Assembly (NCBI GenBank): GCA_963765675.1
Contig: CAVXXK010000001.1
Location: forward strand, 576,001 to 640,000
Reading direction: 5' to 3'
Source: an uncultured delta proteobacterium
GTDB taxonomy: Bacteria; Desulfobacterota; Binatia; Binatales; Binataceae
Length of the DNA stretch: 64,000 nucleotides
The position numbers and the translations under genes were made by a program. Every line of letters begins with the position of its first letter. Positions within the stretch are counted from its first letter, which is position 1. The notes below the pieces were generated by a model. The model was not told where the DNA came from, ran no database searches, and was given only the letters and a program-made list of their open reading frames with translations. This document shows positions 1 to 64,000 of this stretch, piece after piece.

Positions 1-660
1 TCGCCGCTGCGCGGTGATAACTGGTGGACGCCTAACGGTCCCGCGAACAACTCGATCCATCGCCGCACGATTATCGCGCTCGGCCCGGCGGTCGTGATTC
101 CGGAGCGCTACGCCGTCGATTGGGTGAAGCTCGGGGCCGACGGCAACTCGTTTCACGGTGATCCTAAAGAAAACGGCAATTACTACGCCTACCGATCAGA
201 GATTCATGCTGTCGGCGACGGCCGAGTCGTTTCCGTCCTCGACGGCGTTCCAGAAAACGTGCCGAACTCACCTACGATGGCGGTGACGATCACGCTTGCG
301 AATATCGCGGGAAACTCGGTGATCGAAGATCTTGGCGGCGGCCACTATGCGCTCTACGCGCACATGATTCCCGGCACTGTACGCGTAAAGCCGAGCGATC
401 ATGTCAAAGACGGACAGATGCTCGGGCTTCTGGGAAACTCCGGCAATTCAACCGAGCCGCATCTTCATTTCCAGATTTCCGATTCGCCTATGGCCCTTGG
501 AGGAGAGGGCTTGCCATTCTTGCTGAGCAGATTCACTCGCCGCGAATATCACATGGAGATGAAGGGCGAAAATCCTGCGAGTATGACTTTAGGCGCCACT
601 CACGAGATGATTCGGCAGACGTTTATGAATATGGATCTCGGCGATTTCGGCACGAACTAA
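1..660 (+). CDS. M23 family metallopeptidase, 5'-partial (frame open from base 1)
   Basis: Frame 1 is open from base 1 (SPLRGDNWWTPNG...RYAVDW) and contains the M23 motifs YAHM and GNSGNSTEPHLHF. Confidence 0.85.
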   Translation, partial: SPLRGDNWWTPNGPANNSIHRRTIIALGPAVVIPERYAVDWVKLGADGNSFHGDPKENGNYYAYRSEIHAVGDGRVVSVLDGVPENVPNSPTMAVTITLANIAGNSVIEDLGGGHYALYAHMIPGTVRVKPSDHVKDGQMLGLLGNSGNSTEPHLHFQISDSPMALGGEGLPFLLSRFTRREYHMEMKGENPASMTLGATHEMIRQTFMNMDLGDFGTN

Positions 661-705
661 ATCTGCGATGGAAGTCCCCGATACCCATGCATAGAAGTGA
701 TAATC

Positions 706-1815
706 GTGAAAGTTAAAGCCGCAGTCGCATCGCGGGCGGACGCGCCGCTCGAAATCACCCAAGTCGATCTCGAGGGTCCCAAAGCGGGCGAAGTTCTGGT
801 CGAGATCAAAGCGACCGGGGTCTGCCACACCGACGCATTCACGCTCTCAGGCAAAGACCCCGAAGGATTGTTTCCCGCGATTCTGGGTCACGAAGGCGCG
901 GGCGTCGTCGTCGAGATCGGGGCGGGCGTCTCCACGCTGGCGCCCGGCGATCACGTGATCCCGCTCTATATCCCGGAATGCCGCAACTGCGAGGCGTGCC
1001 TGTCGGGCAAGACCAATTTGTGCGTCGCGATTCGCGAGACCCAGGGCAAAGGCCTCATGCCCGATGGCACCAGCCGCTTCTCGCGCGGCGGCCGGATGAT
1101 TCATCACTACATGGGCACCTCGACCTTCGCGAACTACACCGTCGTTCCCGAAATCGCTCTGGCGAAAGTTCGCGCCGACGCGCCATTCGACAAGATCTGT
1201 TATATCGGATGCGGCGTGACGACTGGAATTGGCGCGGTGATTAACACCGCGAAAGTCGCTCCGGGCGATCGGGTCGTAGTGTTCGGAATCGGTGGTATCG
1301 GACTCAACGTAATTCAGGGCGCGCGGCTTGCGGGCGCGCGGATGATCGTCGCGATCGATCTGAATCCGGCGCGCGAGGCGATCGCGCGCAAGTTCGGCGC
1401 GACTGACTTCGTAAACCCTGCCGAGGTAAAGGGCGAGTTGGTGCCATATCTGATCGACCTGACACGCGGCGGCGCGGACTACGCGTTCGAGTGCGTCGGC
1501 AACGTCAAACTGATGCGCCAGGCGCTCGAATGCTGTCATCGCGGATGGGGCACTTGCGTGATAATCGGCGTCGCCGGCGCGGGCGAGGAAATCTCGACCC
1601 GTCCGTTCCAGCTAGTCACCGGACGCACCTGGAAAGGCACCGCATTCGGCGGTGCGCGCGGCCGCCGCGACGTCCCGAAGATCGTCGATTGGTACATGGA
1701 AGGCCGCATCAATATTGACGACCTGATTACGCATACGATGCCGCTCGAGCGAATCAACGAGGCGTTCGATCTGATGCACGCAGGCAAATCGATTCGCAGC
1801 GTCGTGACGTTCTGA
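706..1815 (+). CDS. frmA: S-(hydroxymethyl)glutathione dehydrogenase / class III alcohol dehydrogenase
   Basis: GVCHTD, GHEGAG, structural Zn motif CRNCEAC...[26 protein letters not shown]. Likely GTG start at 706. Confidence 0.95.
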
Positions 1816-1822
1816 ACCTTCA

Positions 1823-2251
1823 ATGCATGCCGCGCGAAATCGCTCGAACATATGCGCCGCGGTCTTCGATGTGATCGCCGTGCTCGCGTGCGCCTTCGCG
1901 CTGGCAGGATGCTGGCCGTTCGGCCATAGCGGACCGACTCCGCAGCAGGAGTACCTAGACGCGCTCAACCACGGCCATTCAGCCGAGGCCAGCCAGATCT
2001 GGCTCAACATGTCGCCCGAGGATCGGGCAAAATGGGCGCGCAGCGAAGGCGTCACGCAGCAGGTCTCGCCGGACGAAATCAAAAAGCGGGTGATGCAGCA
2101 TTACCAGGACGAAGCCGGTTCCGAGCAGGAGGGCGACAGTGGTGTGACGCAGATTGTGCCGGCCGGAGGAGCCGGCTTGCAGAACCTGCCGTCGATTGCG
2201 GCCCCGACAAATTCAGCGCCGCCCGCTCCAGCGTCAGTCGTGCCAAACTGA
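1823..2251 (+). CDS. Hypothetical lipoprotein
   Basis: Hydrophobic N-region followed by an LAGC lipobox; Pro/Ala-rich tail. Confidence 0.6.
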   Translation: MHAARNRSNICAAVFDVIAVLACAFALAGCWPFGHSGPTPQQEYLDALNHGHSAEASQIWLNMSPEDRAKWARSEGVTQQVSPDEIKKRVMQHYQDEAGSEQEGDSGVTQIVPAGGAGLQNLPSIAAPTNSAPPAPASVVPN

Positions 2252-2262
2252 GGGTCACGCCA

Positions 2263-3417
2263 ATGGATTTTGGACTATCGTCCGAGCAGCAGCTTTTGCA
2301 GACAACCTTACGCGAATTCTCGACGCACGAGCTGCTGCCCGAATATCAATCGCGCGATCGCGACGCGGACCTGCCGCCGGCGCTGGTCAGCAAGCTCGGG
2401 GCGATGGGCCTGCTCGCGCCGATGGTGCCGGCTGCGCACGGCGGCTCGTCTCTGGATTTTGTCTCGCTCGGGATCGCGCACGAGGAAATCGCGCGCGGCG
2501 ATTTCAACGCGGCCTACGTTCTGCTGATTGCGGCTCTCGTCGGCTCGATCATCGCACGCAGTGGCGATGCGCGCCAACAGTCGGAGTACCTGCCGTCGAT
2601 CTGCCGCGGCGACGTGATCGCCGCGCTCGGCGTAACCGAACCCTCGGGCGGTTCCGACGCCGCGCACGTGAAGCTTTCAGCGCGCCGCGACGGCGACCAT
2701 TATATCCTCGACGGCGAGAAAACTTCGATTTCATTTTCCTCATCCGCCGCGACCGCTCTGGTAATGGCGCGCACCGGCACGCTCGAGCAGGGCGCGCACG
2801 GCGTCACCGCGTTCTATGTCGATCTCAACTCCTCGGGTGTCTCGCGCACGCGCTTTCGCGATCTCGGCTCGCGCGCGATCGGCCGCGGTTCGATTTTCTT
2901 CGACGCTGTTCGCGTGCCGGCCGCGGCGCGCGTAGGCGCCGAGGGCGCAGGCTTCGTCCAGGTGATGCAGGGCTTTGATTTCAGCCGCTCACTGATCGGC
3001 CTCATGTGTATCGGCGCGGCCGAGCAAAGTGTCGAGGAGACTTGCGCGTACGTTGCCGGGCGCGACGCGTTCGGCGGAAGCCTCGCGCGGTTCGAGGGCG
3101 TGTCGTTTCCGCTCGCCGAAGCCGCGGTCGAGCTGCGCGCCGCTCGATTGCTCTGCTACGAAGCGCTATGGCTTCGCGACCGCGGACAGCCGCACGGATG
3201 GATCGCGGCTGGCGCCAAGTGGCTCGCGCCGGAACTCTGCGCGCGCGTGCTGCATCAGTGCCTGCTCTTGCATGGGCACATGGGTTTCAGCCTCGAGCTG
3301 CCGCATCAGCAGCGGATGCGCGACGTGATCGGCCTCGAGATCGGCGACGGCACCGCGCAGATCATGAAACTCCTGGTGGCGCGAGAGATTATCGGCAAGG
3401 CGGCGCGGCCATACTGA
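2263..3417 (+). CDS. Acyl-CoA dehydrogenase (cyclohexanecarboxyl-CoA dehydrogenase-like)
   Basis: MDFGLSSEQ start, GVTEPSGGSDAA, GEKTSIS, RDVIGLEIGDGTAQIMK. Confidence 0.88.
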   Translation: MDFGLSSEQQLLQTTLREFSTHELLPEYQSRDRDADLPPALVSKLGAMGLLAPMVPAAHGGSSLDFVSLGIAHEEIARGDFNAAYVLLIAALVGSIIARSGDARQQSEYLPSICRGDVIAALGVTEPSGGSDAAHVKLSARRDGDHYILDGEKTSISFSSSAATALVMARTGTLEQGAHGVTAFYVDLNSSGVSRTRFRDLGSRAIGRGSIFFDAVRVPAAARVGAEGAGFVQVMQGFDFSRSLIGLMCIGAAEQSVEETCAYVAGRDAFGGSLARFEGVSFPLAEAAVELRAARLLCYEALWLRDRGQPHGWIAAGAKWLAPELCARVLHQCLLLHGHMGFSLELPHQQRMRDVIGLEIGDGTAQIMKLLVAREIIGKAARPY

Positions 3418-3424
3418 GGAACCG

Positions 3425-5846
3425 GTGATGGCGAACCGCCGATGGCCGATCTTGTGGAACGCGCGATGGATTTGGGCGCCGTCGAAGCGGCGGCGCGTCG
3501 CCGCGGTCGCCTCGAATCCGCTTCCTCCGCGCGAGACGTGGAACCGCTTCTGCTACCTGCGCAAATCGATCGACCTCGCGAGCGTTCCACGCTTCGGTTC
3601 CCGCGCGGGTAACCGCCGACTCGCGTTTCATCCTGTTCGTCAACGGAATCGAGGCAGCGCGCGGTCCCGCCCGCTCGACTCCGGCGCGCCTGGCATGGAC
3701 GGAGTTCGATCTCGCTCCGATGCTGATGCGCGGACGCAACACGATCGCGGCGCTGGTGAGATTTTACGGCGCACCGACGCCGTGGTGGATTCCCGCGCCC
3801 GCGAGCTTTACGCTCGGCTTCGGTTCGTTCGCCTTCGAAGCGCCCTCAATCGATCTGATTTCCGATCGAGACTGGAAAGCCGCGGACGCGCCCTACCGCC
3901 AGGACGTTCCTACACCGCCGATTCTGCCGCAGCCGCCACTTGAAATTCTTGACGGCGCGATGGTTCCGCGCGGATGGACCGGCGCCGACTTTGACGATTC
4001 GTCGTGGGAGAACGCGGCCGAGTTGATGGCGGCGACCTTCGCACCCAATCGCTTGCGGATTCCCGTCGAGCCCTACTCCGCGCCCGAGGCCGCCGATATA
4101 GCGCCGCTCACAACGATTCCAATCGGGTTCACCGAGATCGCGCGCCGCGCTCTGTCTTCTCTCGCAGGCGACGATCCGCTGACCGCCTATCCGGCTGTCG
4201 ACGCTCAACTCGGTACCGGCGCGGATGCGATCACCTATGACGCGGGCGCGATCACGCTCGCGACACCGTGGCTCGTGGTGCGCGGACCGTCCGGCTCGAT
4301 CGCCGACCTTTACGTGGGCGAGGATTTGCGGACCGACGGCAGCGCCGAAATCGCACCTCGATTTTACGCGACCCGCTACATCCTGGGCGGCCGCGAATCG
4401 GAACGCGTCGAAGGATTTGAAACGGTTGGTTTTCGATACTTGACCGTCGTCACGCGCGGTGGAGCGACGGTCGAATCCGCCGGTGCAATCGAGCGGCACT
4501 ACCCGCGCAGCGGCGATGCGCGCTTCGAATGCGACGATCTGCGCTTGAACAAAATCTGGCGAGTCGGGGCGCGCACGCTCGACCTGTGCTCGTCCGATGC
4601 ATTTATTGATTGCCCCGGCCGCGAGCAACGTGCATGGCTTGGCGATTCCTACATTCATGCGCTTCTCAGCTTTGTGACGAATTCCGATTGGCGGCTGGTG
4701 CGGCGTCATCTCCGAATCTGCGCGCATTCGGCGCGTACCGACGGATTGCTCGCGATGGTCGCGGCCGGCGATTTCGCAACTGCCTCGACCACGATTCCCG
4801 ATTACTCGCTGCATTGGGTTCGGGCGCTGGCGCGATATTTCGAATATTCTGGAGATTCCGATCTGATTCGCGAACTTGCGCCGGTGGCTCTGGGAGCCCT
4901 GGCCGCGTTCGAGCGCTATCGCGCTGACGACGGGCTGATACGCGGCATGCCCGGATGGATGTTCATCGACTGGGCGATGACCGAGCGGGCGGAAGTCACC
5001 GGCGCGATCGACGCACTCTACGCAGCCGCACTCGAAGACTTCGCCGTGCTCGCCGAGACCGCGCTCGGCGATACACGCGCGGCCGGCGACGCTCGCGCCC
5101 GCGCGCTTCGCACTCGCAACTCATTCGAGCTGCTCTGGGACGATCGCAGGGGCGTGTACGTTGATGCCGCCGATGCGAACGGACCGCGTCGGCGCGTGAG
5201 CCAGCAGACCAACGCGATCGCGATTGCGAGCGGATGTGCCCCGCGCGAGCGATGGCAACGAATCCTCGATTTTGTTCTCGACGAGTCGCGCCTGGTCGTG
5301 ACTCCGACCATCTCCGACAATCATGCCGCCTACATTGCGCAGCGGATGGATCCGGCCGAGTACTGCGAGTTCAGTCCGGAGAGAAACGTCGTCGCCGCGC
5401 AGCCCTTCTTTTCGCACGTTGTTCACGACGCGATCGTGCGCGCAGGCCGGCGCGATCTGCTCGCCGAGCGATGCCTCAAGTGGTGGCCGCAGATCGAGCG
5501 CGGCAACACCGCGTTCGAGGAGTATTGGAACGCGCGCTCCGGAACCGGCAGCCGCTGCCACGCATGGTCGGCAACTCCGACCTACGACCTGACCACGCAC
5601 GTGCTGGGAGTGCGTCCCTCAAAGCCGGGCTACGCTCAGGCGGAAATAGCACCGCTGTTCGGCGCGCTACGCCATCTCGAGGGCGCGGTCCCTACCCCCA
5701 AAGGGATCATCGAGGTCGCGCTTGATCGCGATCGCGGCGGCGAAGTGACGCTTCCGGACGGCGTCGATGCGATCGTCCGCTTCGACGACGCTCCACTGCG
5801 CGCCGCACGCCTCGGCGCGGGGCGTCATCGCATCGAACGCGCGTAA
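3425..5846 (+). CDS. GH78 alpha-L-rhamnosidase-like glycoside hydrolase, with a +1 frameshift near 3590
   Basis: The N-terminus (ARWIW...YLRKSIDL) joins VPARVTADSRFILFVNG after removing one base near 3590. Motifs DCPGREQRAWLGD, FIDW, SQQTNA and SRCHAWS are present. Confidence 0.8.
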
Positions 5847-5863
5847 TCGCGCGCTACGAAATT

Positions 5864-6641
5864 TCAGCGTGGCGCTTTGTCGATCAGATGCGCGGCGAAA
5901 CGCAGGCGGATGTAATCGGCGGTCCAGCGGCCGCGCTCGTCGCACAGAACCGGGCGCAACAGATCGATCGCTTCAGCTAGCGCCTTTTTTCTATCGGCAG
6001 GTTGTAGCGGCCGGAGAAAATTCTCGGCAAAGGTATCGAGCCATCCTTCAATCCCGGTCGGCAGCGGAGTAGGACGCGGAATGATGGCGAGATAATCGAC
6101 GGCAAAGCCGGCGCGCTCCAATCTTTCGCGGTAGTCGTCGGCGGTCGGAAAATACCACGGAATTTGAGCCGATCCGCTGATGCCGCGGCGCGCAAGCACC
6201 GCTTCGAGCGCGACGATTATCGCAGCTACGCATCCGTGTCCGCCGAACTCGCCGACGAATCTTCCGCCCGGCTTCAGCGCGCGCCCCACTCCGGCCAGCA
6301 CGCTGTCAGGCTCGCGCATCCAGTGCAGCGCCGCATTCGAGAACACCGCGTCGAATTCGGACTCGAACCGCAGCGACTGTCCGTTGACGACGTGTGCATC
6401 GAGACCGCGCGCGCGAGCTCCTGCTACCATCGCCTCGGACGCATCGACGCCCACGACGGCTCGCGCCTGCCGCCGCGACCTTTTCCGTCAACACGCCGTC
6501 TCCGCATCCGAGGTCGAGGATCCGCTCACCAGCGCGCGGCTGGAGCATCGCAAGCACCGGTTCGCCAAGGTCGCTAACGAACCTTGCATTGCGGTCGTAT
6601 GATTCAGGCTGCCAGGTGTTGAGTTGCTCTGGAGTACTCAT
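5864..6641 (-). CDS. Class I SAM-dependent methyltransferase, with a frameshift near 6459
   Basis: ILDLGCGDG lies in one frame and continues as VVGVDAS...FDAVFSNAALHW in the next. Confidence 0.85.
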
Positions 6642-6780
6642 TTCAGACGGACGCGGCGGCGGCTGCGCCTCTCTTCTTCGTATATGCGGCCTGATCGCGA
6701 GGCAAATCGCGCGCGCTTGCCGCCGCGCGCGAGTGCGAGTATTCCCTGCCTCACGAGGCGTACGCTTCGCGGAGGCGTCA

Positions 6781-7551
6781 ATGTTCATCGGAATCGATCA
6801 TGTCGTTATCGCGGTCGCTGATCTCGAGACCGCCATCGCGAGCTACGCTCACGCGGGATTCAGCGTCGTGCGCGGCGGCAAACATAATATCGGTACACAC
6901 AACGCGCTGATCGCATTTACCGACGGTTCATACATCGAGTTGATCGCATTCCTCAATCCTGTTCCCAGCCATCCATGGTTCAAGGCTCTCGAGCTCGGAG
7001 GCGGCGTGACCGACTTCTGCATGCGGACCGACGACCTTGAGGCCGACGTCGCAGCGTTGCGCCGTGCAGGCGCTGCGATTGGCGATCCGTCGGCGATGAC
7101 GCGCGACCGCCCCGACGGTTTCCGCCTGAGCTGGGTGCTCGCCATTCCGCAGCCTCCCTTCAGCGGGCAGTTGCCTTTCCTGATTAGGGACGAGACCCCG
7201 CGCGATGAGCGGGTTCCGCGCGAGCGATCACATCGCAACGGAATTCGCGGAATCGCACGAGTTACCGTCGCCGTCGAGAATCCCGCCGCGACCAGCAAAT
7301 ACTACGCGCGTGTGCTGGGACGTCCGGCTGCGCCGCGTCGACGCCTCGACCTGGATGCCTCGGGTGTGGCGTTCGTGATCGGTTCTTATGAAGTCGAACT
7401 GATGGCGCCGCGCAGCGAGCAAAGCCCACTCGCGCAGTGGCTTAAGGTGCGCGGGCCCTCGCTCTGGTCGGCGACCTTGGGTGCCGATGCGGGCGCGGGA
7501 AAGTTCAACGATACCGAACTGCTGCGCTCCGCGCGGCTCACGGTCGAATAA
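6781..7551 (+). CDS. VOC / glyoxalase-like family protein
   Basis: IDHVVIAVADL, GGKHNIGTHNALI, YIELI; GGAGG ribosome-binding site before ATG 6781. Confidence 0.85.
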   Translation: MFIGIDHVVIAVADLETAIASYAHAGFSVVRGGKHNIGTHNALIAFTDGSYIELIAFLNPVPSHPWFKALELGGGVTDFCMRTDDLEADVAALRRAGAAIGDPSAMTRDRPDGFRLSWVLAIPQPPFSGQLPFLIRDETPRDERVPRERSHRNGIRGIARVTVAVENPAATSKYYARVLGRPAAPRRRLDLDASGVAFVIGSYEVELMAPRSEQSPLAQWLKVRGPSLWSATLGADAGAGKFNDTELLRSARLTVE

Positions 7552-7573
7552 TCCAATCGAAGGACGCACCACG

Positions 7574-8548
7574 ATGGCGCAGCAGCAATTGAGCATCGGC
7601 TTCACGATCCCGCAGCGGGGCGTATTTTTTGGAATCTCAACCTGGCCCGAGATGATCGCGCTCGCCGCCGAAGCCGATCGCAATCCGCGCTTCGATTCGA
7701 TCTGGGTGGGCGACAGCGTGATGGCCAAGCCGCGGCCCGAATCGATCGCGCTGCTCGGCGCGCTGTCCTCGGCAACGCGGCGCGCAAAGCTCGGCGTCGG
7801 ATGTATGGCGAGCTTCCCGATTCGCGATCCGATTCTGTTCGCCTATCAGTGGTCCACACTCGATCTGATTTCGCAGGGACGGATGCTGCTCGCCGTGTGC
7901 ACGGGTATCGTCGCCGGCGGCGTGAGCGCGCGCGAGGGAGGAGTGTGGGGAATCACCGATGGCCAGCGCGGCAATCGGATGGCCGAGAGTATCGAAATCT
8001 GCCGTCGCCTCTGGACTGAAGACAATGTCAGCTTCGCGGGGAAGTATCGCTCGTTCTCGGGCGTGACGATAACCCCGCGACCGGTGCAGCGCCCGTGTCC
8101 GATCTGGATCGCGGCGAATCCGCCGCCGCAGATGGCGGAAAAGCCGCTGCGCCGCGTCGCGCAAATCGCCGACGGATGGATGACGGTGAACATCTTTCCG
8201 AAGCTCTTCGCCGCCAACTGGTCAAAGCTTGCGCAGTACTTGAAGGATGCGGGAAAGGATCCCGCCGCGTACCCAAACATCGCCTACCACAACATCAACA
8301 TAAATTCCGATCGCGATGCCGCGCTGGCGGAATCCAAACGCTTCCTGGACGAATACTACGGCCCGGTGTTCGCGCCGCCGATGGTCGAAGCCTGGACCGC
8401 CGCCGGCACGCCCGAGCAGTGCGCGGCCAGCCTGCGCGAACTTGCCAGCGATGGCGCAAAATCGATCACGCTGCGCATCACCGGATGGGATCAGGAAGGC
8501 CAGTACGAGCGACTGGTGAATGAAGTCCTGCCACGTGTTGATCTCTAG
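7574..8548 (+). CDS. LLM-class flavin-dependent oxidoreductase
   Basis: FDSIWVGDS, LDLISQGR, PRPVQRPCPIWIA, ADGW. Confidence 0.88.
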   Translation: MAQQQLSIGFTIPQRGVFFGISTWPEMIALAAEADRNPRFDSIWVGDSVMAKPRPESIALLGALSSATRRAKLGVGCMASFPIRDPILFAYQWSTLDLISQGRMLLAVCTGIVAGGVSAREGGVWGITDGQRGNRMAESIEICRRLWTEDNVSFAGKYRSFSGVTITPRPVQRPCPIWIAANPPPQMAEKPLRRVAQIADGWMTVNIFPKLFAANWSKLAQYLKDAGKDPAAYPNIAYHNININSDRDAALAESKRFLDEYYGPVFAPPMVEAWTAAGTPEQCAASLRELASDGAKSITLRITGWDQEGQYERLVNEVLPRVDL

Positions 8549-8592
8549 TGCTGCTCTTTCGCGCCGCGCGCTAGTGTAAGATCGACCGCGCG

Positions 8593-9984
8593 ATGGCGTC
8601 TCAATTCAACTTGCCGCGGATCGTGATCGCCGCGACCGCAAGCGGTGTCGGAAAGACCACCGTTACGGTCGGACTGATCGCTGCGCTGCGCGCGCGTGGC
8701 CTGCGCGTCCGCGCGTTCAAGTGCGGGCCTGATTACCTCGATCCGACTTATCACGCGCGCGTGCTCGGGCAGCCGTCGCAAAATCTCGATTCATGGATGA
8801 TGGGGCGCGAGGCAATTGTCACAACCCTTGCGCACGCCGCGCAGGACGCGGATATCGCGGTGATCGAAGGAATGATGGGGCTGTTCGACGGGACAACGCC
8901 AACGAGCGACGAAGGTTCCACCGCCGAGATTGCGAAGTGGCTCGACACTCCTGTGATCCTGGCGCTCGACGCGTCGGGAATCGCGCGCACGGTGTGCGCG
9001 GTCGCGGCGGGGTTCTCGCGCTTCGATCCCGCGGTCCGCGTGTCAGGACTGATCTGCAATCGCGTCGGCGGACAGGGGCATCTCGATTTACTCCGTCAGG
9101 CGCGACCCGAGGTTCCCGTCCTCGGCGGATTCCCTGACCAGCCCGAGCTTGCATTCCCTGAGCGCCATCTCGGCCTCTTGAGCGCAACGGAAAACGATGT
9201 GCCCGATGAACTGTTCTCCGCGTGGGCGCAGCTTGCGGCCGATTGGCTCGACCTCGACGCGATCGTCGCGATCGCGCGGTCGGCGCCTCCGCTCGCGGTT
9301 CCCGTTTCCTCGGAGCGCCCCGAGCATTCGCGGCCGCGATGCCGAATCGCGATCGCGTACGACGAAGCGTTCCACTTCTACTACGACGACAATCTTCGCC
9401 GGCTCGAGGAACTTGGCGCGGAGCTGATTCGCTTTTCGCCCTGCCATGACTCCGCCCTCCCTACGGCCGACGGCCTATACTTCGGCGGCGGCTATCCCGA
9501 AGCACACGCGAGCGAGCTCGCGGGGAACCTCGCGATGCTGTCGGAGATTCGCGCGTTCGCGGCGCGCGGCGGACCGATATACGCGGAGTGCGGAGGCCTG
9601 ATGTACCTGTGCGAGGCAATCCGCACCCTCGATGGAGAGCAATCGCCGATGGCGGCCCTGGTGCCGGGCGTCGCCGTGATGCAACCGGGCTTGCAGGCTC
9701 TTGGATACGTCGAGGTCGAGACGGGTGCGGAAACAATTCTCGGCCCGGCTGGAACACGCTTTCGCGGCCATCAGTTCCGCTACTCGACCCTCGAAAATTC
9801 CGGCAGTTCCCTTCGCGCGAGCCGCACCTACCGGGTGACTCCGCGATGGGGCCGCGGCGCATTCGACGAGGGTTTCACCTCGCGCAACGTGCTGGCCAGT
9901 TATGTCCATGCGCATTGGGCATCGAATCCGGAAGTCGCTCGCAGCCTGGTCGCGGCGTGCGAAAATTTCCGCAGGAGCCGCTAA
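8593..9984 (+). CDS. cobB: Cobyrinate a,c-diamide synthase (CobB/CbiA)
   Basis: SGVGKTT, FKCGPDYLDP, IEGMMGLFDG, PERHLGL; glutaminase domain GGGYPE and YAECGGLMYL; ASYVHAHW. Confidence 0.93.
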   Translation: MASQFNLPRIVIAATASGVGKTTVTVGLIAALRARGLRVRAFKCGPDYLDPTYHARVLGQPSQNLDSWMMGREAIVTTLAHAAQDADIAVIEGMMGLFDGTTPTSDEGSTAEIAKWLDTPVILALDASGIARTVCAVAAGFSRFDPAVRVSGLICNRVGGQGHLDLLRQARPEVPVLGGFPDQPELAFPERHLGLLSATENDVPDELFSAWAQLAADWLDLDAIVAIARSAPPLAVPVSSERPEHSRPRCRIAIAYDEAFHFYYDDNLRRLEELGAELIRFSPCHDSALPTADGLYFGGGYPEAHASELAGNLAMLSEIRAFAARGGPIYAECGGLMYLCEAIRTLDGEQSPMAALVPGVAVMQPGLQALGYVEVETGAETILGPAGTRFRGHQFRYSTLENSGSSLRASRTYRVTPRWGRGAFDEGFTSRNVLASYVHAHWASNPEVARSLVAACENFRRSR

Positions 9985-10026
9985 CCGCGCAAGACACGCG
10001 GCCAAAAAGAATCTAACATTCGATCC

Positions 10027-10878
10027 ATGAAGACCGATGATCCATCCAGCCCGGCGAGCCATCGCGAGGACCCGCCCGCCGCTCCGTTGACGCTCGAAGG
10101 TTTCAGCATCCTTCATCAGATGTTCAGGATCCGGCGCGCGCCGTGGCGAGCGCTCGCCGCGTCAGAGCGCGCCAGTATCGCGCACGAAGCATCGGCCGCG
10201 CTGCGCCAGATGGGCGAGCGCGAGGATGGCGAGTCGGCCTCGTTCGCGGGCCTGGGGCACAAAGGCGATCTGCTCCTGGTGCATTTCCGCCGCCGCTTTG
10301 ATGAGCTCGTCGAAGCGCAAACCGCTATCGGCAAACTCAGGCTCAGCGATTATCTCGAGCCGACGACCTCGTACGTATCGATGATCGAAATCGGGCTCTA
10401 CGAAGCGACGGTCGCGCTGCACGCTCGGCTGGCGGCGCAAAATATCCGTCCCCGAACACCCGAGTGGTACCGCGAGGTCGAAGCGGAAATCGCCGCGCAG
10501 CGGCAGAAAATCACGCCACGCCTGTTTCCCAAAATTCCACCGCGCCGCTATCTGTGTTTTTATCCGATGGACAAAAAGCGCGAGGGTGCCGACAACTGGT
10601 ATCGGCTCGCGATGGAGGATCGGCGCCGCCTCATGCACGAGCACGGACTGGTCGGGCGGCGGTTCGCGGGCGAGGTCACGCAGATAATCTCGGGATCGAT
10701 CGGTTTCGATGATTGGGAATGGGGTGTCGATTTGTTCGCCGACGACCCGCTGGTCTTCAAGAAGCTGGTGTACGAGATGCGCTTCGACGAAGCGAGCGCG
10801 GCGTACGCGAAGTTCGGTCCGTTCTATGTCGGCGTCAGGATCACGCCCGAGGAAATCGGAAAAATTCTAGCGGCCTGA
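10027..10878 (+). CDS. hemQ: Coproheme decarboxylase (HemQ/ChdC, chlorite dismutase-like fold)
   Basis: GHKGD, FYPMDKKR, NWY, MHEHG, GSIGFDDWEWGV, YEMRFDEASA..FGPF. Confidence 0.88.
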   Translation: MKTDDPSSPASHREDPPAAPLTLEGFSILHQMFRIRRAPWRALAASERASIAHEASAALRQMGEREDGESASFAGLGHKGDLLLVHFRRRFDELVEAQTAIGKLRLSDYLEPTTSYVSMIEIGLYEATVALHARLAAQNIRPRTPEWYREVEAEIAAQRQKITPRLFPKIPPRRYLCFYPMDKKREGADNWYRLAMEDRRRLMHEHGLVGRRFAGEVTQIISGSIGFDDWEWGVDLFADDPLVFKKLVYEMRFDEASAAYAKFGPFYVGVRITPEEIGKILAA

Positions 10879-10934
10879 AGAGAGTCCTCGTCCTAGCGCC
10901 GCCTGCGCGGAGATTTTCGCTCGAATCGCTCGTC

Positions 10935-10957
10935 GTAGTGGCGACTCGCGAGCCGCC
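10935..10957 (+). repeat. GTAG-type REP-like hairpin
   Basis: GTAG-T-GGCGACTC-GC-GAGCCGCC; a related copy lies on the - strand at 27120-27142. Confidence 0.55.
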
Positions 10958-10980
10958 TGCCTTCCCTTGCTCGAGTGGCG

Positions 10981-11337
10981 GAGCAGCACTCTCACCCACG
11001 CGTCACGATGCCTGCGAAAAAACGCAAGCCTCGCGCCGCGCCGCCCTCTCCCGGAGAAGAGCTTTGCGTAACCAATCGGACGGGTGCGCCGGTGCGCAAG
11101 GGCGAGATTCCTCGCGACCTCTGCCGTGCAACATGAAGCATCCGAAACCATACAGGGTGCCTGATCGCGCTCGGAATGACACAAGGCCAGGAGAAATTGT
11201 CATTCCGAGCGCGCGCAGGCAGTCAGATGGGGGCGTGCGTATCAACTGGCGCGGCAGATCTCGCGAGGAATCTCGCCCTCACAGATCGGCACACTTTTCC
11301 GATTGGTTATGCAAAGCTCTCCGGAGGGAGATGGTAT
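10981..11337. mobile_element. Composite repeat: nested-palindrome MITE-like element (11058-11320) inside a CCCTCACCC/CCCTCTCCC-type palindrome
   Basis: 23-bp terminal inverted repeats (22/23 match) at 11058-11080 and 11298-11320, two inner stem pairs, and CCGGAG on both flanks. A near-identical inverted copy lies at 27267-27620. Confidence 0.8.
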
Positions 11338-11405
11338 TTCATAGCTAACGACTCGCTCGATCCGGAGGCGCGTTTGCGATGCGTCCGAGTCCCGCGCGTC
11401 GGAAA

Positions 11406-11711
11406 TCATTTGCGCAGCTTGCCGAGGACGCGATTCACCAGTCCCGCCGCTGGCGGTTTGCTTTCTGGAGCCGGGAGTCGGTGTCCGTCGCGAAGCGCCT
11501 CGAAGGTTTCCTCGACTTCGTCGTCAAGCGGGAAGCGGCCGCTCTGCGCCTTCGAGAAGATCAGGCGTCCGTTGACGATAACGTCGAACTGACCCGATTT
11601 GCCCGCTTTGATTGCGGTCTCTTCGCCGAATCGATCGGTGAGCGAGGCGGCCAGACTGGCCGCGCGCGGTTTATAGCCTCAAGCCGAGCAGTAAAGGATT
11701 TGGGTTGCCAT
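11406..11711 (-). CDS. Rdx family (SelW/SelT/SelH-like) selenoprotein, 101 aa, Sec at codon 11
   Basis: Reads MATQILYCSA-UGA-GYKPRAASLAASL...GKSGQFDVIVNGRLIFSK..GRFP..EV. CxxU motif; the frame stays open for 90 codons after the UGA; SECIS-like hairpin downstream. Confidence 0.88.
11647..11663 (-). promoter_or_regulatory. Candidate bacterial SECIS element
   Basis: mRNA stem GCGGCCA/UGGCCGC with a GUC apical loop; 22 nt separate the UGA (11681-11679) from the loop G. Confidence 0.7.
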
Positions 11712-11754
11712 GGCTTAAGCGTAAGCCCGGCGACGCGCCAATTCAATTCGCCAG

Positions 11755-12318
11755 CTATTTGCCGTTAGGCAGATCGACAAACACGGCGGCGGCCACGACC
11801 GACGACCACAGCCCGTCGCGGTCGCCAATCGCCGATTGGGTGACGTTGCGCGTCGTCACGATTTTGTCGGACACGCGCCATACGTCCTTGCGTTCGTCGT
11901 AGCTTGCGTTGGGATCAAAATCGACGCCCAGGATCGTCGCTAGCATCTGCGCCGCGAGATCTTCGGCATAGTCGCCTGCCTTCTGATCGGTCTCGCCGAA
12001 GCTGTGATGCTCCGAGAGATAGCCGTACTGGTCGGGGTTGGCGGGAACCGCAACGCCGACCGAGGCCGCGATCAGGCGATGCGGCTCGTTGGTCGCATTC
12101 TCGCTCATCACCGCAAACACGATTTGGCCGGAGCTCAAATACTTGAGCCCTTCCTGCTGGCTGAGCATCTTGCAACGCGGCGGGAAGATCGACTTGACCC
12201 GCACCAGGTTGAATTCGGCGATACCGGCAGAACGCAGGGACATTTCAAACGAGGTCAGCTTCTCGCGATGCTTGCCCACGCCCTTGGTCAAAAACACGCC
12301 CTTTGGAAGCGGCCCCAT
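11755..12318 (-). CDS. pdaD: Pyruvoyl-dependent arginine decarboxylase
   Basis: LTKGVG...LTSFE..LR.AGIA.FNLVRVxSIFPP, GYLSEHH, YAEDLAAQMLAT. Confidence 0.85.
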   Translation of the reverse strand: MGPLPKGVFLTKGVGKHREKLTSFEMSLRSAGIAEFNLVRVKSIFPPRCKMLSQQEGLKYLSSGQIVFAVMSENATNEPHRLIAASVGVAVPANPDQYGYLSEHHSFGETDQKAGDYAEDLAAQMLATILGVDFDPNASYDERKDVWRVSDKIVTTRNVTQSAIGDRDGLWSSVVAAAVFVDLPNGK

Positions 12319-12463
12319 CGGTTCTGATTCTCCACAAGACCGCGGTCGCCCCGCGGCGTATTGGTTTAACGATCTCGTGCGGCGCGCGCCGGTATTACAG
12401 GAAGACGCGCCGCACGTACGAAAATCGCAATCGTTTTATACAATCGCGCCCCTGCGCGCTACC

Positions 12464-14140
<1,677 letters not shown>

Positions 14141-14155
14141 TGTCGGTAAACCGGG

Positions 14156-14656
14156 CTACTCGATCACCACGAGCAGCTCGCCCTTTTCCACGGTCTGGCC
14201 CGCCACCACCTTTACCTCGGTCACCTTTCCGGCCTTCGGGCTCTTGAGTTCGTTTTCCATCTTCATCGCTTCGACGGTCACGACGCCCTGCCCCGACTGG
14301 ACCTCCTCACCGGACGCAACCAGTACTGCGACCACGCGTCCCGGCATCCCAGCCTTGATCTCGATCCTGCCGCTGACTTCGCGTTTGTTCGCCGCACGAG
14401 ATGCGCGACGCGCCGCATCGACCAGCATGAGGCGCGTCGAGCCGGTGCGCGACGCGACCACGATCGCGTCGCCATCGCGCGCGACATCAATATCGAACGA
14501 ACGCCCGTCGATCAGGATCGAAAACGAATCTGGTCCGACTTTGCGCACGTCGGCGTCGAAGCGATGCCCGCCTAAGGTAATGGCGAAACTTTCGGCCGAG
14601 ATCTCCTCGAGCTCGATTTCGTGTTCCGCGTCATCAAGAGTCGCGACGTAGCGCAT
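14156..14656 (-). CDS. Biotin carboxyl carrier protein of an acyl-CoA carboxylase
   Basis: AGMPGRVV...EAMKMENEL biotinylation motif; AAAGGA ribosome-binding site upstream of ATG 14656. Confidence 0.9.
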   Translation of the reverse strand: MRYVATLDDAEHEIELEEISAESFAITLGGHRFDADVRKVGPDSFSILIDGRSFDIDVARDGDAIVVASRTGSTRLMLVDAARRASRAANKREVSGRIEIKAGMPGRVVAVLVASGEEVQSGQGVVTVEAMKMENELKSPKAGKVTEVKVVAGQTVEKGELLVVIE

Positions 14657-14673
14657 CAGCATCGATCCTTTCT

Positions 14674-16188
14674 CTATCTCCGAAGCGAGTCGAAGCGCGC
14701 AAGGCTGCGCCACGCCGAGCCCGCCGGTTGCGCGACGCGAGCCGGGACCTGGCCGTTGTTGTGATTCGCGCTCCGCTGGGCCGCGATCGCCGCCAGAAGC
14801 AGCGCGGCGGTTCGCGCGTGATCGTCGCCTTTCGTTGCAGCGCCCGGATGATACTCCTGCGCAATAAAATTGGTGTCGAAATCGCCGGCAATAAACCGCG
14901 GATGCGTCATGATCCAGCGGTGGAACGACAAATTCGTCGTGAGCTCGCCCGAGATCACGAACTCGCTGAGCGCGCGGCGCATCCGATCGATCGCCTCCGC
15001 GCGATTTGCGCCGTGCGCCGCCAATTTCGAGATCATCGGATCGTAAAACATCGGCACTTCCGCGCCCGCGTAGACGCCGGCGTCGTTGCGGATTCCCGGA
15101 CCTTCGGGAAACCGCAACGTCTGGATTTTCCCCGGCGCAGGAACGAAACCCGCCTCGGGATCCTCGGCGTAGATGCGGCATTCGATCGCCCATCCGCGCT
15201 GCGCGAGGTCTTTCTGCTTGAATGGCAGCGGCTTGCCCGCCGCGATTTCGATCTGCGTGCGCACGAGATCAACTCCCGTCACCAGCTCGGTGATTGCGTG
15301 CTCGACCTGGATGCGCGTGTTCATCTCGAGGAAATAAAAGTTGCGACCCGCGTCGGCCAGAAACTCGATCGTCCCAGCGCTGTAGTATCCGACCGCTTTC
15401 GCCGCCTGCACCGCGACCGCGCCCATCTTCTGGCGCATCTCGGGAGTCACGAACGGCGACGGCGACTCCTCGACCACCTTCTGATTGCGGCGCTGGATCG
15501 AACATTCGCGCTCGAATACGTGGACCGTGTTGCCCTGCTTGTCGGCCAACACCTGGATTTCGATATGCCGCGGGCGTCGCACAAATTTTTCGACGTAGAA
15601 ACGTCCGTCGCCGAATGACGACTTCGCCTCGCTCGACACGGTGCGGACGATCGACGCGAGGTCCTTGTCGCTCTCGACCATCCGCATGCCCTTGCCGCCG
15701 CCGCCGGCCGCCGCCTTGATCATGATCGGAAATCCGATCTTGTTCGCGATCTCGCGAACCTGCGCTTCCGTCTCGAGTGTGCCCGGAGATCCCGGCACGA
15801 CAGGGACTCCCGCCGCCGACATCAGCTTGCGCGCCTCGACCTTGTCGCCCATGCGCTCGATCGCCTCCGGCGGAGGACCAATCCAGACCAGTCCTGCTTT
15901 CTCGACCGCGCGCGCGAAGCCCGCGTTCTCCGAAAAGAATCCGTAGCCCGGATGCACCGCGTCGGCGCCGGTTTTCTTCGCGGCCTCGAGGATACGATCG
16001 ATCTTCAGATAGCTTTCCGTCGCCGGAGCCGCGCCCACCGCTGCCGCGTAGTCAGCCTCGCGCACGTGCAGCGCGCCGCGGTCGGCGTCGGAATAGACCG
16101 CGACCGATTCGAGCCCCAATTCGCGGCAGGCGCGAATAACCCGCACCGCGATTTCGCCGCGATTCGCAATCAAGATCCGTTTGAACAT
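14674..16188 (-). CDS. accC: Biotin carboxylase subunit (acetyl/propionyl-CoA carboxylase)
   Basis: ANRGEIA, HPGYGF, GGGGKGM, ERECSIQRR, EMNTRIQVEH, YDPMISKL. Confidence 0.93.
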   Translation of the reverse strand: MFKRILIANRGEIAVRVIRACRELGLESVAVYSDADRGALHVREADYAAAVGAAPATESYLKIDRILEAAKKTGADAVHPGYGFFSENAGFARAVEKAGLVWIGPPPEAIERMGDKVEARKLMSAAGVPVVPGSPGTLETEAQVREIANKIGFPIMIKAAAGGGGKGMRMVESDKDLASIVRTVSSEAKSSFGDGRFYVEKFVRRPRHIEIQVLADKQGNTVHVFERECSIQRRNQKVVEESPSPFVTPEMRQKMGAVAVQAAKAVGYYSAGTIEFLADAGRNFYFLEMNTRIQVEHAITELVTGVDLVRTQIEIAAGKPLPFKQKDLAQRGWAIECRIYAEDPEAGFVPAPGKIQTLRFPEGPGIRNDAGVYAGAEVPMFYDPMISKLAAHGANRAEAIDRMRRALSEFVISGELTTNLSFHRWIMTHPRFIAGDFDTNFIAQEYHPGAATKGDDHARTAALLLAAIAAQRSANHNNGQVPARVAQPAGSAWRSLARFDSLRR

Positions 16189-16298
16189 CAGTGTCCCAGC
16201 AGTTCCGGTTCCCGAACCGGAGCATTGCTTATCAATTCGTTTATACTCAATTGAGCTCGGGCGGGCGACTCATCAGATGAAACAGTGCCGCGGTCCCG

Positions 16299-17834
16299 TT
16301 ACAGTGGGATATTCCCATGCTTGCGTGGCGGATTCTTGTCGCGTTTGTTTTCGAGCGCGCGCAGCGCCGTGATCAGCCGCGGCCGCGTATCGCGCGGCAT
16401 CAGGACTTCGTCGACGTAGCCTAGCTCGGCCGCCTTGAACGGATTGGCGAACCGCGCGCGATAATCATCGACCAGCGTCGCTCGCTCCGCCGCCGTCATC
16501 TCATTGCGGAAGATAATATTGATCGCCTGCTCCGGACCCATCACCGCGATCTCGGCGGTCGGATAGGCGAAGTTGAAATCGCCGCGTATATGCTTCGAGG
16601 ACATCACGTCGTACGCGCCGCCGTAAGCTTTGCGCGTGATCACCGTGACCTTGGGCACCGTCGCCTCGCAATAGGCATAGAGCAACTTGGCGCCGTGGCG
16701 GATGATCCCGCTGAACTCCTGCGCGGTGCCCGGTAGGAACCCAGGCACATCGACGAACGTCACCAACGGAATATTGAACGCGTCGCAGAAGCGGACGAAA
16801 CGCGCGGCCTTCACCGACGCGTCGATATCCAGGCATCCCGCGAGGAACGCCGGCTGATTGGCGACGACGCCGACCGAGTATCCGCCGAGTCGCGCAAAGC
16901 CGACGAGCATGTTGCGCGCGTAATCTTTCTGGATTTCGAGATAGTGCCCGCCATCGACCACGCGCCGGATAATGTCGCCCATGTCGTACGACTTGCTGGG
17001 ATTATCCGGCACGATCGTGTCGAGCGACGCATCGGTGCGATTTGGATCGTCGCTGGTCGGCACGAACGGCGGATCTTCGACGTTGTTCGACGGCATGTAG
17101 GACAGCAGCTCGCGCAGCGCGGCCAGCGCGCTCTCGTCGTCGAGCGCTTCGAGGTGGCAGACGCCGGATTTCTGCGAATGCGTGTCGGCGCCGCCCAGCT
17201 CCTGCATCGTGACTTCCTCGTGGGTCGTCGCGCGAATCACGTCCGGCCCGGTGATGAACATGTACGAGGTGTCGCGCACCATCACGATAAAATCCGTCAT
17301 CGCGGGCGAGTACACCGCGCCGCCCGCGCACGGTCCCATGATCGCCGAAAGCTGCGGCACTACGCCCGACGCCATCACGTTGCGCAAAAAGATATCCGCG
17401 TAGCCTGCCAGCGAGACCACTCCCTCCTGGATCCGCGCTCCGCTGCCGTCATTGATGCCGATAACCGGGCATCCGGTCTTGGCCGCGAGGTCCATCACCT
17501 TGCAGACTTTTTCCGCGAACGCGCCCGACAGGCTGCCGCCGAAGACCGTGAAGTCGTGCGAGAAGACGCAGACCTGCCGCCCGTCGATCGTGCCGTAGCC
17601 GGTGATTACGCCATCGCCTGGAATCTTCTTCGAATCCATGTCGAAGTCGGTGATGCGATGAGTTTTGAACTTGTCGAGTTCCACGAACGAGCCGCGGTCG
17701 AGCAGGAACTCGACCCGTTCGCGCGCGGTCATGCGCCCGTTCTGGCGCTGCCTCTTGAGCCGCTCCTCGCCGCCGCCGCTTTCGGCCTGGCGCGAGAGTT
17801 GATTCATACGCTCGATGTTTTCTTTAAGCCCCAT
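16299..17834 (-). CDS. pccB: Acyl-CoA carboxylase carboxyltransferase (propionyl-CoA carboxylase beta chain)
   Basis: [39 protein letters not shown]. Start at MGLKEN. Confidence 0.92.
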
Positions 17835-17990
17835 GCCAACAGCTATCCAATCTGACGTTCGGGTGATCGAGAAATGATACGGCAGGAATGCGGAACAGCG
17901 CAATGCAATCCCATCGGCCAGAATAGATACCCCATGTTCAATTGCGGTTAAAGCCTCCGATCCTGCATCGCGGCAAATGCCATCAGGAGA

Positions 17991-18030
17991 AAATACAGAG
18001 GCCGAACGGCTATGGCTCCGTTCGGCCTCT
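17991..18030 (-). terminator. Rho-independent terminator after the NHL lipoprotein gene
   Basis: 13-bp stem AGAGGCCGAACGG/CCGTTCGGCCTCT followed by GTATTTT on the - strand. Confidence 0.65.
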
Positions 18031-18056
18031 CGATCAAAACCCGTGCGGCGATTGAA

Positions 18057-19163
18057 TTACTTAAGCACGGGACCAAAGGTAAGCATGAATGGCCCATCCA
18101 GGTTGGTCGCCGCCGCGGTGGAATCGAGAAACACCGACGGCTGCGGGCTGCCGCTCGCTCCAATCTGGTCGGTCGAAAAATTGGAAATGCTTCCGGCCTG
18201 ATCGCTGTCAACGTTAGCAACCCACAGATTGCCGTTTTTGTCGAAGGTGATACCGGCTGGATCGTCGAAACTGTTCGCGGTCGTACCGGTCACCGTCGTC
18301 GCGGTAAGCATCACCGCCGGGGTCGGACTCCCGGTCGCGGTCAATTGGTCCGCGGTAAACTTCACGACGCTCCCCAGTCCCTGCGTCGGATCGCTATTGT
18401 TGGCCACCCATAGGCTGCCGTCGGCATCGAACGTAACGGGTTCCGGCGAGTCGAGGCTGCCGCTTCCGTCGTCGGTGAGAATCACAGACGCCGACTGCGT
18501 TCCACCGGCAGAAAGTTGCGCGGCGGTGAACATCACCACATCATCAAGGGAATCGTCACCCACCCAGATGTCTCCGGCATCGTCGAAGACAATCCCGACC
18601 GGAGAATCCAAATCTGCCGACGATAAGACGATATTCGGAGTTGGCGATCCGCTACTTTCGAGTTGCGACGGCGTGAACTCCAGCAGTTCTCCGGCCCCTT
18701 CGTTGGCCACCCACAAGTTGCCCGACACGTCGAACGCCATTCCTTCGGGACGGTCCAGCCCCGAGATAACCACCGCCGCGGCCGGATCGTCGTTCTTCTT
18801 GAGCCTCTTGAGCTGGGCAAACGTAAACCAGGTCAGAGTTCCGTTGCCCACGTTGCTGACCCACAGGTTTTTCCCGGAATCGAAAATGATTCCCCAAGGT
18901 TCGTTCAGATCGGTGCTTGCATTGACCAGAGTTGCGTCCGGGCTCCCGCTTTTCTTAAGCTTCTTTTTGGCGAATTCCGAAACGAAATTTCCAGTTCTGT
19001 TGGCCACCCACAGTGCCTCGCCGCTCGATGTCACGGGGCTCGAATGCGACGAAGAGCCTCCGCATCCCGCCAGCACCGCTGACATCATCAACGCCGCCAC
19101 TGCGCCCACCGCATACGAAGCGATAGTCACACCGCCTCTGCCGTTCGATCCAACTTCCCTCAC
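18057..19163 (-). CDS. NHL-repeat / beta-propeller lipoprotein
   Basis: LAGC lipobox and repeated P.GI.FD..GNLWVAN blades; GGGAGG precedes GTG 19163 (alternative start 19130). Confidence 0.85.
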   Translation of the reverse strand: MREVGSNGRGGVTIASYAVGAVAALMMSAVLAGCGGSSSHSSPVTSSGEALWVANRTGNFVSEFAKKKLKKSGSPDATLVNASTDLNEPWGIIFDSGKNLWVSNVGNGTLTWFTFAQLKRLKKNDDPAAAVVISGLDRPEGMAFDVSGNLWVANEGAGELLEFTPSQLESSGSPTPNIVLSSADLDSPVGIVFDDAGDIWVGDDSLDDVVMFTAAQLSAGGTQSASVILTDDGSGSLDSPEPVTFDADGSLWVANNSDPTQGLGSVVKFTADQLTATGSPTPAVMLTATTVTGTTANSFDDPAGITFDKNGNLWVANVDSDQAGSISNFSTDQIGASGSPQPSVFLDSTAAATNLDGPFMLTFGPVLK

Positions 19164-19406
19164 TGTCAATTCCTCCCACGCACGCGATGCCGCGATCAGC
19201 CCATGCACCGGCTGATGCGCAGCGAGTGAATTCTGAAGGCCGACGCGGTTCCACTCAGATCGTGCAGGCTCTGCTTTGAGTGACCGCGTCCAGGCCCTGC
19301 CCAAAACCGACACTAGAGTAGTGAATCTGGCCTCGATGTATCAATACGCCCGAGTAGCGTCCCGAGGCGCGTCCAATGATCAATCGTAACAATTTTACAA
19401 CAAGAT

Positions 19407-19877
19407 CTACTCGCTGGCCTGCGGGGTGAAGCCACTGAAGACGAGCTTGTCGCCCGCGGCTATATGATGGCGCGCGGCGAATCCGCCATTCACCTCGAGC
19501 ACGTAGCTCGAGTCCGCGTCGACGCCCCGCGGTGTCAGCGTATACGGCGCCGCGTTGGCCACGACTCCGACGATCTTGCCCTCTGCATCGGCGAAGATCA
19601 TGTCGAGCGGAATCTCGGTGTTCTTCATCCAGAAACTGAGCCGCGCCGGATCTCGAAAGACGAAGATCATTCCCGCGTCTTCGCCGAGATGACTTCGATA
19701 CATCAGTCCGGTCTCGCGTTCCGACGCCGTATCCGCGATCTCGACCCGCACCTGCGCCAATTCCTTTCCGTCCGGCGCGACGATCGAAACGCACGGTCCG
19801 CGCGCGCACGCGATCAGCAGCAGCGCAAATATCGCGGCGAATGCCTGCCAGCGGAGCACAAAGGTTGGCCTGCGCAT
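19407..19877 (-). CDS. DUF192 family protein
   Basis: VEIADT...RETGLMYR, GMIFVF, FWMKNTEIPLDMIF, YVLEVNGG. Confidence 0.9.
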   Translation of the reverse strand: MRRPTFVLRWQAFAAIFALLLIACARGPCVSIVAPDGKELAQVRVEIADTASERETGLMYRSHLGEDAGMIFVFRDPARLSFWMKNTEIPLDMIFADAEGKIVGVVANAAPYTLTPRGVDADSSYVLEVNGGFAARHHIAAGDKLVFSGFTPQASE

Positions 19878-19887
19878 CGGGATCAGA

Positions 19888-21225
19888 TCATTCGGGGTAA
19901 GCGTGTGCTGCGTCACCTTTCTCGGGAGAAATTTCCTCGAGCTCCTGGCCGGCGGTCTCCGGATAGCCAAAATACATGATGAACGGCGCCATCATCCAGA
20001 ACACCGTCAGGTAACTGATCGCGGTCCAGTGCGAATGGAAATATGAAAACAGCACTCCTTCGAGCAGCAGCCCGATTGCGCCGCCCGTGGTTCCCGCGAC
20101 GCTCAGCGCGCTGCCCGCGGTCGATCGATGCGAGGTCGGGAACAGCTCCGCGCTGTAGGCCGCGACGATCGTGCCGGAGGCCGAGTCGAGGAACAGCTCG
20201 AGAATCCATGCCGGAATAATTATCGCGCCCGAGGAGTTGTAGATCACGATCGTCAGCAGCGGCGCAACGAAATAGCAGATCGAGCCCATCGTGCGCCGCC
20301 CGATTCGATCGCTCAGCCGCCCGACTACGATATGGCCCAGGATTCCGACCGCGCCGCCGGCGATGAACAGTATCGATACGTTGCCCGGCGAGTAGCCGTG
20401 CGCCTCCTGCAGGTACTTGGGAAAGAACATCCCGGAAGCGTTGCCGCCCATGCTGCCCAGAAACGCGACCGACATCAGCAGCACGAGGCGTCCAGGGTAC
20501 GCGCGAAACAGCTCCATCACTGGCACCAGCGGATTCGAAGTGTGTTCCGACGCGCGAGCCTCGTCCTCGTAGCGATGGCTCTCCGGCAGCGAGCGGCGCA
20601 GCGGAATAATGATCACCAGCGGAATCAGCGCGAGCGCATACAGCCCGCGCCATCCGTAGGGAATCACATTGACCAGCGCGAACACTCCCGCCGCAAGGCC
20701 GTAGCCGACCGCGCTGAGCGCGCCCAGCAGCCCTACCGTCCAGCCGCGCACTCCCGCATCGACTTCCTCGACCAGGATCACGAGCGCGACAATTCCCTCG
20801 GCGCCGGCGAACGCGCGCGCGAAGATTTGCAGGATCACGAAACTGCGTTCATTCGGCGCAAGCGCGCTGAGCCCGGTCAGAATCGTGTAGCCGTAAATCG
20901 TATAGAGCAGCAGCCTGCGCCGCCCGAACACGTCCGCCAGCGGAGTGAGGAAAAACGTCAGGAGATAGCCGAACCTGATGAGCGACAGCATCGCGCCGAG
21001 CTGCGCCTCCGCGATCTTTAGCCCTTTCTGGATCTGCTTGAGCGCGAGGCTAAGCAGCGCGCGGTCGTAGTTGTCGAAAAATCCCGCCGTGCACGCGATC
21101 AGGAACACGCGCCATTGGCGTCCGCTGAACGGCGGCGTCCTGCCGAACATTCCCAGATGGAAACTGCGGCGCAGCTCATCGCTTGGGACCGAAGATTCTG
21201 CGACGGTGGGAAGCGGTTCACTCAT
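19888..21225 (-). CDS. MFS transporter
   Basis: About 12 TM segments; LADVFGRRR, LPES, LSDRIGRR, ELFPTSHRS, PETAG. Confidence 0.9.
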   Translation of the reverse strand: MSEPLPTVAESSVPSDELRRSFHLGMFGRTPPFSGRQWRVFLIACTAGFFDNYDRALLSLALKQIQKGLKIAEAQLGAMLSLIRFGYLLTFFLTPLADVFGRRRLLLYTIYGYTILTGLSALAPNERSFVILQIFARAFAGAEGIVALVILVEEVDAGVRGWTVGLLGALSAVGYGLAAGVFALVNVIPYGWRGLYALALIPLVIIIPLRRSLPESHRYEDEARASEHTSNPLVPVMELFRAYPGRLVLLMSVAFLGSMGGNASGMFFPKYLQEAHGYSPGNVSILFIAGGAVGILGHIVVGRLSDRIGRRTMGSICYFVAPLLTIVIYNSSGAIIIPAWILELFLDSASGTIVAAYSAELFPTSHRSTAGSALSVAGTTGGAIGLLLEGVLFSYFHSHWTAISYLTVFWMMAPFIMYFGYPETAGQELEEISPEKGDAAHAYPE

Positions 21226-21273
21226 TGAGAGATTCCAGTATGCGGAGGCCGCCGGAGCGCGCCTGGCGCGGTT

Positions 21274-21351
21274 TTAGTCGATCGTCATCTTGAGCGAGCC
21301 GGGTCGGCAAAGAAAGCATGACCCTGGTTTGCGGATCTGCCGCCCCGCAGC
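21274..21351 (-). pseudogene. Decayed 3' end of a cytochrome P450 paralogue
   Basis: The last 17 codons, GSCFLCRPGSLKMTID*, align codon for codon with GSYFLRGLDSLKLAIE* of the P450 ending at 22421. Confidence 0.7.
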
Positions 21352-21378
21352 CATATATGATGGGTTTGTTTTGCCAAG

Positions 21379-22326
21379 ATGACGCCCGATCGCAACACGC
21401 TGTGGCCCGCACCGCTGAGACCGATCGCGCGCGGAGCGCTTCGCCTGTGGGCGCGGACCGGCTGGAAGACCTACGCGCGATACTTGTGGGTCGAGCGCCT
21501 TGCCACGAAGCTTGCCTCCGCCCCGATGCAGACGCGGCTGCCGGATGGCTCCGTGATGCGATGTGACTTCTCCGACTTCGTGCAGCGCCAGATCTATTTC
21601 GGCGGCTTGTTCGAGCCAATCGAGTCGTACCTGTTTCTCAAAATGATCGCGCCGGGCATGACCGTGTTCGACGTCGGCGCGAACTGCGGACAATACACTC
21701 TGCTGGCCGCGCGCGCTGTCGGAGCCGGCGGCGCGGTGCACAGTTTCGAGCCTATAGCCCAGACCTTCACGATTCTCGAGGAACACATCCGCCTCAACCG
21801 ATGCGGCAACGTGACGCTCAACCAGACCGCCTTGTGGAACGAGCCGACTGAGTTGAGTCTCGGCAACGAAACCGAGCAGGCACAGTCCGGACGCTGGAGC
21901 GCAGGGTTCGCAACAAGAGATCCGTCCGCGGTCAAGGTCCGCGCGATCCGGTTCGACGACTACGTCCGTGAGCACCAGATCACCCGGATCGATCTGATCA
22001 AGATGGACATTGAGGGCGCCGAGCCCTTCATGATGCAGGGTGCGCGCGAATCGCTCGCGCGGTTCAAGCCTGCACTCCTGATGGAAATGAACCGGAAGGC
22101 GCTGGACCGGCTCGGATGGACCCCCGAGCGCCTGTGGGACGAATTCAAGTCGCTGGGCTACCGGGCTTTCGAGATCGGACAATCCCGGCGCCAGAGCGGG
22201 CCGGCAACGGTTTTCCCCGCGGGCAAGGTCATAAACCTGATCCTTCATGTGGGCGATCTTCCCGACGGAGTCCTCTCCGGATGGGACCGGCGCCCGGTCA
22301 AGCGATGGGCCTGCAGCGGATGGTAA
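21379..22326 (+). CDS. FkbM family methyltransferase
   Basis: VFDVGANCGQY, VHSFEP, IDLIKMDIEGAE. Confidence 0.9.
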   Translation: MTPDRNTLWPAPLRPIARGALRLWARTGWKTYARYLWVERLATKLASAPMQTRLPDGSVMRCDFSDFVQRQIYFGGLFEPIESYLFLKMIAPGMTVFDVGANCGQYTLLAARAVGAGGAVHSFEPIAQTFTILEEHIRLNRCGNVTLNQTALWNEPTELSLGNETEQAQSGRWSAGFATRDPSAVKVRAIRFDDYVREHQITRIDLIKMDIEGAEPFMMQGARESLARFKPALLMEMNRKALDRLGWTPERLWDEFKSLGYRAFEIGQSRRQSGPATVFPAGKVINLILHVGDLPDGVLSGWDRRPVKRWACSGW

Positions 22327-22420
22327 GGTGGCACAGGCTTCCGCCTGTGTGTCTTCGAAATTGACTCCTGCCTGGCGCGAGCGCGGGCGATCTGCCTGCA
22401 TGGTATCGCCTCGGCGCGCC

Positions 22421-23620
22421 TTACTCGATCGCGAGCTTGAGCGAATCCAGTCCGCGCAGGAAGTATGAGCCCTTGTAGGTCAATTTCTCCCCGGGGTCGC
22501 GCAAGCGCATCCGCGGAAACCGCTCGAGCATCGCACTGAACGCGATATTCGCCTCCATCCGCGCCAGCGGCGCGCCGAGACAGAAGTGAATCCCCTCGCC
22601 AAACGCCAGGTGCTCATTCGGGTCGCGCGTGATATCGAACCGTTTCGGATCGGGAAACTGCGCCGGGTCGCGATTTGCCGCCGCGATCACCACCACCACG
22701 ATCGAACCCGCCGGAATCTCGACTCCGGCCAGCTCGATCGCGTCCTTCGGGAACCGCGCGGTCGATTGCACCGGACCGTCGTAGCGCAGCATCTCCTCGA
22801 TCGCCCGCGGCAGCATGCCGGGCTCGCGCCGCAGCATCTCGAGCTGCGAGGAGTTTCGCATCAGCGCCAGGGTTCCGTTTCCGATTAGATTGGTCGTAGT
22901 CTCATTGCCTGCGATCAGCAGCAGGGAAACGAAGCTCAATAGCTCGCCCGCGGTCAGCGCTTCGGAGTCATCGTGCGCCGCGACCAGCGCACTAACCAAA
23001 TCGGCACCGGGGTTGCGCCTGCGCCGCTCGATCTCGCGTCCGAAGTATTCCGCGAGCGCTTCGAGCGCCTCGATCGATTCGGCGGGCGGCGGAGAGCCGG
23101 GCAGCGTCGTTCCAGCCGCGACGATCCGATCCGACCAGTCCTTGAACATCGCGTATTTTTCCGCCGGCACGCCGAGCATCTCGGAAATCACCATCACCGG
23201 CAGGATATTGGCAAGATCGGCCATCACCTCGAACTCGCCGCGCGCGGCGGCCTTATCGACCAGCTCGCGCGCGATCTCGCGGATGCGCGGCTCGAGCTCG
23301 CGCACACGGCGTGGCGTGAAATCGCGGCTCACCAGCCGCCGCAGCCGCGAATGGTCCGGAGGATCGGAGTCGAGGACGTTGCGCGAGGCGGCAAACGGAC
23401 CTTGGTATTGATCGGGCGGCGGCGGCGGACCGACGCTCGAAAAATGCGCATGGTCGCGCAACACGCTGGTCGCATCGCGATAGCGCGCGACCAGCGCAAA
23501 CGGCGCTCCAGGTAATACGGTTACGCGCGGAGGACCGGCGAGCAGCCCGGGATAGTGCGGGTAAGGATCGGCGCGGAAATCCGGATCCCACGGATTAAAG
23601 TAGTAAGCCTGCTCGGTCAT
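22421..23620 (-). CDS. Cytochrome P450 (paralogue A)
   Basis: SDPPDHSRLR, AGNETT, EEMLRY, FGEGIHFCLG. Confidence 0.95.
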   Translation of the reverse strand: MTEQAYYFNPWDPDFRADPYPHYPGLLAGPPRVTVLPGAPFALVARYRDATSVLRDHAHFSSVGPPPPPDQYQGPFAASRNVLDSDPPDHSRLRRLVSRDFTPRRVRELEPRIREIARELVDKAAARGEFEVMADLANILPVMVISEMLGVPAEKYAMFKDWSDRIVAAGTTLPGSPPPAESIEALEALAEYFGREIERRRRNPGADLVSALVAAHDDSEALTAGELLSFVSLLLIAGNETTTNLIGNGTLALMRNSSQLEMLRREPGMLPRAIEEMLRYDGPVQSTARFPKDAIELAGVEIPAGSIVVVVIAAANRDPAQFPDPKRFDITRDPNEHLAFGEGIHFCLGAPLARMEANIAFSAMLERFPRMRLRDPGEKLTYKGSYFLRGLDSLKLAIE

Positions 23621-23647
23621 CGCGCGATAATCTCCCAGCCGAACGCC

Positions 23648-24853
23648 CTATTCGAGCGCCATCGGCAGCGCGGCCAATCCGCGCAGAAAGTACGAACCTT
23701 TGTATTCGAGCGCGGCCGCGGGATCTTTCATCTTAAGCTTCGGAAAGCGCCGCAGCATCTCTCCGATCGCGATCGCTCCTTCGAGCCGCGCCAGCGGCGC
23801 TCCGATACAGAAATGAATCCCCTCGCCAAACGCTACGTGGTCGCGCGGCTCGCGATTTATGTCGAAACGATCCGGATCGGGAAACTGCGCAGGATCGCGA
23901 TTCGCCGCCGCCAATATTATGAAGCATCGGGTTTCGGCGGGAATCACCGTGCCGCCAAGGTTCACCTCGACCGTCGTCATTCGCGAGGTCGATTGCACCG
24001 GCCCGTCGTAACGCAAAATCTCTTCGATCGCGCGCGGCATCATTTCCGGATTCCGTCGCAGCGCGTCCATCTGATCCGGATTCCTGCCCAGCGCCAGCAT
24101 CCCGTTGCCGATCAGATTGGTCGTCGTCTCGTTGCCCGCAAGCAGCAGCAGGACCACGAACGCGAGCAGCTCTTCGGCGCTCATCGCTTCGTTGTCGTCG
24201 TGCGCGGCAACCAGCGCACTCACCAGGTCCGGACCCGGATAACTACGGCGCTTTTCGATTTCGGCGGCGAAGTACGCGCGCAACGCGTCGGTCGATTGTT
24301 TGATCTCCGGCGGCATCGGCATTCCGGGAAGCGTGTTGCCACCCGTGACAATCCGGTCCGACCACGCCTTGAACATCGCATTTTTCTCGGGCGGCACGCC
24401 CAGCATCTGCGCGATAACCATGACCGGCAGCGCGTTGGCGACGTCGGCCATCACTTCGAGCTCGCCTTTGCGCTCGACCGTATCGAGCAGCCCGTTTGCG
24501 ATCTCGCGGATGCGCGGCTCGAGGTCGCGGATTCGCCGCGGAGTGAAATCGCGCGCGACCACCCGGCGCAACCGCGTATGCACCGGCGGATCGGAAAACA
24601 GCATCGTCGCCGCGCCGCGAAACGCGCCGCTCTCGATATCCTCCTGTGAGCGATTGCGCTCCGCGCTCGAAAATCGCGCCTGATCCTTCAGCGCGGCGGT
24701 AACGTCGGCATAGCGTCCGACCAGCGCGGTCGGCCCGAACAGATCGATCAACTTCGGCGGACCGTCGTTGATCGCGCTGTAATGCGGATAGGGATTGGCG
24801 CGAAACTCGGGATCCCATGGATTGAAATAGACCGGACGTTTTTCGATGCTCAC
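23648..24853 (-). CDS. Cytochrome P450 (paralogue B)
   Basis: AGNETT, EEILRY, FGEGIHFCIG. GTG start at 24853 chosen by alignment to the paralogues' YFNPWD. Confidence 0.95.
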   Translation of the reverse strand: MSIEKRPVYFNPWDPEFRANPYPHYSAINDGPPKLIDLFGPTALVGRYADVTAALKDQARFSSAERNRSQEDIESGAFRGAATMLFSDPPVHTRLRRVVARDFTPRRIRDLEPRIREIANGLLDTVERKGELEVMADVANALPVMVIAQMLGVPPEKNAMFKAWSDRIVTGGNTLPGMPMPPEIKQSTDALRAYFAAEIEKRRSYPGPDLVSALVAAHDDNEAMSAEELLAFVVLLLLAGNETTTNLIGNGMLALGRNPDQMDALRRNPEMMPRAIEEILRYDGPVQSTSRMTTVEVNLGGTVIPAETRCFIILAAANRDPAQFPDPDRFDINREPRDHVAFGEGIHFCIGAPLARLEGAIAIGEMLRRFPKLKMKDPAAALEYKGSYFLRGLAALPMALE

Positions 24854-25162
24854 GTAGGTAGCCCTCGACTCTTCCCACCGCGCGGTGGTCATTGCAGCAA
24901 GCGCGATGCCATCGCGCATGCTCGGTTTCTCCAACTCTTTCCGTTCGGGGATGCGCAGCAATCGTGCTGCATGCAGGTTGCTTCACCCTATTGCGCCCGC
25001 ACCGCTGTTGCTACGGCAGGACCTCGCCATGACCGCCGCCCGATAAAGGATAATTAAACGCGAAGCGAATCCGGAACAGGAATACATCCACCCGGGTTGC
25101 TGGTCGCCTGAGCAGCAAGCGCAATCCGATTCAGCTTCATCAGGGGCAATGAAGATCCGGAT

Positions 25163-26383
25163 TCAATCGGTCGCGAGCTCGAGCGCCGCCAGCCCGCGCA
25201 GGAAATAGGAACCCTTGTATTTGAGCGGCGCGCCCGGGTCTGCGAGCCGCAACCGCGGAAACCGCTCGAGCATCGCGCCCATCGCGATTATCGCTTCGAG
25301 CCGCGCCAGGCCCGCGCCGATACAGAAATGGATTCCCTCGCCGAAGGCCAGATGGTCGTTGGGCGTGCGCGTGATATCGAAACGGTCCGGATCGGGGAAC
25401 ATCGCGGGGTCTCGATTCGCCGCGGCGAGGATCACGAAAACTCCTGTCCCCGACTTGATCTCGTTTCCGTTCACCACGGAGTCCGACGTCGTAACGCGAA
25501 AGGTCGATTGCACCGGCCCGTCGTAACGCAGCATCTCCTCGATCGCCCGCGGCAGCATCGCGGGCGTCGCCTGGACCATCCTCATCTGCTCCGGATGCCG
25601 TCCGAGCGCGAGAGTGCCGTTGCCGATAAGATTGGTCGTAGTCTCGTTGCCCGCCAGCAGCAGCAGGATGACGAATTGCAGAAGCTCCTCCGCGCTTAGC
25701 GCCTCTGACTCGTCGTGCGCGGCAACCAGGGCGCTCACCAGGTCCGAGCCGGGAGATTTTCTGCGCCGCGCTATCTCCTCGGAAAAATAGACGCGCAATT
25801 CGGCAAACGCCGCCTTGATATCCTCGGGAATCGGCATCCCCGGCAGAGTGTTATCGGACTCGACTACCTTGTCCGACCAACGTTTGAAGGTTTCGTACAT
25901 CTCCGGCGCGACACCCAGCATCTCCGCGATCACCATCACCGGCAGCGGATTTGCCAGGTCGGCCATCAGATCGAAGCTTCCTTTGTGGACAGCCTTGTCG
26001 AGCAGCGTCGCTGCGATTTGCCGAATGCGCGGCTCGAGCTCTCGAATGCGCCGCGGAGTGAAATCGCGCGAGACCAGGCGCCGCAGCCGCGTATGCACCG
26101 GAGGATCGGATTGCAGCACCGTGGGCGTGTCGCCGAACGCGTCGGTCTGGTTTGCGAACGCGGAATCTTTGGGCTGCACACTCGAAAAATGCGCCGGATC
26201 GAGCAGGATCTGTTTCACGTCGGCGTAGCGCGCCACGAGTACGAGCGGAAAGCCCAGGTCCAGATGACGCGGCGCTCCGGCATACAGCGGCTTGTAATGC
26301 GGATACGGATTGGCGCGAAAGTCCTCGTCCCACGGGTTGAAGTAGAAATCCGGCGCCGGCGCAGTGTCGGTTGCTTCGCTCAT
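25163..26383 (-). CDS. Cytochrome P450 (paralogue C)
   Basis: AGNETT, EEMLRY, FGEGIHFCIG; ATGA overlap with the TetR stop codon. Confidence 0.95.
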   Translation of the reverse strand: MSEATDTAPAPDFYFNPWDEDFRANPYPHYKPLYAGAPRHLDLGFPLVLVARYADVKQILLDPAHFSSVQPKDSAFANQTDAFGDTPTVLQSDPPVHTRLRRLVSRDFTPRRIRELEPRIRQIAATLLDKAVHKGSFDLMADLANPLPVMVIAEMLGVAPEMYETFKRWSDKVVESDNTLPGMPIPEDIKAAFAELRVYFSEEIARRRKSPGSDLVSALVAAHDESEALSAEELLQFVILLLLAGNETTTNLIGNGTLALGRHPEQMRMVQATPAMLPRAIEEMLRYDGPVQSTFRVTTSDSVVNGNEIKSGTGVFVILAAANRDPAMFPDPDRFDITRTPNDHLAFGEGIHFCIGAGLARLEAIIAMGAMLERFPRLRLADPGAPLKYKGSYFLRGLAALELATD

Positions 26384-27033
26384 CTGACGCTCTCCTTTTC
26401 GGGCTCAGGCTGATCCAGGCCCATCCCTATGATCAAGGTTGCCGAAATCCTCTTCATGGTTTCAATCGCGCGGGCAAATTCGGGCGGGTCGGGTTCATCG
26501 GCGGGAAACAGGATTCGTTCGAGTCCCAGCGATTCGAGCTGGCCGAAAACGACCGCGATAAGATCGTTCAAATCGGCGCCGCGATCCGCCGGCCAATCCA
26601 GCATCGTGGCGAATCCTTCGAGCAATCCGTCGCCGAACCGTTTGCTCGCGTCACGCACCGCTTCGTTGAGAGCGCGCTCGGTCCGGCTCGCGACAACCAA
26701 TTCGAGCCACGCATAGAAGGTCGGTCCTTTGAAGAAAGGCCACAGCGCGTCGACCAGACCGGTCATCCGTCGCGCGCGCCCGCCCGCAGGACGCTCGGCG
26801 GACATGTCGCGCATCTGCGCAAGCCGCAGCGCGAACACATGCTCGAGGGCGCTGATTACCAACTCATCTTTCTTGGGAAAATGATGCAGTTGCGCCCCTC
26901 GCGAGACCCCTGCGCGGCTGGCAATCTCGGTGGTCGTCGTGCCGGTATATCCGCGCTCGAACAGGCACTCGACGGCCGCGTCCATAAGCCGCTGCCGAGT
27001 CTCCGCGCTACGTTCTTCTTGAAGATTAGACAT
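26380..27033 (-). CDS. TetR/AcrR family transcriptional regulator
   Basis: QEERSAETRQRLMDAA...GYTGTTTTEIASRAGVSRGAQLHHFPKK helix-turn-helix. Confidence 0.92.
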   Translation of the reverse strand: MSNLQEERSAETRQRLMDAAVECLFERGYTGTTTTEIASRAGVSRGAQLHHFPKKDELVISALEHVFALRLAQMRDMSAERPAGGRARRMTGLVDALWPFFKGPTFYAWLELVVASRTERALNEAVRDASKRFGDGLLEGFATMLDWPADRGADLNDLIAVVFGQLESLGLERILFPADEPDPPEFARAIETMKRISATLIIGMGLDQPEPEKESVR

Positions 27034-27061
27034 GATTTCTCTCGCAAAAATATAAGCAGAC

Positions 27062-27094
27062 AAGTCCGACTGATACAAGCAGTCCTGACTGTTT
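27062..27094. promoter_or_regulatory. Candidate TetR operator(s)
   Basis: Palindrome CAGTC-CT-GACTG at 27080-27091 plus a degenerate AAGTC-C-GACTG at 27062-27072, about 30-60 bp upstream of the TetR start. Confidence 0.55.
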
Positions 27095-27220
27095 CTTTCT
27101 TGGTCGAAGTGTAAAAACGGGCGGCTCCCGAGCCGTCGCGACGACGATCGGATTCATCCTGGATGGAGATGCTGCGAGTCGATTTGGCTGGCGAGCTTCT
27201 CGAGAGATCGTCCCGGATTC

Positions 27221-27244
27221 GTAGGGGCGCGTCGCGACGCGCCC
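27221..27244 (+). repeat. GTAG-type REP hairpin
   Basis: GTAG-GGGCGCGTC-GC-GACGCGCCC, a perfect 9-bp stem. Confidence 0.65.
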
Positions 27245-27266
27245 GTCTTTGCATGCCTCGCTCTGG

Positions 27267-27620
27267 ATACCATCCCCCTCCGGGGAGCTTTGCTTTGCAT
27301 AACCAATCGGAAAAGTGTGCCGATCTGTGAGGGCGAGATTCCTCGCGAGATCTGCCGCGCCAGTTGATACGCGCCCCCCATCTGCACTGCCTGCGCGCGC
27401 TCGGAATGACAATTTCTCCTGGCTTTGTGTCATTCCGAGCGCGATCAAGCACCCTGTATCGTTTCGTATGCTTCATGTTGCGCGGCAGAGGTCGCGAGGA
27501 ATCTCGCCCTTGCGCACCGGCGCACCCGTCCGATTGGTTCGCCTCCGGGAGAGGGCGGCGCGGCGCGAGGCTTGCGTTTTTTCGCAGGCATCGTGACGCG
27601 TGGGTGAGGGTTGCTGCTCT
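27267..27620. mobile_element. Second copy (inverted) of the composite MITE-like repeat
   Basis: Its reverse complement aligns along nearly its full length with 10981-11337. Confidence 0.8.
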
Positions 27621-27640
27621 GCTCTTTTAATCGCGCGCCG

Positions 27641-27806
27641 CTGCGCGTGGGCCGACGAGCCGTCGGCCGCCACTGGCAAACGAGGACCGCGATTCGGAGT
27701 AAAAACGGAAAAAATCAGTAGCAAAAGGTACGTCCGCCAAAGAGGGTGCTCGCGGAAGATTCTCTTTCTGACGGTGAAGGCCGATGGCTCTTCGGCCCAC
27801 GCGCAG
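27641..27806. repeat. Long inverted repeat (28-bp arms, 26/28 match)
   Basis: CTGCGCGTGGGCCGACGAGCCGTCGGCC ... GGCCGATGGCTCTTCGGCCCACGCGCAG. Confidence 0.7.
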
Positions 27807-28310
27807 TGGGTTTATCTGCGCAAAGAGGCTCGCTCTCGGGCCGCGCGATCTTCCCTAACGATCGTTAGATTTTTTGCCAGATTTGTTCATGGCTGAACTG
27901 TTCAGCCTTATGCCCGAATCCACTTCATGCAAAAGTGATCTCGTGGAAGCAACCCGCTCACTACCGCGCACCATTTTGCAGGGAGATGCTTTCGCGGTCA
28001 GACGCAATCATCAATCCAACCACCAAGACACAAAGGCACAAAGAACTGACGCATTTTCGCGCGCCGCGCGCGGAAATGCGTGTTCTTCCTGTCTTAGTGT
28101 CTTGGTCTTCCTTGATGTCTTCGTGTCTAGTTTTTCTTCCCGAAAATCGATGACCAAAAAGGCTGCCAAAACGAACCCAATGGCGCGAATTCAGCAGCAT
28201 CTACAAGGAGTTTATTTTCTGAGCCGCTAGAAAAGATACCAAACGAACCCACCGAATTTGACCGAGATCAAAAAATCCAAGGCACCACCTTGCCCAGATT
28301 TTGGCGAATC

Positions 28311-29111
28311 TTACTTCCCGCGGAACGACGGACGGCGCTTCTCGATGAAGGCCTTCACGCCCTCGCGATAGTCCTCGCTGTTGAAGCATCGCGCGACCAG
28401 CTCCGCTACGGCGTCGCGGTCGCGATCGGCAGGATCCTTGAGCCCCTCGCGAATCGCGGTCTTCGCCGCCTCCATCGTGAGCGGAGCATTCGCCGCCATC
28501 CGGTTCGCGTAGTCGCGCACCTGCGCCTCGAGCTCCGCGCCCTCGACCACGCGATGAATCAGGCCCATCGCGTACGCCTCGTCGGCGTCGAACAGCCGTC
28601 CCGACATCAGGATCTCGCGCGCGTTGGCCGCGCCTACCGTCTGCGTCAGCATGATCACGCCGTCGAGCGGATAGGCGAGTCCGAGCCGCGCGGCCGGGAT
28701 ACCCATGCGGGTTCCGCGCGCCGCGATCCGGATATCGCACGCCAGCGCGACCTGAACGCCGCCGCCGATACATACGCCCGAGATCATGGCGATGATCGGC
28801 TTGGCGCATTCGACCATCGACGCGATCGCGCGGCCCGGCGCCTCGCGATACGCGTGCGCCTGCTCCGCGTCGGCGCGCAGGCTCGGAAATTCCGAGATGT
28901 CTGCGCCGGAGATAAACGCCTCAGGCGTCGCGCCGCGCATGACGATCACGCGGATGTCGGGGTCTTTGTCGAACGTCTCGATCGCTTCCGGGATTCGCTT
29001 CCAGGTTCTAAGATTCAGGGCATTGCGCACCTGAGGACGGTTGAGCACTATCCATCCGAGCGGCGCCTCGGCACGCACGATAACCGGGTCGGGGGAATTT
29101 TGATCACTCAT
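28311..29111 (-). CDS. Enoyl-CoA hydratase/isomerase family protein
   Basis: NRPQVRNALN, AFISGADI, GVCIGGG, ACDIRIA, SEDYREG..AF.EKR.P.F.GK. Confidence 0.92.
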   Translation of the reverse strand: MSDQNSPDPVIVRAEAPLGWIVLNRPQVRNALNLRTWKRIPEAIETFDKDPDIRVIVMRGATPEAFISGADISEFPSLRADAEQAHAYREAPGRAIASMVECAKPIIAMISGVCIGGGVQVALACDIRIAARGTRMGIPAARLGLAYPLDGVIMLTQTVGAANAREILMSGRLFDADEAYAMGLIHRVVEGAELEAQVRDYANRMAANAPLTMEAAKTAIREGLKDPADRDRDAVAELVARCFNSEDYREGVKAFIEKRRPSFRGK

Positions 29112-29138
29112 TTGATGCATCCATTGGATTGAATTGCG

Positions 29139-29567
29139 ATGACTATTATCGACCGCGCTTCCAGTGCCGATTTTGAGCATATTTGCGAGCTGGACGAAAT
29201 CGTCTTCACGGGTCCCTCTCGCCGGGGCTTGATTGGAACCGCTCTCGCGCAGGGGCGATGCGCTATCGCGCGGGTGGACGGCCACGTGCGCGGCTACGTT
29301 ATCGCGGGCGAGTTCTTCGGCCACGGCTTCATCGAGCTGCTGCTCGTGCATCCCGATTATCGCCGCCGCGGAATCGCAACCTCGCTGATTCGCTCCGTGG
29401 AGATCGACGCGCCGACCGAGAAGCTCTTCACCTCGACCAATCAGTCGAACACCGCGATGCAGCAGCTATGCGAGCGCCTGGGTTTCGTGCGCAGCGGCCT
29501 AGTCGAAAATCTCGACGACGGCGACCCCGAGATGATTTATTTCAAACGCGTGATGCCCGGCTCGTGA
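29139..29567 (+). CDS. GNAT family N-acetyltransferase
   Basis: LLVHPDYRRRGIA acetyl-CoA motif; STNQSN..M..L.ERLGF. Confidence 0.88.
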   Translation: MTIIDRASSADFEHICELDEIVFTGPSRRGLIGTALAQGRCAIARVDGHVRGYVIAGEFFGHGFIELLLVHPDYRRRGIATSLIRSVEIDAPTEKLFTSTNQSNTAMQQLCERLGFVRSGLVENLDDGDPEMIYFKRVMPGS

Positions 29568-29574
29568 GCGAGCC

Positions 29575-30444
29575 CTACAGCTTCGCGATCACCTCGTTCG
29601 CGATCGTTTCCAGGCCGCGCGTGAGGCCGTCTTTGTCGAAGCCGGGCGGCGCGACCACTACTCGTGAGACGCCGACGTCCTGCACCGCCTTGATCGCGTC
29701 GAGCTTTGCGCGGCCCATGCACGACAGCTCGATCTCCGCGGAGTTGCGCCCGGCCTTGGTCGCCTCCAGGCTCATCATCGCGAACAGTTCCTTCAACTTG
29801 GGCGGCTCTCCGATCGCGGGGAAAAATCCGTTGCCGTAGCGGCCCGCGCGGCGCGCCGCGGCCGGCGAGTGGCCGCCGATAATGATCGGCACTCCGGTCT
29901 TGCGCACCGGCTTGGGAAAACATTGCACCGGACCGAAATTGAAATGGCGCCCGTGGAACGATGACGCGCCGTCGCTCCATAGCGCGCGCAGCGACTGGAT
30001 CGCCTCGTCGGTGCGCTTGCCGCGCTGATGGAAATCGAGGCCGAGCGCCTGGAACTCCTCTTCGAGCCATCCGCTGCCGATCCCGAGCAGCATCCGTCCG
30101 TTCGAGAGCACGTCGAGCGTCGCGACTTCCTTGGCGACGTACAGCGGATGCCGCTGCGGAAGGATCAGCACGCCGGTTCCAAGCTTGAGGTTCTTTGTGA
30201 TCGCGGCCGCATACGCCAGCGGCAGCAGCGGATCGGGAATCGCCACATCCTCAGGTCCGGGAATTTTTCCGGAGGGCGAGTATGGGTAGGGCGATTTGTA
30301 ATCATGCGGGATTACGACGTGCTCGACCGTCCAGATCGATTCGAAGCCGCATCGCTCCGCGGTCTGCGCCAGATGCGCAAACAATTGCGGGTCGGCGAAC
30401 GGACCGGAATTGACAAACATCAGGCCTATTTTCACGGCTGCCAT
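29575..30444 (-). CDS. LLM-class, probably F420-dependent, oxidoreductase
   Basis: GFESIWTVEHVV, LGTGVLILPQRHP, LDVLSNGR, GWLEEEF, PKPV. Confidence 0.9.
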   Translation of the reverse strand: MAAVKIGLMFVNSGPFADPQLFAHLAQTAERCGFESIWTVEHVVIPHDYKSPYPYSPSGKIPGPEDVAIPDPLLPLAYAAAITKNLKLGTGVLILPQRHPLYVAKEVATLDVLSNGRMLLGIGSGWLEEEFQALGLDFHQRGKRTDEAIQSLRALWSDGASSFHGRHFNFGPVQCFPKPVRKTGVPIIIGGHSPAAARRAGRYGNGFFPAIGEPPKLKELFAMMSLEATKAGRNSAEIELSCMGRAKLDAIKAVQDVGVSRVVVAPPGFDKDGLTRGLETIANEVIAKL

Positions 30445-30529
30445 GAAGTAACCTCGCGAATTCGATTTTGATACCGCAATCTACCGCGACCCGCGAATTA
30501 TTTCACCTTGAGTCGCGGCACCGTGCGCC

Positions 30530-31531
30530 CTATCGGCGAGCAATTGATTCCAGGCATCCGGTTTGCCGCAGCACCACGTCGATCGCGGCCTTGTCGGGCA
30601 ATGCGGCGTACTTCTCGCGCAGAGCGCTCAAGGATTTCGCATGATACTTTTGCGGCTTTTGCGTCCAGGTCTTGCCGGCCAACTCGACGCTGAACTCCTC
30701 GGCGCCTTTCGCGAGCGCCGCGGCGTTGGCCACCGTCCACGGCATGAAGAGCCTGCCGACCTGGCGCTCGAGCAGCGGCGTCAAGGTGGGCGCGAGACTC
30801 GACCACGGCTCGAACGGACCTTCGGCCCTCGGCCACAGCATCCGATGGATCCATGCGAGCAGGTTGGGCGCGGTCGCGTTGATGATCGCGCCGGGCGTCG
30901 GATCGGTCCACGCGTTGTACAGTTGCCCCCAGATCGCGAAATCGGCAAACGCGGGACGCTGGCCAAACAGGTAAGCGCGGTTGGCGAAGTGCGGCTCGAG
31001 GATCGCGATCGCGTCGCGGAAAGAGTCCTCGATTTGCGGCGCGGTCACGGGATTCGAGCCCACGAAAGACACGCGATTGACCATCCGCTCGCGCACCATC
31101 GCGATCCCGTTGGCAAGCTGCGCGTCGTCCAGAGTGGGCATCATCGAGCGCGCGATACGCCCCGCGCCCGATAGCTGATCCGCCTCGCGCGCCCATCGAT
31201 AATGGAACATCCACTTGTTGCCCCATTCGTCGCCGAACTCTTCGAGCAGCACCGATATGAACCTCGCGACCGGATCAGTCGGATGAATCGAGGGCTCCGG
31301 ATGAAGCGCCTCGATGTGTTCGATAATCGGGGTGGAATCCTGGATACCTTCGTTGCGCGGGGTCACGACCAGCGGCACGAGCGGAAGCTTCGAGTATTTC
31401 TGGTACTCGCCTTCGGCGTCGAGGCTGCGGGGAATCCATCGATGGGGAATGCCCTTGTAGCGGAAGTACGAACGGACCTTCACCGAGTACGGCGAGAGCT
31501 CGATGCCGTGGATTCGATATACATCAGCCAT
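30530..31531 (-). CDS. Glutathione S-transferase family protein
   Basis: SPYSVKVRSYFRYKGIP, VP, DSTPII, YLFG.RP..ADF. Confidence 0.88.
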   Translation of the reverse strand: MADVYRIHGIELSPYSVKVRSYFRYKGIPHRWIPRSLDAEGEYQKYSKLPLVPLVVTPRNEGIQDSTPIIEHIEALHPEPSIHPTDPVARFISVLLEEFGDEWGNKWMFHYRWAREADQLSGAGRIARSMMPTLDDAQLANGIAMVRERMVNRVSFVGSNPVTAPQIEDSFRDAIAILEPHFANRAYLFGQRPAFADFAIWGQLYNAWTDPTPGAIINATAPNLLAWIHRMLWPRAEGPFEPWSSLAPTLTPLLERQVGRLFMPWTVANAAALAKGAEEFSVELAGKTWTQKPQKYHAKSLSALREKYAALPDKAAIDVVLRQTGCLESIARR

Positions 31532-31554
31532 TGCAATTGTCCTCCGGTCGCGTC

Positions 31555-32217
31555 TCAGGAAATTTTCGTCTTCGCCTTCAGTCCTCGCTGTTTCAGGCGC
31601 CAGACAAGGAGATCGATCCGATCCTGTCCAAAGAACGGTTCTCCGTCGAAGACGAAGGTCGGAACGCCCCAATGGCCGGCCGCTCGATGATCCGTCTGGT
31701 TCTGTTCGATGCGGCTCTCGTAAGCTTCGGGGTCGGCGGCGATTTCGTGATCCATCGCCGCGAGATCAAGACCCGCGCGCTCGGCGGCTCGAGCAAGATG
31801 GTCACCCTGGTCCCATCCCGCCACCGATCCGCCCCAGATCAGTTTCGAGACCTCGTTGATAAAGGGCAGCCCGCGTCCTTTTTCACTCGCATTGACGCCC
31901 AGCCGCGTGAGCCGATGGATGTAAGGCTGATGAGTGGCGGTTTGCAGAGTCTTCAAATCCTGAACGACCGGATCCGGGCGCGGCCAGCCGAAGGGCAGCT
32001 TGAGATACTCGGCAATTCTGGTGGTATCGCGAAACAGGTATGGCCCGAACAAGGGATCAGCTCGCTGAAAGAAACCGGCGTCACGCACTGCCAGCGGATA
32101 GACCGGCCGCACGCGGAATTCCAGGTCGAACTCGGCTTCGAGAGCAACCACCCGCGCGACGGCGAGATATGAATAAGGGCTCCTGAACGACCAGAACAAA
32201 TCCACCTGCAAGCTCAT
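31555..32217 (-). CDS. 2-hydroxychromene-2-carboxylate isomerase / kappa-GST (DsbA-like)
   Basis: FWSFRSPYSYL; GHWGVPTFVF.GEPFFGQDRI. Confidence 0.88.
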   Translation of the reverse strand: MSLQVDLFWSFRSPYSYLAVARVVALEAEFDLEFRVRPVYPLAVRDAGFFQRADPLFGPYLFRDTTRIAEYLKLPFGWPRPDPVVQDLKTLQTATHQPYIHRLTRLGVNASEKGRGLPFINEVSKLIWGGSVAGWDQGDHLARAAERAGLDLAAMDHEIAADPEAYESRIEQNQTDHRAAGHWGVPTFVFDGEPFFGQDRIDLLVWRLKQRGLKAKTKIS

Positions 32218-32384
32218 CGATCGTGCTCCATTGCATGCTCCATTGCGCCGATTTTTTGAAAAACTAAACCGATTGCCTCGATGACTTGATCACCGGCAAA
32301 ATCTCCGTCCGAAGCAGCGCGCCATCTCCGCGACGCGTCCGGGCATCGGAAAGCCGATCATCCATACTTCAGGAACGCTCTTGT

Positions 32385-32963
32385 TCATCGATCAATTCCT
32401 TGCGCGTAGCGGGTGCGGCCGCGTTTCTTCGAGGCGGCTGGGACAAGTCTGGGTTGCGCGAAATGGGCGGGCACCTGCACTGCCTGAAAGGTGCTCCCCG
32501 GCAGTCCGCGATCTTTGAGCGCGGGGCCCGGACGCAGGCTCATCTCGCGCGGCGCCACCTTTTCTTTGCAATTCGGACAAGTGAGCACCGGCTTCGTCGC
32601 GCGGCCGCAGTTGCGATGGACCAACTCGATCGGCGCGCCGGCGGCACCCGCCATCCAGCGGTCGCCCCACGTGTTCAGCACGACGATCAAGGGAAAGAGA
32701 TCGATGCCCTTCTCGGTCAAGCGATACTCAAACCGGCGCGGACGTTTCTCGTACTCGACGCGCGCGAAGATTCCGTCGCGCACCAGCTTGCCCAGGCGAT
32801 TGGACAACCTGTGAGGCGTAAGGCCGAGGTCCCGCTGGATCGCGTCAAAGCGGCGGATGCCAAGAAATGCGTCGCGCAGGATCATCAGAGTCCAGCGGTC
32901 GCCGACGACTGAAAGCGCCCGCGCGATCGAGCATTCAACGGTGTTGATTTCGTTCCAGCGCAT
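32385..32963 (-). CDS. HxlR family winged-helix regulator
   Basis: CSIARALSVVGDRWTLMILRD, RRFD, EYRLTEKG, WGDRW, C-terminal HxxC/CxxC. Start at ATG 32963. Confidence 0.9.
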   Translation of the reverse strand: MRWNEINTVECSIARALSVVGDRWTLMILRDAFLGIRRFDAIQRDLGLTPHRLSNRLGKLVRDGIFARVEYEKRPRRFEYRLTEKGIDLFPLIVVLNTWGDRWMAGAAGAPIELVHRNCGRATKPVLTCPNCKEKVAPREMSLRPGPALKDRGLPGSTFQAVQVPAHFAQPRLVPAASKKRGRTRYAQGIDR

Positions 32964-32982
32964 AATCGGTCCTGCCGCTCCA

Positions 32983-33250
32983 CCGGAGCGCTTTGCGTAA
33001 CCTGTCCGCTGAGCTGCTTTCGCGACGGGCGAGATTCCTCGCGATAAACGCGGTGCGAGACGATCTGCACGACGCGGAGCTAGCGCTGGATTCGCGCTCG
33101 GAATGACAATTCTCGCGGTTCTTGTGTCATTCCGAGCGCGCGCAGGCGATGCATAGTACGGTGTGCGCGTCCCTTCGAGCGGCAACAATCGCGAGGAATC
33201 TCGCCCTCGGCACTAGCACCTCTGTTCGATGGGTTACGCAAAGCTCTCGG
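32983..33250. mobile_element. Third copy of the nested-palindrome MITE-like element
   Basis: GCTTTGCGTAACC/GGTTACGCAAAGC ends, GGGCGAGATTCCTCGCGA/TCGCGAGGAATCTCGCCC, and GCGCTCGGAATGACA/TGTCATTCCGAGCGC. Confidence 0.8.
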
Positions 33251-33450
33251 GCGGCACAGTAGCTTCCAAAATAGAAGTCAGTCAAGCTATGCGGAATCAT
33301 CTTTCTCCTGATGGCGCTATGCGTCTGGCGCCTCGGCGTCCGCCACTACACCTCGCCCGGAACGTAACGTGGATTCCGGCACGAGCGCCTATGCCGAATA
33401 CCCTCCCCTCCGCGAGGTGCCACGGGCACGCGGGCGACGCGAATCCTGCT

Positions 33451-33488
33451 GATACCCTCTCCCTCCGGGAGAGGGCGTGGGTGAGGGC
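33451..33488. repeat. Intact CCCTCTCCC..GGGAGAGGG..GGGTGAGGG palindromic repeat
   Basis: GATACCCTCTCCCTCCGGGAGAGGGCGTGGGTGAGGG; the uninterrupted form of the host repeat at 11.0 and 27.3 kb. Confidence 0.7.
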
Positions 33489-33705
33489 GGCCTTGCGGCA
33501 TCTTCTCTATAATCGCGCGGCGCTGCTCTGCGATGTATCTCCACATACAGATGACGCTTCGCGCGCGCCGACGGGCCGTCGGCGACCACTGGCGGAAGCA
33601 GGATGAGAGAATCAACCGAGCCGGTGACGGCCCTCTGCTGGAGCAGCGATTCCACTGGTCGATTTCGCTTGTCCGAAATCGTTCATCGGGCTAACTATTG
33701 CGCCT

Positions 33706-34581
33706 ATGGATATCGGAAAAGTTGGAATGTGGTTCTTCCTCGACGCGATGAGCGCGCCCGACAGCGCCGAGTTCGCGAAGAAGGTGGAAAAGGCCGGCTA
33801 CAAGACGCTCTGGATTCCCGAAGCTATCGGCCGCGAGCCCTTCGCGCACGCCGCCTATCTGCTCGACCATACCGAGCGGCTCAATATCGCCACCGGTATC
33901 GCGAATATCTGGGCGCGCGACGCGATCACGATGTCGGCGGCGTCAAAGACCGTCGCCGAGTTGTCGGGTAATCGCTTCATGCTCGGAATCGGCGTCAGCC
34001 ACAAGCCTCTCGTCAGCAATCTGCGCGGGCATAACTACGACAAGCCCTACAGCTTCATGAAGGAATATCTGCCGAAGATGAAAACCGCGCTGTACGGCGC
34101 TCCGAAGCCCAGTGAAGAAGTGCCGGTCGTGATTGCGGCGCTGCATCCGAAGATGCTCGCGCTCGCGGCGGCCGAGACTAACGGCACCCACACCTATTTC
34201 GTGCCGCCGGAGCATACCGCGAAGGCGCGCGCCGCGATCGGTCCCAAGCCGATGATCTGCGCGGCGCAGGCAGTGATCCTCGAGACCGACGCGGCCAAGG
34301 CCCGCACCGCGGCGCGCGGCTATATGAAGACCTATGTCCCGCGCCTGCCCAACTACACCAATAATCTGAAAGCGCTCGGATGGGCCGACGCGGAGTTCGA
34401 AAACGGATGCAGCGACAAGCTGGTCGACGCGATCGTCGCGTGGGGCACCGAGGACAAAATCCGCGACCGAATCAATGCGCATCTGAAGGCCGGCGCGACG
34501 CACGTGTGTATCCTGCCGATTCGGTCGGATAACCCTCTGCTGCCCGACATGCGCGCGGTCGAAGCTTTCGGTCCGAAGTAA
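33706..34581 (+). CDS. LLM-class F420-dependent oxidoreductase (MSMEG_4141-like)
   Basis: GYKTLWIPE, ATGIANIWAR, LGIGVSH, AALHPKML, LPNYTNNL, AGATHV. Confidence 0.88.
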   Translation: MDIGKVGMWFFLDAMSAPDSAEFAKKVEKAGYKTLWIPEAIGREPFAHAAYLLDHTERLNIATGIANIWARDAITMSAASKTVAELSGNRFMLGIGVSHKPLVSNLRGHNYDKPYSFMKEYLPKMKTALYGAPKPSEEVPVVIAALHPKMLALAAAETNGTHTYFVPPEHTAKARAAIGPKPMICAAQAVILETDAAKARTAARGYMKTYVPRLPNYTNNLKALGWADAEFENGCSDKLVDAIVAWGTEDKIRDRINAHLKAGATHVCILPIRSDNPLLPDMRAVEAFGPK

Positions 34582-34590
34582 TCGGTATCG

Positions 34591-35031
34591 ATGATGATGA
34601 TGATTCGCACGCACAAGTTTGGCGTCGTCGCGGCGATGGCCGCGCTGACGCTCGCGCTCTCGGGATGCTTCATGACCAGCCAGGAGAAGCAGGCCGAAGA
34701 CGCCGAGGCCGCCGCCTCGAAGGCGCAGGAATCGGCCGCGCGGGCGGAGGACGCGGCCGCAAAGGCGCTCGACGCCGCGCAGAAGGCGACGGTCGCAGCC
34801 GATCAGGCGACCGCAGCCGTGCAGGAGGCGACCAAGGCTCTCGATCGCGCTTCTGATCGGCTCGAACAGCTAAGACAGTTTGAAGACCGGCAGAAGGCCG
34901 CGCGCCACACGCATCGTCACGTCGCCAAGGCCGCGAAACCCGCGCCAGTGGAAAGCGCCGCCGCGACGCCTGCGCCGTCCACCGCCGCCGCGACGCCGTC
35001 CGCCTCGACTTCCGCGCCGCCCGCGAATTAG
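34591..35031 (+). CDS. Ala-rich coiled-coil lipoprotein (alanine-zipper-like)
   Basis: LSGC lipobox followed by AEDAEAAASKAQESAARAEDAA heptads and an Ala/Pro/Thr tail. Confidence 0.7.
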   Translation: MMMMIRTHKFGVVAAMAALTLALSGCFMTSQEKQAEDAEAAASKAQESAARAEDAAAKALDAAQKATVAADQATAAVQEATKALDRASDRLEQLRQFEDRQKAARHTHRHVAKAAKPAPVESAAATPAPSTAAATPSASTSAPPAN

Positions 35032-35111
35032 ACCGCGCAAGAACTGGGCGATCCGTCTAGAATCTATCCTGCCGAGGCGCCGGTCCGCGCGCGCCTGGCG
35101 GAGACTCGCAA

Positions 35112-36117
35112 GTGCCTGAACCCACCCCCGCAAAATCCGAGGCGCAAGTCCGCGGCGAGCTGATCGCTCCGCCGATGCGGCGCCACGCATGGATCAATAT
35201 CGTCGGACCGCTGTGCGCGATCTTCCTGGGCGTCGCCGGCGCCGCGATCTACCTGAAGCCGATCGGCACGCTTAGGTGGATCCAGCAAACCCGCCTTGCC
35301 TGGTCCGGCGTCACCGAGAACGAAATCGCTCTCGACGACGGCCTGATGACTTACTACATCACCGGCGGCTATTGGGATCAGGATCCGGTGGTGATGGTCC
35401 ATGGGCTCGGCCCCAACGCGGCGCTGGTCTGGCGCGGTGTGATGAGTCCGATCGCCGACGCGCATTACAAGGTCGTCGCACCCAATCTGTACGGCTTCGC
35501 AGGATCGGAACATAAGCAGATCGATTACTCGATCGCGTACCAGGCCGGCGCGCTCGCGCAACTAATCGACAAGCTGAAGCTCGAGCATATCAACCTGGTC
35601 GGCTCCGACCTCGGCGCCGACGTCGCGCTTTACTACGCCGTCGATCATCCGGACAAAGTCGAGCGATTGATCCTCGTCTCAGGCGGGATGTTTGGCGCGG
35701 CGGGCGCTGCGCGCCTGCGCAAAGGGATGATTCCGACCACGCCTGACGCGCTCCAGGCCTATATCGCGCAGAGCTTTTTCGATTTGCCTCCGATGCCCGA
35801 TTTCATGAATCAGCGGATGCTCGCGGCGCTCGCCGACGACATGCCCGCGCAGACCGACATGCTGAACTCGGTGCCGAAAGACGAAGGCACATATCCGTTC
35901 CAAGATCGGGCAGATCTTCAATACGCTGACAATCATCCTGTGGGGCGCAAAAAATCCGTACTACACTACTCACGACGCGGAGGCTCTGCACGCAGCGCTG
36001 CCCGGCTCCGCGACGGTCGTTTTCAAAACCTCGGGACCGTTCCCCCAACTCGAGCATCCCGACGATTTCGCCGAGTCGGTGATCTTCATCGTCAAGCAAA
36101 CCGAAGGCGGCACCTGA
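35112..36117 (+). CDS. Membrane-anchored alpha/beta-fold hydrolase-like protein, with a frameshift near 35887
   Basis: VHGLG, PNLYGFAGS and LVGSDLG. After removing one G the frame continues IILWGAKNPY...SGPFPQLEHPDDF..V to the stop at 36117. Confidence 0.78.
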
Positions 36118-36204
36118 TCGCGGCTGCGAACGCGCGGCTTGCGTCGGGGGCGTTCGCTCTGCGATAAGCGGGTTTTGCTAACCCGCATACAAGGAGCGGA
36201 CTGG

Positions 36205-36855
36205 ATGAAGCTCTACAACATGAATCTTTCCAATTTCGCGACCAAATGCCGGATCGCGATTTACGATAAGGGCCTTCCGGTCGAGATCGCACCGATCCCG
36301 AACAACGACATGAAGTCGCCCGAGTATTTGAAGATCAATCCGCTCGGGAAAGTACCCACGCTCGACGCCGACGGCCTGATAATCGCCGAGAGCGAGGTGA
36401 TCAACGAATATCTGGAGGAAAAATTTCCCACTCCTCCGCTGCTGCCCAAAACGCCTGAGGCGCGCGCACGCGTGCGCGCGTTCACGCGCTTTCACGATCT
36501 GTATCTCGAACCTCCGCTGCGCGCGCTGTTCGGACAGATGAACCCCAAGACGCGCGACGACAAAGTCGTCAACGAGAAGCTGAGCGACGTGAACCTGCGT
36601 CTCGATCAGCTCGACAAAATGCTCGCCGACGGCGGTTTCGCGTGCGGCTCGGATTTCACGCTGGCCGATTGCGCGCTGGCGCCGACGATCTTTTTCACGG
36701 TGAATCTGCTCGGGATGTTCGGGGCCAAGCCGCCGCTGGAAGGACGCCCCAAAGTCGCGGCATGGTGGACGCATGTGCAGACGCGTCCATCGGTCAAAAA
36801 AGCGCTCGGCGAGATGGCCGAAGCGCTAGCCGCAATGAATCGCGGCGCCCGCTGA
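36205..36855 (+). CDS. Glutathione S-transferase
   Basis: YLKINPLGKVPTL, ESEVINEYLEE, FTLADC, RPSV. Confidence 0.92.
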   Translation: MKLYNMNLSNFATKCRIAIYDKGLPVEIAPIPNNDMKSPEYLKINPLGKVPTLDADGLIIAESEVINEYLEEKFPTPPLLPKTPEARARVRAFTRFHDLYLEPPLRALFGQMNPKTRDDKVVNEKLSDVNLRLDQLDKMLADGGFACGSDFTLADCALAPTIFFTVNLLGMFGAKPPLEGRPKVAAWWTHVQTRPSVKKALGEMAEALAAMNRGAR

Positions 36856-36874
36856 GCGCGCCGGAGCTTCTCGA

Positions 36875-36907
36875 GGTGAAGAGGCCGCCGAGCCGGCGGC
36901 CTTACTG
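36875..36907 (-). repeat. GTAG/GTAA-type REP hairpin (same family as 59257-59289)
   Basis: Reverse complement CAGTAAGGCCGCCGGCTCGGCGGCCTCTTCACC closely matches the CAGTAGGGCCGCC...CTCGGCGGCCTCTTACC copy at 59257. Confidence 0.65.
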
Positions 36908-36920
36908 TTCAGAATCTCGC

Positions 36921-37176
36921 GGCTCTGTATAACCCATCGAAGAGGTGCGCCGTGCGCGAGGGCGAGATTCCTCGCGATCCCTGCTACTCAACGGGCCGCA
37001 TACGCCACTCTGTGCATCGCCTACCTGCGCTCGGAATGACACACAACCCGCGAGAGTTGTCATTCCGAGCGCGAACAGGCGACGGCTATCGCTTCGTATG
37101 CAGCACGGCAAACAGGAGATATTGCGAGGAATCTCGCCCTCACGCACCCTCACACGCTCTCGAGGCGTAAGCTCTC
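36921..37176. mobile_element. Fourth, more degenerate copy of the MITE-like element
   Basis: Same inner stems (GAGGGCGAGATTCCTCGCG/GCGAGGAATCTCGCCCTC and GCGCTCGGAATGACA/TGTCATTCCGAGCGC); the terminal repeats are eroded. Confidence 0.75.
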
Positions 37177-37698
37177 CTACCAGGGCAGGCCGCACAGATC
37201 GATCGGGCCGCCGGGCCATCCGCGCGCGGTCAGTTTCAGGATCATCGTGTCTTGGGGATAGGTGACGATTCCTGAGGGCTGCCAGAATCGAGTCGGACCG
37301 TCGACGTGAATCCATCCGGCTTTTTCGTATACCGGCGCGACTTTGCGCCGACAGATCAACAATCCAAATTCCGCGCCGAGCTTCGTGCGCATGAGGGCTT
37401 CAGCGGCACGCAGCATCGCGGTGGCGACGCCGCGCTTGCCGTATTCGGGCTTCGTTACGACGTTGCCGATTCCGGCAACTCGGACGCGTTGATCCGCGGC
37501 AGTCATCTCTCGCGTCACGACCTTCAGGCTGCCGACGAGAAGTCCCTCGATGCGGGCGGTCGCAAACCACTCGGCGGGCGCCCACTGATACGCGATGTGG
37601 CCGAAGACCTCGTCAGTCCAGCATTTGAGTTCGCCCTTCAATGCCGGAGCAATCTCGTCCGCGCTCTCGATGCGGACTTCGATCGCGTCTGATCCCAT
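37177..37698 (-). CDS. GNAT family N-acetyltransferase (AAC(2')-like)
   Basis: IGNVVTKPEYGKRGVA, YEKAGW, C-terminal IDLCGLPW. Confidence 0.85.
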   Translation of the reverse strand: MGSDAIEVRIESADEIAPALKGELKCWTDEVFGHIAYQWAPAEWFATARIEGLLVGSLKVVTREMTAADQRVRVAGIGNVVTKPEYGKRGVATAMLRAAEALMRTKLGAEFGLLICRRKVAPVYEKAGWIHVDGPTRFWQPSGIVTYPQDTMILKLTARGWPGGPIDLCGLPW

Positions 37699-37701
37699 CG
37701 G

Positions 37702-38649
37702 CTATTCTTTGCGCTTGGTGATCTTGTCGATCGCGGCGAGGTCGTCGGGCGTCATCTTCCAGCCGCACGCTTTGATATTTTCGCTGACCTGCTCGGGCTT
37801 GGTTGCGCCGGAAATCACGCTCGAGACCTCCGGCTGCGCAACCAGCCAGCTCGTCGCGAGATCGACCATCGAGTGGCCGGCGCCGCGCGCGTGCTGCTCG
37901 AGTTTTTCCAGCACGGCAAAGTTCGCATCGGAGAGCATCTGACCCGCCCGCGCGCCCATCGCACCGAGGCGCGTGTCTTTCGGCGGTTCCTGGCCGCGGC
38001 GATACTTGCCGGTCAGAAATCCGCTAGCGAGCGGAAAGTAAGGCAGAATCCCGACGCCAAAATGACGGCACGCGGGAATCAGCTCGCGCTCGACCCGGCG
38101 GTCGAGCAGGTTGTATTGGTTCTGCGCCGAGATGTACGGCGCGAGATCCTGCGCGCGCGAGATCCACGCCGCCTCCGCCACCTGCCATCCGGCGAAATTG
38201 CTCGAGCCGATGTAGCGAACCTTGCCCGCGCGCACTATCGCGTCGAGCGCGGCCAGAGTTTCCTCCTGCGGCGTCACCGGGTCGGGCGCGTGGATCTGGT
38301 AGAGATCGATATAGTCAGTCCCCAGGCGCCTAAGACTCGCCTCGACCGCCGCCATGATGTACCTGCGCGAGCCGCCTTTCTGGTACGGTCCATCGCCCAT
38401 CGCCATCCCGAATTTGCTCGCGACGATTATCTCGTGGCGGCGATTTCCGAGCGCCTTGCCCAGCATCTCCTCCGACTTGCCGCGTCCGCCGTAGATATCG
38501 GCGGTGTCGAACAGCGTGATGCCTTCGTCGAGGGCGCGGCCGACGACCGCGCGAGTCTGCTCGGCGTCGATCCGCATGCCGAAGTTGTTGCATCCGAGTC
38601 CCGCGATCGAAACCTGCAAGCCCGAATTCCCAAGTCTTCTGTATTCCAT
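37702..38649 (-). CDS. Aldo/keto reductase
   Basis: MEYRRLGNSGL, GLGCNNFG, FDTADIYG, SLRRLGTDYIDLYQIH, GKVRYIGSSN. Confidence 0.93.
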   Translation of the reverse strand: MEYRRLGNSGLQVSIAGLGCNNFGMRIDAEQTRAVVGRALDEGITLFDTADIYGGRGKSEEMLGKALGNRRHEIIVASKFGMAMGDGPYQKGGSRRYIMAAVEASLRRLGTDYIDLYQIHAPDPVTPQEETLAALDAIVRAGKVRYIGSSNFAGWQVAEAAWISRAQDLAPYISAQNQYNLLDRRVERELIPACRHFGVGILPYFPLASGFLTGKYRRGQEPPKDTRLGAMGARAGQMLSDANFAVLEKLEQHARGAGHSMVDLATSWLVAQPEVSSVISGATKPEQVSENIKACGWKMTPDDLAAIDKITKRKE

Positions 38650-38747
38650 GCCTGATAATGTTTCGGCGCACCGCCCACGGTCAATCGCCACGCGGCGCGC
38701 TGCTTGCGCAGGCCTGTGCCCGGTCGTATCGTCGCCGGCAGAGCGCC

Positions 38748-39566
38748 ATGACTGCGAAATTGGAGAATGCCGCATCACCCGCCGAGCTGATCGATCTCGA
38801 GCGCTATCCGATTCTCGATCTCGCCAGCGCACGGGCGCGCGAGCTTGCCCGCGATTGCCGCGTTCAGCTTGATCGCACCGGCGCGTGCGAGCTGCCGGGT
38901 TTTATCAAATCCGATGCGGTCGCCGCTTTAGTGCGCGAGGCCGACGAGCTTGCGCGCCTCGCCTATCACAGCGTGGTCACCGGCACCGCTTATCTCGAAG
39001 CACCGGCGGCGTCCTGGCCGCCGGACCATCCGCGGCGTCATTACGATAAGACCTCGGTCGGCGTGGTCGCTTACGATCAGTTTCCGCCGCGCTCTCCGAT
39101 GCGCCGGCTGTTCGAGTTCGAGCCGCTGATGGAATTTATCGCGGCGGCGATCGGCAAGGACAAGCTCTACCGCTACGCCGACCCGATGGGCGCCCTCAAC
39201 CTTGCCGTGATGGGTGACGGCGAGCGGCTGCATTGGCATTACGATCAGACTGACTTCGTCACTTCGATCGCGCTGCGTCCGGCCGAGTTCGGCGGCGATT
39301 TCGAGTACGTGCCGCTCATCCGCAGCGCGAGTGACGAAAATTATCCGCGCGTCAAACGGCTGTTCGACGGAGACCCGGAAGGCGTCGTGCGCGTGCCGAT
39401 GCATCCGGGAACGCTCTTGCTGTTCGAGGGCCGCAACTCGATTCATCGCGTGACGCCGATTCGCGGCGCGACCACGCGCCTGGTCGCGCTGCTCGCATAC
39501 GACACCAGGCCCGACACGCGCAGCAGCAAGACGCTGCAGATGGCCCGCTATGGGCGGACCGCCTAA
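38748..39566 (+). CDS. 2-oxoglutarate/Fe(II)-dependent oxygenase, BesD/HalD-like fold with a hydroxylase-type HxD motif
   Basis: LHWHYD (HxD), GGDFEYVP, LLFEGRNSIHRVTP (distal His), and R in TTRLVA. Confidence 0.8.
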   Translation: MTAKLENAASPAELIDLERYPILDLASARARELARDCRVQLDRTGACELPGFIKSDAVAALVREADELARLAYHSVVTGTAYLEAPAASWPPDHPRRHYDKTSVGVVAYDQFPPRSPMRRLFEFEPLMEFIAAAIGKDKLYRYADPMGALNLAVMGDGERLHWHYDQTDFVTSIALRPAEFGGDFEYVPLIRSASDENYPRVKRLFDGDPEGVVRVPMHPGTLLLFEGRNSIHRVTPIRGATTRLVALLAYDTRPDTRSSKTLQMARYGRTA

Positions 39567-39606
39567 GCGCACGCGCAAAACCAAATTACGCTCGCGCAAT
39601 GCGCGG

Positions 39607-40829
39607 ATGCGCGTTGAGCGCGACCTGATCGGTGCGCTCGAAATCCCCGCGGCGGCGCTCTATGGAATTCAGACCTCGCGCGCGGCCGCAAATCTTTCTT
39701 TTTCGGGCCGCACGCTCGGCGACTATCCGTCGATGGTGCGCGGACTCGCGATGGTGAAGTGCGCGGCGGCGCGCGCGAATCTTGATGCCGACGTGATCGA
39801 CGCGAGAGTCGCGCGAGCGATCGAGCACGCCTGCCGCGCGCTATCGCCGGCGGCTATCGCGATCATCTGATCGCCGATCCGCTTGGCGGCGGCGGTGGTA
39901 TCGGGATCAATCAGAATGTCAACGAGGTCATCGCGAACCTCGCAAGCGAGCATCTTGGCGGCAGGCGGGGCGCAGACGCGATCGTGAGTCCGAAGACTCA
40001 CGTCAACGCGTCGCAATCGACCGCCGACGCATGCGCGACCGCGGCGCGAATCGCGATCCTCGAACAGGCGAGCGTGCTTGTCACCGCGCTCGGGGAATGC
40101 GTGCGCGCCTATCGAGCGAAAGCGCGCGAATTTCGCCGCGTGATCACGATCGCGCGCACCTGCCTGCAGGACGCGCAGCCAACTTCTCTCGGCGATTTTT
40201 TTTCCGGCCACGCCGCCGCGCTCGAGCGCCGCAGCGCTGACCTCGCTCGCAGGGTGCGCGAGCTTCGCCGCGTGAATCTCGGCGGCACGGTGATCGGCTC
40301 CGGCAGTGGCGCGCCGGCCGCATATCGGCGCGTAATTGTGCGCCGTCTGCGCGAGGTGACCGGACTCGATCTGATTGCGCGCACGAATCTTTTCGATGCC
40401 GCGCAGAATATCGACGACCTTGGCGCGGTCGCCGCCGCACTCGGGATGCTCGCCGAGGTGCTGCTCAAGCTCGCGCAGGATTTGCGCTTGCTCGCATCGG
40501 GACCCGGCGGCGGCTTCGGCGAAATCACTTTGCCTGCGGTCCAGGAAGGTTCATCGTTTTTCCCGGGCAAGATCAATCCGGTGGTTCCAGAGACGATGCT
40601 GCAATGCTGTTTCCAGGTGCTTGGACACGAACGCGCCGCGCGGCTTGCGCTCGAACGCGGCGAGTTGAATCTCAACGTGTTCGAAGGCGCCGCAGCGGTT
40701 AACCTGCTCGACGCGATTGGGATTCTCTCGCGCGCGGTTGCGCTATTTACCTCTCGATGTGTCGTCGGAATCAGGGCGAATGAAGACCGCTGCCGGGAGC
40801 TTGCGGCGCGCTCGCGGTTCAAAGCCTGA
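39607..40829 (+). CDS. Aspartase/class II fumarase superfamily lyase, atypical, with one base missing near 39842
   Basis: RVERDLIG..YGIQT.RA, NVNEVIAN, HVNASQST, RTCLQDA, NLGGT.IG, GSSFFPGKINP, GELNLNVF. Confidence 0.82.
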
Positions 40830-40992
40830 CCTGTCGATCAGGCGCTTTCCGAATCTAAAATCTTTTCATGGTCTGCGCACGCGATCGGACGCGCGTCTGC
40901 TTTTTGTGCGAGGAATGCAAAGCTCGTCAACGCCGCGCCGCTGGCATCCGCCTTGCTCTCTTCGAAGCAGAGACTAAGCGGAGGAATTCGAA

Positions 40993-41154
40993 ATGCTGTA
41001 CTGGACGTTGGTCTTTCTGGTCGTGGCGATTTGCGCGGGAGCGCTTGGATTCGGCGGAATCGCGGGCACGGCCGCCGGTATCGCCAAGGTTCTGTTCTTC
41101 ATCTTCCTGGTGATGTTCGTGGTCGCGGTTCTTTTCGGAAGGGCGCTTATCTAG
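40993..41154 (+). CDS. DUF1328 / UPF0391 small membrane protein (53 aa, below the ORF-track cutoff)
   Basis: [40 protein letters not shown]...; GGAGG ribosome-binding site. Confidence 0.9.
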
Positions 41155-41537
41155 CGATTGTAAATCCCGAGCCAGCGCCGCCGATCTTCGACGATCGCGC
41201 GCCGGCTCTTCAGCAGAGCGTACGCGCCGTCCAGCGTCATCGCACGGCGGCTCGTCAGAAACCACGCGACCACCAGCGGCGCTCGCTCGCATCCTTCCTC
41301 GCAATGCACCAGCACCCGCTTTCCCATCTGGAGATGAGCGTCGATTAGCGCGGCGGTATCATTCATCGAGTCGATACCGCGAGCGAGAATCGGCATATGA
41401 ATCGCCTGCGCGGGCTCGCCTTCCGGGATATCGGACAGCACGTTGATAATCGTGCCCTCGAAGCGCTGCGCGTCCTGCAGATCCCCGACAAAGAGATTTT
41501 CGATAATCTCGCTTTCCCGCCAACCCACCGCTGACAC
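41151..41537 (-). CDS. Dual-specificity protein phosphatase family protein
   Basis: [10 protein letters not shown]; [13 protein letters not shown] (HCx5R); A..LKSRR. Confidence 0.82.
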
Positions 41538-41543
41538 CGCGTA

Positions 41544-42191
41544 TCACCGAACCAGCTGCGCGAGCGTTGCGGCGCCGGTGTTGCGGCCGCGACCATCGCG
41601 CGATCCGGCTTCCTCGAGTTGCCCGCGCTCGACCAGTATGCGCCAGAGCTGCTTCGGATCGGCGCTGAAGACCGCGGAGGCATCCACCGGCTCGACGTAC
41701 CACGCGCCGTTCTGGATCTCGCCGCGCAACTGTAGCGGCAGCCACTGCGCGCGCCCGTAATAGACATGCATCGAGTCAGGCGCGGGATTGCCCTTGATAA
41801 ACGCCGTGACCGACGCCCGATCGCCGATCCAATAGAGATCTCCCACGACCGCGGTCGCGCCCGCCGGCGCAGTAGTCGCTCGCGCCAGCACGACCGGCGC
41901 ATTCATCTCGACCGGACCGCCGAAGTACGCGGTCACGTCGCCCAGCCGCTGCGGTGTGTCGGGCAACAGCGCACTAATCGGGATGGTGGTCGGCTGATTG
42001 ATAATCACGCCGGCCATCAGCGGCGGCTCGCCGCCGGGCAGCAGCAGGATGACCGATTGCGCGAAAACCGGATCGTCGAGTTCGGGGGTCGCGACCAGCA
42101 GCGAGGGTACGACCAGTGGAGGCTGCGCATGCGCTGGTGCTGCGAAGCCATCGGCACAGAGCACAATGATGACCGCGGCCACCCAGCGCAT
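41544..42191 (-). CDS. YqgE/AlgH (DUF179) family protein with an apparent signal peptide
   Basis: LLVATPEL.DP.F..SVILL, GVIINQP, YFGGPV, G.AQW...QL.GEI..GAW. Start uncertain (42191-42287). Confidence 0.8.
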   Translation of the reverse strand: MRWVAAVIIVLCADGFAAPAHAQPPLVVPSLLVATPELDDPVFAQSVILLLPGGEPPLMAGVIINQPTTIPISALLPDTPQRLGDVTAYFGGPVEMNAPVVLARATTAPAGATAVVGDLYWIGDRASVTAFIKGNPAPDSMHVYYGRAQWLPLQLRGEIQNGAWYVEPVDASAVFSADPKQLWRILVERGQLEEAGSRDGRGRNTGAATLAQLVR

Positions 42192-42312
42192 CGCGCGCGC
42201 CCGGACGGTCTTGCTATTTCCTAATGGTGATCGCGGGAACATCCAGTCACCGGCCGACACCTTGAGGCTTAAGAGGAAAGGCGTCACCGCGTCAAGGCTT
42301 TCTGATCGCCAC

Positions 42313-42352
42313 AGACGCGAAGGCCCGGAATCACTCCCGGGCCTTCGCGTCT
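42313..42352. terminator. Strong hairpin after the sedolisin gene (terminator-like)
   Basis: 16-bp perfect stem AGACGCGAAGGCCCGG/CCGGGCCTTCGCGTCT; U-tract is weak. Confidence 0.6.
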
Positions 42353-42387
42353 ATCAGGGTTCAGAACCGAACTTCATTTCTGTCGGA

Positions 42388-45300
42388 TCATTTTGGCGTC
42401 TTGCCTGCGCCCTTCAGAGCTACACTCTGGCCAAAGGCCGGCTCGAGGTTATCCTTGATCATCAGGGTGCCTTCGTACTTGGTCGCCTGTGTCGGGGTGA
42501 AGGTCACCGAAACTTCGCAAGTGCCGGGCTTGACTCCTTTGGACCGCGGACCCAGATCGTCGTCATCGCAGGCCTGACTGATACTGAACGGGCTGGCCGC
42601 GCCGGATTCCGATTCGATCAGAATAGGCACGGGGTGTTTCTTTTTGGTGATCTTGCCGCGGTTGGTTATGTGGACCTCCTTGACCTTGCTCGATCCGACC
42701 TCGACGGTGCCGAAGTTGAGCGTCTTCGGCGCGACGCGAAGCTTGCCCGCGACCGGAGTCGGCGTCGCGGTTGGCGTGGCCGTGCGCGTGGGACCGGCCG
42801 CCGGCGCAACGACGTTGAAGCCCGTCGAGGCGTTCGACGCGACGTATTGCGAGGTTCCAGCGAAGCTTGCGCTGAGCGTCTTCGTTCCCGCGGCGCCAGT
42901 GCTCGCCGCGCAGGTCGCGATACCGCTCGCGTTGGTGGTCCCGCCGCAACTCGAGCCACCAAGCAAAAAGCTAATCGATTGGCCCTCGAGGGGAACTTGC
43001 GGATTGGAAGAGACATCGGTCAGCGATGCGACCAGATTAACCGACTGATTCGGCGATCCCGTGGTGGGGCTGGGATTGAGACTCATGAAGGTCACATCCT
43101 TCCCCGGTCCCCAGGTAACCACCGCTTGATTTGAGGTAACGGTCGTGTCGGCGAGCGCCGCCGCCGCGGTAATCGTATCGACGCCCTGATGGGTAGCCAC
43201 GTAGGTAAAGGACGCCTGACCGCTCGAGTTGGTCAAACCCTGTTGGGTCTGAGGATTTGCGCCCGTCACAAAGAATTGGACGGAAGTGCCCGTCGGCACT
43301 GTGGCGTAGTGGAACGTCGCGGTGAAGGTCTGTCCCGTGCCCTGCGCCGGGCTGGGCACAACCGTTGCCGGGCTCAGCACCAGCGACGCGGCCGGATTTG
43401 CCGCTGCGTAATTACATCCACCGCTCGCGTCGGTGATCCTGAAAACGCCGACGCCTTGTCCCGCGTAGAGGCACCCATCAGGTCCGGGCACTATTACCCA
43501 AGCGGTTCCCTTGGAGATCAGATTCGTACCGACGCTCGGCGGCGTGGTGGTCAAATCCACCTGACTGGTGCCGATCGGAGCGGTCCCGACGGCCGGCGGC
43601 GCGAGGGTCAGAAATTGAGCGTCGCCGTTTCCCTGTACCCCCTGCGCGAAGAGCCCGAGATTATTCATCGTGACGCCGGAAAGCAGCGTGACCACCGGAG
43701 TAGGCGGACCGTCGGTGCCGGTAACCTGGGCAACGCCGCCGTCCGACCAGACATACATTGTTCCGTTCGGCGTGAAACTGATGTTGGCGTTCGGAGTATT
43801 CGGCAGTTGAGCATAAACGGAAACCGTAGGCGACGCGCCCGATGGATCCGAGATACGCCACAGATCGGTGTTATCCGATCCCGCGCCGCTGCATGAATCT
43901 CCTACAAACAAATCTCCGCTCAGCGGATCGATCGAGATAAAAGAGGGGCAGGTAAGGTTCGACGCCACATTCCGGATTACCGCCCCGGTCGAAGGATCGA
44001 TCTGCAGCACTGCCCCGGTGTTGAAACCTCCCGTAGTGGCGCTTCGCCCGGCGTAGAGGTTTCCGCCCGAGTCCACCGCCAGGCCGAACACAGCCGGTCC
44101 AATCGGTGTCGGCGTGACGAGCGTGCTGGCGCCGGCGGCGCCGCCACCGGGAGGAATTTTGTAGATATTCCCGGTTGACGCTTCGGATACGTAAAGATTC
44201 CCCGACGAGTCGAACGCCAAACCGCCCACCCCCGGGCATCCGCCAAAGTTGACATCACCGTAGAAGAAATTGGCGGCAAGGACGCCGTTCACATAGGTGT
44301 TGGCCAGAAATCCCGGCGCCGGGACCGGATTGCCGTTGCCGCATCCGTTTTCAGGTCCATTGACGAATTGAACCGTTCCAGTCTCAGGGAACGGCAGATT
44401 GCCGTCGGTCGCGTCCACCGCGGAATAGGTTACCGTCTCCGGAACTTGGTCGGTCGCGGTGAACACCACAATCCCGCTACTGTTGGTCACACTGGGATTC
44501 GGTCCCACAATCGCGGAACTACCCGTGCCCTGGGTCAAGTTGATCAGCTTGCCGGGTGTCGGACGTCCCAGAGAGTCCGTGAGGGTAATCGTAATCGTGG
44601 TCGTGGTTACGCCGTCGGCGGTGACCGAATTGGGGAACGCGTTCAGCCCGGCCGACGCTGCGGGTGGCGTCACGAATGCGAGTGACGGTTGCGCGGCGAG
44701 CGGCACGCCGTCGCTGGTGTCAGTCGCAGTGAGAGTGACGCTCTCTGCGGTCAAGTCGGTGACCTGGAACGTCACATTGCCGTTCGAGTCTGAGACCCCG
44801 CTCGCCGGCGAGATCTGGGCACTTCCGGTCGCGGTTAGCGTAACGGATTTCCCAGCCACCGGGATGCCGTTGCTATCGTACAACGATACCAGGGTCAGTG
44901 CGGCCGTCGTGCCGTCATTGGGCTCGCCGATAGGGCCGATCGCGCCGGCAGGCTGCACACCGTTTTGCAGGTACGGCGCAACCGCGGACGCGGACGCGCT
45001 GACCGACCCGGGCGATTGCATTGTCAACGCGCTGTAGAGCTCGCTCAGATCGGGAGAGCCCAATCCGACGTGAGTGAAATCGCTACCCAGCGACGCCGCG
45101 TTGTGGAAAGCCGCGGTGGCCGAGAGCGAATAAAGTTCGGGATTGAAGAATCCCACATTCTGGCCCACCCCCTGATTGAGCAGCGCCGTATATGCGGCCC
45201 ACTCCGGAGCAGCGAGGCTGGTTCCACCGTACTGCAGCCCGTTAGGACATCCGCCGTTATCCGCCTGGCAGATCTGAACACCATGGAACGGATCGGCGTT

Positions 45301-46884
45301 CGCAACCACATCGGGAACCATTCGCATGCTCGAGCCTGTCAGTACGTGTTGATAGCTCGGGGCTGCAAAAAACTTGCTGGTGCCGAATCCGCCCTGTCCT
45401 GCCGGCGGCGTGGTGTTCGCGTCGTTCCACCAGGTTTCGGTGCCGTAAGTGAAGCCGGGACCCGGCGTAAGTGAACTACCGCCGACCGCGGTCGCATTGG
45501 GAGAGTCCGCCGGAACGGCCACTGTGTTCGGGCTGCCGTCGAGGCAGGTGCTGCCGCTATCTCCGGAGCCGTTGAAGATGGTGATGTTGGATGCGGCGGC
45601 ATTCTGAAAGATCGTGTCGATGCTGTCGACGTCGGCGGCGGTGGTCTGGTCCTCGCAATAGGCCCAACTGTTACTGATGATCGAAACGCCATCGTTGATC
45701 ATCTTGTTGAAGACGGCCTGGAAACTGCTCCCGGCGCCGCCGAATGGCGCGTCGTAAACTACCACCTTGGCTCCGGGCGCGACCGCCGTCACCGCGTCGA
45801 TATCGAGCAGCACCTCGTCCTCGCCGGAACCGATTGTGGCGCCGCCGTTAACATTCACCTCGCTGATATTATTGATCTGGGTGTCCGGCGCTCCGATCAA
45901 AGCAAGAAAATCGGTGACATCGCTCATATTGAAATTGTCGAACTCAACCAATCCAACCGTCTGGCCGGTACCATCGACGGATTGCCACGGGGAGGCCGGA
46001 TCAGAGGCCGGGATGGAGCCGTTGCCCTTATGCTGCGCCGATGTAAGTTCGATCTGAGGCGGTGACAGAGAGGGCGATGGCGATGTTGAGTTGCAGACAT
46101 TGGGTACGGGAAGGCGACGGCTATATCCGGCCGCTGCTGCTTGTGTGTTGAAGCAGACCGCGAGGTCTTTGAGAAAACATGCCCGATACGCGGCGGGGTC
46201 GTTAATCGTACCGATCGCCTGGATGGAAGCGATGACAGCGCAAACCGCAAGAAATAACGCCTCCCGCTCCGGCTTTGGCGCGGCGTAACTCGAGAGGCCG
46301 CTGATAGCCAGCACCCGCGAGGCGATCGTTTCAGGCAGCGCGGGGGCGGCTTGATTCGCAAAAAAACTTTGCTTTCCGATTCGATAGTCGCCGATATTCA
46401 CGTCGAACGCGCGCTCGGCGTCGCCGCGCGTGCCGGCGACGGTTATCGTCAGCCGATTCTTTGAGCCCTCGATCAGGCGAAATCCGTTCGCGCGCAAATA
46501 GGCGAGCACCGAGTCGTAATCATCGCGGCTGGGTCCGAACCGATCTGCGATTTGCCGCTGGGTAAGATAGTGATGGAAATTTTTCGAATGCGGATCGCGA
46601 AGTTCTTTAAGATAGATGTCGAATGCCGATTGTTTATCGCGCCGGAGCACAATCGTCAGCGTTATCGGCTGGGCGTCTTCTTTCGCCAGATGTGACTTGT
46701 TGCCCGGCGTCGAAATCGCGGTTGCCTCCGACAATACCGGCAGCACATGTCCCGGCAGCCGAACCATCGCAGTGGTTGTACGCGTATCGGTACCAGGCAT
46801 CGCAGATGAAACGGCGGCTTGAGCAGGCGGTACAATAATCAACAACAATGGTAAGAGCAGGGCCGACTTAATCCAGCGATACAT
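42388..46884 (-). CDS. Secreted multidomain S53 (sedolisin/kumamolisin) protease: signal peptide, pro-domain, catalytic domain, invasin-type Ig domains, beta-propeller, C-terminal ASH/Ig-like domain
   Basis: Pro-domain YLT..Q...RFGPS; catalytic EVLLD, ISNSW, SGDSG, PDV, GGTSLAAP; repeated GxSDSNG.VTF Ig units; GLAFD/GLAVD blades; P.TLNFG.V..G and CEVSVTFTP. Confidence 0.88.
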   Translation of the reverse strand: MYRWIKSALLLPLLLIIVPPAQAAVSSAMPGTDTRTTTAMVRLPGHVLPVLSEATAISTPGNKSHLAKEDAQPITLTIVLRRDKQSAFDIYLKELRDPHSKNFHHYLTQRQIADRFGPSRDDYDSVLAYLRANGFRLIEGSKNRLTITVAGTRGDAERAFDVNIGDYRIGKQSFFANQAAPALPETIASRVLAISGLSSYAAPKPEREALFLAVCAVIASIQAIGTINDPAAYRACFLKDLAVCFNTQAAAAGYSRRLPVPNVCNSTSPSPSLSPPQIELTSAQHKGNGSIPASDPASPWQSVDGTGQTVGLVEFDNFNMSDVTDFLALIGAPDTQINNISEVNVNGGATIGSGEDEVLLDIDAVTAVAPGAKVVVYDAPFGGAGSSFQAVFNKMINDGVSIISNSWAYCEDQTTAADVDSIDTIFQNAAASNITIFNGSGDSGSTCLDGSPNTVAVPADSPNATAVGGSSLTPGPGFTYGTETWWNDANTTPPAGQGGFGTSKFFAAPSYQHVLTGSSMRMVPDVVANADPFHGVQICQADNGGCPNGLQYGGTSLAAPEWAAYTALLNQGVGQNVGFFNPELYSLSATAAFHNAASLGSDFTHVGLGSPDLSELYSALTMQSPGSVSASASAVAPYLQNGVQPAGAIGPIGEPNDGTTAALTLVSLYDSNGIPVAGKSVTLTATGSAQISPASGVSDSNGNVTFQVTDLTAESVTLTATDTSDGVPLAAQPSLAFVTPPAASAGLNAFPNSVTADGVTTTTITITLTDSLGRPTPGKLINLTQGTGSSAIVGPNPSVTNSSGIVVFTATDQVPETVTYSAVDATDGNLPFPETGTVQFVNGPENGCGNGNPVPAPGFLANTYVNGVLAANFFYGDVNFGGCPGVGGLAFDSSGNLYVSEASTGNIYKIPPGGGAAGASTLVTPTPIGPAVFGLAVDSGGNLYAGRSATTGGFNTGAVLQIDPSTGAVIRNVASNLTCPSFISIDPLSGDLFVGDSCSGAGSDNTDLWRISDPSGASPTVSVYAQLPNTPNANISFTPNGTMYVWSDGGVAQVTGTDGPPTPVVTLLSGVTMNNLGLFAQGVQGNGDAQFLTLAPPAVGTAPIGTSQVDLTTTPPSVGTNLISKGTAWVIVPGPDGCLYAGQGVGVFRITDASGGCNYAAANPAASLVLSPATVVPSPAQGTGQTFTATFHYATVPTGTSVQFFVTGANPQTQQGLTNSSGQASFTYVATHQGVDTITAAAALADTTVTSNQAVVTWGPGKDVTFMSLNPSPTTGSPNQSVNLVASLTDVSSNPQVPLEGQSISFLLGGSSCGGTTNASGIATCAASTGAAGTKTLSASFAGTSQYVASNASTGFNVVAPAAGPTRTATPTATPTPVAGKLRVAPKTLNFGTVEVGSSKVKEVHITNRGKITKKKHPVPILIESESGAASPFSISQACDDDDLGPRSKGVKPGTCEVSVTFTPTQATKYEGTLMIKDNLEPAFGQSVALKGAGKTPK

Positions 46885-47125
46885 TTGCTTCCCCCCTGAC
46901 TGGTGGTCTCGAGCGATTGCTACTGACAACCGGATCAAGCCTCTCTCGCGAAAACACTGTTGGCTCATCAAACTTGGTCAGCTCCAGGAATTGCGTAAGA
47001 CCGCATCTGTATCGCGGAGATACTTAACGTCGCAACGGAACAACGTGAAATTGAAGGGTACAAATCGCGTGGGCGCAAATTTTCACCCACGTCGCAATCT
47101 GGCTATTGGCGAATTAAGGTTCGGC

Positions 47126-50100
47126 TTAGTTCAGCGAGCCGGGCGAATCGGACACATGCCATCTGATCGGATGGACGGGATCTGGCTTATACACACACGA
47201 ATAGCCAGTATGAATACTAATCGCGAGATTGTGGCCGACTGAGATATCCAGCGCGCGTATCTTCCGGATAGCGGCCTTGATCGCCTTGGTCACCATTACA
47301 CGCGAATGTCCGGGTGAGGCGTCGAAACTGCCGCCAGCGCCCAACGCCCTGCGCGCGTTCAATCCGGCCGCCAGCGATCCAATTCGCGCCAGCTCCTCGG
47401 CAGCGACGCCCTTGCCCGGCCGCGCGAGCAGATGCGCCAGGTAGAGCAGACCCTTGGTGCTGCGCAGGCGCATCTCGACGCAGCCCAGCGCGACAGTCCA
47501 ATAGTCGCCTTCGCAGCGGAAGGCGCCTTCGACCGGCTCCGGTTCGCTGATCCCTGATCTATCGGCGGGAACCCCGCGGTGGCCCTTGGAGCGCCCTCGC
47601 GCGGCGTTCACCTTCTCGATCCATACTGCGCCGGCGCCGTGGCGCTGGTATATCTCCTGCGCGGCATCGAACTGCTCTGACGCGCGCGAGAGCGCACCGG
47701 CAGCGAGCAGCGCGGAGCCCCACACGTGATGCGTCTGTGCCAGGTCCCACGGCAGATCGTAGCGGCCGAAGATTTCGAGCGCGCTGGTGAATTGGCGCTC
47801 GGCTACATCACGATTACCCTCGGCCGCGGCGGCCATCGCCTCGGCAAGGGCGACGCGTCCGAATAGTCCGCGGAAGTCTTCGCCACCCGCGATAATCTCG
47901 CGGCATCGCGCCAGATGGCTGCGGGCGCCATCGGACCGCCCGCGCAAAGTCGCGATCAACGCCGCTTGGGCGTGGGCATTCAGCGCGTACGGGATGTGCG
48001 GCCCTTCGATTGCTGCCAGCAGTGTCACCTGGTTCATCGCCTCGGCGCCCGCCAGGTCACCGACCGCCAGGCATACCAGTCCCTGGAAATAGGCGTAGAC
48101 CGTTTCGCCGTCGCGGCTTCCGGCTGCGCGCATCGCGTCGCGGCTTTCGTCAAGCAGAGCCGCCGCGCGTTCCCAATCTCCCTCGTAGAGCAGGATAAAA
48201 GCTTCAACGACGGCGCGCGGCGATTCGGCGAGCAACTCCTTGGCGCGCGCAAGCTGGCCGCGAAAAACGAACCCAAATGCCATTTCCTGGATCAGCACGC
48301 GGCGCTGAAAGATCGCCTGAGCCATCCGGGGCCGCGCAAGTTCCCGCGCGAACCAGCGCTGGCCCTCGCGCGGGTCCCACAGCGCGAGCGGATGGTAGCC
48401 GCCGCTCCACGCGGTCTCGAATGCGCCGTCCAAATTGTTCAGCCGATCCGCACGGTGCCACGCGTCGTCCATCAGCGCACGAGCTTCGGCCAGCCTGCCA
48501 CTGTGGAACAGATGGTCCGAATGGTGCGCCGCCGCGCGAATCCATAACGCTTCCTCTCCAAGATGCGTCGCTATCTCCATCGCGCGATGCGAAGCCGCCA
48601 GCCCTTCCTGCGTGTGCTGCGCCTGCATGGCGACCTGCGCCAGCCCCGTGTAGAGCCAGATCTGTGATTGGCTGTCGGGGAGCTCACGTAGCACCAGTTC
48701 GGCCTGCCGATATTGCGCCATCGCGCGCGGAATGTTCATCGCAGGCGAACGTTGCGAGAACATCAGCCCCAGCCGCGCGTGCAGATGGGCCGCTTCGATC
48801 GGCATCGCGGCGGCCTCGTAGATTTTCGCTGCGCGCTCGACACATTCGATTCCGCGCGGATGGTCAAACTCGGTTATCGAGTAGGCATCGCCGAGCCGTT
48901 CGAGAATCCGCGCCAGCCGCGGCGGATCGGCCGCTCCGCGCTCGGCGAGCGTCAGCGCGGTTTGCCAGTGATGCGCCGCGCGCTCGTAGGCGAAAGCCGA
49001 AAATGCCGCCTCGCCGGCCGCGATCGCGTACTGGATTGCTTTATCGCTCGAGCCGCCCGGCGCCGCCGCGACCGCGTGATAAGCGATCTGCTCCAGATGC
49101 ATCGCCGTCTCGCAGCGATAGAGATTCTCGAGCACGCAAAGGATTTCCGCATGCAGCCGCGCCCGGCTGCTGAGATCCAGATCCTGATACACCACTTCGC
49201 GGATCAGTGCGTGGCAGAAGCGGTAGCGGTCCGGGCCGTCCGGCATCAGGACGCCCGCGGCAATCGCGCGATCGAGCACGCGCAGCAGCTCTTCGGGCGC
49301 AAGACTGGTCGCACGTTCGAGCACCGCTCCTTCGCACTGGATGCCCAGAGCGGCGGCGACGCAGAGCGTCGCCCGCACAGGAGCCTCAAGCGCGCTCAGG
49401 CGTCCGCGAATCGACGCGCGCACGCTTTCAGGAACAAGGAATTCCGCGCGGCGAGCCGCGCCGTTGCCGGCGCGCGTCAAGTTCATCGCGCGCATCACTT
49501 CGGTGACAAAGAACGGATTGCCCCCAGTGGTCTGGTATAGCGTCGAAACGAATTTCCCGTCGGGAGCGCATCGGGCTCCGCCTGCGACCACTTGGGCGAC
49601 TTCGGCTTCGCTCAAGCCGGCGAGCGGGAGTTGCCGTCCGCTGCGATACAGATCGGAAATCACGCGGACCATCGCCTCGGAACCGCGCACCTCGGCGTCG
49701 CGATAGGTGGCGACGATCATCAGCGGAGCGTCATGAATCTCACGCACCGCAAACCGCAGCATCAGCCACGAGGTTTCGTCGGCGTCATGCAGATCGTCAA
49801 GCACGACCATCAGCGGATGTTCGTGCGCGAAACTGGCCACCAGCGTCGCGAATCCCTCGAACAGCCGGAACCGCGATTGCTGGGCATCCTCTTTGGCTTC
49901 GACCGGCGCTTCCGCGGCGACCGCAGTCGATTCTCCCAAGAGCCGTGCGATCTCAGGCGCGGCGGCACCCAGCCGTTCTGTGTCGAAGCCGCCGCCGATA
50001 AGAGCGCGCGCGACCTGGCTCATCGGCCAATAGGGCGGCGCTCCTGCTCCTTCGCAGCATCGCCCCCACACCGCGAGCATCCCGCGAGAGGCAGCCTCGG

Positions 50101-50281
50101 CGGCGATTTCGGTGGCGATTCGGGTTTTGCCGATTCCCGCTTCTCCGGTCAAAAAAAAGATTTGGGTTCGTCCCGCCAGAGCATCGGTCAGGCCCGCACG
50201 CAGCTCGGCCATCTCGCGGCCGCGGCCCACGAATTGGGTTTGGCGAAATCCAGTTTCCGATTCGACCGATGCGAGCACCAA
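47126..50281 (-). CDS. STAND-type AAA ATPase with TPR-like helical region and C-terminal putative DNA-binding domain
   Basis: FVGR, GEAGIGKT (Walker A), VVLDDLH (Walker B), TGGNPFF, YRF.HALIR; C-terminal KGLLYLAHLL..PG and VTKAIK.AI..I...TG..C.Y.P. Confidence 0.85.
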   Translation of the reverse strand: MVLASVESETGFRQTQFVGRGREMAELRAGLTDALAGRTQIFFLTGEAGIGKTRIATEIAAEAASRGMLAVWGRCCEGAGAPPYWPMSQVARALIGGGFDTERLGAAAPEIARLLGESTAVAAEAPVEAKEDAQQSRFRLFEGFATLVASFAHEHPLMVVLDDLHDADETSWLMLRFAVREIHDAPLMIVATYRDAEVRGSEAMVRVISDLYRSGRQLPLAGLSEAEVAQVVAGGARCAPDGKFVSTLYQTTGGNPFFVTEVMRAMNLTRAGNGAARRAEFLVPESVRASIRGRLSALEAPVRATLCVAAALGIQCEGAVLERATSLAPEELLRVLDRAIAAGVLMPDGPDRYRFCHALIREVVYQDLDLSSRARLHAEILCVLENLYRCETAMHLEQIAYHAVAAAPGGSSDKAIQYAIAAGEAAFSAFAYERAAHHWQTALTLAERGAADPPRLARILERLGDAYSITEFDHPRGIECVERAAKIYEAAAMPIEAAHLHARLGLMFSQRSPAMNIPRAMAQYRQAELVLRELPDSQSQIWLYTGLAQVAMQAQHTQEGLAASHRAMEIATHLGEEALWIRAAAHHSDHLFHSGRLAEARALMDDAWHRADRLNNLDGAFETAWSGGYHPLALWDPREGQRWFARELARPRMAQAIFQRRVLIQEMAFGFVFRGQLARAKELLAESPRAVVEAFILLYEGDWERAAALLDESRDAMRAAGSRDGETVYAYFQGLVCLAVGDLAGAEAMNQVTLLAAIEGPHIPYALNAHAQAALIATLRGRSDGARSHLARCREIIAGGEDFRGLFGRVALAEAMAAAAEGNRDVAERQFTSALEIFGRYDLPWDLAQTHHVWGSALLAAGALSRASEQFDAAQEIYQRHGAGAVWIEKVNAARGRSKGHRGVPADRSGISEPEPVEGAFRCEGDYWTVALGCVEMRLRSTKGLLYLAHLLARPGKGVAAEELARIGSLAAGLNARRALGAGGSFDASPGHSRVMVTKAIKAAIRKIRALDISVGHNLAISIHTGYSCVYKPDPVHPIRWHVSDSPGSLN

Positions 50282-50428
50282 TTCGGCCCCACTGTGGACG
50301 TGCGGTTCAAAGGCGGATCGTTACTGAATCCGCAGCGCACTTAATGATGGATTTATTTGATTTTCAGCGTTGTTTCCAGCGCTTTGAAGCTGTAGCACGC
50401 ACGAGTCAAAAAAACCCGCATCGATTGT

Positions 50429-51283
50429 CTAATTTTTTGCTGATTTGGCTAATTCTCTCATCGATTCCAATTTCGCTAATAATTCGTCCAATGCAATGAT
50501 GACCTTACCGGGAGAAGCAACCCGGAATTGAGCCCAACTGCGACCCGCGCCGCCTACCCTGATTGTTATGCCGTCTTCCTGAAGTTCGCGAAACGCGGCT
50601 TCATCGGTGGTGTCATCACCGAAATAGACAGGAATCGCCGTCTGGTCGCCGATCAATCTCTGGATCGTGCGCACTGCGGCGCCCTTGCCGCCGAGACCGC
50701 GCGGAATTGCTTCGTCGACCATCTTCCCGCGCAGGATCGCAACCCTGGGGCATCGCGTTTCGATCAATTCGCGCAAGCCTGCACGCACGACGGCTGCCGC
50801 CGCGGGTCTCGCGTTGCGATAATGAAGCGCAATCGCGGTCCGCTTGTCCTCGATCACAAAGCCGTCGCGCGGTCGCACTTCACGCTTCATCCATGCGCGA
50901 ATTTCTGCGATCTCGGCACGCGCCCGAATGCTCGCGCGCAGGGAGTGGCGCTTGCCGCGTGGATCGACGATCTCGATCCCATGGCTTCCCGCCATCCACA
51001 CTCCGGTTTCCGGCCGGAGCAGCGCGCGCAGTGTAGCCAAGTCGCGACCGCTGATAATCGCGACGGCGACCCGCTCCGGATACGCCGCGAGCGCGCGCAA
51101 TATCCGCCGCGCGTGCGGAACCGGACGAGCCTCGGCCGGATGGGCGGTGATCTCGGACAGGGTGCCGTCGTAATCAACGCATAAGAGAAGCTTTCGCTTT
51201 TGAATGATTCCCGGCAGAAGATTCGAAGGGAGCGGCTTCGGCACGGAGGTTGGCTGCGAAGGCTCTTGCGCGGAGGTTTTCAT
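50429..51283 (-). CDS. otsB: Trehalose-6-phosphate phosphatase
   Basis: HAD motifs DYDGTL, ISGR, GSHG, EDK...ALHYR, KG, GDDTTDE. Confidence 0.93.
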   Translation of the reverse strand: MKTSAQEPSQPTSVPKPLPSNLLPGIIQKRKLLLCVDYDGTLSEITAHPAEARPVPHARRILRALAAYPERVAVAIISGRDLATLRALLRPETGVWMAGSHGIEIVDPRGKRHSLRASIRARAEIAEIRAWMKREVRPRDGFVIEDKRTAIALHYRNARPAAAAVVRAGLRELIETRCPRVAILRGKMVDEAIPRGLGGKGAAVRTIQRLIGDQTAIPVYFGDDTTDEAAFRELQEDGITIRVGGAGRSWAQFRVASPGKVIIALDELLAKLESMRELAKSAKN

Positions 51284-51476
51284 TAGATGCGGGGGCGGCG
51301 CGAGGGCGAAGGATAAGAAAAATTGCTCCGCCTTCAGGGTCGGATCGGGCTATGATGTTGTCAAGGTACCCTATGCGGGACGCATGGCGCAGCAATATCC
51401 ACTGCGTTGCACGATCGCGAGACCGCGCAGTATTCTTTTCACGCCGTTGCGATGGGCCAGAATCGTGGAAGCCCCT

Positions 51477-52943
51477 ATGACGATGGAAGCAATCAGCCGG
51501 AGCGCGGAGATGGAATCCGATGGACGGCTGATCGTCGTGACCAACCGGGCACCGGTGAAGATAGTCACTCGCGACGACGCGATCCGGGTCGAGACCACAG
51601 TCGGCGGAGTCGCGACGGCGTTCGTCCAGTTGCTCGAGAAATTCGGCGGACTGTGGATCGCCTGGTCAGGCAGCACCGAGGATTTCGGTTCGCTCAGGCT
51701 CCCGGTCGATAATCCACGCTTCTCGATGATCTTGAAGGGGCTCACAGAAGCCGAAACCACGCAGTACTACTGGGGCATGTGCAACCGCGGGTTGTGGCCG
51801 CTGATGCATCAGATGACGGCGAACTGCCGGTTCAACACCCGAGACTGGGTGACTTATCGAGCAGTCAATCAGAGCTTCGCCAATCAATGTCTCGCGCAGG
51901 CGCGCGCCGGCGATACGATTTGGATTCAGGATTTTCATCTGGCGCTGATGCCCGCGATGGTGCGGCGGCAGGCGCCGCATCTGCCAATCGGGGTCTTCTG
52001 GCATGTGCCTTTCCCGCCCGAAGAAGTGCTCAGTAAATTTCCGTGGCGCGACGAATTGCTCGAAGGGATGCTCGGCGCGGATTTGATTGGCTTTCAGACC
52101 GAGGAGCATAGCCGCGCGTTCCTCGAATGCTGCCAGAACCTGCCCGGGGCCGAAGTCGATCGTGAAAACGGCATCGTCATCCGTGGCGGGCACACGGTCC
52201 ACGTCGGCACGTTTCCGATCGGCGCGCCACTCGATAGTTTCCAGCGCTTTGCGGCTGATCCCCACACCGCGCGCCGCGTTCGGCAAATCAGACGCGGAGT
52301 TTACGTCGAAAAATTGATCCTCGGAGTCGATCGGCTCGACTACACCAAGGGACTGCTCGAACGGCTGATGGCATTCGAGCGATTTCTCGAGCGTCATCCG
52401 CGCTACGAAGGACGCGTCACCATGCTGCAGATCGCGGTGCCCTCGCGCACGCGCGTGCCTGAATACATGATGCTGCGGCGGCAGATCGAAGAGCGGGTCG
52501 CGCGAATCGTCGCGCGGTTTTTTCACGACGGATGGTTTCCCGTGCGCTATCTTTACAAACAGTATCCGCCGCAGACGGTGGCCGCATATTATCGCGCCGC
52601 GGATGTCGCGATGGTCACACCGCTGCGCGACGGGATGAACCTCGTCGCCAAGGAATACGTCGCCTCGCGCGTTGACGGTGACGGCGTTCTGGTACTGAGC
52701 AAGCAGGCGGGGGCAGCGAACGAGTTGAAGGAAGCGCTGATAGTCGACCCTACGAATATTGAAGAGCTGGCATCCTCGCTTAAGCGGGCGATCGAGATGG
52801 AACCAGACGAGCGCCGCGCCCGGATGCGCATGCTACGCGCCCGAATCGCCACCAACACCCTAACCGACTGGGCCGACGGCTTCCTGACCGCCCTGCACGA
52901 GGCGCATCAAGTATCACCGGCTCGGCGGACTCTGGCCGTATAG
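51477..52943 (+). CDS. otsA: Trehalose-6-phosphate synthase
   Basis: LIVVTNR.P, WIQDFHL, FWHVPFP, GVDRLDYTKG, DGMNLVAKEY. Confidence 0.93.
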   Translation: MTMEAISRSAEMESDGRLIVVTNRAPVKIVTRDDAIRVETTVGGVATAFVQLLEKFGGLWIAWSGSTEDFGSLRLPVDNPRFSMILKGLTEAETTQYYWGMCNRGLWPLMHQMTANCRFNTRDWVTYRAVNQSFANQCLAQARAGDTIWIQDFHLALMPAMVRRQAPHLPIGVFWHVPFPPEEVLSKFPWRDELLEGMLGADLIGFQTEEHSRAFLECCQNLPGAEVDRENGIVIRGGHTVHVGTFPIGAPLDSFQRFAADPHTARRVRQIRRGVYVEKLILGVDRLDYTKGLLERLMAFERFLERHPRYEGRVTMLQIAVPSRTRVPEYMMLRRQIEERVARIVARFFHDGWFPVRYLYKQYPPQTVAAYYRAADVAMVTPLRDGMNLVAKEYVASRVDGDGVLVLSKQAGAANELKEALIVDPTNIEELASSLKRAIEMEPDERRARMRMLRARIATNTLTDWADGFLTALHEAHQVSPARRTLAV

Positions 52944-52995
52944 AAAGACTCCGAATCGCGCGCGATTATCGCCCCGCAAAGACGAGATCCGCCAA

Positions 52996-53490
52996 ATAAA
53001 TCTCTAGGCTTATGCGTTCAACAGCCCATCCAACTTTGGTGATCCGCTTGGGCTCAAAAGCGGCAGCGCTGGTGGTGGCGGTGGCGGAGGTCCTCAGCAT
53101 TGGTCGTGGGATTCGAAAAACCAATGGTGGGATATAACGGTCCCCGGGGTGGAGGGATACTGGATCTTTCTGGGTAATTACTACGCGGGCGTCAATTCGG
53201 GCGCCACAGGGAATCTGTCGCCGATGTCGGCGTTGACCGTAACGTCTAGAGAGGAAATCATTGAGGGACTCGTGTATTTTCTCGGGCCTAAGGTGCGTTT
53301 GCTCGCGCCGATGTTGAACGACGGCGCATTGCTGACCCTTTTACTAGAGCAGGAGGCACAAGCGGCCGCGCGCGCGGCGATGATGGCAACTATCGCTGCC
53401 GACGGCGCAATAGTCGGCACGGCTGCGGCAATAATAGTTTTGACGCCAACAGAGACGGGCTGTGGGCCCGGTGAAACGTGTTCTCCCTGA
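52996..53490 (+). pseudogene. Orphan Rhs core-end motif plus C-terminal (toxin-type) domain
   Basis: One frame reads INL*AYAFNSPSNFGDPLGL (the Rhs end motif, with TAG at the Tyr) and then stays open for about 145 codons to 53490. Confidence 0.72.
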
Positions 53491-53716
53491 ACGCTCCCGA
53501 GCCGCGTTTTCAGCGCTTGGACCACCGGTCATTTGCAGCGAACAAATCGCAACCAGCGGAAATGTCTTCGGCCTATGCCAATCGCTCGCCGACCAGTTTC
53601 CTGAAGCACGATCGCTATATACGAAGAGCTCTCTTCACCCGCATTGGTCACCTGGCGGACAGGGCTAGGCTGCCCGAAACGGAATGATTCTACGAAAAGC
53701 GAACCGCTCCCTGGGA

Positions 53717-55660
53717 CTAATCCGGGGAGCGGATTTCAATTTCGCGGCGGGCGCCGGAAGAAAGCTTTATGCTTCGAGGCGCGGTGCTCGAGGCGTCGGC
53801 GCGCGAGGTGTCGAGCGTCAGGCCGCGGGTTTGCTCGGTGAAGAGCCTGGCGTAGGTTCCGCCGCGGCGCAGCAGTTCGCTATGCGTTCCGACCTCGACC
53901 ACGCTGCCCTTGTCGAGCACCACGATCAGGTCCGCCGTCATCGCACTGCGCAGGCGATGCGCGATCAGGAAGACCGTGCGGCCGTCCATCAGGCGCTCCA
54001 TCGCTTCGTGGATCAGATTCTCCGACTCGGAATCGACCGCCGAGGTCGCTTCGTCGAGGATCACGATCTTCGAATCCTTCAGGAAGGCGCGCGCGAGCGC
54101 CAGGCGTTGGCGTTGTCCGCCGGAGATCTTCACGCCGCGCTCGCCGATAACCGTGTCGAGCCGGTCCGGCAGCTCTTCGACGAACTCGGCCAGGTTCGCC
54201 ATCTCGAGCGCCTGCCAGAGCATCGCTTCGGTCGCCTCGGGGCGCGCGTAGAGCAGATTGTCGCGGACGGTGGCGCTGAACAGCAGCGCTTCCTGGGTTA
54301 CCAGGCTTACGCTGTCGCGCAGCGACTTGAGCGTGAAGTGGCGCACGTCCTTGCCGTCGACCAGAACTCTGCCGGTCGTGGTGTCGTAGAAGCGCGGGAT
54401 CAGATTGGCCAGCGTGGTCTTGCCCGCGCCCGAGCGGCCGACCAGCGCGACGCGCGCGCCGCCCTGCACGTGCAGATCGATCTGATTGAGCACGTTGCGG
54501 CGCTCGCTGCCGTCGCGCGGCGTGTAGCTGAAATTGACGCCCTCGAAATCCACCGAGCCCTTCTTCACCTTGAACGGGCGGGCCAGGGGATGATCGGTGA
54601 TTTCGGGTTTGAGATCGAGAAAGCCGAAGATCCGCTCGATCGCCGCCATCGAGGCCGACACGATCACTGAAAGCTGCGCGAAACGCTCCAGCGGCAGATA
54701 CAGGAATCCGAGGTAGGTGAAGAAGGCGATGAGCGTGCCGAGCGTGATACTTCCGCGCATGATCATCAGTGCGCCAACCCATACCACTACGATCGGCGCG
54801 CTGCGGGTCAGAAGCTGAATCAACATCTCCTGCGCGGCTGCCAGCCGAACCTTGTCGACCGAACGCGCGTAGAGCTGTTCACCGCGGCCGCGGAAGCGAT
54901 CAATTTCCTGAGCCTCGCGTCCGAACGACTTGACGGTGGCCGCGCCGACGACGCGCTCGTGAACCTCGGCGTTGATGTCGGCGACCGCCTCTTGCATCCG
55001 ATGGCTGACGGCCTTGATGCGCGGCGAAAAGACGCGCATGAACGTGACCCATACCGGCGCGATCGCAATCGCCACCAGCGCAAGCCGCCAGTCCATCGCA
55101 AACAGCACCAAGATGACCAGGCCGAGCGAGACCGCGTCCATCCAGACGTCGATCAGAGCCGAGCTGACGAGCTCATTGGCCTGGGAGACGTCGTTCAGGA
55201 CTCGCGAAACAACCATGCCCGACGGGTTACGGTCGAAAAACGAATGTGGCAGCCGCTGCAGATGCGCGAACAGCTTGCATTGGATGTCGAAGATGAGATG
55301 GTTGCCGGCGATTCCGCCCCAGTAGTTGCGATAATAGCTCGCGACAGATTGAATCGCGTAAAGCGCCAGCATCGCGATGCTCAGCACCGCAAGCTTGTCT
55401 TGCGCAGTGACGCCGAGCCCGAGCAGAGTGGCGGCGTGAATGCATAGATGGTCGATAGTACCGCTGATCGCGTCCATTTTGGGCTGCGAAGCGACCAGAA
55501 CGTCGATGACGTATTTGAAGGCTAGGGGGAAGGCGAGCGGAAGCGTGAATTTACCGACACCCATCAAGGCTGCCCCGATGACATACCTCATATGGGGCCT
55601 TATGTACGCTAAAAATCTGACCAGAGGGCGGTCCGAGGGAGAAATAGCGCTGTTGTCCAC
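53717..55660 (-). CDS. ABC exporter, fused TMD-NBD (MsbA/Sav1866-like)
   Basis: GRSGAGKT, ISGGQRQR, ILDEATS, IAHRL, and an N-terminal TM domain. GTG start after AAAGG. Confidence 0.92.
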   Translation of the reverse strand: MDNSAISPSDRPLVRFLAYIRPHMRYVIGAALMGVGKFTLPLAFPLAFKYVIDVLVASQPKMDAISGTIDHLCIHAATLLGLGVTAQDKLAVLSIAMLALYAIQSVASYYRNYWGGIAGNHLIFDIQCKLFAHLQRLPHSFFDRNPSGMVVSRVLNDVSQANELVSSALIDVWMDAVSLGLVILVLFAMDWRLALVAIAIAPVWVTFMRVFSPRIKAVSHRMQEAVADINAEVHERVVGAATVKSFGREAQEIDRFRGRGEQLYARSVDKVRLAAAQEMLIQLLTRSAPIVVVWVGALMIMRGSITLGTLIAFFTYLGFLYLPLERFAQLSVIVSASMAAIERIFGFLDLKPEITDHPLARPFKVKKGSVDFEGVNFSYTPRDGSERRNVLNQIDLHVQGGARVALVGRSGAGKTTLANLIPRFYDTTTGRVLVDGKDVRHFTLKSLRDSVSLVTQEALLFSATVRDNLLYARPEATEAMLWQALEMANLAEFVEELPDRLDTVIGERGVKISGGQRQRLALARAFLKDSKIVILDEATSAVDSESENLIHEAMERLMDGRTVFLIAHRLRSAMTADLIVVLDKGSVVEVGTHSELLRRGGTYARLFTEQTRGLTLDTSRADASSTAPRSIKLSSGARREIEIRSPD

Positions 55661-55935
55661 TAGCCTTTCCTTTGCGCGATGCTGAGATCCGGTCAAAAAA
55701 ACAGATGCAATTTGAACAACTGCAACTGTCGTACCCCTTCGGACTGCCAAAAAGTGCAGGTATCTCAAGGATTTTTCTGATGTCCTCGTGACCGCCTCCA
55801 TACGGTTTGGTAGGCTGTCTGCCTCATTTCGGAAAGTCGCCGGAGGGCGTCTGTTGAACGATCTGACTCGGTCCTGTTGGCCGCGAGCGAAATAAGAGCG
55901 ATAGTCATCGCACCGAAAGCACCGACCTGGGCAAG

Positions 55936-57312
55936 ATGGGGCGATGGATGGGGCAGACGACGGCGCAACGGACCGGTGCCGGGGTGAATGATCGGTCTGG
56001 GCAGAGCGAGGCTTCGGCGTCGGCTTCGTTCGCGATTATCGCCGCGATCGTTATCCTGCTGGTCTATCAGGGTTACACGCTATCGGTGGCGGGAGTCGCC
56101 TCACCCTGGATCGCAAAGAGCTTCGATCTCACCCAACCCGAGCTCGCGCGATTGTTCGCCTGGATGTCTATCTCGGCGTTCGGTTCGCTGTTGCTCGCGC
56201 GATTGGCGGACAAAGTCGGTCGGCGGCGGATAATTATCGCGAGTCTCTTCCTGACACCGATTTTTTCCGCGGGCGCGGCGATCTCACCGCATGCGATTTC
56301 CTTTGCGGTGTTTCAGATCCTCATCTCGGCGCTGCTCGGCGGATCGGTCTCGTCGGCGATCGTCCTGCTGGCGGAGGAATTGCCCGTCGAGCGGCGCGCG
56401 CAAGGCCAAGGCTTCGCGGCCTTCGCGAGCGCGGTCGGCGGCGTGCTCGGATACTTGCTGATCCCATTCCTGCTCAAATGGGGATATTCGTGGCGATGGC
56501 TCCTGGCACCGTCCGTAGCGGGGGCGGTCCTGGTCTGGCCGGTCGCGCGGATGCTGCCGGCGGAGAAACGCTTCGCGCGCAAGCATGCGATCCAGTCGCG
56601 CACCCAGAGCCATTTTTACGACATCCTGCATCCGCTATACCGCCGCCGATCGCTGACTCTGCTCGCCTGCGCCGCGCTCGACACGATGGCGGGAACAGCA
56701 GTCAACGGATGGCTCTATTTCGAGGCGGTCTCGATAATCGGCCTCGCACCCGGCAACGCGAGCACGCTGGTGGTCGTCGGGATGGTGGTCGGGATGGTCG
56801 GGTTTCCGATCGGGGCGTGGACCTCGGAGCATCTGGGGCGCGTTCCGACCGTCGCATGGTTCGGCGGCGCGGCGTGGCTCGGCGCGATCGGGTTTTATTG
56901 GGGTCCGGCCGGCACCACGAGCCATCCGATGTTTTTTCTTCTCGCCACTTATTGCTGGTTCAAGGTCGGTTCATCGATCATGACGGTTGGCGCAAACGCC
57001 GCGGCAACCGAACTGTTTCCAGCCGACCTGCGCACCACGATGGTTGGATGGCAGATGATCACGGGCGCAATCTTCTCGATGCTGGCGCAGGTGGTAATTT
57101 CCGGGCTCATCGGGCCGCTCGGCGGACTCGAAAATGTGATCCGGTACTTTGCGCTGCTCGGGATTCCCAGCGCGATCCTGTTCGGCGCATTTATCGACGA
57201 GACGCGCGGAATGACGCTTGCGGCGTCGTCGAAAGAAGCGCTTTGGGATCGGCTGCGTGGCCTGCCCAAGGACAATCCTGAAGAAGCAGCAGCGGAAAAT
57301 TCCTCCAAATAG
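55936..57312 (+). CDS. MFS transporter
   Basis: LADKVGRRR, AEELP..RR, ELFPADLRTT, DETRG; about 12 TM segments. Start uncertain. Confidence 0.88.
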   Translation: MGRWMGQTTAQRTGAGVNDRSGQSEASASASFAIIAAIVILLVYQGYTLSVAGVASPWIAKSFDLTQPELARLFAWMSISAFGSLLLARLADKVGRRRIIIASLFLTPIFSAGAAISPHAISFAVFQILISALLGGSVSSAIVLLAEELPVERRAQGQGFAAFASAVGGVLGYLLIPFLLKWGYSWRWLLAPSVAGAVLVWPVARMLPAEKRFARKHAIQSRTQSHFYDILHPLYRRRSLTLLACAALDTMAGTAVNGWLYFEAVSIIGLAPGNASTLVVVGMVVGMVGFPIGAWTSEHLGRVPTVAWFGGAAWLGAIGFYWGPAGTTSHPMFFLLATYCWFKVGSSIMTVGANAAATELFPADLRTTMVGWQMITGAIFSMLAQVVISGLIGPLGGLENVIRYFALLGIPSAILFGAFIDETRGMTLAASSKEALWDRLRGLPKDNPEEAAAENSSK

Positions 57313-57345
57313 GAACCCAAATCGAACCCACCGCAAATTGAGCCG

Positions 57346-58910
57346 ATGACGACCAGGACCAAATCGCCACTTCGAATTCCGCTTGGAGCATTGGTCGTGC
57401 TCTGGCTCGTGTTCGGTATAGCCGTTCAGGGAATTGCCGCGCGCCATCGCCACGCCAGGCATACGCCCACGCCGAGCGCCTCGCCGACCGCGACGCCCGT
57501 CCCTACAGAGCCGCTGGTGCTCGTAACCGGAGGCGTCGGCTCGTTGCGCTCACTGACCGCGACCAGTCCTACGGTCCTCGACACGGCAGAGGTCTATGAG
57601 CCGGCGGCGGGAGTATTTCTGCCGATCGCTAAAATGAAGGAGCGCCGGGACCGCCAGTTCTCCGTCCGCCTCGAGGACGGCCGCGTGCTGATCGGCGGCG
57701 GCGCCGATACGCTTTTGGTGCCGATGATCCTGTTCCCGGGACCGCCGATGCCCTCGACGCTCGGGTCGACGGAGATTTTCGATCCCGCGACGGGCGCATT
57801 CACTCTCGCAGCCACGATGATCGACGCGCGCGACGAACCCACCGGCACGCTCTTGCCCAGCGGCAAAGTTCTCGTCGCGGGCGGCGGCGATGTCGAAACC
57901 GAACTCTACGATCCAGCCGCGAACAAATTTACCGCGACCGGCAAGCTGAACTCCGCGCGCTTCGGACAAACCGCTACGCTCACCGCCGATGGATTGGTGC
58001 TGATCGCTGGCGGCGGAACCGCCGACGCGGAGATCTACAATCCGGCCACGGGAAAATTCGCAGCCGCCGGCACGATGAGTACCGACCGCATCTACCACAC
58101 CGCGACGCTGCTCGAGGACGGACGCGTGCTGATCGCGGGTGGCAGTCCCTACGCGCGCCGCGCTCCGCTGGACACGACGGATATCTACGACCCAAAGACC
58201 GGCAAGTTCAGCCCCGGACCGAAAATGACCAAGCCGCGCGCCGGTCAGACCGCGACCCTGCTCAAGGACGGCCGCGTGCTTTTAGCTGGAGGCAGCGCGG
58301 ACAATTCCGCCGAGCTTTTCGATCCGGCGACCAACAAATTCACCGCTACATCGCCGATGAACGCGCGCCGGTACGGCCAGTTCGCCGAGCCCCTACCGGA
58401 CGGCAAAGTCTTGATCGGCGGAGGATGGGACGCGAACTATAGCCCACTGGCGAGTGCCGAGCTTTTCGATCCGGCGACGGGTCATTTCACGCCTACCGGG
58501 GAGATGACGCACGCTCGCGCCGGCGCAACCGCAAACCTGATTTCAGCGAAAACTCCGATCACCTGGTTCCTGCCAACTCCAACCGCCACCGCGACTGCGA
58601 CTTCGACGCCGACAGCAACCGCCACGGCGACTCGCGACTTCGACGCCGACAGCAACTGTAACGGCAACTCCAACCCCGACAATGACCGCGACTGCCACCG
58701 CATCAAAGACGCCAACCGCGACTGCAACTGCGAAGCCAATGCATCCGATACGCAGCGACAACCCGACCACCAAACCTTCGCCAAAGCCGGCGCGAACTCC
58801 GGCCATCATCGCGACGGCGACTAGCCGGCTGCGACGATCGCACAACCGCAACGCCGGCCGCGTCCGCATCTCCGCAAGCCTCAAGCACGCCGTCAACGGC
58901 CGACCTCTAG
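57346..58910 (+). CDS. Secreted kelch-repeat protein with a Thr/Ala/Pro-rich tail, frameshifted in the tail
   Basis: Signal peptide; repeated R..HTATLL.DGRVLIAGG...ELYDP blades. The TPTATAT tail continues in shifted frames after about 58632 and probably ends STPSTADL* at 58910. Confidence 0.8.
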
Positions 58911-58955
58911 AGGCTGTCGAAGGGTCGTTGATCATCGACGGTCCTCGATGCTGAG

Positions 58956-59085
58956 GTGTCATTCCGGCGCGTGTGGCGGCCGCGCGCGAGGAATCCCGAG
59001 ACGCTCTTGCACTTACTCGAGTAGCAGATAGGCGAGCGAGCAAGAACGGGATTCCTCGCGCGGCAGCCACGCGCGGGAATGACAC
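58956..59085. repeat. GTCATTCC/GGAATC-type long inverted repeat related to the MITE arms
   Basis: GTGTCATTCC...CGCGAGGAATCCC paired with GGGATTCCTCGCG...GGAATGACAC; arms about 40 bp. Confidence 0.75.
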
Positions 59086-59216
59086 TCGGGACGCGCTGCA
59101 ACAGTCGGAACGCAAATGACCGCCTGTCGAATACTGAAAGCTAATCAAACTCGTCAGCGCGAGAATCCGGTTGCTTAGAGAAGACGATCGATAATTCCCG
59201 AGGCGCGATCTGTAAT

Positions 59217-59289
59217 GACCGGCGAGACGCCGGTCCTACTGAATAAGGCCTAATGCCAGTAGGGCCGCCCCCCTCGGCGGCCTCTTACC
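59217..59289. repeat. Pair of divergently oriented GTAG REP hairpins
   Basis: GACCGGCGAGACGCCGGTC-CTAC (59217-59239) and GTAG-GGCCGCC...GGCGGCC (59259-59282). Confidence 0.65.
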
Positions 59290-59345
59290 TGCGCAAGTGT
59301 CTCAGCTTTGCGGCAACGCGAAAGATTTGAAATACCACCCGATGT

Positions 59346-59364
59346 CAAAGATTAGCCATCTTTG
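59346..59364. promoter_or_regulatory. Candidate ParD operator
   Basis: Perfect palindrome CAAAGAT-N5-ATCTTTG about 38 bp upstream of the antitoxin ATG. Confidence 0.55.
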
Positions 59365-59401
59365 CTATTATCTTGGCGTATCCTGGATTGGAGTAATACC
59401 G

Positions 59402-59677
59402 ATGAATGTCTCTCTAACCCCCGAATTGGAAGAAATCGTCGCCGCGCGCGTCAGCTCGGGCCGCTACGCCTCGGCCAGCGAGGTGATCCGCGAAGCGCTC
59501 CGGCTTTTGGAAGAGCGCGACCAGCTCAATGAGTTGCGCAAAGATGTTCGGCTTGGACTCGAGCAACTCGACCAACGCCGACACCGCCCCTTCGATGCCA
59601 AAGCTGTGGAGCGCATAAAAAGCCAAGGACGGAAACGAGTCGCCGCATCGAACTCGCACAAGGTCCGCTCGCGGTGA
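59402..59677 (+). CDS. parD: Type II antitoxin, ParD (CC2985-like ribbon-helix-helix) family
   Basis: MNVSLTPELEEIV...V.SGRYASASEVIREALRLLEE. Confidence 0.9.
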   Translation: MNVSLTPELEEIVAARVSSGRYASASEVIREALRLLEERDQLNELRKDVRLGLEQLDQRRHRPFDAKAVERIKSQGRKRVAASNSHKVRSR

Positions 59678-59739
59678 GCGAGGTAGTACTTTCAGAACTC
59701 GCCGAGGCCGACATCGCGGCAAGTGGGATTAGCAGGTGA
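59674..59739 (+). pseudogene. Truncated ParE/RelE toxin remnant
   Basis: GTGA overlap with the parD stop; MSEVVLSELAEADIAA matches a ParE N-terminus; stop after 21 codons. Confidence 0.65.
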
Positions 59740-59919
59740 GCAACAGGAGTTTTGGAGGCGACGGTGTACTGCCCTGGGAGAAATCAGTCGGCTAAGCCTT
59801 TGGTCAGAACACTAGCGAAAGCCGCGTACCAGCTGAGTCACGACCCGGACTGTTCCAATCATCGAATCGAGAGCTTAATCTCGTTTCTGGCGCCTTCAAA
59901 CGGCGATAGGTAATCTTGG

Positions 59920-60501
59920 ATGGCCGAAACGATCCAATCAGATGCAGTAGACCTCGGGCCTATCCCACTAGAGCTATTCCAGAAGTGCTATCAGGTGGTC
60001 AGAACGACACATCGCCACAAAGGTGCCGGCGATCTTCCTACGCGGATAACTGCAGCCGGTAAAGATTATATGACGGTTCTCGTGTTGATTCCGGCCAGTA
60101 GGCAATTGATGCGCACGATCGATGCGAGCTTCAAGCTCACGCTATTAACGTGGCTTGCCGGAGGCGCTCTTGTGGCTGGCTCGTTTCTTTTGACGCGCTG
60201 GATGCTTCTGGCTCTGCCGCTCGTCGCGTTTGCCTTGTGGCGACTGAGATCAAGCAAGAAGGATTCTTGGATGTTCGAAGCTAGCGTCTTACTCGCTCTG
60301 GATGTGCTAGCGAATGACTTTGTTGGCTGGGGTACCGCCCTTCCCGCAGCTCGCCGCCAAGCGCTCGAGATCCTGGGAGGTTCTCCTTCCTCGGACTGGC
60401 TGGACTATTACCTTCCTCGTCGGGCGACTCTTGACGCAGAGAAAACTTATAAGGCTATGGGACCGAATGCAGGAATCGGCGCATCGCCAATTTGTTCGTA
60501 A
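59920..60501 (+). CDS. Hypothetical membrane protein
   Basis: 193-aa ORF with two adjacent hydrophobic segments; visibly more AT-rich than the flanks. Confidence 0.55.
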   Translation: MAETIQSDAVDLGPIPLELFQKCYQVVRTTHRHKGAGDLPTRITAAGKDYMTVLVLIPASRQLMRTIDASFKLTLLTWLAGGALVAGSFLLTRWMLLALPLVAFALWRLRSSKKDSWMFEASVLLALDVLANDFVGWGTALPAARRQALEILGGSPSSDWLDYYLPRRATLDAEKTYKAMGPNAGIGASPICS

Positions 60502-60515
60502 AGGGTTTTATCATC

Positions 60516-60821
60516 GTGGACACATTACAATGGCGTAGCCACCGGTGGGCCGTGCCTAACGGTGAAAGAATTGAGAACGTTGGCAAGAAGCGCTGGCGAT
60601 TCACCTGTACGGCATGCGGCAGGGCATTTGTCATGGATCACACAGCCAATCAGAAATGGGCCATAAATCAATACCAGAAGGTTTACTTTGGTGCGTCCGG
60701 GGACCAGGACGCGGCTCTTGAAGAAGGGGTTTCGAAGCGGTGGTTGAATGAGCTTTGTCCAAAAAAATATCTTCCGACTGATGATGTCGATCGGAAGAAA
60801 ATACCGAATGTGAGCGGTTAA
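60516..60821 (+). CDS. Hypothetical protein with a CxxC motif
   Basis: AT-richer ORF containing FTCTACG; no family recognised; start uncertain (60492 or 60516). Confidence 0.45.
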   Translation: MDTLQWRSHRWAVPNGERIENVGKKRWRFTCTACGRAFVMDHTANQKWAINQYQKVYFGASGDQDAALEEGVSKRWLNELCPKKYLPTDDVDRKKIPNVSG

Positions 60822-60831
60822 CCTCAGTGCG

Positions 60832-61029
60832 TCATCGCGTTCCTCCGATGTATTCAAGCAATGCCGCGTTGATCAGAGTCTGATAATTGTCGCCGCCGGC
60901 GCGATCCACTGTGCTTTGAAAATGTTTGATCACGTCATTGTCGAGGCGAATCATGATTCGAGTCTTTCCGGGAGCCGCAGTCACGACGGGACCTCGCCGC
61001 GCCTTGCTGAAATCATATGGTCTTTTCAT
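60832..61029 (-). CDS. BrnA-family antitoxin, copy 1 (shorter C-terminus)
   Basis: YDFSKARRG, KTRIMIRLDNDV..HF, NYQTLINAAL.EY. Confidence 0.75.
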   Translation of the reverse strand: MKRPYDFSKARRGPVVTAAPGKTRIMIRLDNDVIKHFQSTVDRAGGDNYQTLINAALLEYIGGTR

Positions 61030-61090
61030 TCGTGGACAGATGTACACGGAACGGGCTGCTGGATCGACGGTGGGGCGCAGCCCGGCAAGA

Positions 61091-61280
61091 GCTATTCCCT
61101 TACTTCGACGGTGACCGAGTGCGGCTTCTTCAGGACTTCGACGGCTACTGCGGTGTCGGTGCGGCGCATCAGGAGGGAGATCGATTCGGTGCCGACGCGG
61201 AGGTCTTCGAGCTTCAGCCATTGGAGCCAGGTCGGCATCGCGGGTGATTCGATCGTTACGCGTTTGGCGGCGCCGCTGAT
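61091..61280 (-). repeat. 190-bp direct duplicate of the 3' end of the debranching-enzyme gene
   Basis: 188/190 identical to 61638-61827. Confidence 0.92.
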
Positions 61281-61289
61281 CTCCTCGCT

Positions 61290-61559
61290 TCACGCCGGTT
61301 TGGCCAAGGATTCTCTCATCGCGCCGACCTCGGCGCGGACCGCTCGGCGTACGACGGTTTCGAGGCGCGCGCCTCGGATGTATTCGCGCAACGCTTCGTT
61401 GATGAGGGTCTGATAATTGCCGCCGCCGGCACGATCCACGGCGCTCTGAAAATGCTCGATCACGTCGTTGTCGAGCCGAATCGTGATTCGAGTCTTTCCC
61501 GGAGTCGGCGGCACGACCGGGCCTCGCTGCGCCTTGCTGAAATCGTATTGTCTTTTCAT
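61290..61559 (-). CDS. BrnA-family antitoxin, copy 2
   Basis: YDFSKAQRG, KTRITIRLDNDVIEHF, GNYQTLINEALREY. Confidence 0.85.
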   Translation of the reverse strand: MKRQYDFSKAQRGPVVPPTPGKTRITIRLDNDVIEHFQSAVDRAGGGNYQTLINEALREYIRGARLETVVRRAVRAEVGAMRESLAKPA

Positions 61560-61638
61560 TCGTGCATAGATGTACACCGAATTGGCCTCTGGGTCGACGA
61601 CGCGGCCTTATGATCGCGTCAGCGCAATTCGGCGGGGG

Positions 61639-63897
61639 CTATTCCCTTACTTCGACGGTGACCGAGTGCGGCTTCTTCAGGACTTCGACGGCTACTGCGG
61701 TGTCGGTGCGGCGCATCAGGAGGGAGATCGATTCGGTGCCGACGCGGAGGTCTTCGAGCTTCAGCCATTGGAGCCAGGTCGGCATCGCGGGTGATTCGAT
61801 CGTTACTCGTTTGTCGGCGCCGCTGATGCTGAGCCCGAGCATCGCCTGCACGATTGGAAAGACGCTGGCCGCCGACCACGCTTGCGGATGGCAGGCGGTA
61901 GGGTACGGAACGGGGCCGAGCTCGGGACTGCGCTCGAAACCGCACAGCAGCTCGGGCAGGCTTCCGATCTGCAAGCGCACACCGCCGTTGAACAGCCCCT
62001 CGAGGATTCGGATGACGCCCTGGCGATCGCCCGAGCGCGCAAGGCCGATCGCGGCAAGGGCGTTGTCGTGCGGCCAGATCGATCCGTTGTGGTAGCTCAT
62101 CGGATTGTAGCGGCGCTCTTTCGCGCTGAGCGTGCGCACGCCCCATCCGGAAAACATATCGGGCGCGAGCAGCCGCTCACACATCGCGGTGGCATGCTCG
62201 CCGTCGACCAGGCCGGTCGCCAGGCAATGCGCCCCGTTGGAGGCCATCACTTCGCACTGATGCTTCTCGCCGTCTAGCGCGAGCGAAATCATAGCGCGCG
62301 ACTCGACCCAAAAGGCCGGTAAGAATGCGGCCTTGAGCGCCGCCGCGTGCGCGGTGAGTTTGGCCGCGACGTCGATCCGGCCCAGGCGCATCGCAACTTC
62401 GGAGATCCGCGTATAGGCCGCATAGACGTAGCCCTGCACTTCGGCCAGCGCGATCGGCGCCGTCGCGAGCGAGCCGTCGGCGTGCGAGATCGAATCGAAA
62501 GAGTCCTTCCAGCCCTGGTTGGAAAGCCCGCGCGGAGTTTTGCGGCTATATTCGACAAAGCCGTCACCGTCTATATCGCCCCATCGCTCGATCCATTCGA
62601 GCGCGCGCTCGATGTTGGGCCATAGCTCGCGCGCAAGCGTCAGGTCGCCGGTAACTTCCGCATGTTCACCGATCAGCCACAGGAACAGCGGCGTGGAGTC
62701 GACCGAGCCGTAGTAGCGGCCGAAAGGCACCTCGCCCGTCGCGGCCATCTCTCCGGCTCGGACTTCGTGAACGATCTTGCCCGGCACCTCATCGCGCGAG
62801 TCGTCGACTTTCGTCCCCTGCATCGCCGCCAGCGCGCGCAGCGTCTGGCCGGCGATATCGGGATTGAACGCCAGCAGCGAGAGCGAGGTGATGATACTGT
62901 CGCGGCCGAACAGGGTCGCGAACCACGGAATTCCGGCCATCATGAAGGTGCCGGCCGAGTCGATCCCGATGAGCGAGGTCAGGTCGGCGCTCGAAGCTTT
63001 GAGCAATCGGTTGAAGAGATCATCGCTGGTGCTGAGCTTGGCCCATTGACGATCGCGCGCGAAGATTTCTCCGCGTCGCAGCTCGAGTCCGCGATCGAAA
63101 TTCGGCGCGAAGCTGTCAGCCGCTATGGGAATTACCGCGGGCCGAGGCTCGAGGCTGCAGGTGATTCGCGTCTGGAGCGTCACCGACTGTTCGGGTTCGA
63201 GCTCGATCACGAACGAGGCGCAATCGCCGGTAAGCTTTACCGGAGGCGGGTCGAACGAAAGCTCGGTTATCCGGGCCACGTGGTCGAGTCCTTCGTACCG
63301 AAGCACGACCGAGCCCCGCTTCACCTTGGGGCGAGCGCGGGTACCCTTGCGCTTGCGTTTGACGCCGCGGACTTCGAACAAGTCGTCGAAATCGGAACCA
63401 AAGGAAAGATCGAGCGCGAAGCGCACCCGCTCGCGCGAATAGTTGCGAGCCTTAATGCGGTGGAACATCGCCGCGTCTGCGAGCACCCATCCGCGTTCGA
63501 TCTGAATCGATGTGCGCGGCACCGCGATCGCGCCGTCGCGCGCGCGCAGAAACGGATTGGTCAGGTTGATCACCAGCTCGGCGTTGTCGTCGCTCAGGTA
63601 GGAGTTGAGAAAGCAAGGCGCTTTGCCGTCGATCAGTATCTCGAAGCGGGAGAGAAACCGGGTGTCGCGATGAAACAGTCCCAACGCTTCCAGTGGCGAT
63701 ACCGCTATATCTCCGGTGGTGTCGAAAACCGCGAAGCTCTGCGCGTGGGCCAGCACGCGGCCGTCAACCGTGGTCGCGCCCGAAGAGGCAAGAACGTAGT
63801 ACTCGGAGCCGACCTTGAGCGTGATCGGCGCATGGCGCGGCGCGCGAGGTTTACGGCGGCGCGGTTTGGACACGCGCGAGGGCTGGAGCTTCTTCAT
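61639..63897 (-). CDS. Amylo-alpha-1,6-glucosidase / glycogen debranching enzyme family
   Basis: DTRFLS, AGIPWFATLFGRDS, PGKIVHEVR, YYGSVDSTP, NQGWKDS, YHNGSIWPHDN, LPEL, PQAWS. Confidence 0.92.
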   Translation of the reverse strand: MKKLQPSRVSKPRRRKPRAPRHAPITLKVGSEYYVLASSGATTVDGRVLAHAQSFAVFDTTGDIAVSPLEALGLFHRDTRFLSRFEILIDGKAPCFLNSYLSDDNAELVINLTNPFLRARDGAIAVPRTSIQIERGWVLADAAMFHRIKARNYSRERVRFALDLSFGSDFDDLFEVRGVKRKRKGTRARPKVKRGSVVLRYEGLDHVARITELSFDPPPVKLTGDCASFVIELEPEQSVTLQTRITCSLEPRPAVIPIAADSFAPNFDRGLELRRGEIFARDRQWAKLSTSDDLFNRLLKASSADLTSLIGIDSAGTFMMAGIPWFATLFGRDSIITSLSLLAFNPDIAGQTLRALAAMQGTKVDDSRDEVPGKIVHEVRAGEMAATGEVPFGRYYGSVDSTPLFLWLIGEHAEVTGDLTLARELWPNIERALEWIERWGDIDGDGFVEYSRKTPRGLSNQGWKDSFDSISHADGSLATAPIALAEVQGYVYAAYTRISEVAMRLGRIDVAAKLTAHAAALKAAFLPAFWVESRAMISLALDGEKHQCEVMASNGAHCLATGLVDGEHATAMCERLLAPDMFSGWGVRTLSAKERRYNPMSYHNGSIWPHDNALAAIGLARSGDRQGVIRILEGLFNGGVRLQIGSLPELLCGFERSPELGPVPYPTACHPQAWSAASVFPIVQAMLGLSISGADKRVTIESPAMPTWLQWLKLEDLRVGTESISLLMRRTDTAVAVEVLKKPHSVTVEVRE

Positions 63898-64000
63898 CGC
63901 GCGGCGCTCATCGCGTCGGACAAGACGGGACAGGAGAGGATATGACGCGGTGAGTTTTCACGATGGCTGTTTCCATGGCGCGCTATTTGACGGTGGATTT

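Follow-up and report, generated by a model that had tools for sequence, protein, structure and literature searches.

The segment 11711-11406 on the minus strand of the window (the whole stretch of 64,000 nucleotides analysed here) is in all probability a working gene. It would encode a 101-residue SelW-like thiol/selenol oxidoreductase in which UGA-11 is decoded as selenocysteine (Sec), in a soil bacterium of the Candidatus Binataceae. When TGA is translated as U, the coding sequence covers positions 11409..11711, with its ATG at 11711-11709. The in-frame TGA, codon 11, occupies 11679..11681 and provides the U of a C-S-A-U redox motif, and the true stop, again a TGA, is found at 11406..11408. 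As translated from the minus strand, the N-terminus is M-A-T-Q-I-L-Y-C-S-A-[TGA]-G-Y-K-P-R-A-A-S-L-A-A-S-L. A TAA at 11717-11715 stands in frame two codons before the ATG, so that no start further 5′ is possible. An earlier note on this DNA had placed the ATG, the internal TGA and the stop at these same positions with this same translation, and re-reading of the sequence gives the identical result. It had also remarked that the gene was absent from the ORF track. Indeed, the plain ORF list holds no minus-strand ORF of at least 40 amino acids ending at 11406, which follows from the in-frame TGA at codon 11 under stop-to-stop logic. The position of the gene end is comparable among 20 related genes. 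A scripted tally of the terminal codon over 81 loci gave TGA in 50, TAG in 19 and TAA in 11, with one unresolved. The 50 terminal TGA codons imply that these organisms also continue to use UGA for termination.

The read-through product can be assigned to the Rdx family. It matches the Pfam model PF10262 (Rdx) with an E value of 1.4e-16 and 60.8 bits, for a cut-off of 22.6, over residues 4-68, that is, across the TGA position. The NCBIfam model TIGR02174 (CXXU_selWTH) is also matched above its cut-off (56.7 bits for 34.2). These searches, together with the TGA kept in the orthologues (see below), bear out the initial reading of the gene as Rdx/SelW-like with a CxxU motif, for which an HMM search against PF10262 had been proposed as a check. 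The top NCBIfam model is NF041051 (SelTWH_Campy, an equivalog; E 4.1e-21). Its score of 75 bits is under the curated cut-off of 88, and the protein is thus placed outside that equivalog. The U-G-Y-K run after the Sec position presumably recalls SelW. When a profile of 20 orthologues was compared with solved structures, eight Rdx proteins were matched, including MIEN1, bacterial SelW-related proteins and mouse SelW. The best of them was human MIEN1 (2ljk; E 4.5e-11, profile positions 5-89). As judged from the family match (Rdx, E 1.4e-16) and from the conservation of the TGA, on which this assessment rests, the locus appears to lie beyond chance.

The fold was predicted with AlphaFold2 on the 20-orthologue alignment. 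The mean pLDDT is 81.9 and the values are at least 89 across residues 1-70; the tail, residues 76-101, is of low confidence. The order of elements in the model is strand-helix-strand-strand-strand-helix. C8-S-A-U11 lies between the strand E3-7 and the helix H14-28, and neither C8 nor the Sec position varies in any of 20 sequences. Foldseek returned 2p0g, 2fa8, 2ojl, 2ljk, 3dex, 2obk, 2oka and 2npb as top matches, with target-normalised TM scores of at most 0.87. For 2p0g, 2fa8 and 2ojl, the E values are about 1e-5, the target-normalised TM scores 0.83-0.87 and the rmsd 1.0-1.8 over 74-79 columns. Thioredoxins come after the SelW-related proteins in this ranking, at E values above 0.04 only. 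The predicted product thus matches the solved SelW-related proteins in having a thioredoxin-like fold.

The in-frame TGA is a constant feature of the gene within the family. The Rdx gene was searched for in a sample of 41 genomes, 24 of which belong to the same family besides the window's own. A match was found in 29 of the 41 genomes and in 23 of the 24 same-family ones, and all 25 own-family matches covering residue 11 carry the TGA in frame. Y-C-x-x-TGA-G/K-Y is read in 20 of 20 loci extracted from relatives; one of them (L030) comes from a genome flagged as unpublished (G010), and the count is 19 of 19 when it is set aside. From GTDB species genomes, a separate scan yielded 165 loci, of which the best 80 were kept for analysis. 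C-x-x-TGA is present in each of these 80 further Binataceae loci. At the protein level, the ten codons that precede the TGA are conserved (M-A-T-x-I-L-Y-C) in all of the 100 loci. The earlier note had suggested to look for the TGA and for Cys/Sec pairs in the orthologues. The TGA is there (25/25, 20/20 and 80/80), whereas no such pair occurs within the Binataceae: among the 100 loci (the 20 and the best 80 of 165), a Cys form at the Sec position was not observed, all being Sec forms. This agrees with a remark, in the available part of the article, that, in organisms using Sec, Cys homologues of SelW-like proteins are few or absent (PMC1794560). Outside the family, two weaker matches from the same class show no in-frame stop. 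These two may be Cys forms.

Two side observations concern the way in which the orthologues are recorded. One database relative, P0002, is full length but carries a Gly at the Sec position, its source having evidently translated UGA as Gly. Moreover, in L153 (G014:C1:2991700-2992250) and L154 (G018:C7:42850-43400), which belong to two other genera, the Rdx orthologue is in two frames because of one extra base each. The extra base is found at the same place in both, inside the palindrome TTCGAA (G-Q-F | N-V-x-V-D-G). This coincidence suggests either that sequencing goes wrong systematically at this site, which may be methylated, or that the frameshift is real and shared.

A hairpin of the bacterial SECIS type follows the UGA within the coding sequence. 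On the minus strand it extends over 11647..11663, with a 7-bp stem, GCGGCCA/UGGCCGC, closed by the apical loop GUC (11656-11654). Counted from the A of the UGA, the spacing to the loop is 22 nt (11678..11657). Taken alone, the hairpin has a folding energy of -12.0 kcal/mol (z -3.41) and none of 200 shuffled sequences was as stable. Extra stability was not seen for the 71-nt region around it, which contains 61% G+C (z -0.18, 78 of 200 shuffles as stable). The SECIS of E. coli fdhF has a bulged U; none is evident in the hairpin of the window. In the bacterial SECIS model of bSECISearch, as given in the accessible portion of its description, the apical loop has 3-9 nt and the upper stem 4-16 bp, a G stands at either of the first two loop positions and usually has a G or U after it, the distance from the UGA to the apical loop is 16-37 nt, and the minimum free energy is at most -7.5 kcal/mol (PMC13188914). 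The hairpin lies within this model on all four counts, with a 3-nt loop on a 7-bp stem, a loop starting with GU, a spacing of 22 nt and -12.0 kcal/mol; its difference from the consensus is a loop at the lower limit of length, 3 nt (PMC13188914, same portion). Thus, the 7-bp stem with a GUC loop 22 nt after the UGA that the earlier note had described is recovered at 11663..11647.

Comparison of the loci lends further support to this element. The G and U of the loop (columns 29 and 30) do not vary in any of 81 sequences. Among 77 distinct sequences, pairing is kept in 98.1% of 539 cells. The changes comprise 14 one-sided ones in which a wobble pair is kept and one double change from G-C to A-U; ten cells are unpaired, six of them at the bottom pair. 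No double change had been present among the first 20 sequences. Significant covariation was not found with the 77 distinct sequences, as variation in the helix is so slight that 87 of 500 shuffles do equally well. The constraint is visible at synonymous sites instead. Codons 17-21 (A-A-S-L-A), which form the hairpin, have a codon entropy of 0-0.47 bits and are the five lowest of 30 conserved four- or six-fold degenerate codons. For the other degenerate codons the entropy is 0.49-2.1 bits (Mann-Whitney p = 2.8e-4, a value overstated since the sequences are kin). The case for the hairpin is therefore one of synonymous-site conservation, rather than covariation, as read from sequences that are related to one another.

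The genome, assembled in 16 contigs and 95.6% complete, contains machinery for the use of Sec. selD is recognised with 375 bits and has its own in-frame TGA, as Sec, in an A-A-G-U-A-G-K loop. It is adjoined by selB, a 679-aa open frame with 328.6 bits. Two genes for tRNA-Sec with anticodon UCA are present 115 kb apart, at G000:C1:720125-720216 on the minus strand and G000:C1:835479-835570 on the plus strand. They score 72.4 and 70.3 bits, differ by one base and share only about 106 nt, their flanks being unrelated. Five relatives that were searched have one copy each. A duplication of selC, as in the window's genome, is unusual. The two tRNA-Sec genes are the only tRNAs with a UCA anticodon that were detected in the genome. 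Of the components that the earlier note had listed for a search (selA, selB, selD and tRNA-Sec), selB, selD and tRNA-Sec are thus found, the latter twice, whereas selA is in two frames (see below).

Other genes of the same genome also appear to carry a Sec codon. A heuristic scan returned 133 candidates with an in-frame TGA; 20 were picked by eye for redox-like motifs and compared with Pfam. The scan recovered the Rdx gene but missed selD, and it is no census. Two of the 20 are credible, five have a domain only downstream of the TGA, the TGA probably lying outside the gene in these, and for 13 there is no family. The two credible ones are a GrdB/PrdB-like gene (PF07355) with U-P-V-C, at G000:C1:728777-729658 on the plus strand, and an AhpC/TSA-Redoxin gene with W-U-G-C, at G000:C1:871317-872465 on the minus strand. 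In both, a hairpin with a GU-containing loop occurs 18-20 nt after the TGA. The loops are GUU and CGUGU, respectively; that of selD is GGC. From their sequences, these two are probable selenoprotein genes hidden by an in-frame TGA. Selenoproteins of both kinds are already described in the part of the survey at hand (PMC2398784). The genome gave six matches to molybdopterin domains, none with an in-frame stop, and hence no Sec-containing formate dehydrogenase.

Several other explanations may be considered. That the TGA is a genuine stop, the region being a pseudogene or encoding a shorter product from a downstream start, is hardly credible. It would accord with the public gene calls of the relatives, in which eight of nine fetched database proteins begin downstream of the UGA. 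However, no start codon after the TGA yields at least 40 amino acids in frame in the window, and a shortened product would lose strand 1 as well as the redox motif. The protein-level conservation of the ten codons before the TGA in all 100 loci and a Pfam match that spans the TGA also speak against it. One may also imagine that an altered code, or a tRNA that recodes UGA, leads to the insertion of Cys, Trp or Gly instead of Sec. This too is very improbable. The Gly of P0002 might seem to argue for it but reflects only the code chosen by the source. Against it, the sole UCA-anticodon tRNAs detected are the two near-identical tRNA-Sec genes (72.4/70.3 bits), TGA also serves as the stop of the same gene in 50 of 81 loci, and selB, selD and a SECIS-type hairpin are all present.

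The state of selA leads to another rival, in which the Sec pathway would be broken in this strain by a real frameshift; the strain could then not make Sec-tRNA, and the Rdx gene would be a recent casualty whose translation halts at codon 11. In the assembly, selA (G000:C1:1401804-1403124; L005:2290-2300) is split over two frames, one half giving 358.9 bits for positions 2-267 of the model and the other 194.2 bits for positions 264-443. The cause is one extra base relative to three congeners, ...TTGCCGC[C]GCGAGCC..., near L005:2298. In G005, G009, G003 and G014 the gene is in one frame (573-587 bits), and in a fifth relative it is split across two contigs. Either the consensus is wrong at the extra base or the gene was broken recently; assemblies commonly contain single-base indels as consensus errors. 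Eight public DNA sequencing runs match the sequence, none with half of the sampled words, and the search of public runs found no RNA sequencing run containing it. Four runs (X1-X4), of patchy cover, were compared at the selA site. In X3, one contig of 151 nt bridges the site without the extra base; being about 98% alike, it stems from another strain. A broken pathway is further at odds with the Sec codon kept in selD, with the unchanged Rdx gene, TGA and hairpin, with at least two further in-frame-TGA genes that are intact and with the two tRNA-Sec copies. Loss of the pathway is thus improbable, and decoding of UGA-11 as Sec is the preferred reading. The inference that the organism recodes UGA as Sec, already made in the earlier note, is strengthened by the machinery, the SECIS and the conservation of the TGA; the split selA of this assembly is a qualification to it.

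If Sec is inserted, the following mechanism may be envisaged. SelB carrying Sec-tRNA(Sec) would bind the 7-bp, GUC-loop SECIS located 22 nt past the UGA in the coding sequence, and would deliver Sec to the ribosome paused at UGA-11. The terminal UGA, which has no such hairpin, would end translation. The product would carry a Cys8-x-x-Sec11 selenenylsulfide/selenol-thiol centre on the loop that joins strand 1 to helix 1 in a thioredoxin-like scaffold. The mRNA itself would most likely be transcribed from the gene's own promoter and be leaderless, for reasons developed below.

The genomic context of the gene is well conserved. Upstream, on the same strand, are found genes for the carboxyltransferase, the biotin carboxylase and the BCCP of PCC, followed by methylmalonyl-CoA mutase (MCM) and pdaD. 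The large subunit of MCM is encoded at 12464..14140 on the minus strand (PF01642, 750.7 bits) and pdaD, for pyruvoyl-dependent arginine decarboxylase, at 11755..12318 on the minus strand (PF01862, 193.6 bits). Among the best 80 of 165 loci, pdaD lies at most 2.5 kb upstream of the Rdx gene in 73 and at most 84 nt upstream in 67. MCM is upstream in 77 of the same 80; in loci that lack pdaD, it is the immediate neighbour of the Rdx gene. MCM-(pdaD)-Rdx is thus the standard gene order in the family, and the context, called unusual in the earlier note, is no peculiarity of the window's genome. Downstream and convergent, at 10027-10878 on the plus strand of the window, is a gene of the chlorite dismutase/coproheme decarboxylase family (PF06778, 199 bits); it occurs in 56 of the best 80 of 165 loci. 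In the PCC region, the ORFs 14674-16188 and 14156-15193 overlap, and a second frameshift, in a biotin-carboxylase/BCCP gene, was considered. It would have signalled assembly indel errors, if real. It was rejected, as G005 and G009 have the same open frame of 531-532 aa, which implies that biotin carboxylase and BCCP are two genes.

The region directly 5′ of the gene brings what is mainly new with respect to the earlier note, namely a motif resembling a promoter that adjoins the ATG in 68 of 81 loci. In the window, a putative -35-like hexamer, TTGAAT, is found at 11741..11746 on the minus strand and, 17 nt after it, a putative -10-like hexamer, TACGCT, at 11718..11723 on the same strand, 6 nt short of the ATG. 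Of 81 loci, 68 have the pattern TTGnnn-N16-17-TAnnnT-N4-8-ATG, compared with 7 of 4050 shuffled upstream regions, and the spacer sequences vary freely among the loci. In the window, TACGCT agrees with the consensus at only 3 of 6 positions, and a stricter consensus scan returned no promoter site in 10800-12500. There is no Shine-Dalgarno (SD) sequence upstream of the ATG of the window's gene. Over the 81 loci, 66 have the promoter motif only, 11 an SD only, two have both and two neither. In 11 of the 13 loci that are devoid of the promoter motif, the SD is of the GGAG type. An inverted repeat of 6 bp, GGCTTA-CGCT-TAAGCC, is also observed directly 5′ of the ATG (window 11712-11727, minus strand), where it overlaps the -10-like hexamer; the repeat is not kept in relatives.

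Given a motif that is flush with the ATG in 68 of 81 loci, and an SD that is almost absent from those loci, the gene is more likely to have a promoter of its own and a leaderless mRNA than to depend on co-transcription with pdaD. The gap of 43 nt between the pdaD stop (TAG 11757-11755) and the ATG, from which co-transcription had been proposed in the earlier note, is exact, but the promoter-like motif makes a separate transcript the more likely outcome. We infer from the distribution of the two kinds of upstream regions that most of the family would use the leaderless form and that one sub-clade would use a leadered form. Among the papers retrieved on leaderless mRNAs and SECIS elements, none, judged by title and abstract opening, concerned a bacterial selenoprotein gene.

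As compared with prokaryotic SelW-like proteins (PF10262/TIGR02174), the Binataceae protein shares the CxxU motif, a size of about 75-100 residues, the thioredoxin-like fold, the UGA-encoded Sec and a SECIS within the coding sequence. It differs in being at least 95 residues long in 71 of 81 loci, in a basic tail motif, G-h-h-x-R-h-h-x-K-h, which as a simple pattern is found in 42 of 81 loci, and in the promoter-like motif flush with the start codon. With regard to the mammalian proteins, MIEN1 (2ljk) is the best solved match and mouse SelW (2npb) is also matched. In eukaryotic SelW the SECIS is in the 3′-UTR, whereas in the Binataceae gene it is inside the coding sequence. MIEN1 (C17orf37) has a CxxC motif and a C-terminal prenylation box; the Binataceae protein has Sec instead and an unrelated tail. 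The prenyl tail of MIEN1 is said to tether that protein. It may be speculated that the conserved proline-rich linker and basic tail of the Binataceae protein (of the type G-F-V-N-R-V-L-G-K-L-R-K) tether the CxxU domain to the membrane or to a partner. One may go further and picture a minimal 5′-proximal recoding unit, with its own promoter and a leaderless mRNA, the Sec-UGA coming after 30 nt and the SECIS at about +49 to +65, whose tail-tethered product would perhaps serve the B12-dependent mutase pathway. So far as the literature searched goes, a recoding unit of this kind has no precedent among bacterial selenoproteins. Such a picture, drawn from sequence features, is tentative and on balance rather unlikely.

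For the field, the gene is an ordinary one; few known families of bacterial selenoproteins are more common than its own. In the GOS survey, as far as the available part of the article goes, SelW-like proteins are the most abundant prokaryotic selenoprotein family, with 427 Sec and 56 Cys forms (PMC2398784). The knowledge of selenocysteine decoding is unchanged by it, and the only points of note are the leaderless architecture and the oddities of selA and selC. A literature search linking Binataceae or Binatota to selenoproteins found none, one apparently unrelated co-mention aside.

For the family itself, the finding means that a gene has been missed or shortened in public gene calls (8 of 9 relatives inspected) across a group of abundant soil bacteria. 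It also supplies a clean case of a selenoprotein kept in its Sec form throughout a lineage (100 of 100 loci), Cys forms being absent. Because its SECIS is near-invariant at synonymous sites, the gene lends itself to the training of predictors of SECIS elements and selenoproteins in soil genomes of high G+C content. Finally, if the leaderless start is true, these bacteria would possess a compact natural cassette for the action of SelB and SECIS near the 5′ end of an mRNA.

Follow-up and report, generated by a model that had tools for sequence, protein, structure and literature searches.

The window analysed here is a stretch of 64,000 nucleotides from an uncultured member of the Binatia. At positions 38,748 to 40,829 it carries a two-gene module, in which a Fe(II)/2-oxoglutarate oxygenase of the HalD/BesD family is followed by a lyase with the aspartase fold. 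Such a module had been proposed from the sequence alone, and both the Pfam searches and an alignment to the aspartase AspB bear it out. The features of the locus are given below.

37177-37698, minus strand: GNAT, divergent from the oxygenase-lyase pair, 1 kb upstream
37702-38649, minus strand: AKR, divergent from the pair
38748-39566, plus strand: 272-aa putative hydroxylase (Fe(II)/2-oxoglutarate type, HalD/BesD family), with a Pfam HalD match and the triad H164-x-D166...H233
39550-39566, plus strand: 17-nt overlap of the oxygenase stop and the lyase start, ATGGGCGGACCGCCTAA, implying translational coupling
39550-39842, plus strand: lyase gene, 5' part (frame 1), from the conserved ATG overlapping the oxygenase stop; lyases of relatives match its q1-98 at 82-87% identity
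39841-39843, plus strand: frameshift site, one base short (GCT-AT as against GCTTAT or GCTGAT in relatives)
39843-40829, plus strand: lyase gene, 3' part (frame 3), with all active-site motifs, without domain 3, gapless against AspB 82-405; stop at 40827-40829

The oxygenase scores 41.9 bits against the Pfam HalD model (PF23169, cut-off 26), and its Atlas clusters are 100% PF23169. With its AF2 model (pLDDT 89.7), the best Foldseek matches were HalB, a BesD hydroxylase homologue (7jsd) and HalD, at TM 0.67-0.74, and the top 15 were all Hal/BesD entries with a probability of 1.00. The HxD motif was said to be kept, and indeed the HxD...H triad is intact; H164-Y-D166 and H233 do not vary in 12/12 orthologues. 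In halogenases of this family, Gly or Ala replaces the metal-binding Asp. Because the triad contains Asp, in the window as in 12/12 orthologues, the protein is assigned by its residues to the hydroxylase subtype and not to the halogenases.

The open reading frames of the lyase lie in two frames of the plus strand, 39550/39607-39870 and then 39786-40829. The genes were originally placed 40 nt apart, which does not hold, as that gap rests on the ATG at 39607. In a six-sequence alignment this codon is ATG in only two rows (the window and G009), ACG in three and GTG in one. The usual arrangement is the 17-nt overlap: an ATG at -17 (39550) is present in 41/47 co-oriented loci, as well as in the window, and this stop/start overlap suggests that the pair is translationally coupled.

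The lyase gene contains a frameshift. In a DNA alignment with five relatives of the same genus, one base is missing at about 39842, and a public contig, 97% alike, has an extra G behind this position. The break is probably an assembly error and not the death of the gene. It is unlikely, at somewhat less than one chance in three, that the copy is a true pseudogene with a real deletion and a non-functional module in this organism. The deletion stands in the assembly, outside any long homopolymer, and the public contigs aligned to the region came from related strains only, with no coverage of 39565-39800. Against a pseudogene, an alpha/beta-hydrolase gene 4 kb from the site is also frameshifted, though four relatives have it intact, and independent breaks occur at four other loci in the lyase and at four in the oxygenase, all from 'MFD...bin' contig_N assemblies, while none of the other 55 loci has such a break. 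The 97%-alike contig carries the extra base, and the sequences flanking the break on either side give dN/dS values of 0.13-0.37. Over the oxygenase and both halves of the lyase (six comparisons), dN/dS is 0.12-0.37, which denotes purifying selection.

Active site and clade of the lyase

Lyase_1 (PF00206) is matched by the 3' piece at E 9.7e-58 and weakly by the 5' piece, and with this domain the protein belongs to the aspartase/fumarase superfamily (lyase class I). Its AF2 monomer has the expected Lyase_1 fold with a disordered Ser loop and is uninformative on the pocket; members of the superfamily form homotetramers whose active sites are composite. A predicted complex of oxygenase and lyase scored 0.01. 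Residues are numbered here as in AspB, from a gapless alignment (1j3u) in which residue n of the window piece is AspB n+80. The 3' part carries the motifs GGGGGIGINQN, SQSTAD, RTCLQDA and GSSFFPGKINP, the last being the SS-loop signature GSSxxPxKxN with the catalytic serine. The window lyase has I101, G102, Q105, S140, T141, A142, T187 and C188, with S318, S319, F320, F321, K324 and N326 in the Ser loop. The catalytic loop and both sets of carboxylate-binding residues are kept, as had been proposed for S140/T141, T187, S318/S319, K324 and N326. The replacements described originally are also seen in the alignment: T101 by I, N142 by A, H188 by C and the IM of the Ser loop by FF. The polar amine ligands of AspA and AspB (T101, N142 and H or Q at 188) are therefore not present as a set. 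In AspB, according to one source (PMC11744663), N142 and H188 touch the amine, the alpha-carboxylate pocket is lined by T187, M321, K324 and N326, and the Ser loop is flanked by domain 3 of a neighbouring subunit.

The lyase ends at about AspB residue 409 of 468, near the start of domain 3 as foreseen, and the Pfam search found no FumaraseC_C (PF10415) in it. Domain 3 of AspB affects the open and closed states of the catalytic loop. The clade has lost most of this domain and is thus a natural case of domain 3 loss; no description of a natural short aspartase-type clade was found in the literature searched. An engineered 401-residue truncation of AspB is present in the PDB (3r6y).

The replaced residues are widely conserved. 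Among 189 family sequences, I101 occurs in 174, A142 in 153 (S in 27), C188 in 188 and F or Y at 321 in 183, while S140, T187, S318, K324 and N326 are each found in 189/189; since it is conserved across these sequences, the pattern is beyond chance. When the 150 closest cluster representatives (at 50% identity) are compared, 38 combine the signature with all catalytic residues and the short C-terminus. The median tail past K324 is 92 aa in these 38 and 142.5 aa in the other 112. T101 is kept by 99 and N142 by 102 of the 112 non-signature representatives. Replacement of the amino ligands is thus diagnostic at 101 and 142; H188C, counted with them originally, is not, as 33 of the 112 have C at this position and another 33 have Q. 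The positions that discriminate the clade are 101, 142, 231, 320 and 321. In the tree, 38 of 39 labelled rows fall within one clade of 40, with an SH-like support of 99. The substitutions mark one monophyletic clade and no decay, which had been named as a way for the proposal to fail. From its sequence, the lyase is placed as a distinct clade in the aspartase branch of the superfamily, with putative leaving-group ligands changed to I101 and A or S142 and the loop pair I320/M321 to F/F(Y), which would make the leaving-group pocket hydrophobic. The fusion proteins among the representatives are mostly ordinary full-length aspartases joined to unrelated domains, and none joins the oxygenase to the lyase. 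Nothing on changes of T101, N142 and H188 in aspartases was found in the literature searched.

It may be asked whether L-aspartate or L-malate is still the substrate, in which case the changed residues would be non-essential ones that have drifted and domain 3 would be dispensable. It shares 40-45% identity with aspartases, the best PDB matches of an intact orthologue are aspartases (E 1e-89), every catalytic and carboxylate-binding residue is retained, and family members are annotated by JGI as aspartate ammonia-lyase. Yet two of the amine-contacting residues of AspB are replaced throughout the clade, and its scores lie under all NCBIfam cut-offs, namely 433 against 510 (NF008909) and 380 against 681 (TIGR00839) for the aspartase models and 292 against 665 for fumC (TIGR00979). 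Moreover, the window's genome has its own full-length class II homologue of 488 aa, and in some Bacillota operons a second, full-length paralogue with N142 and IM lies beside the short lyase. An ordinary aspartase or fumarase is hence improbable, in agreement with what was first proposed.

Gene neighbourhoods and alternative functions

The oxygenase gene adjoins the lyase gene in 10/10 genomes of relatives having the lyase. It is found at 48 of 80 genome loci, which are 48/48 of the loci outside Bacillota for which upstream sequence exists (Binatia-type MAGs, Obscuribacterales and one Pseudomonadota MAG). The pair is syntenic in three phyla, so the lack of synteny that was to speak against the module was not seen.

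At 29 Bacillota loci, the lyase stands without an adjacent oxygenase, and the oxygenase gene was not found in 5/5 Bacillota genomes carrying the lyase. Its neighbours there are a betaine-aldehyde-dehydrogenase-like ALDH, alcohol dehydrogenases and transporters of the OpuAC-type ABC (13 loci), BCCT (8) and MFS (8) kinds. The ALDH lies directly downstream of the lyase at 28 of the 29 loci, at five Obscuribacterales loci and at one Binatia locus; a Zn-ADH follows it at 22 of the 29. The best NCBIfam scores are with BADH models for the ALDH and with the choline dehydrogenase GbsB for the Fe-ADH, both below cut-off. In the Pseudomonadota MAG (L101), ALDH, oxygenase, ABC ATPase and OpuAC-permease form one string, with the lyase divergent. 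Malic enzyme is present in some operons, and IclR, AraC and sigma-54 regulators are among the partners. OpuAC and BCCT carriers also transport sulfonium and other solutes. In most Bacillota lyases, residue 142 is S and the C-terminus extends some 30-40 aa further, so they may use another substrate.

The surroundings of the pair are poorer in Binatia, the window included, where no transporter or ALDH clusters with it. When the window's genome was searched for an ALDH that could serve the pathway, the best homologue was only 47% identical, in an uninformative context (SDR, hydrolase, MobA-like, MutS, glycine cleavage P). Promoter and terminator motifs were no more frequent than expected by chance, though a single hairpin followed by a T-run was seen at 40879-40905. 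With NCBIfam, no equivalog was obtained for the GNAT, AKR, GST and phosphatase neighbours. The AKR-GNAT pair is divergent, as described originally, but it adjoins the module in the window's own genus alone (loci L022-L027).

The GNAT bears on a second possibility, in which the enzyme would release fumarate and a thiol from S-(2-succino)cysteine or its N-acetyl form, the GNAT being the acetyltransferase. A thioether leaving group would suit a pocket without hydrogen bonding, and 2SL, as described in PMC9706529, is itself of lyase class I and works with the GNAT YxeL; in the window, a divergent GNAT lies 1 kb upstream. This GNAT, however, is restricted to the genus and has only weak NCBIfam matches, to AAC(2'). 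No YxeP-type deacetylase or YxeMNO-type amino-acid transporter is among the annotated neighbour clusters, which leaves the genus-restricted GNAT as the one element resembling a yxe-type locus (YxeL GNAT, YxeP, YxeMNO). The conserved partners are instead the oxygenase, the BADH-like ALDH and betaine-type carriers, and a thioether lyase is improbable.

The direction of the reaction may be questioned too. The superfamily's reactions are reversible and some members biosynthetic, as stated in PMC13411527 and PMC9706529, and the Binatia pair stands alone, without catabolic partners or transporters. The lyase could then add an amine or other nucleophile to fumarate, and the oxygenase hydroxylate the product to an aminopolycarboxylate-type or opine-like metabolite. 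Partners of a catabolic type in four lineages (uptake systems, dehydrogenases, the above regulators and malic enzyme) argue against it, and the pair has no clustered gene for a ligase, an NRPS or an exporter. Biosynthesis, too, has little probability.

A tentative route through betaine-type aspartate

The reading that we favour, tentatively and at somewhat less than even chances, is that the pair is a conserved, translationally coupled, uncharacterised catabolic module which breaks down N-alkylated (betaine-type) aspartate to fumarate. The analysis shows the family membership, the residue states and their conservation, the monophyly and the synteny; from these we infer what the substrate is, in which order the steps run and that trimethylamine is released. 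The lyase would carry out the superfamily's usual anti beta-elimination giving fumarate, on a 2-substituted succinate with a leaving group incapable of hydrogen bonding. The likeliest substrate would be an aspartate of the betaine type, with its nitrogen fully alkylated as in N,N,N-trimethylaspartate, from which a tertiary amine would be released. In step 1, a precursor of the betaine type, perhaps homoserine betaine or one of its C4-substituted relatives, would be oxidised at C4 to the aldehyde, by the oxygenase or, in Bacillota, by alcohol dehydrogenases; the absence of the oxygenase from 5/5 Bacillota genomes fits the latter taking its role. In step 2, the betaine-aldehyde-dehydrogenase-like ALDH would give the dicarboxylate, which the lyase would cleave in step 3. 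The original prediction is partly supported here: its bulkier leaving group, if not hydrogen-bonding, and its coupled oxidation step fit the gene context.

Some observations sit less easily with the betaine route. An enolase-superfamily neighbour resembling acid-sugar dehydratases, present in some Bacillota operons, is left without explanation by it. The solved HalD/BesD-family structures matched by Foldseek contain lysine or ornithine; such enzymes act on the side chains of these free amino acids, and we know of no betaine substrate in the family. The aspartate-betaine intermediate is hypothetical, because aspartate betaine or trimethylaspartate had no mention in the literature searched. Nothing there linked trimethylamine and fumarate to aspartase and betaine, the papers found on homoserine betaine gave no pathway of its catabolism, and the matches listed in the search contained no paper naming BesD together with an aspartase-type lyase.

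A more specific version is doubtful, with roughly one chance in seven: the clade would be a trimethylamine-releasing 'aspartate-betaine lyase' completing an undescribed catabolism of homoserine betaine. The latter would pass through the aldehyde and N,N,N-trimethylaspartate to fumarate and trimethylamine, with a BesD-type hydroxylase replacing the alcohol dehydrogenase in Binatia and Obscuribacterales. DGTS betaine lipids carry homoserine betaine as their head group, and in Trichodesmium the compound is an osmolyte. If this version is true, the route would supply trimethylamine to soils, peat and waters from a biological source that is new.

The aspartase/fumarase superfamily is a textbook example of a single mechanism serving many leaving groups, and to our knowledge every new one so far (nitrite, thiols, hydrazines) has yielded both a biocatalyst and a pathway. 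Should a quaternary amine prove to be the substrate, betaines would gain a C-N lyase chemistry that is new, and trimethylamine and fumarate a further route of formation. The clade makes up 38 of the nearest 150 clusters and hundreds of metagenomic proteins. It is also found in cultured Bacillota (Viridibacillus arvi DSM 16317, Fictibacillus nanhaiensis, Peribacillus, Cohnella and Paenibacillus) and, being sharply defined as well, makes the hypothesis directly testable.

Comparison with known lyases and oxygenases

The closest solved relatives of the lyase are AspB of Bacillus sp. YM55-1 (PDB 1j3u/3r6v) and AspA, with E 5e-87 and no gap over AspB 82-405. The Lyase_1 fold, the Ser loop GSSxxPGKxNP, S140/T141, T187, K324 and N326 are common with AspB. 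The window lyase differs in T101 to I, N142 to A, A231 to V and I320/M321 to F/F, and about 59 C-terminal residues (domain 3) are missing. The class II fumarase FumC lies in the same branch (E about 1e-69) and has the carboxylate and Ser-loop residues in common; the T/N/H set that it shares with aspartase is missing from the window lyase, which is without FumaraseC_C and reaches only 292 of the 665 bits.

Other members (the nitrosuccinate lyase CreD, the argininosuccinate and adenylosuccinate lyases and FlcB/FlcC) eliminate groups such as nitrite, guanidino or purine N, or thiol from 2-substituted succinates, and CreD is 18% identical to AspB, as given in PMC13411527. All of these are full-length and far more distant; the ASL, ADSL and CMLE models give 33-57 bits on the window lyase. 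In PMC9706529, 2SL is a lyase class I enzyme releasing fumarate with a non-amine leaving group, a precedent for leaving groups found via gene context, and its yxe loci encode a GNAT together with an M20 deacetylase and an ABC transporter for amino acids. The signature clade differs from 2SL in its context, as its neighbours are a 2OG oxygenase, an ALDH resembling BADH and carriers of the betaine type.

Similarly, the oxygenase has its Pfam family, fold, 2-His metal site and 2OG-dependent core in common with the BesD/HalA-D halogenases and their hydroxylase homologues (PDB 6nie, 7u6h, 7u6j, 7jsd), though its identity to these structures is only 15-19%. At the aligned position it has HxD, as in the hydroxylases, where halogenases have Gly. 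Unlike BesD/HalA-D, its gene is tied to a lyase gene by the 17-nt overlap.

The oxygenase-lyase pair and its reading frames

The window (G000:C1:576001-640000) is part of a 4.5-Mb genome in 16 contigs, and close homologues are labelled Candidatus Binataceae or Binatus by their sources. ORFs and Pfam matches agree on the predicted two-gene module at 38748-40829, in which the oxygenase precedes a co-oriented lyase and the AKR and GNAT genes are divergent.

37177-37698, upstream, divergent from the pair: GNAT
37702-38649, upstream, divergent from the pair: AKR
38748-39566, plus strand: oxygenase ORF, 272 aa
39550/39607-39870, then 39786-40829, plus strand: lyase gene in two frames, Lyase_1

GST and alpha/beta-hydrolase genes lie farther upstream. 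On the minus strand, 3' of the lyase, are a dual-specificity phosphatase, an AlgH-like protein and a 1527-aa protein (42388-46971); the last has a signal-like N-terminus and long Thr/Ser/Gly-rich repeats and is conserved but divergent among relatives (62-76% identity).

The 40-nt gap originally placed between the two genes depends on ATG 39607, which is ACG in three and GTG in one of five aligned same-genus relatives. ATG 39550, within the last oxygenase codons (ATGGGCGGACCGCCTAA), is invariant in all six aligned sequences. The lyase frame begins with an ATG at this position, 17 nt ahead of where the oxygenase stop codon ends, in the window and in 41 of the 47 loci whose genes are co-oriented; these 41 include two of the five from Obscuribacterales. 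In the remaining six, the overlap is 4 nt (two Obscuribacterales loci), the genes are 8 nt apart (one), or the locus is broken or truncated (three). The gap is thus replaced by a 17-nt overlap.

In a DNA alignment with five same-genus relatives, exactly one base of the lyase is missing at about 39842, where the window reads GCT-AT and the relatives GCTTAT or GCTGAT; their intact lyases have 407-426 aa and are 87-91% identical. Four observations point to an assembly error. Less than 4 kb away, an alpha/beta-hydrolase gene (35112-36114, plus strand) is also frameshifted, at about 35878-35885; it is intact in four relatives, whose 334-346-aa proteins match over residues 1-258 in frame 3 and 256-334 in frame 1. 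Of the 80 genome loci, four have flagged lyase breaks (L048, L055, L058, L096) and four have split oxygenase matches (L033, L048, L053, L058), all within the 25 'MFD...bin' contig_N assemblies and none in the other 55 loci. Against six relatives, dN/dS is low on both sides of the break (0.13-0.37 upstream, 0.12-0.23 downstream). Finally, a public contig of run X2, 97% alike and from a related strain rather than the window's source, has an additional G after 39842. That the deletion is a genuine, very recent mutation, the rival to an assembly error, is on this evidence rather unlikely.

From their contig sizes, the 'MFD...bin' assemblies are probably long-read ones. Frame breaks or shortened ORFs in the six affected loci (also in L062 and L063) fall at different places in the oxygenase or lyase, which suggests indel errors of that assembly kind.

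Residues of the two enzymes

The 3' piece of the window lyase aligns without gaps to residues 82-405 of AspB, the Bacillus aspartase (1j3u), with an offset of +80. The catalytic and carboxylate-binding set (S140/T141, T187, S318/S319, K324, N326) is read there as predicted.

Lyase motifs in the alignment to 1j3u, AspB numbering
G96-G-G-G-G-I101-G102-I-N-Q105-N
S140-T141-A142-D
R-T187-C188-L-Q-D
G-S318-S319-F320-F321-P-G-K324-I-N326-P

Conservation was read from 189 sequences, comprising 120 family proteins and 69 locus ORFs of at least 395 aa; five full-length paralogues were included, and of the cluster's 77 ORFs eight fell below that length and were left out.

Residue states among the 189 sequences
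101: I 174, F 7, V 4, T 3, L 1
142: A 153, S 27, N 5, T 4
188: C 188, S 1
320: F 102, I 86, M 1
321: F 163, Y 20, M 5, L 1
S140, T187, S318, K324, N326: 189 each

The replacements of T101, which we take to be an amine ligand in AspB, and of N142 are therefore family traits. The lyase also ends at about AspB 409 of 468, with no Pfam match to FumaraseC_C, so the predicted lack of domain 3 was borne out. According to PMC11744663, the AspB base is S318, the alpha-carboxylate pocket is lined by T187, M321, K324 and N326, the amine is also contacted by N142 and H188, and the Ser loop is flanked by domain 3 of an adjacent subunit, which stabilises the loop in its open form.

The lyase was searched against 1.84 billion 50%-identity cluster representatives, giving 956 matches at E<=1e-30. 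A signature of A/S/T/G142, C188 and F/Y321 is present in 38 of the best 150 of these, with I101 in 36 and F/Y320 in all 38; their tail after K324 has a median of 92 aa (range 74-154). The 112 non-signature representatives among the same 150 have a median tail of 142.5 aa, T101 in 99 and N142 in 102, while position 188 is H in 35, C in 33, Q in 33 and E in 8. H188C is thus real and nearly universal in the family but not distinctive. The change of IM to FF holds for the window and, at 321, for the family (F/Y in 183 of 189), but 320 is often I. Under strict criteria the clade-separating positions are 101, 231, 320 and 321, with 142 close behind. In a FastTree phylogeny of 149 rows, 38 of 39 labelled rows fall in one clade of 40 (SH-like support 99), the other two being fragments without the Ser loop. 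A drifted aspartase is one rival explanation; the lyase scores under all NCBIfam cut-offs (aspartase 433 vs 510, fumC 292 vs 665), and the substitutions at 101 and 142 recur across the family.

Across loci L022-L101, tails measured from the SS motif to the end are shortest in the lyases paired with the oxygenase (90-109 aa); in Bacillota lyases lacking that partner they span 122-145 aa, a difference confounded with phylogeny. Among distant relatives, P0132 (711 aa) and P0174 (878 aa) are fusions, one of an alpha/beta-hydrolase and one of malic enzyme with Lyase_1, with no FumaraseC_C match and with ordinary N142 and M321.

The oxygenase matches Pfam HalD with 41.9 bits (cut-off 26), and its sequence matches to solved Hal/BesD enzymes are marginal (E 0.03 or weaker). 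Its AF2 model is confident (pLDDT 89.7), and the top Foldseek matches are HalB, 7jsd (a BesD hydroxylase homologue), HalD, BesD and HalA (TM 0.63-0.74, identity 15-19%); Atlas clusters agree with this placement. The HxD motif noticed earlier is H164-x-D166, invariant together with H233 in 12 orthologues from three phyla. In pairwise alignment, halogenases have Gly where the oxygenase has its metal-site Asp. It is therefore, judged by sequence, a hydroxylase-type member of the HalD/BesD family.

Gene neighbourhoods across lineages

That the pair is syntenic elsewhere was confirmed at two levels. Among 30 relatives' genomes, with a strong lyase match set at E<=1e-130, the genes are adjacent in G002, G003, G005-G010 and G018, and G001 has the pair at a contig end; G010 is unpublished, and no claim depends solely on it. 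At that threshold neither gene turned up in G004 (86% complete), nor in any of the 19 genomes from other genera. Of the 80 loci from GTDB species genomes, 48 have the oxygenase, which are all the non-Bacillota loci with upstream sequence (42 Binatia-type MAGs, five Obscuribacterales, one Pseudomonadota MAG); three further non-Bacillota loci begin inside the lyase. The oxygenase is absent from all 29 Bacillota loci, and was not found in five of five whole Bacillota genomes searched, a set holding no positive control.

The AKR-GNAT pair, divergent in the window as described, occurs among the loci solely in L022-L027. Other Binatia neighbours vary (esterase-like protein, PNPOx-like, epimerase, MlaE, agmatine deiminase with CN-hydrolase). 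In two MAGs (L050, 5040-7106, and L051), the pair is immediately preceded by genes of the agmatine-deiminase (PAD_porph) and CN-hydrolase types, a neighbourhood suggestive of a putrescine pathway. Two Obscuribacterales loci encode, 5' of the oxygenase, a 358-387-aa protein without a Pfam match: in L092 (310-1386) it is the immediate neighbour, and in L099 (1086-2249) about 4.8 kb and three genes intervene.

The gene immediately 3' of the lyase encodes an ALDH of 495-515 aa in 28 of the 29 Bacillota loci, all five Obscuribacterales loci and the Binatia locus L088, and a Zn-ADH then follows in 22 of the 29. The best NCBIfam models for the ALDH are betaine-aldehyde dehydrogenases (537 bits, cut-off 669), and that for the Fe-ADH of some operons is the choline dehydrogenase GbsB (224, cut-off 550); both are likenesses, not assignments. 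Transporters in the Bacillota loci are OpuAC-type ABC systems (13/29), BCCT (8/29) and MFS (8/29). Some operons also carry a member of the enolase superfamily whose closest likeness is to acid-sugar dehydratases, an additional ALDH resembling AldA, a malic enzyme, regulators of the IclR or AraC type, or a Cache/PAS kinase accompanied by a sigma-54 regulator and one more OpuAC protein. Behind the Zn-ADH, four Bacillota loci (L068, L069, L073, L074) encode a further aspartase-like paralogue (12122-13543 in L069), which is full-length (471-476 aa) and has a FumaraseC_C domain; those of L069, L073 and L074 have N142 and IM with C188, and in L068 position 142 gave no motif match.

The Pseudomonadota locus L101 has a four-gene minus-strand string, divergent from the lyase.

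6438-7910, minus strand: ALDH, 58% identical to the Obscuribacterales ALDH
5574-6419, minus strand: oxygenase
4831-5577, minus strand: ABC ATPase
3290-4810, minus strand: OpuAC-permease fusion

Candidate reaction

The lyase keeps all that is needed for binding a succinate skeleton and abstracting the C3 proton. By the alignments, the hydrogen-bond partners of the leaving group are gone, aromatics have appeared on the closing loop, and the domain flanking this loop in AspB is missing. Together, these features argue for an elimination that yields fumarate and expels a bulkier group incapable of hydrogen bonding. A biosynthetic addition reaction is a rival to elimination.

The oxygenase of non-Bacillota and the alcohol dehydrogenases of Bacillota seem to replace each other. 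This, with the constant ALDH and the malic enzyme of some operons, which would handle a C4-dicarboxylate product, suggests an aldehyde as the common intermediate and its acid as the lyase substrate. That betaine-family carriers occur in two unrelated lineages suggests a substrate with a quaternary ammonium or, possibly, a sulfonium group; a rival here is a thioether lyase like S-(2-succino) lyase (2SL). For a betaine-type substrate, the simplest fit would be N,N,N-trimethylaspartate, derived from homoserine betaine or from a relative substituted at C4. Work in bioRxiv 10.1101/2021.03.10.434842 describes homoserine betaine as a known natural solute; no mention of the trimethylaspartate intermediate was found in the literature searched. 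The whole route, from oxygenase or ADH through ALDH to lyase and from betaine-type aspartate to fumarate, is offered tentatively, and its specific version, release of trimethylamine by the lyase, is held to be improbable.

The original prediction of a non-aspartase lyase with a bulkier leaving group and a coupled oxidation is partly supported: it fits the sub-threshold NCBIfam scores, the residue losses and the oxygenase/ALDH/ADH context, and the substrate is a candidate one. The observed module, both residues and gene pair, is confirmed well above chance. It is a widely distributed, uncharacterised variant within a known superfamily whose partner is a hydroxylase, a distant member of the BesD family.
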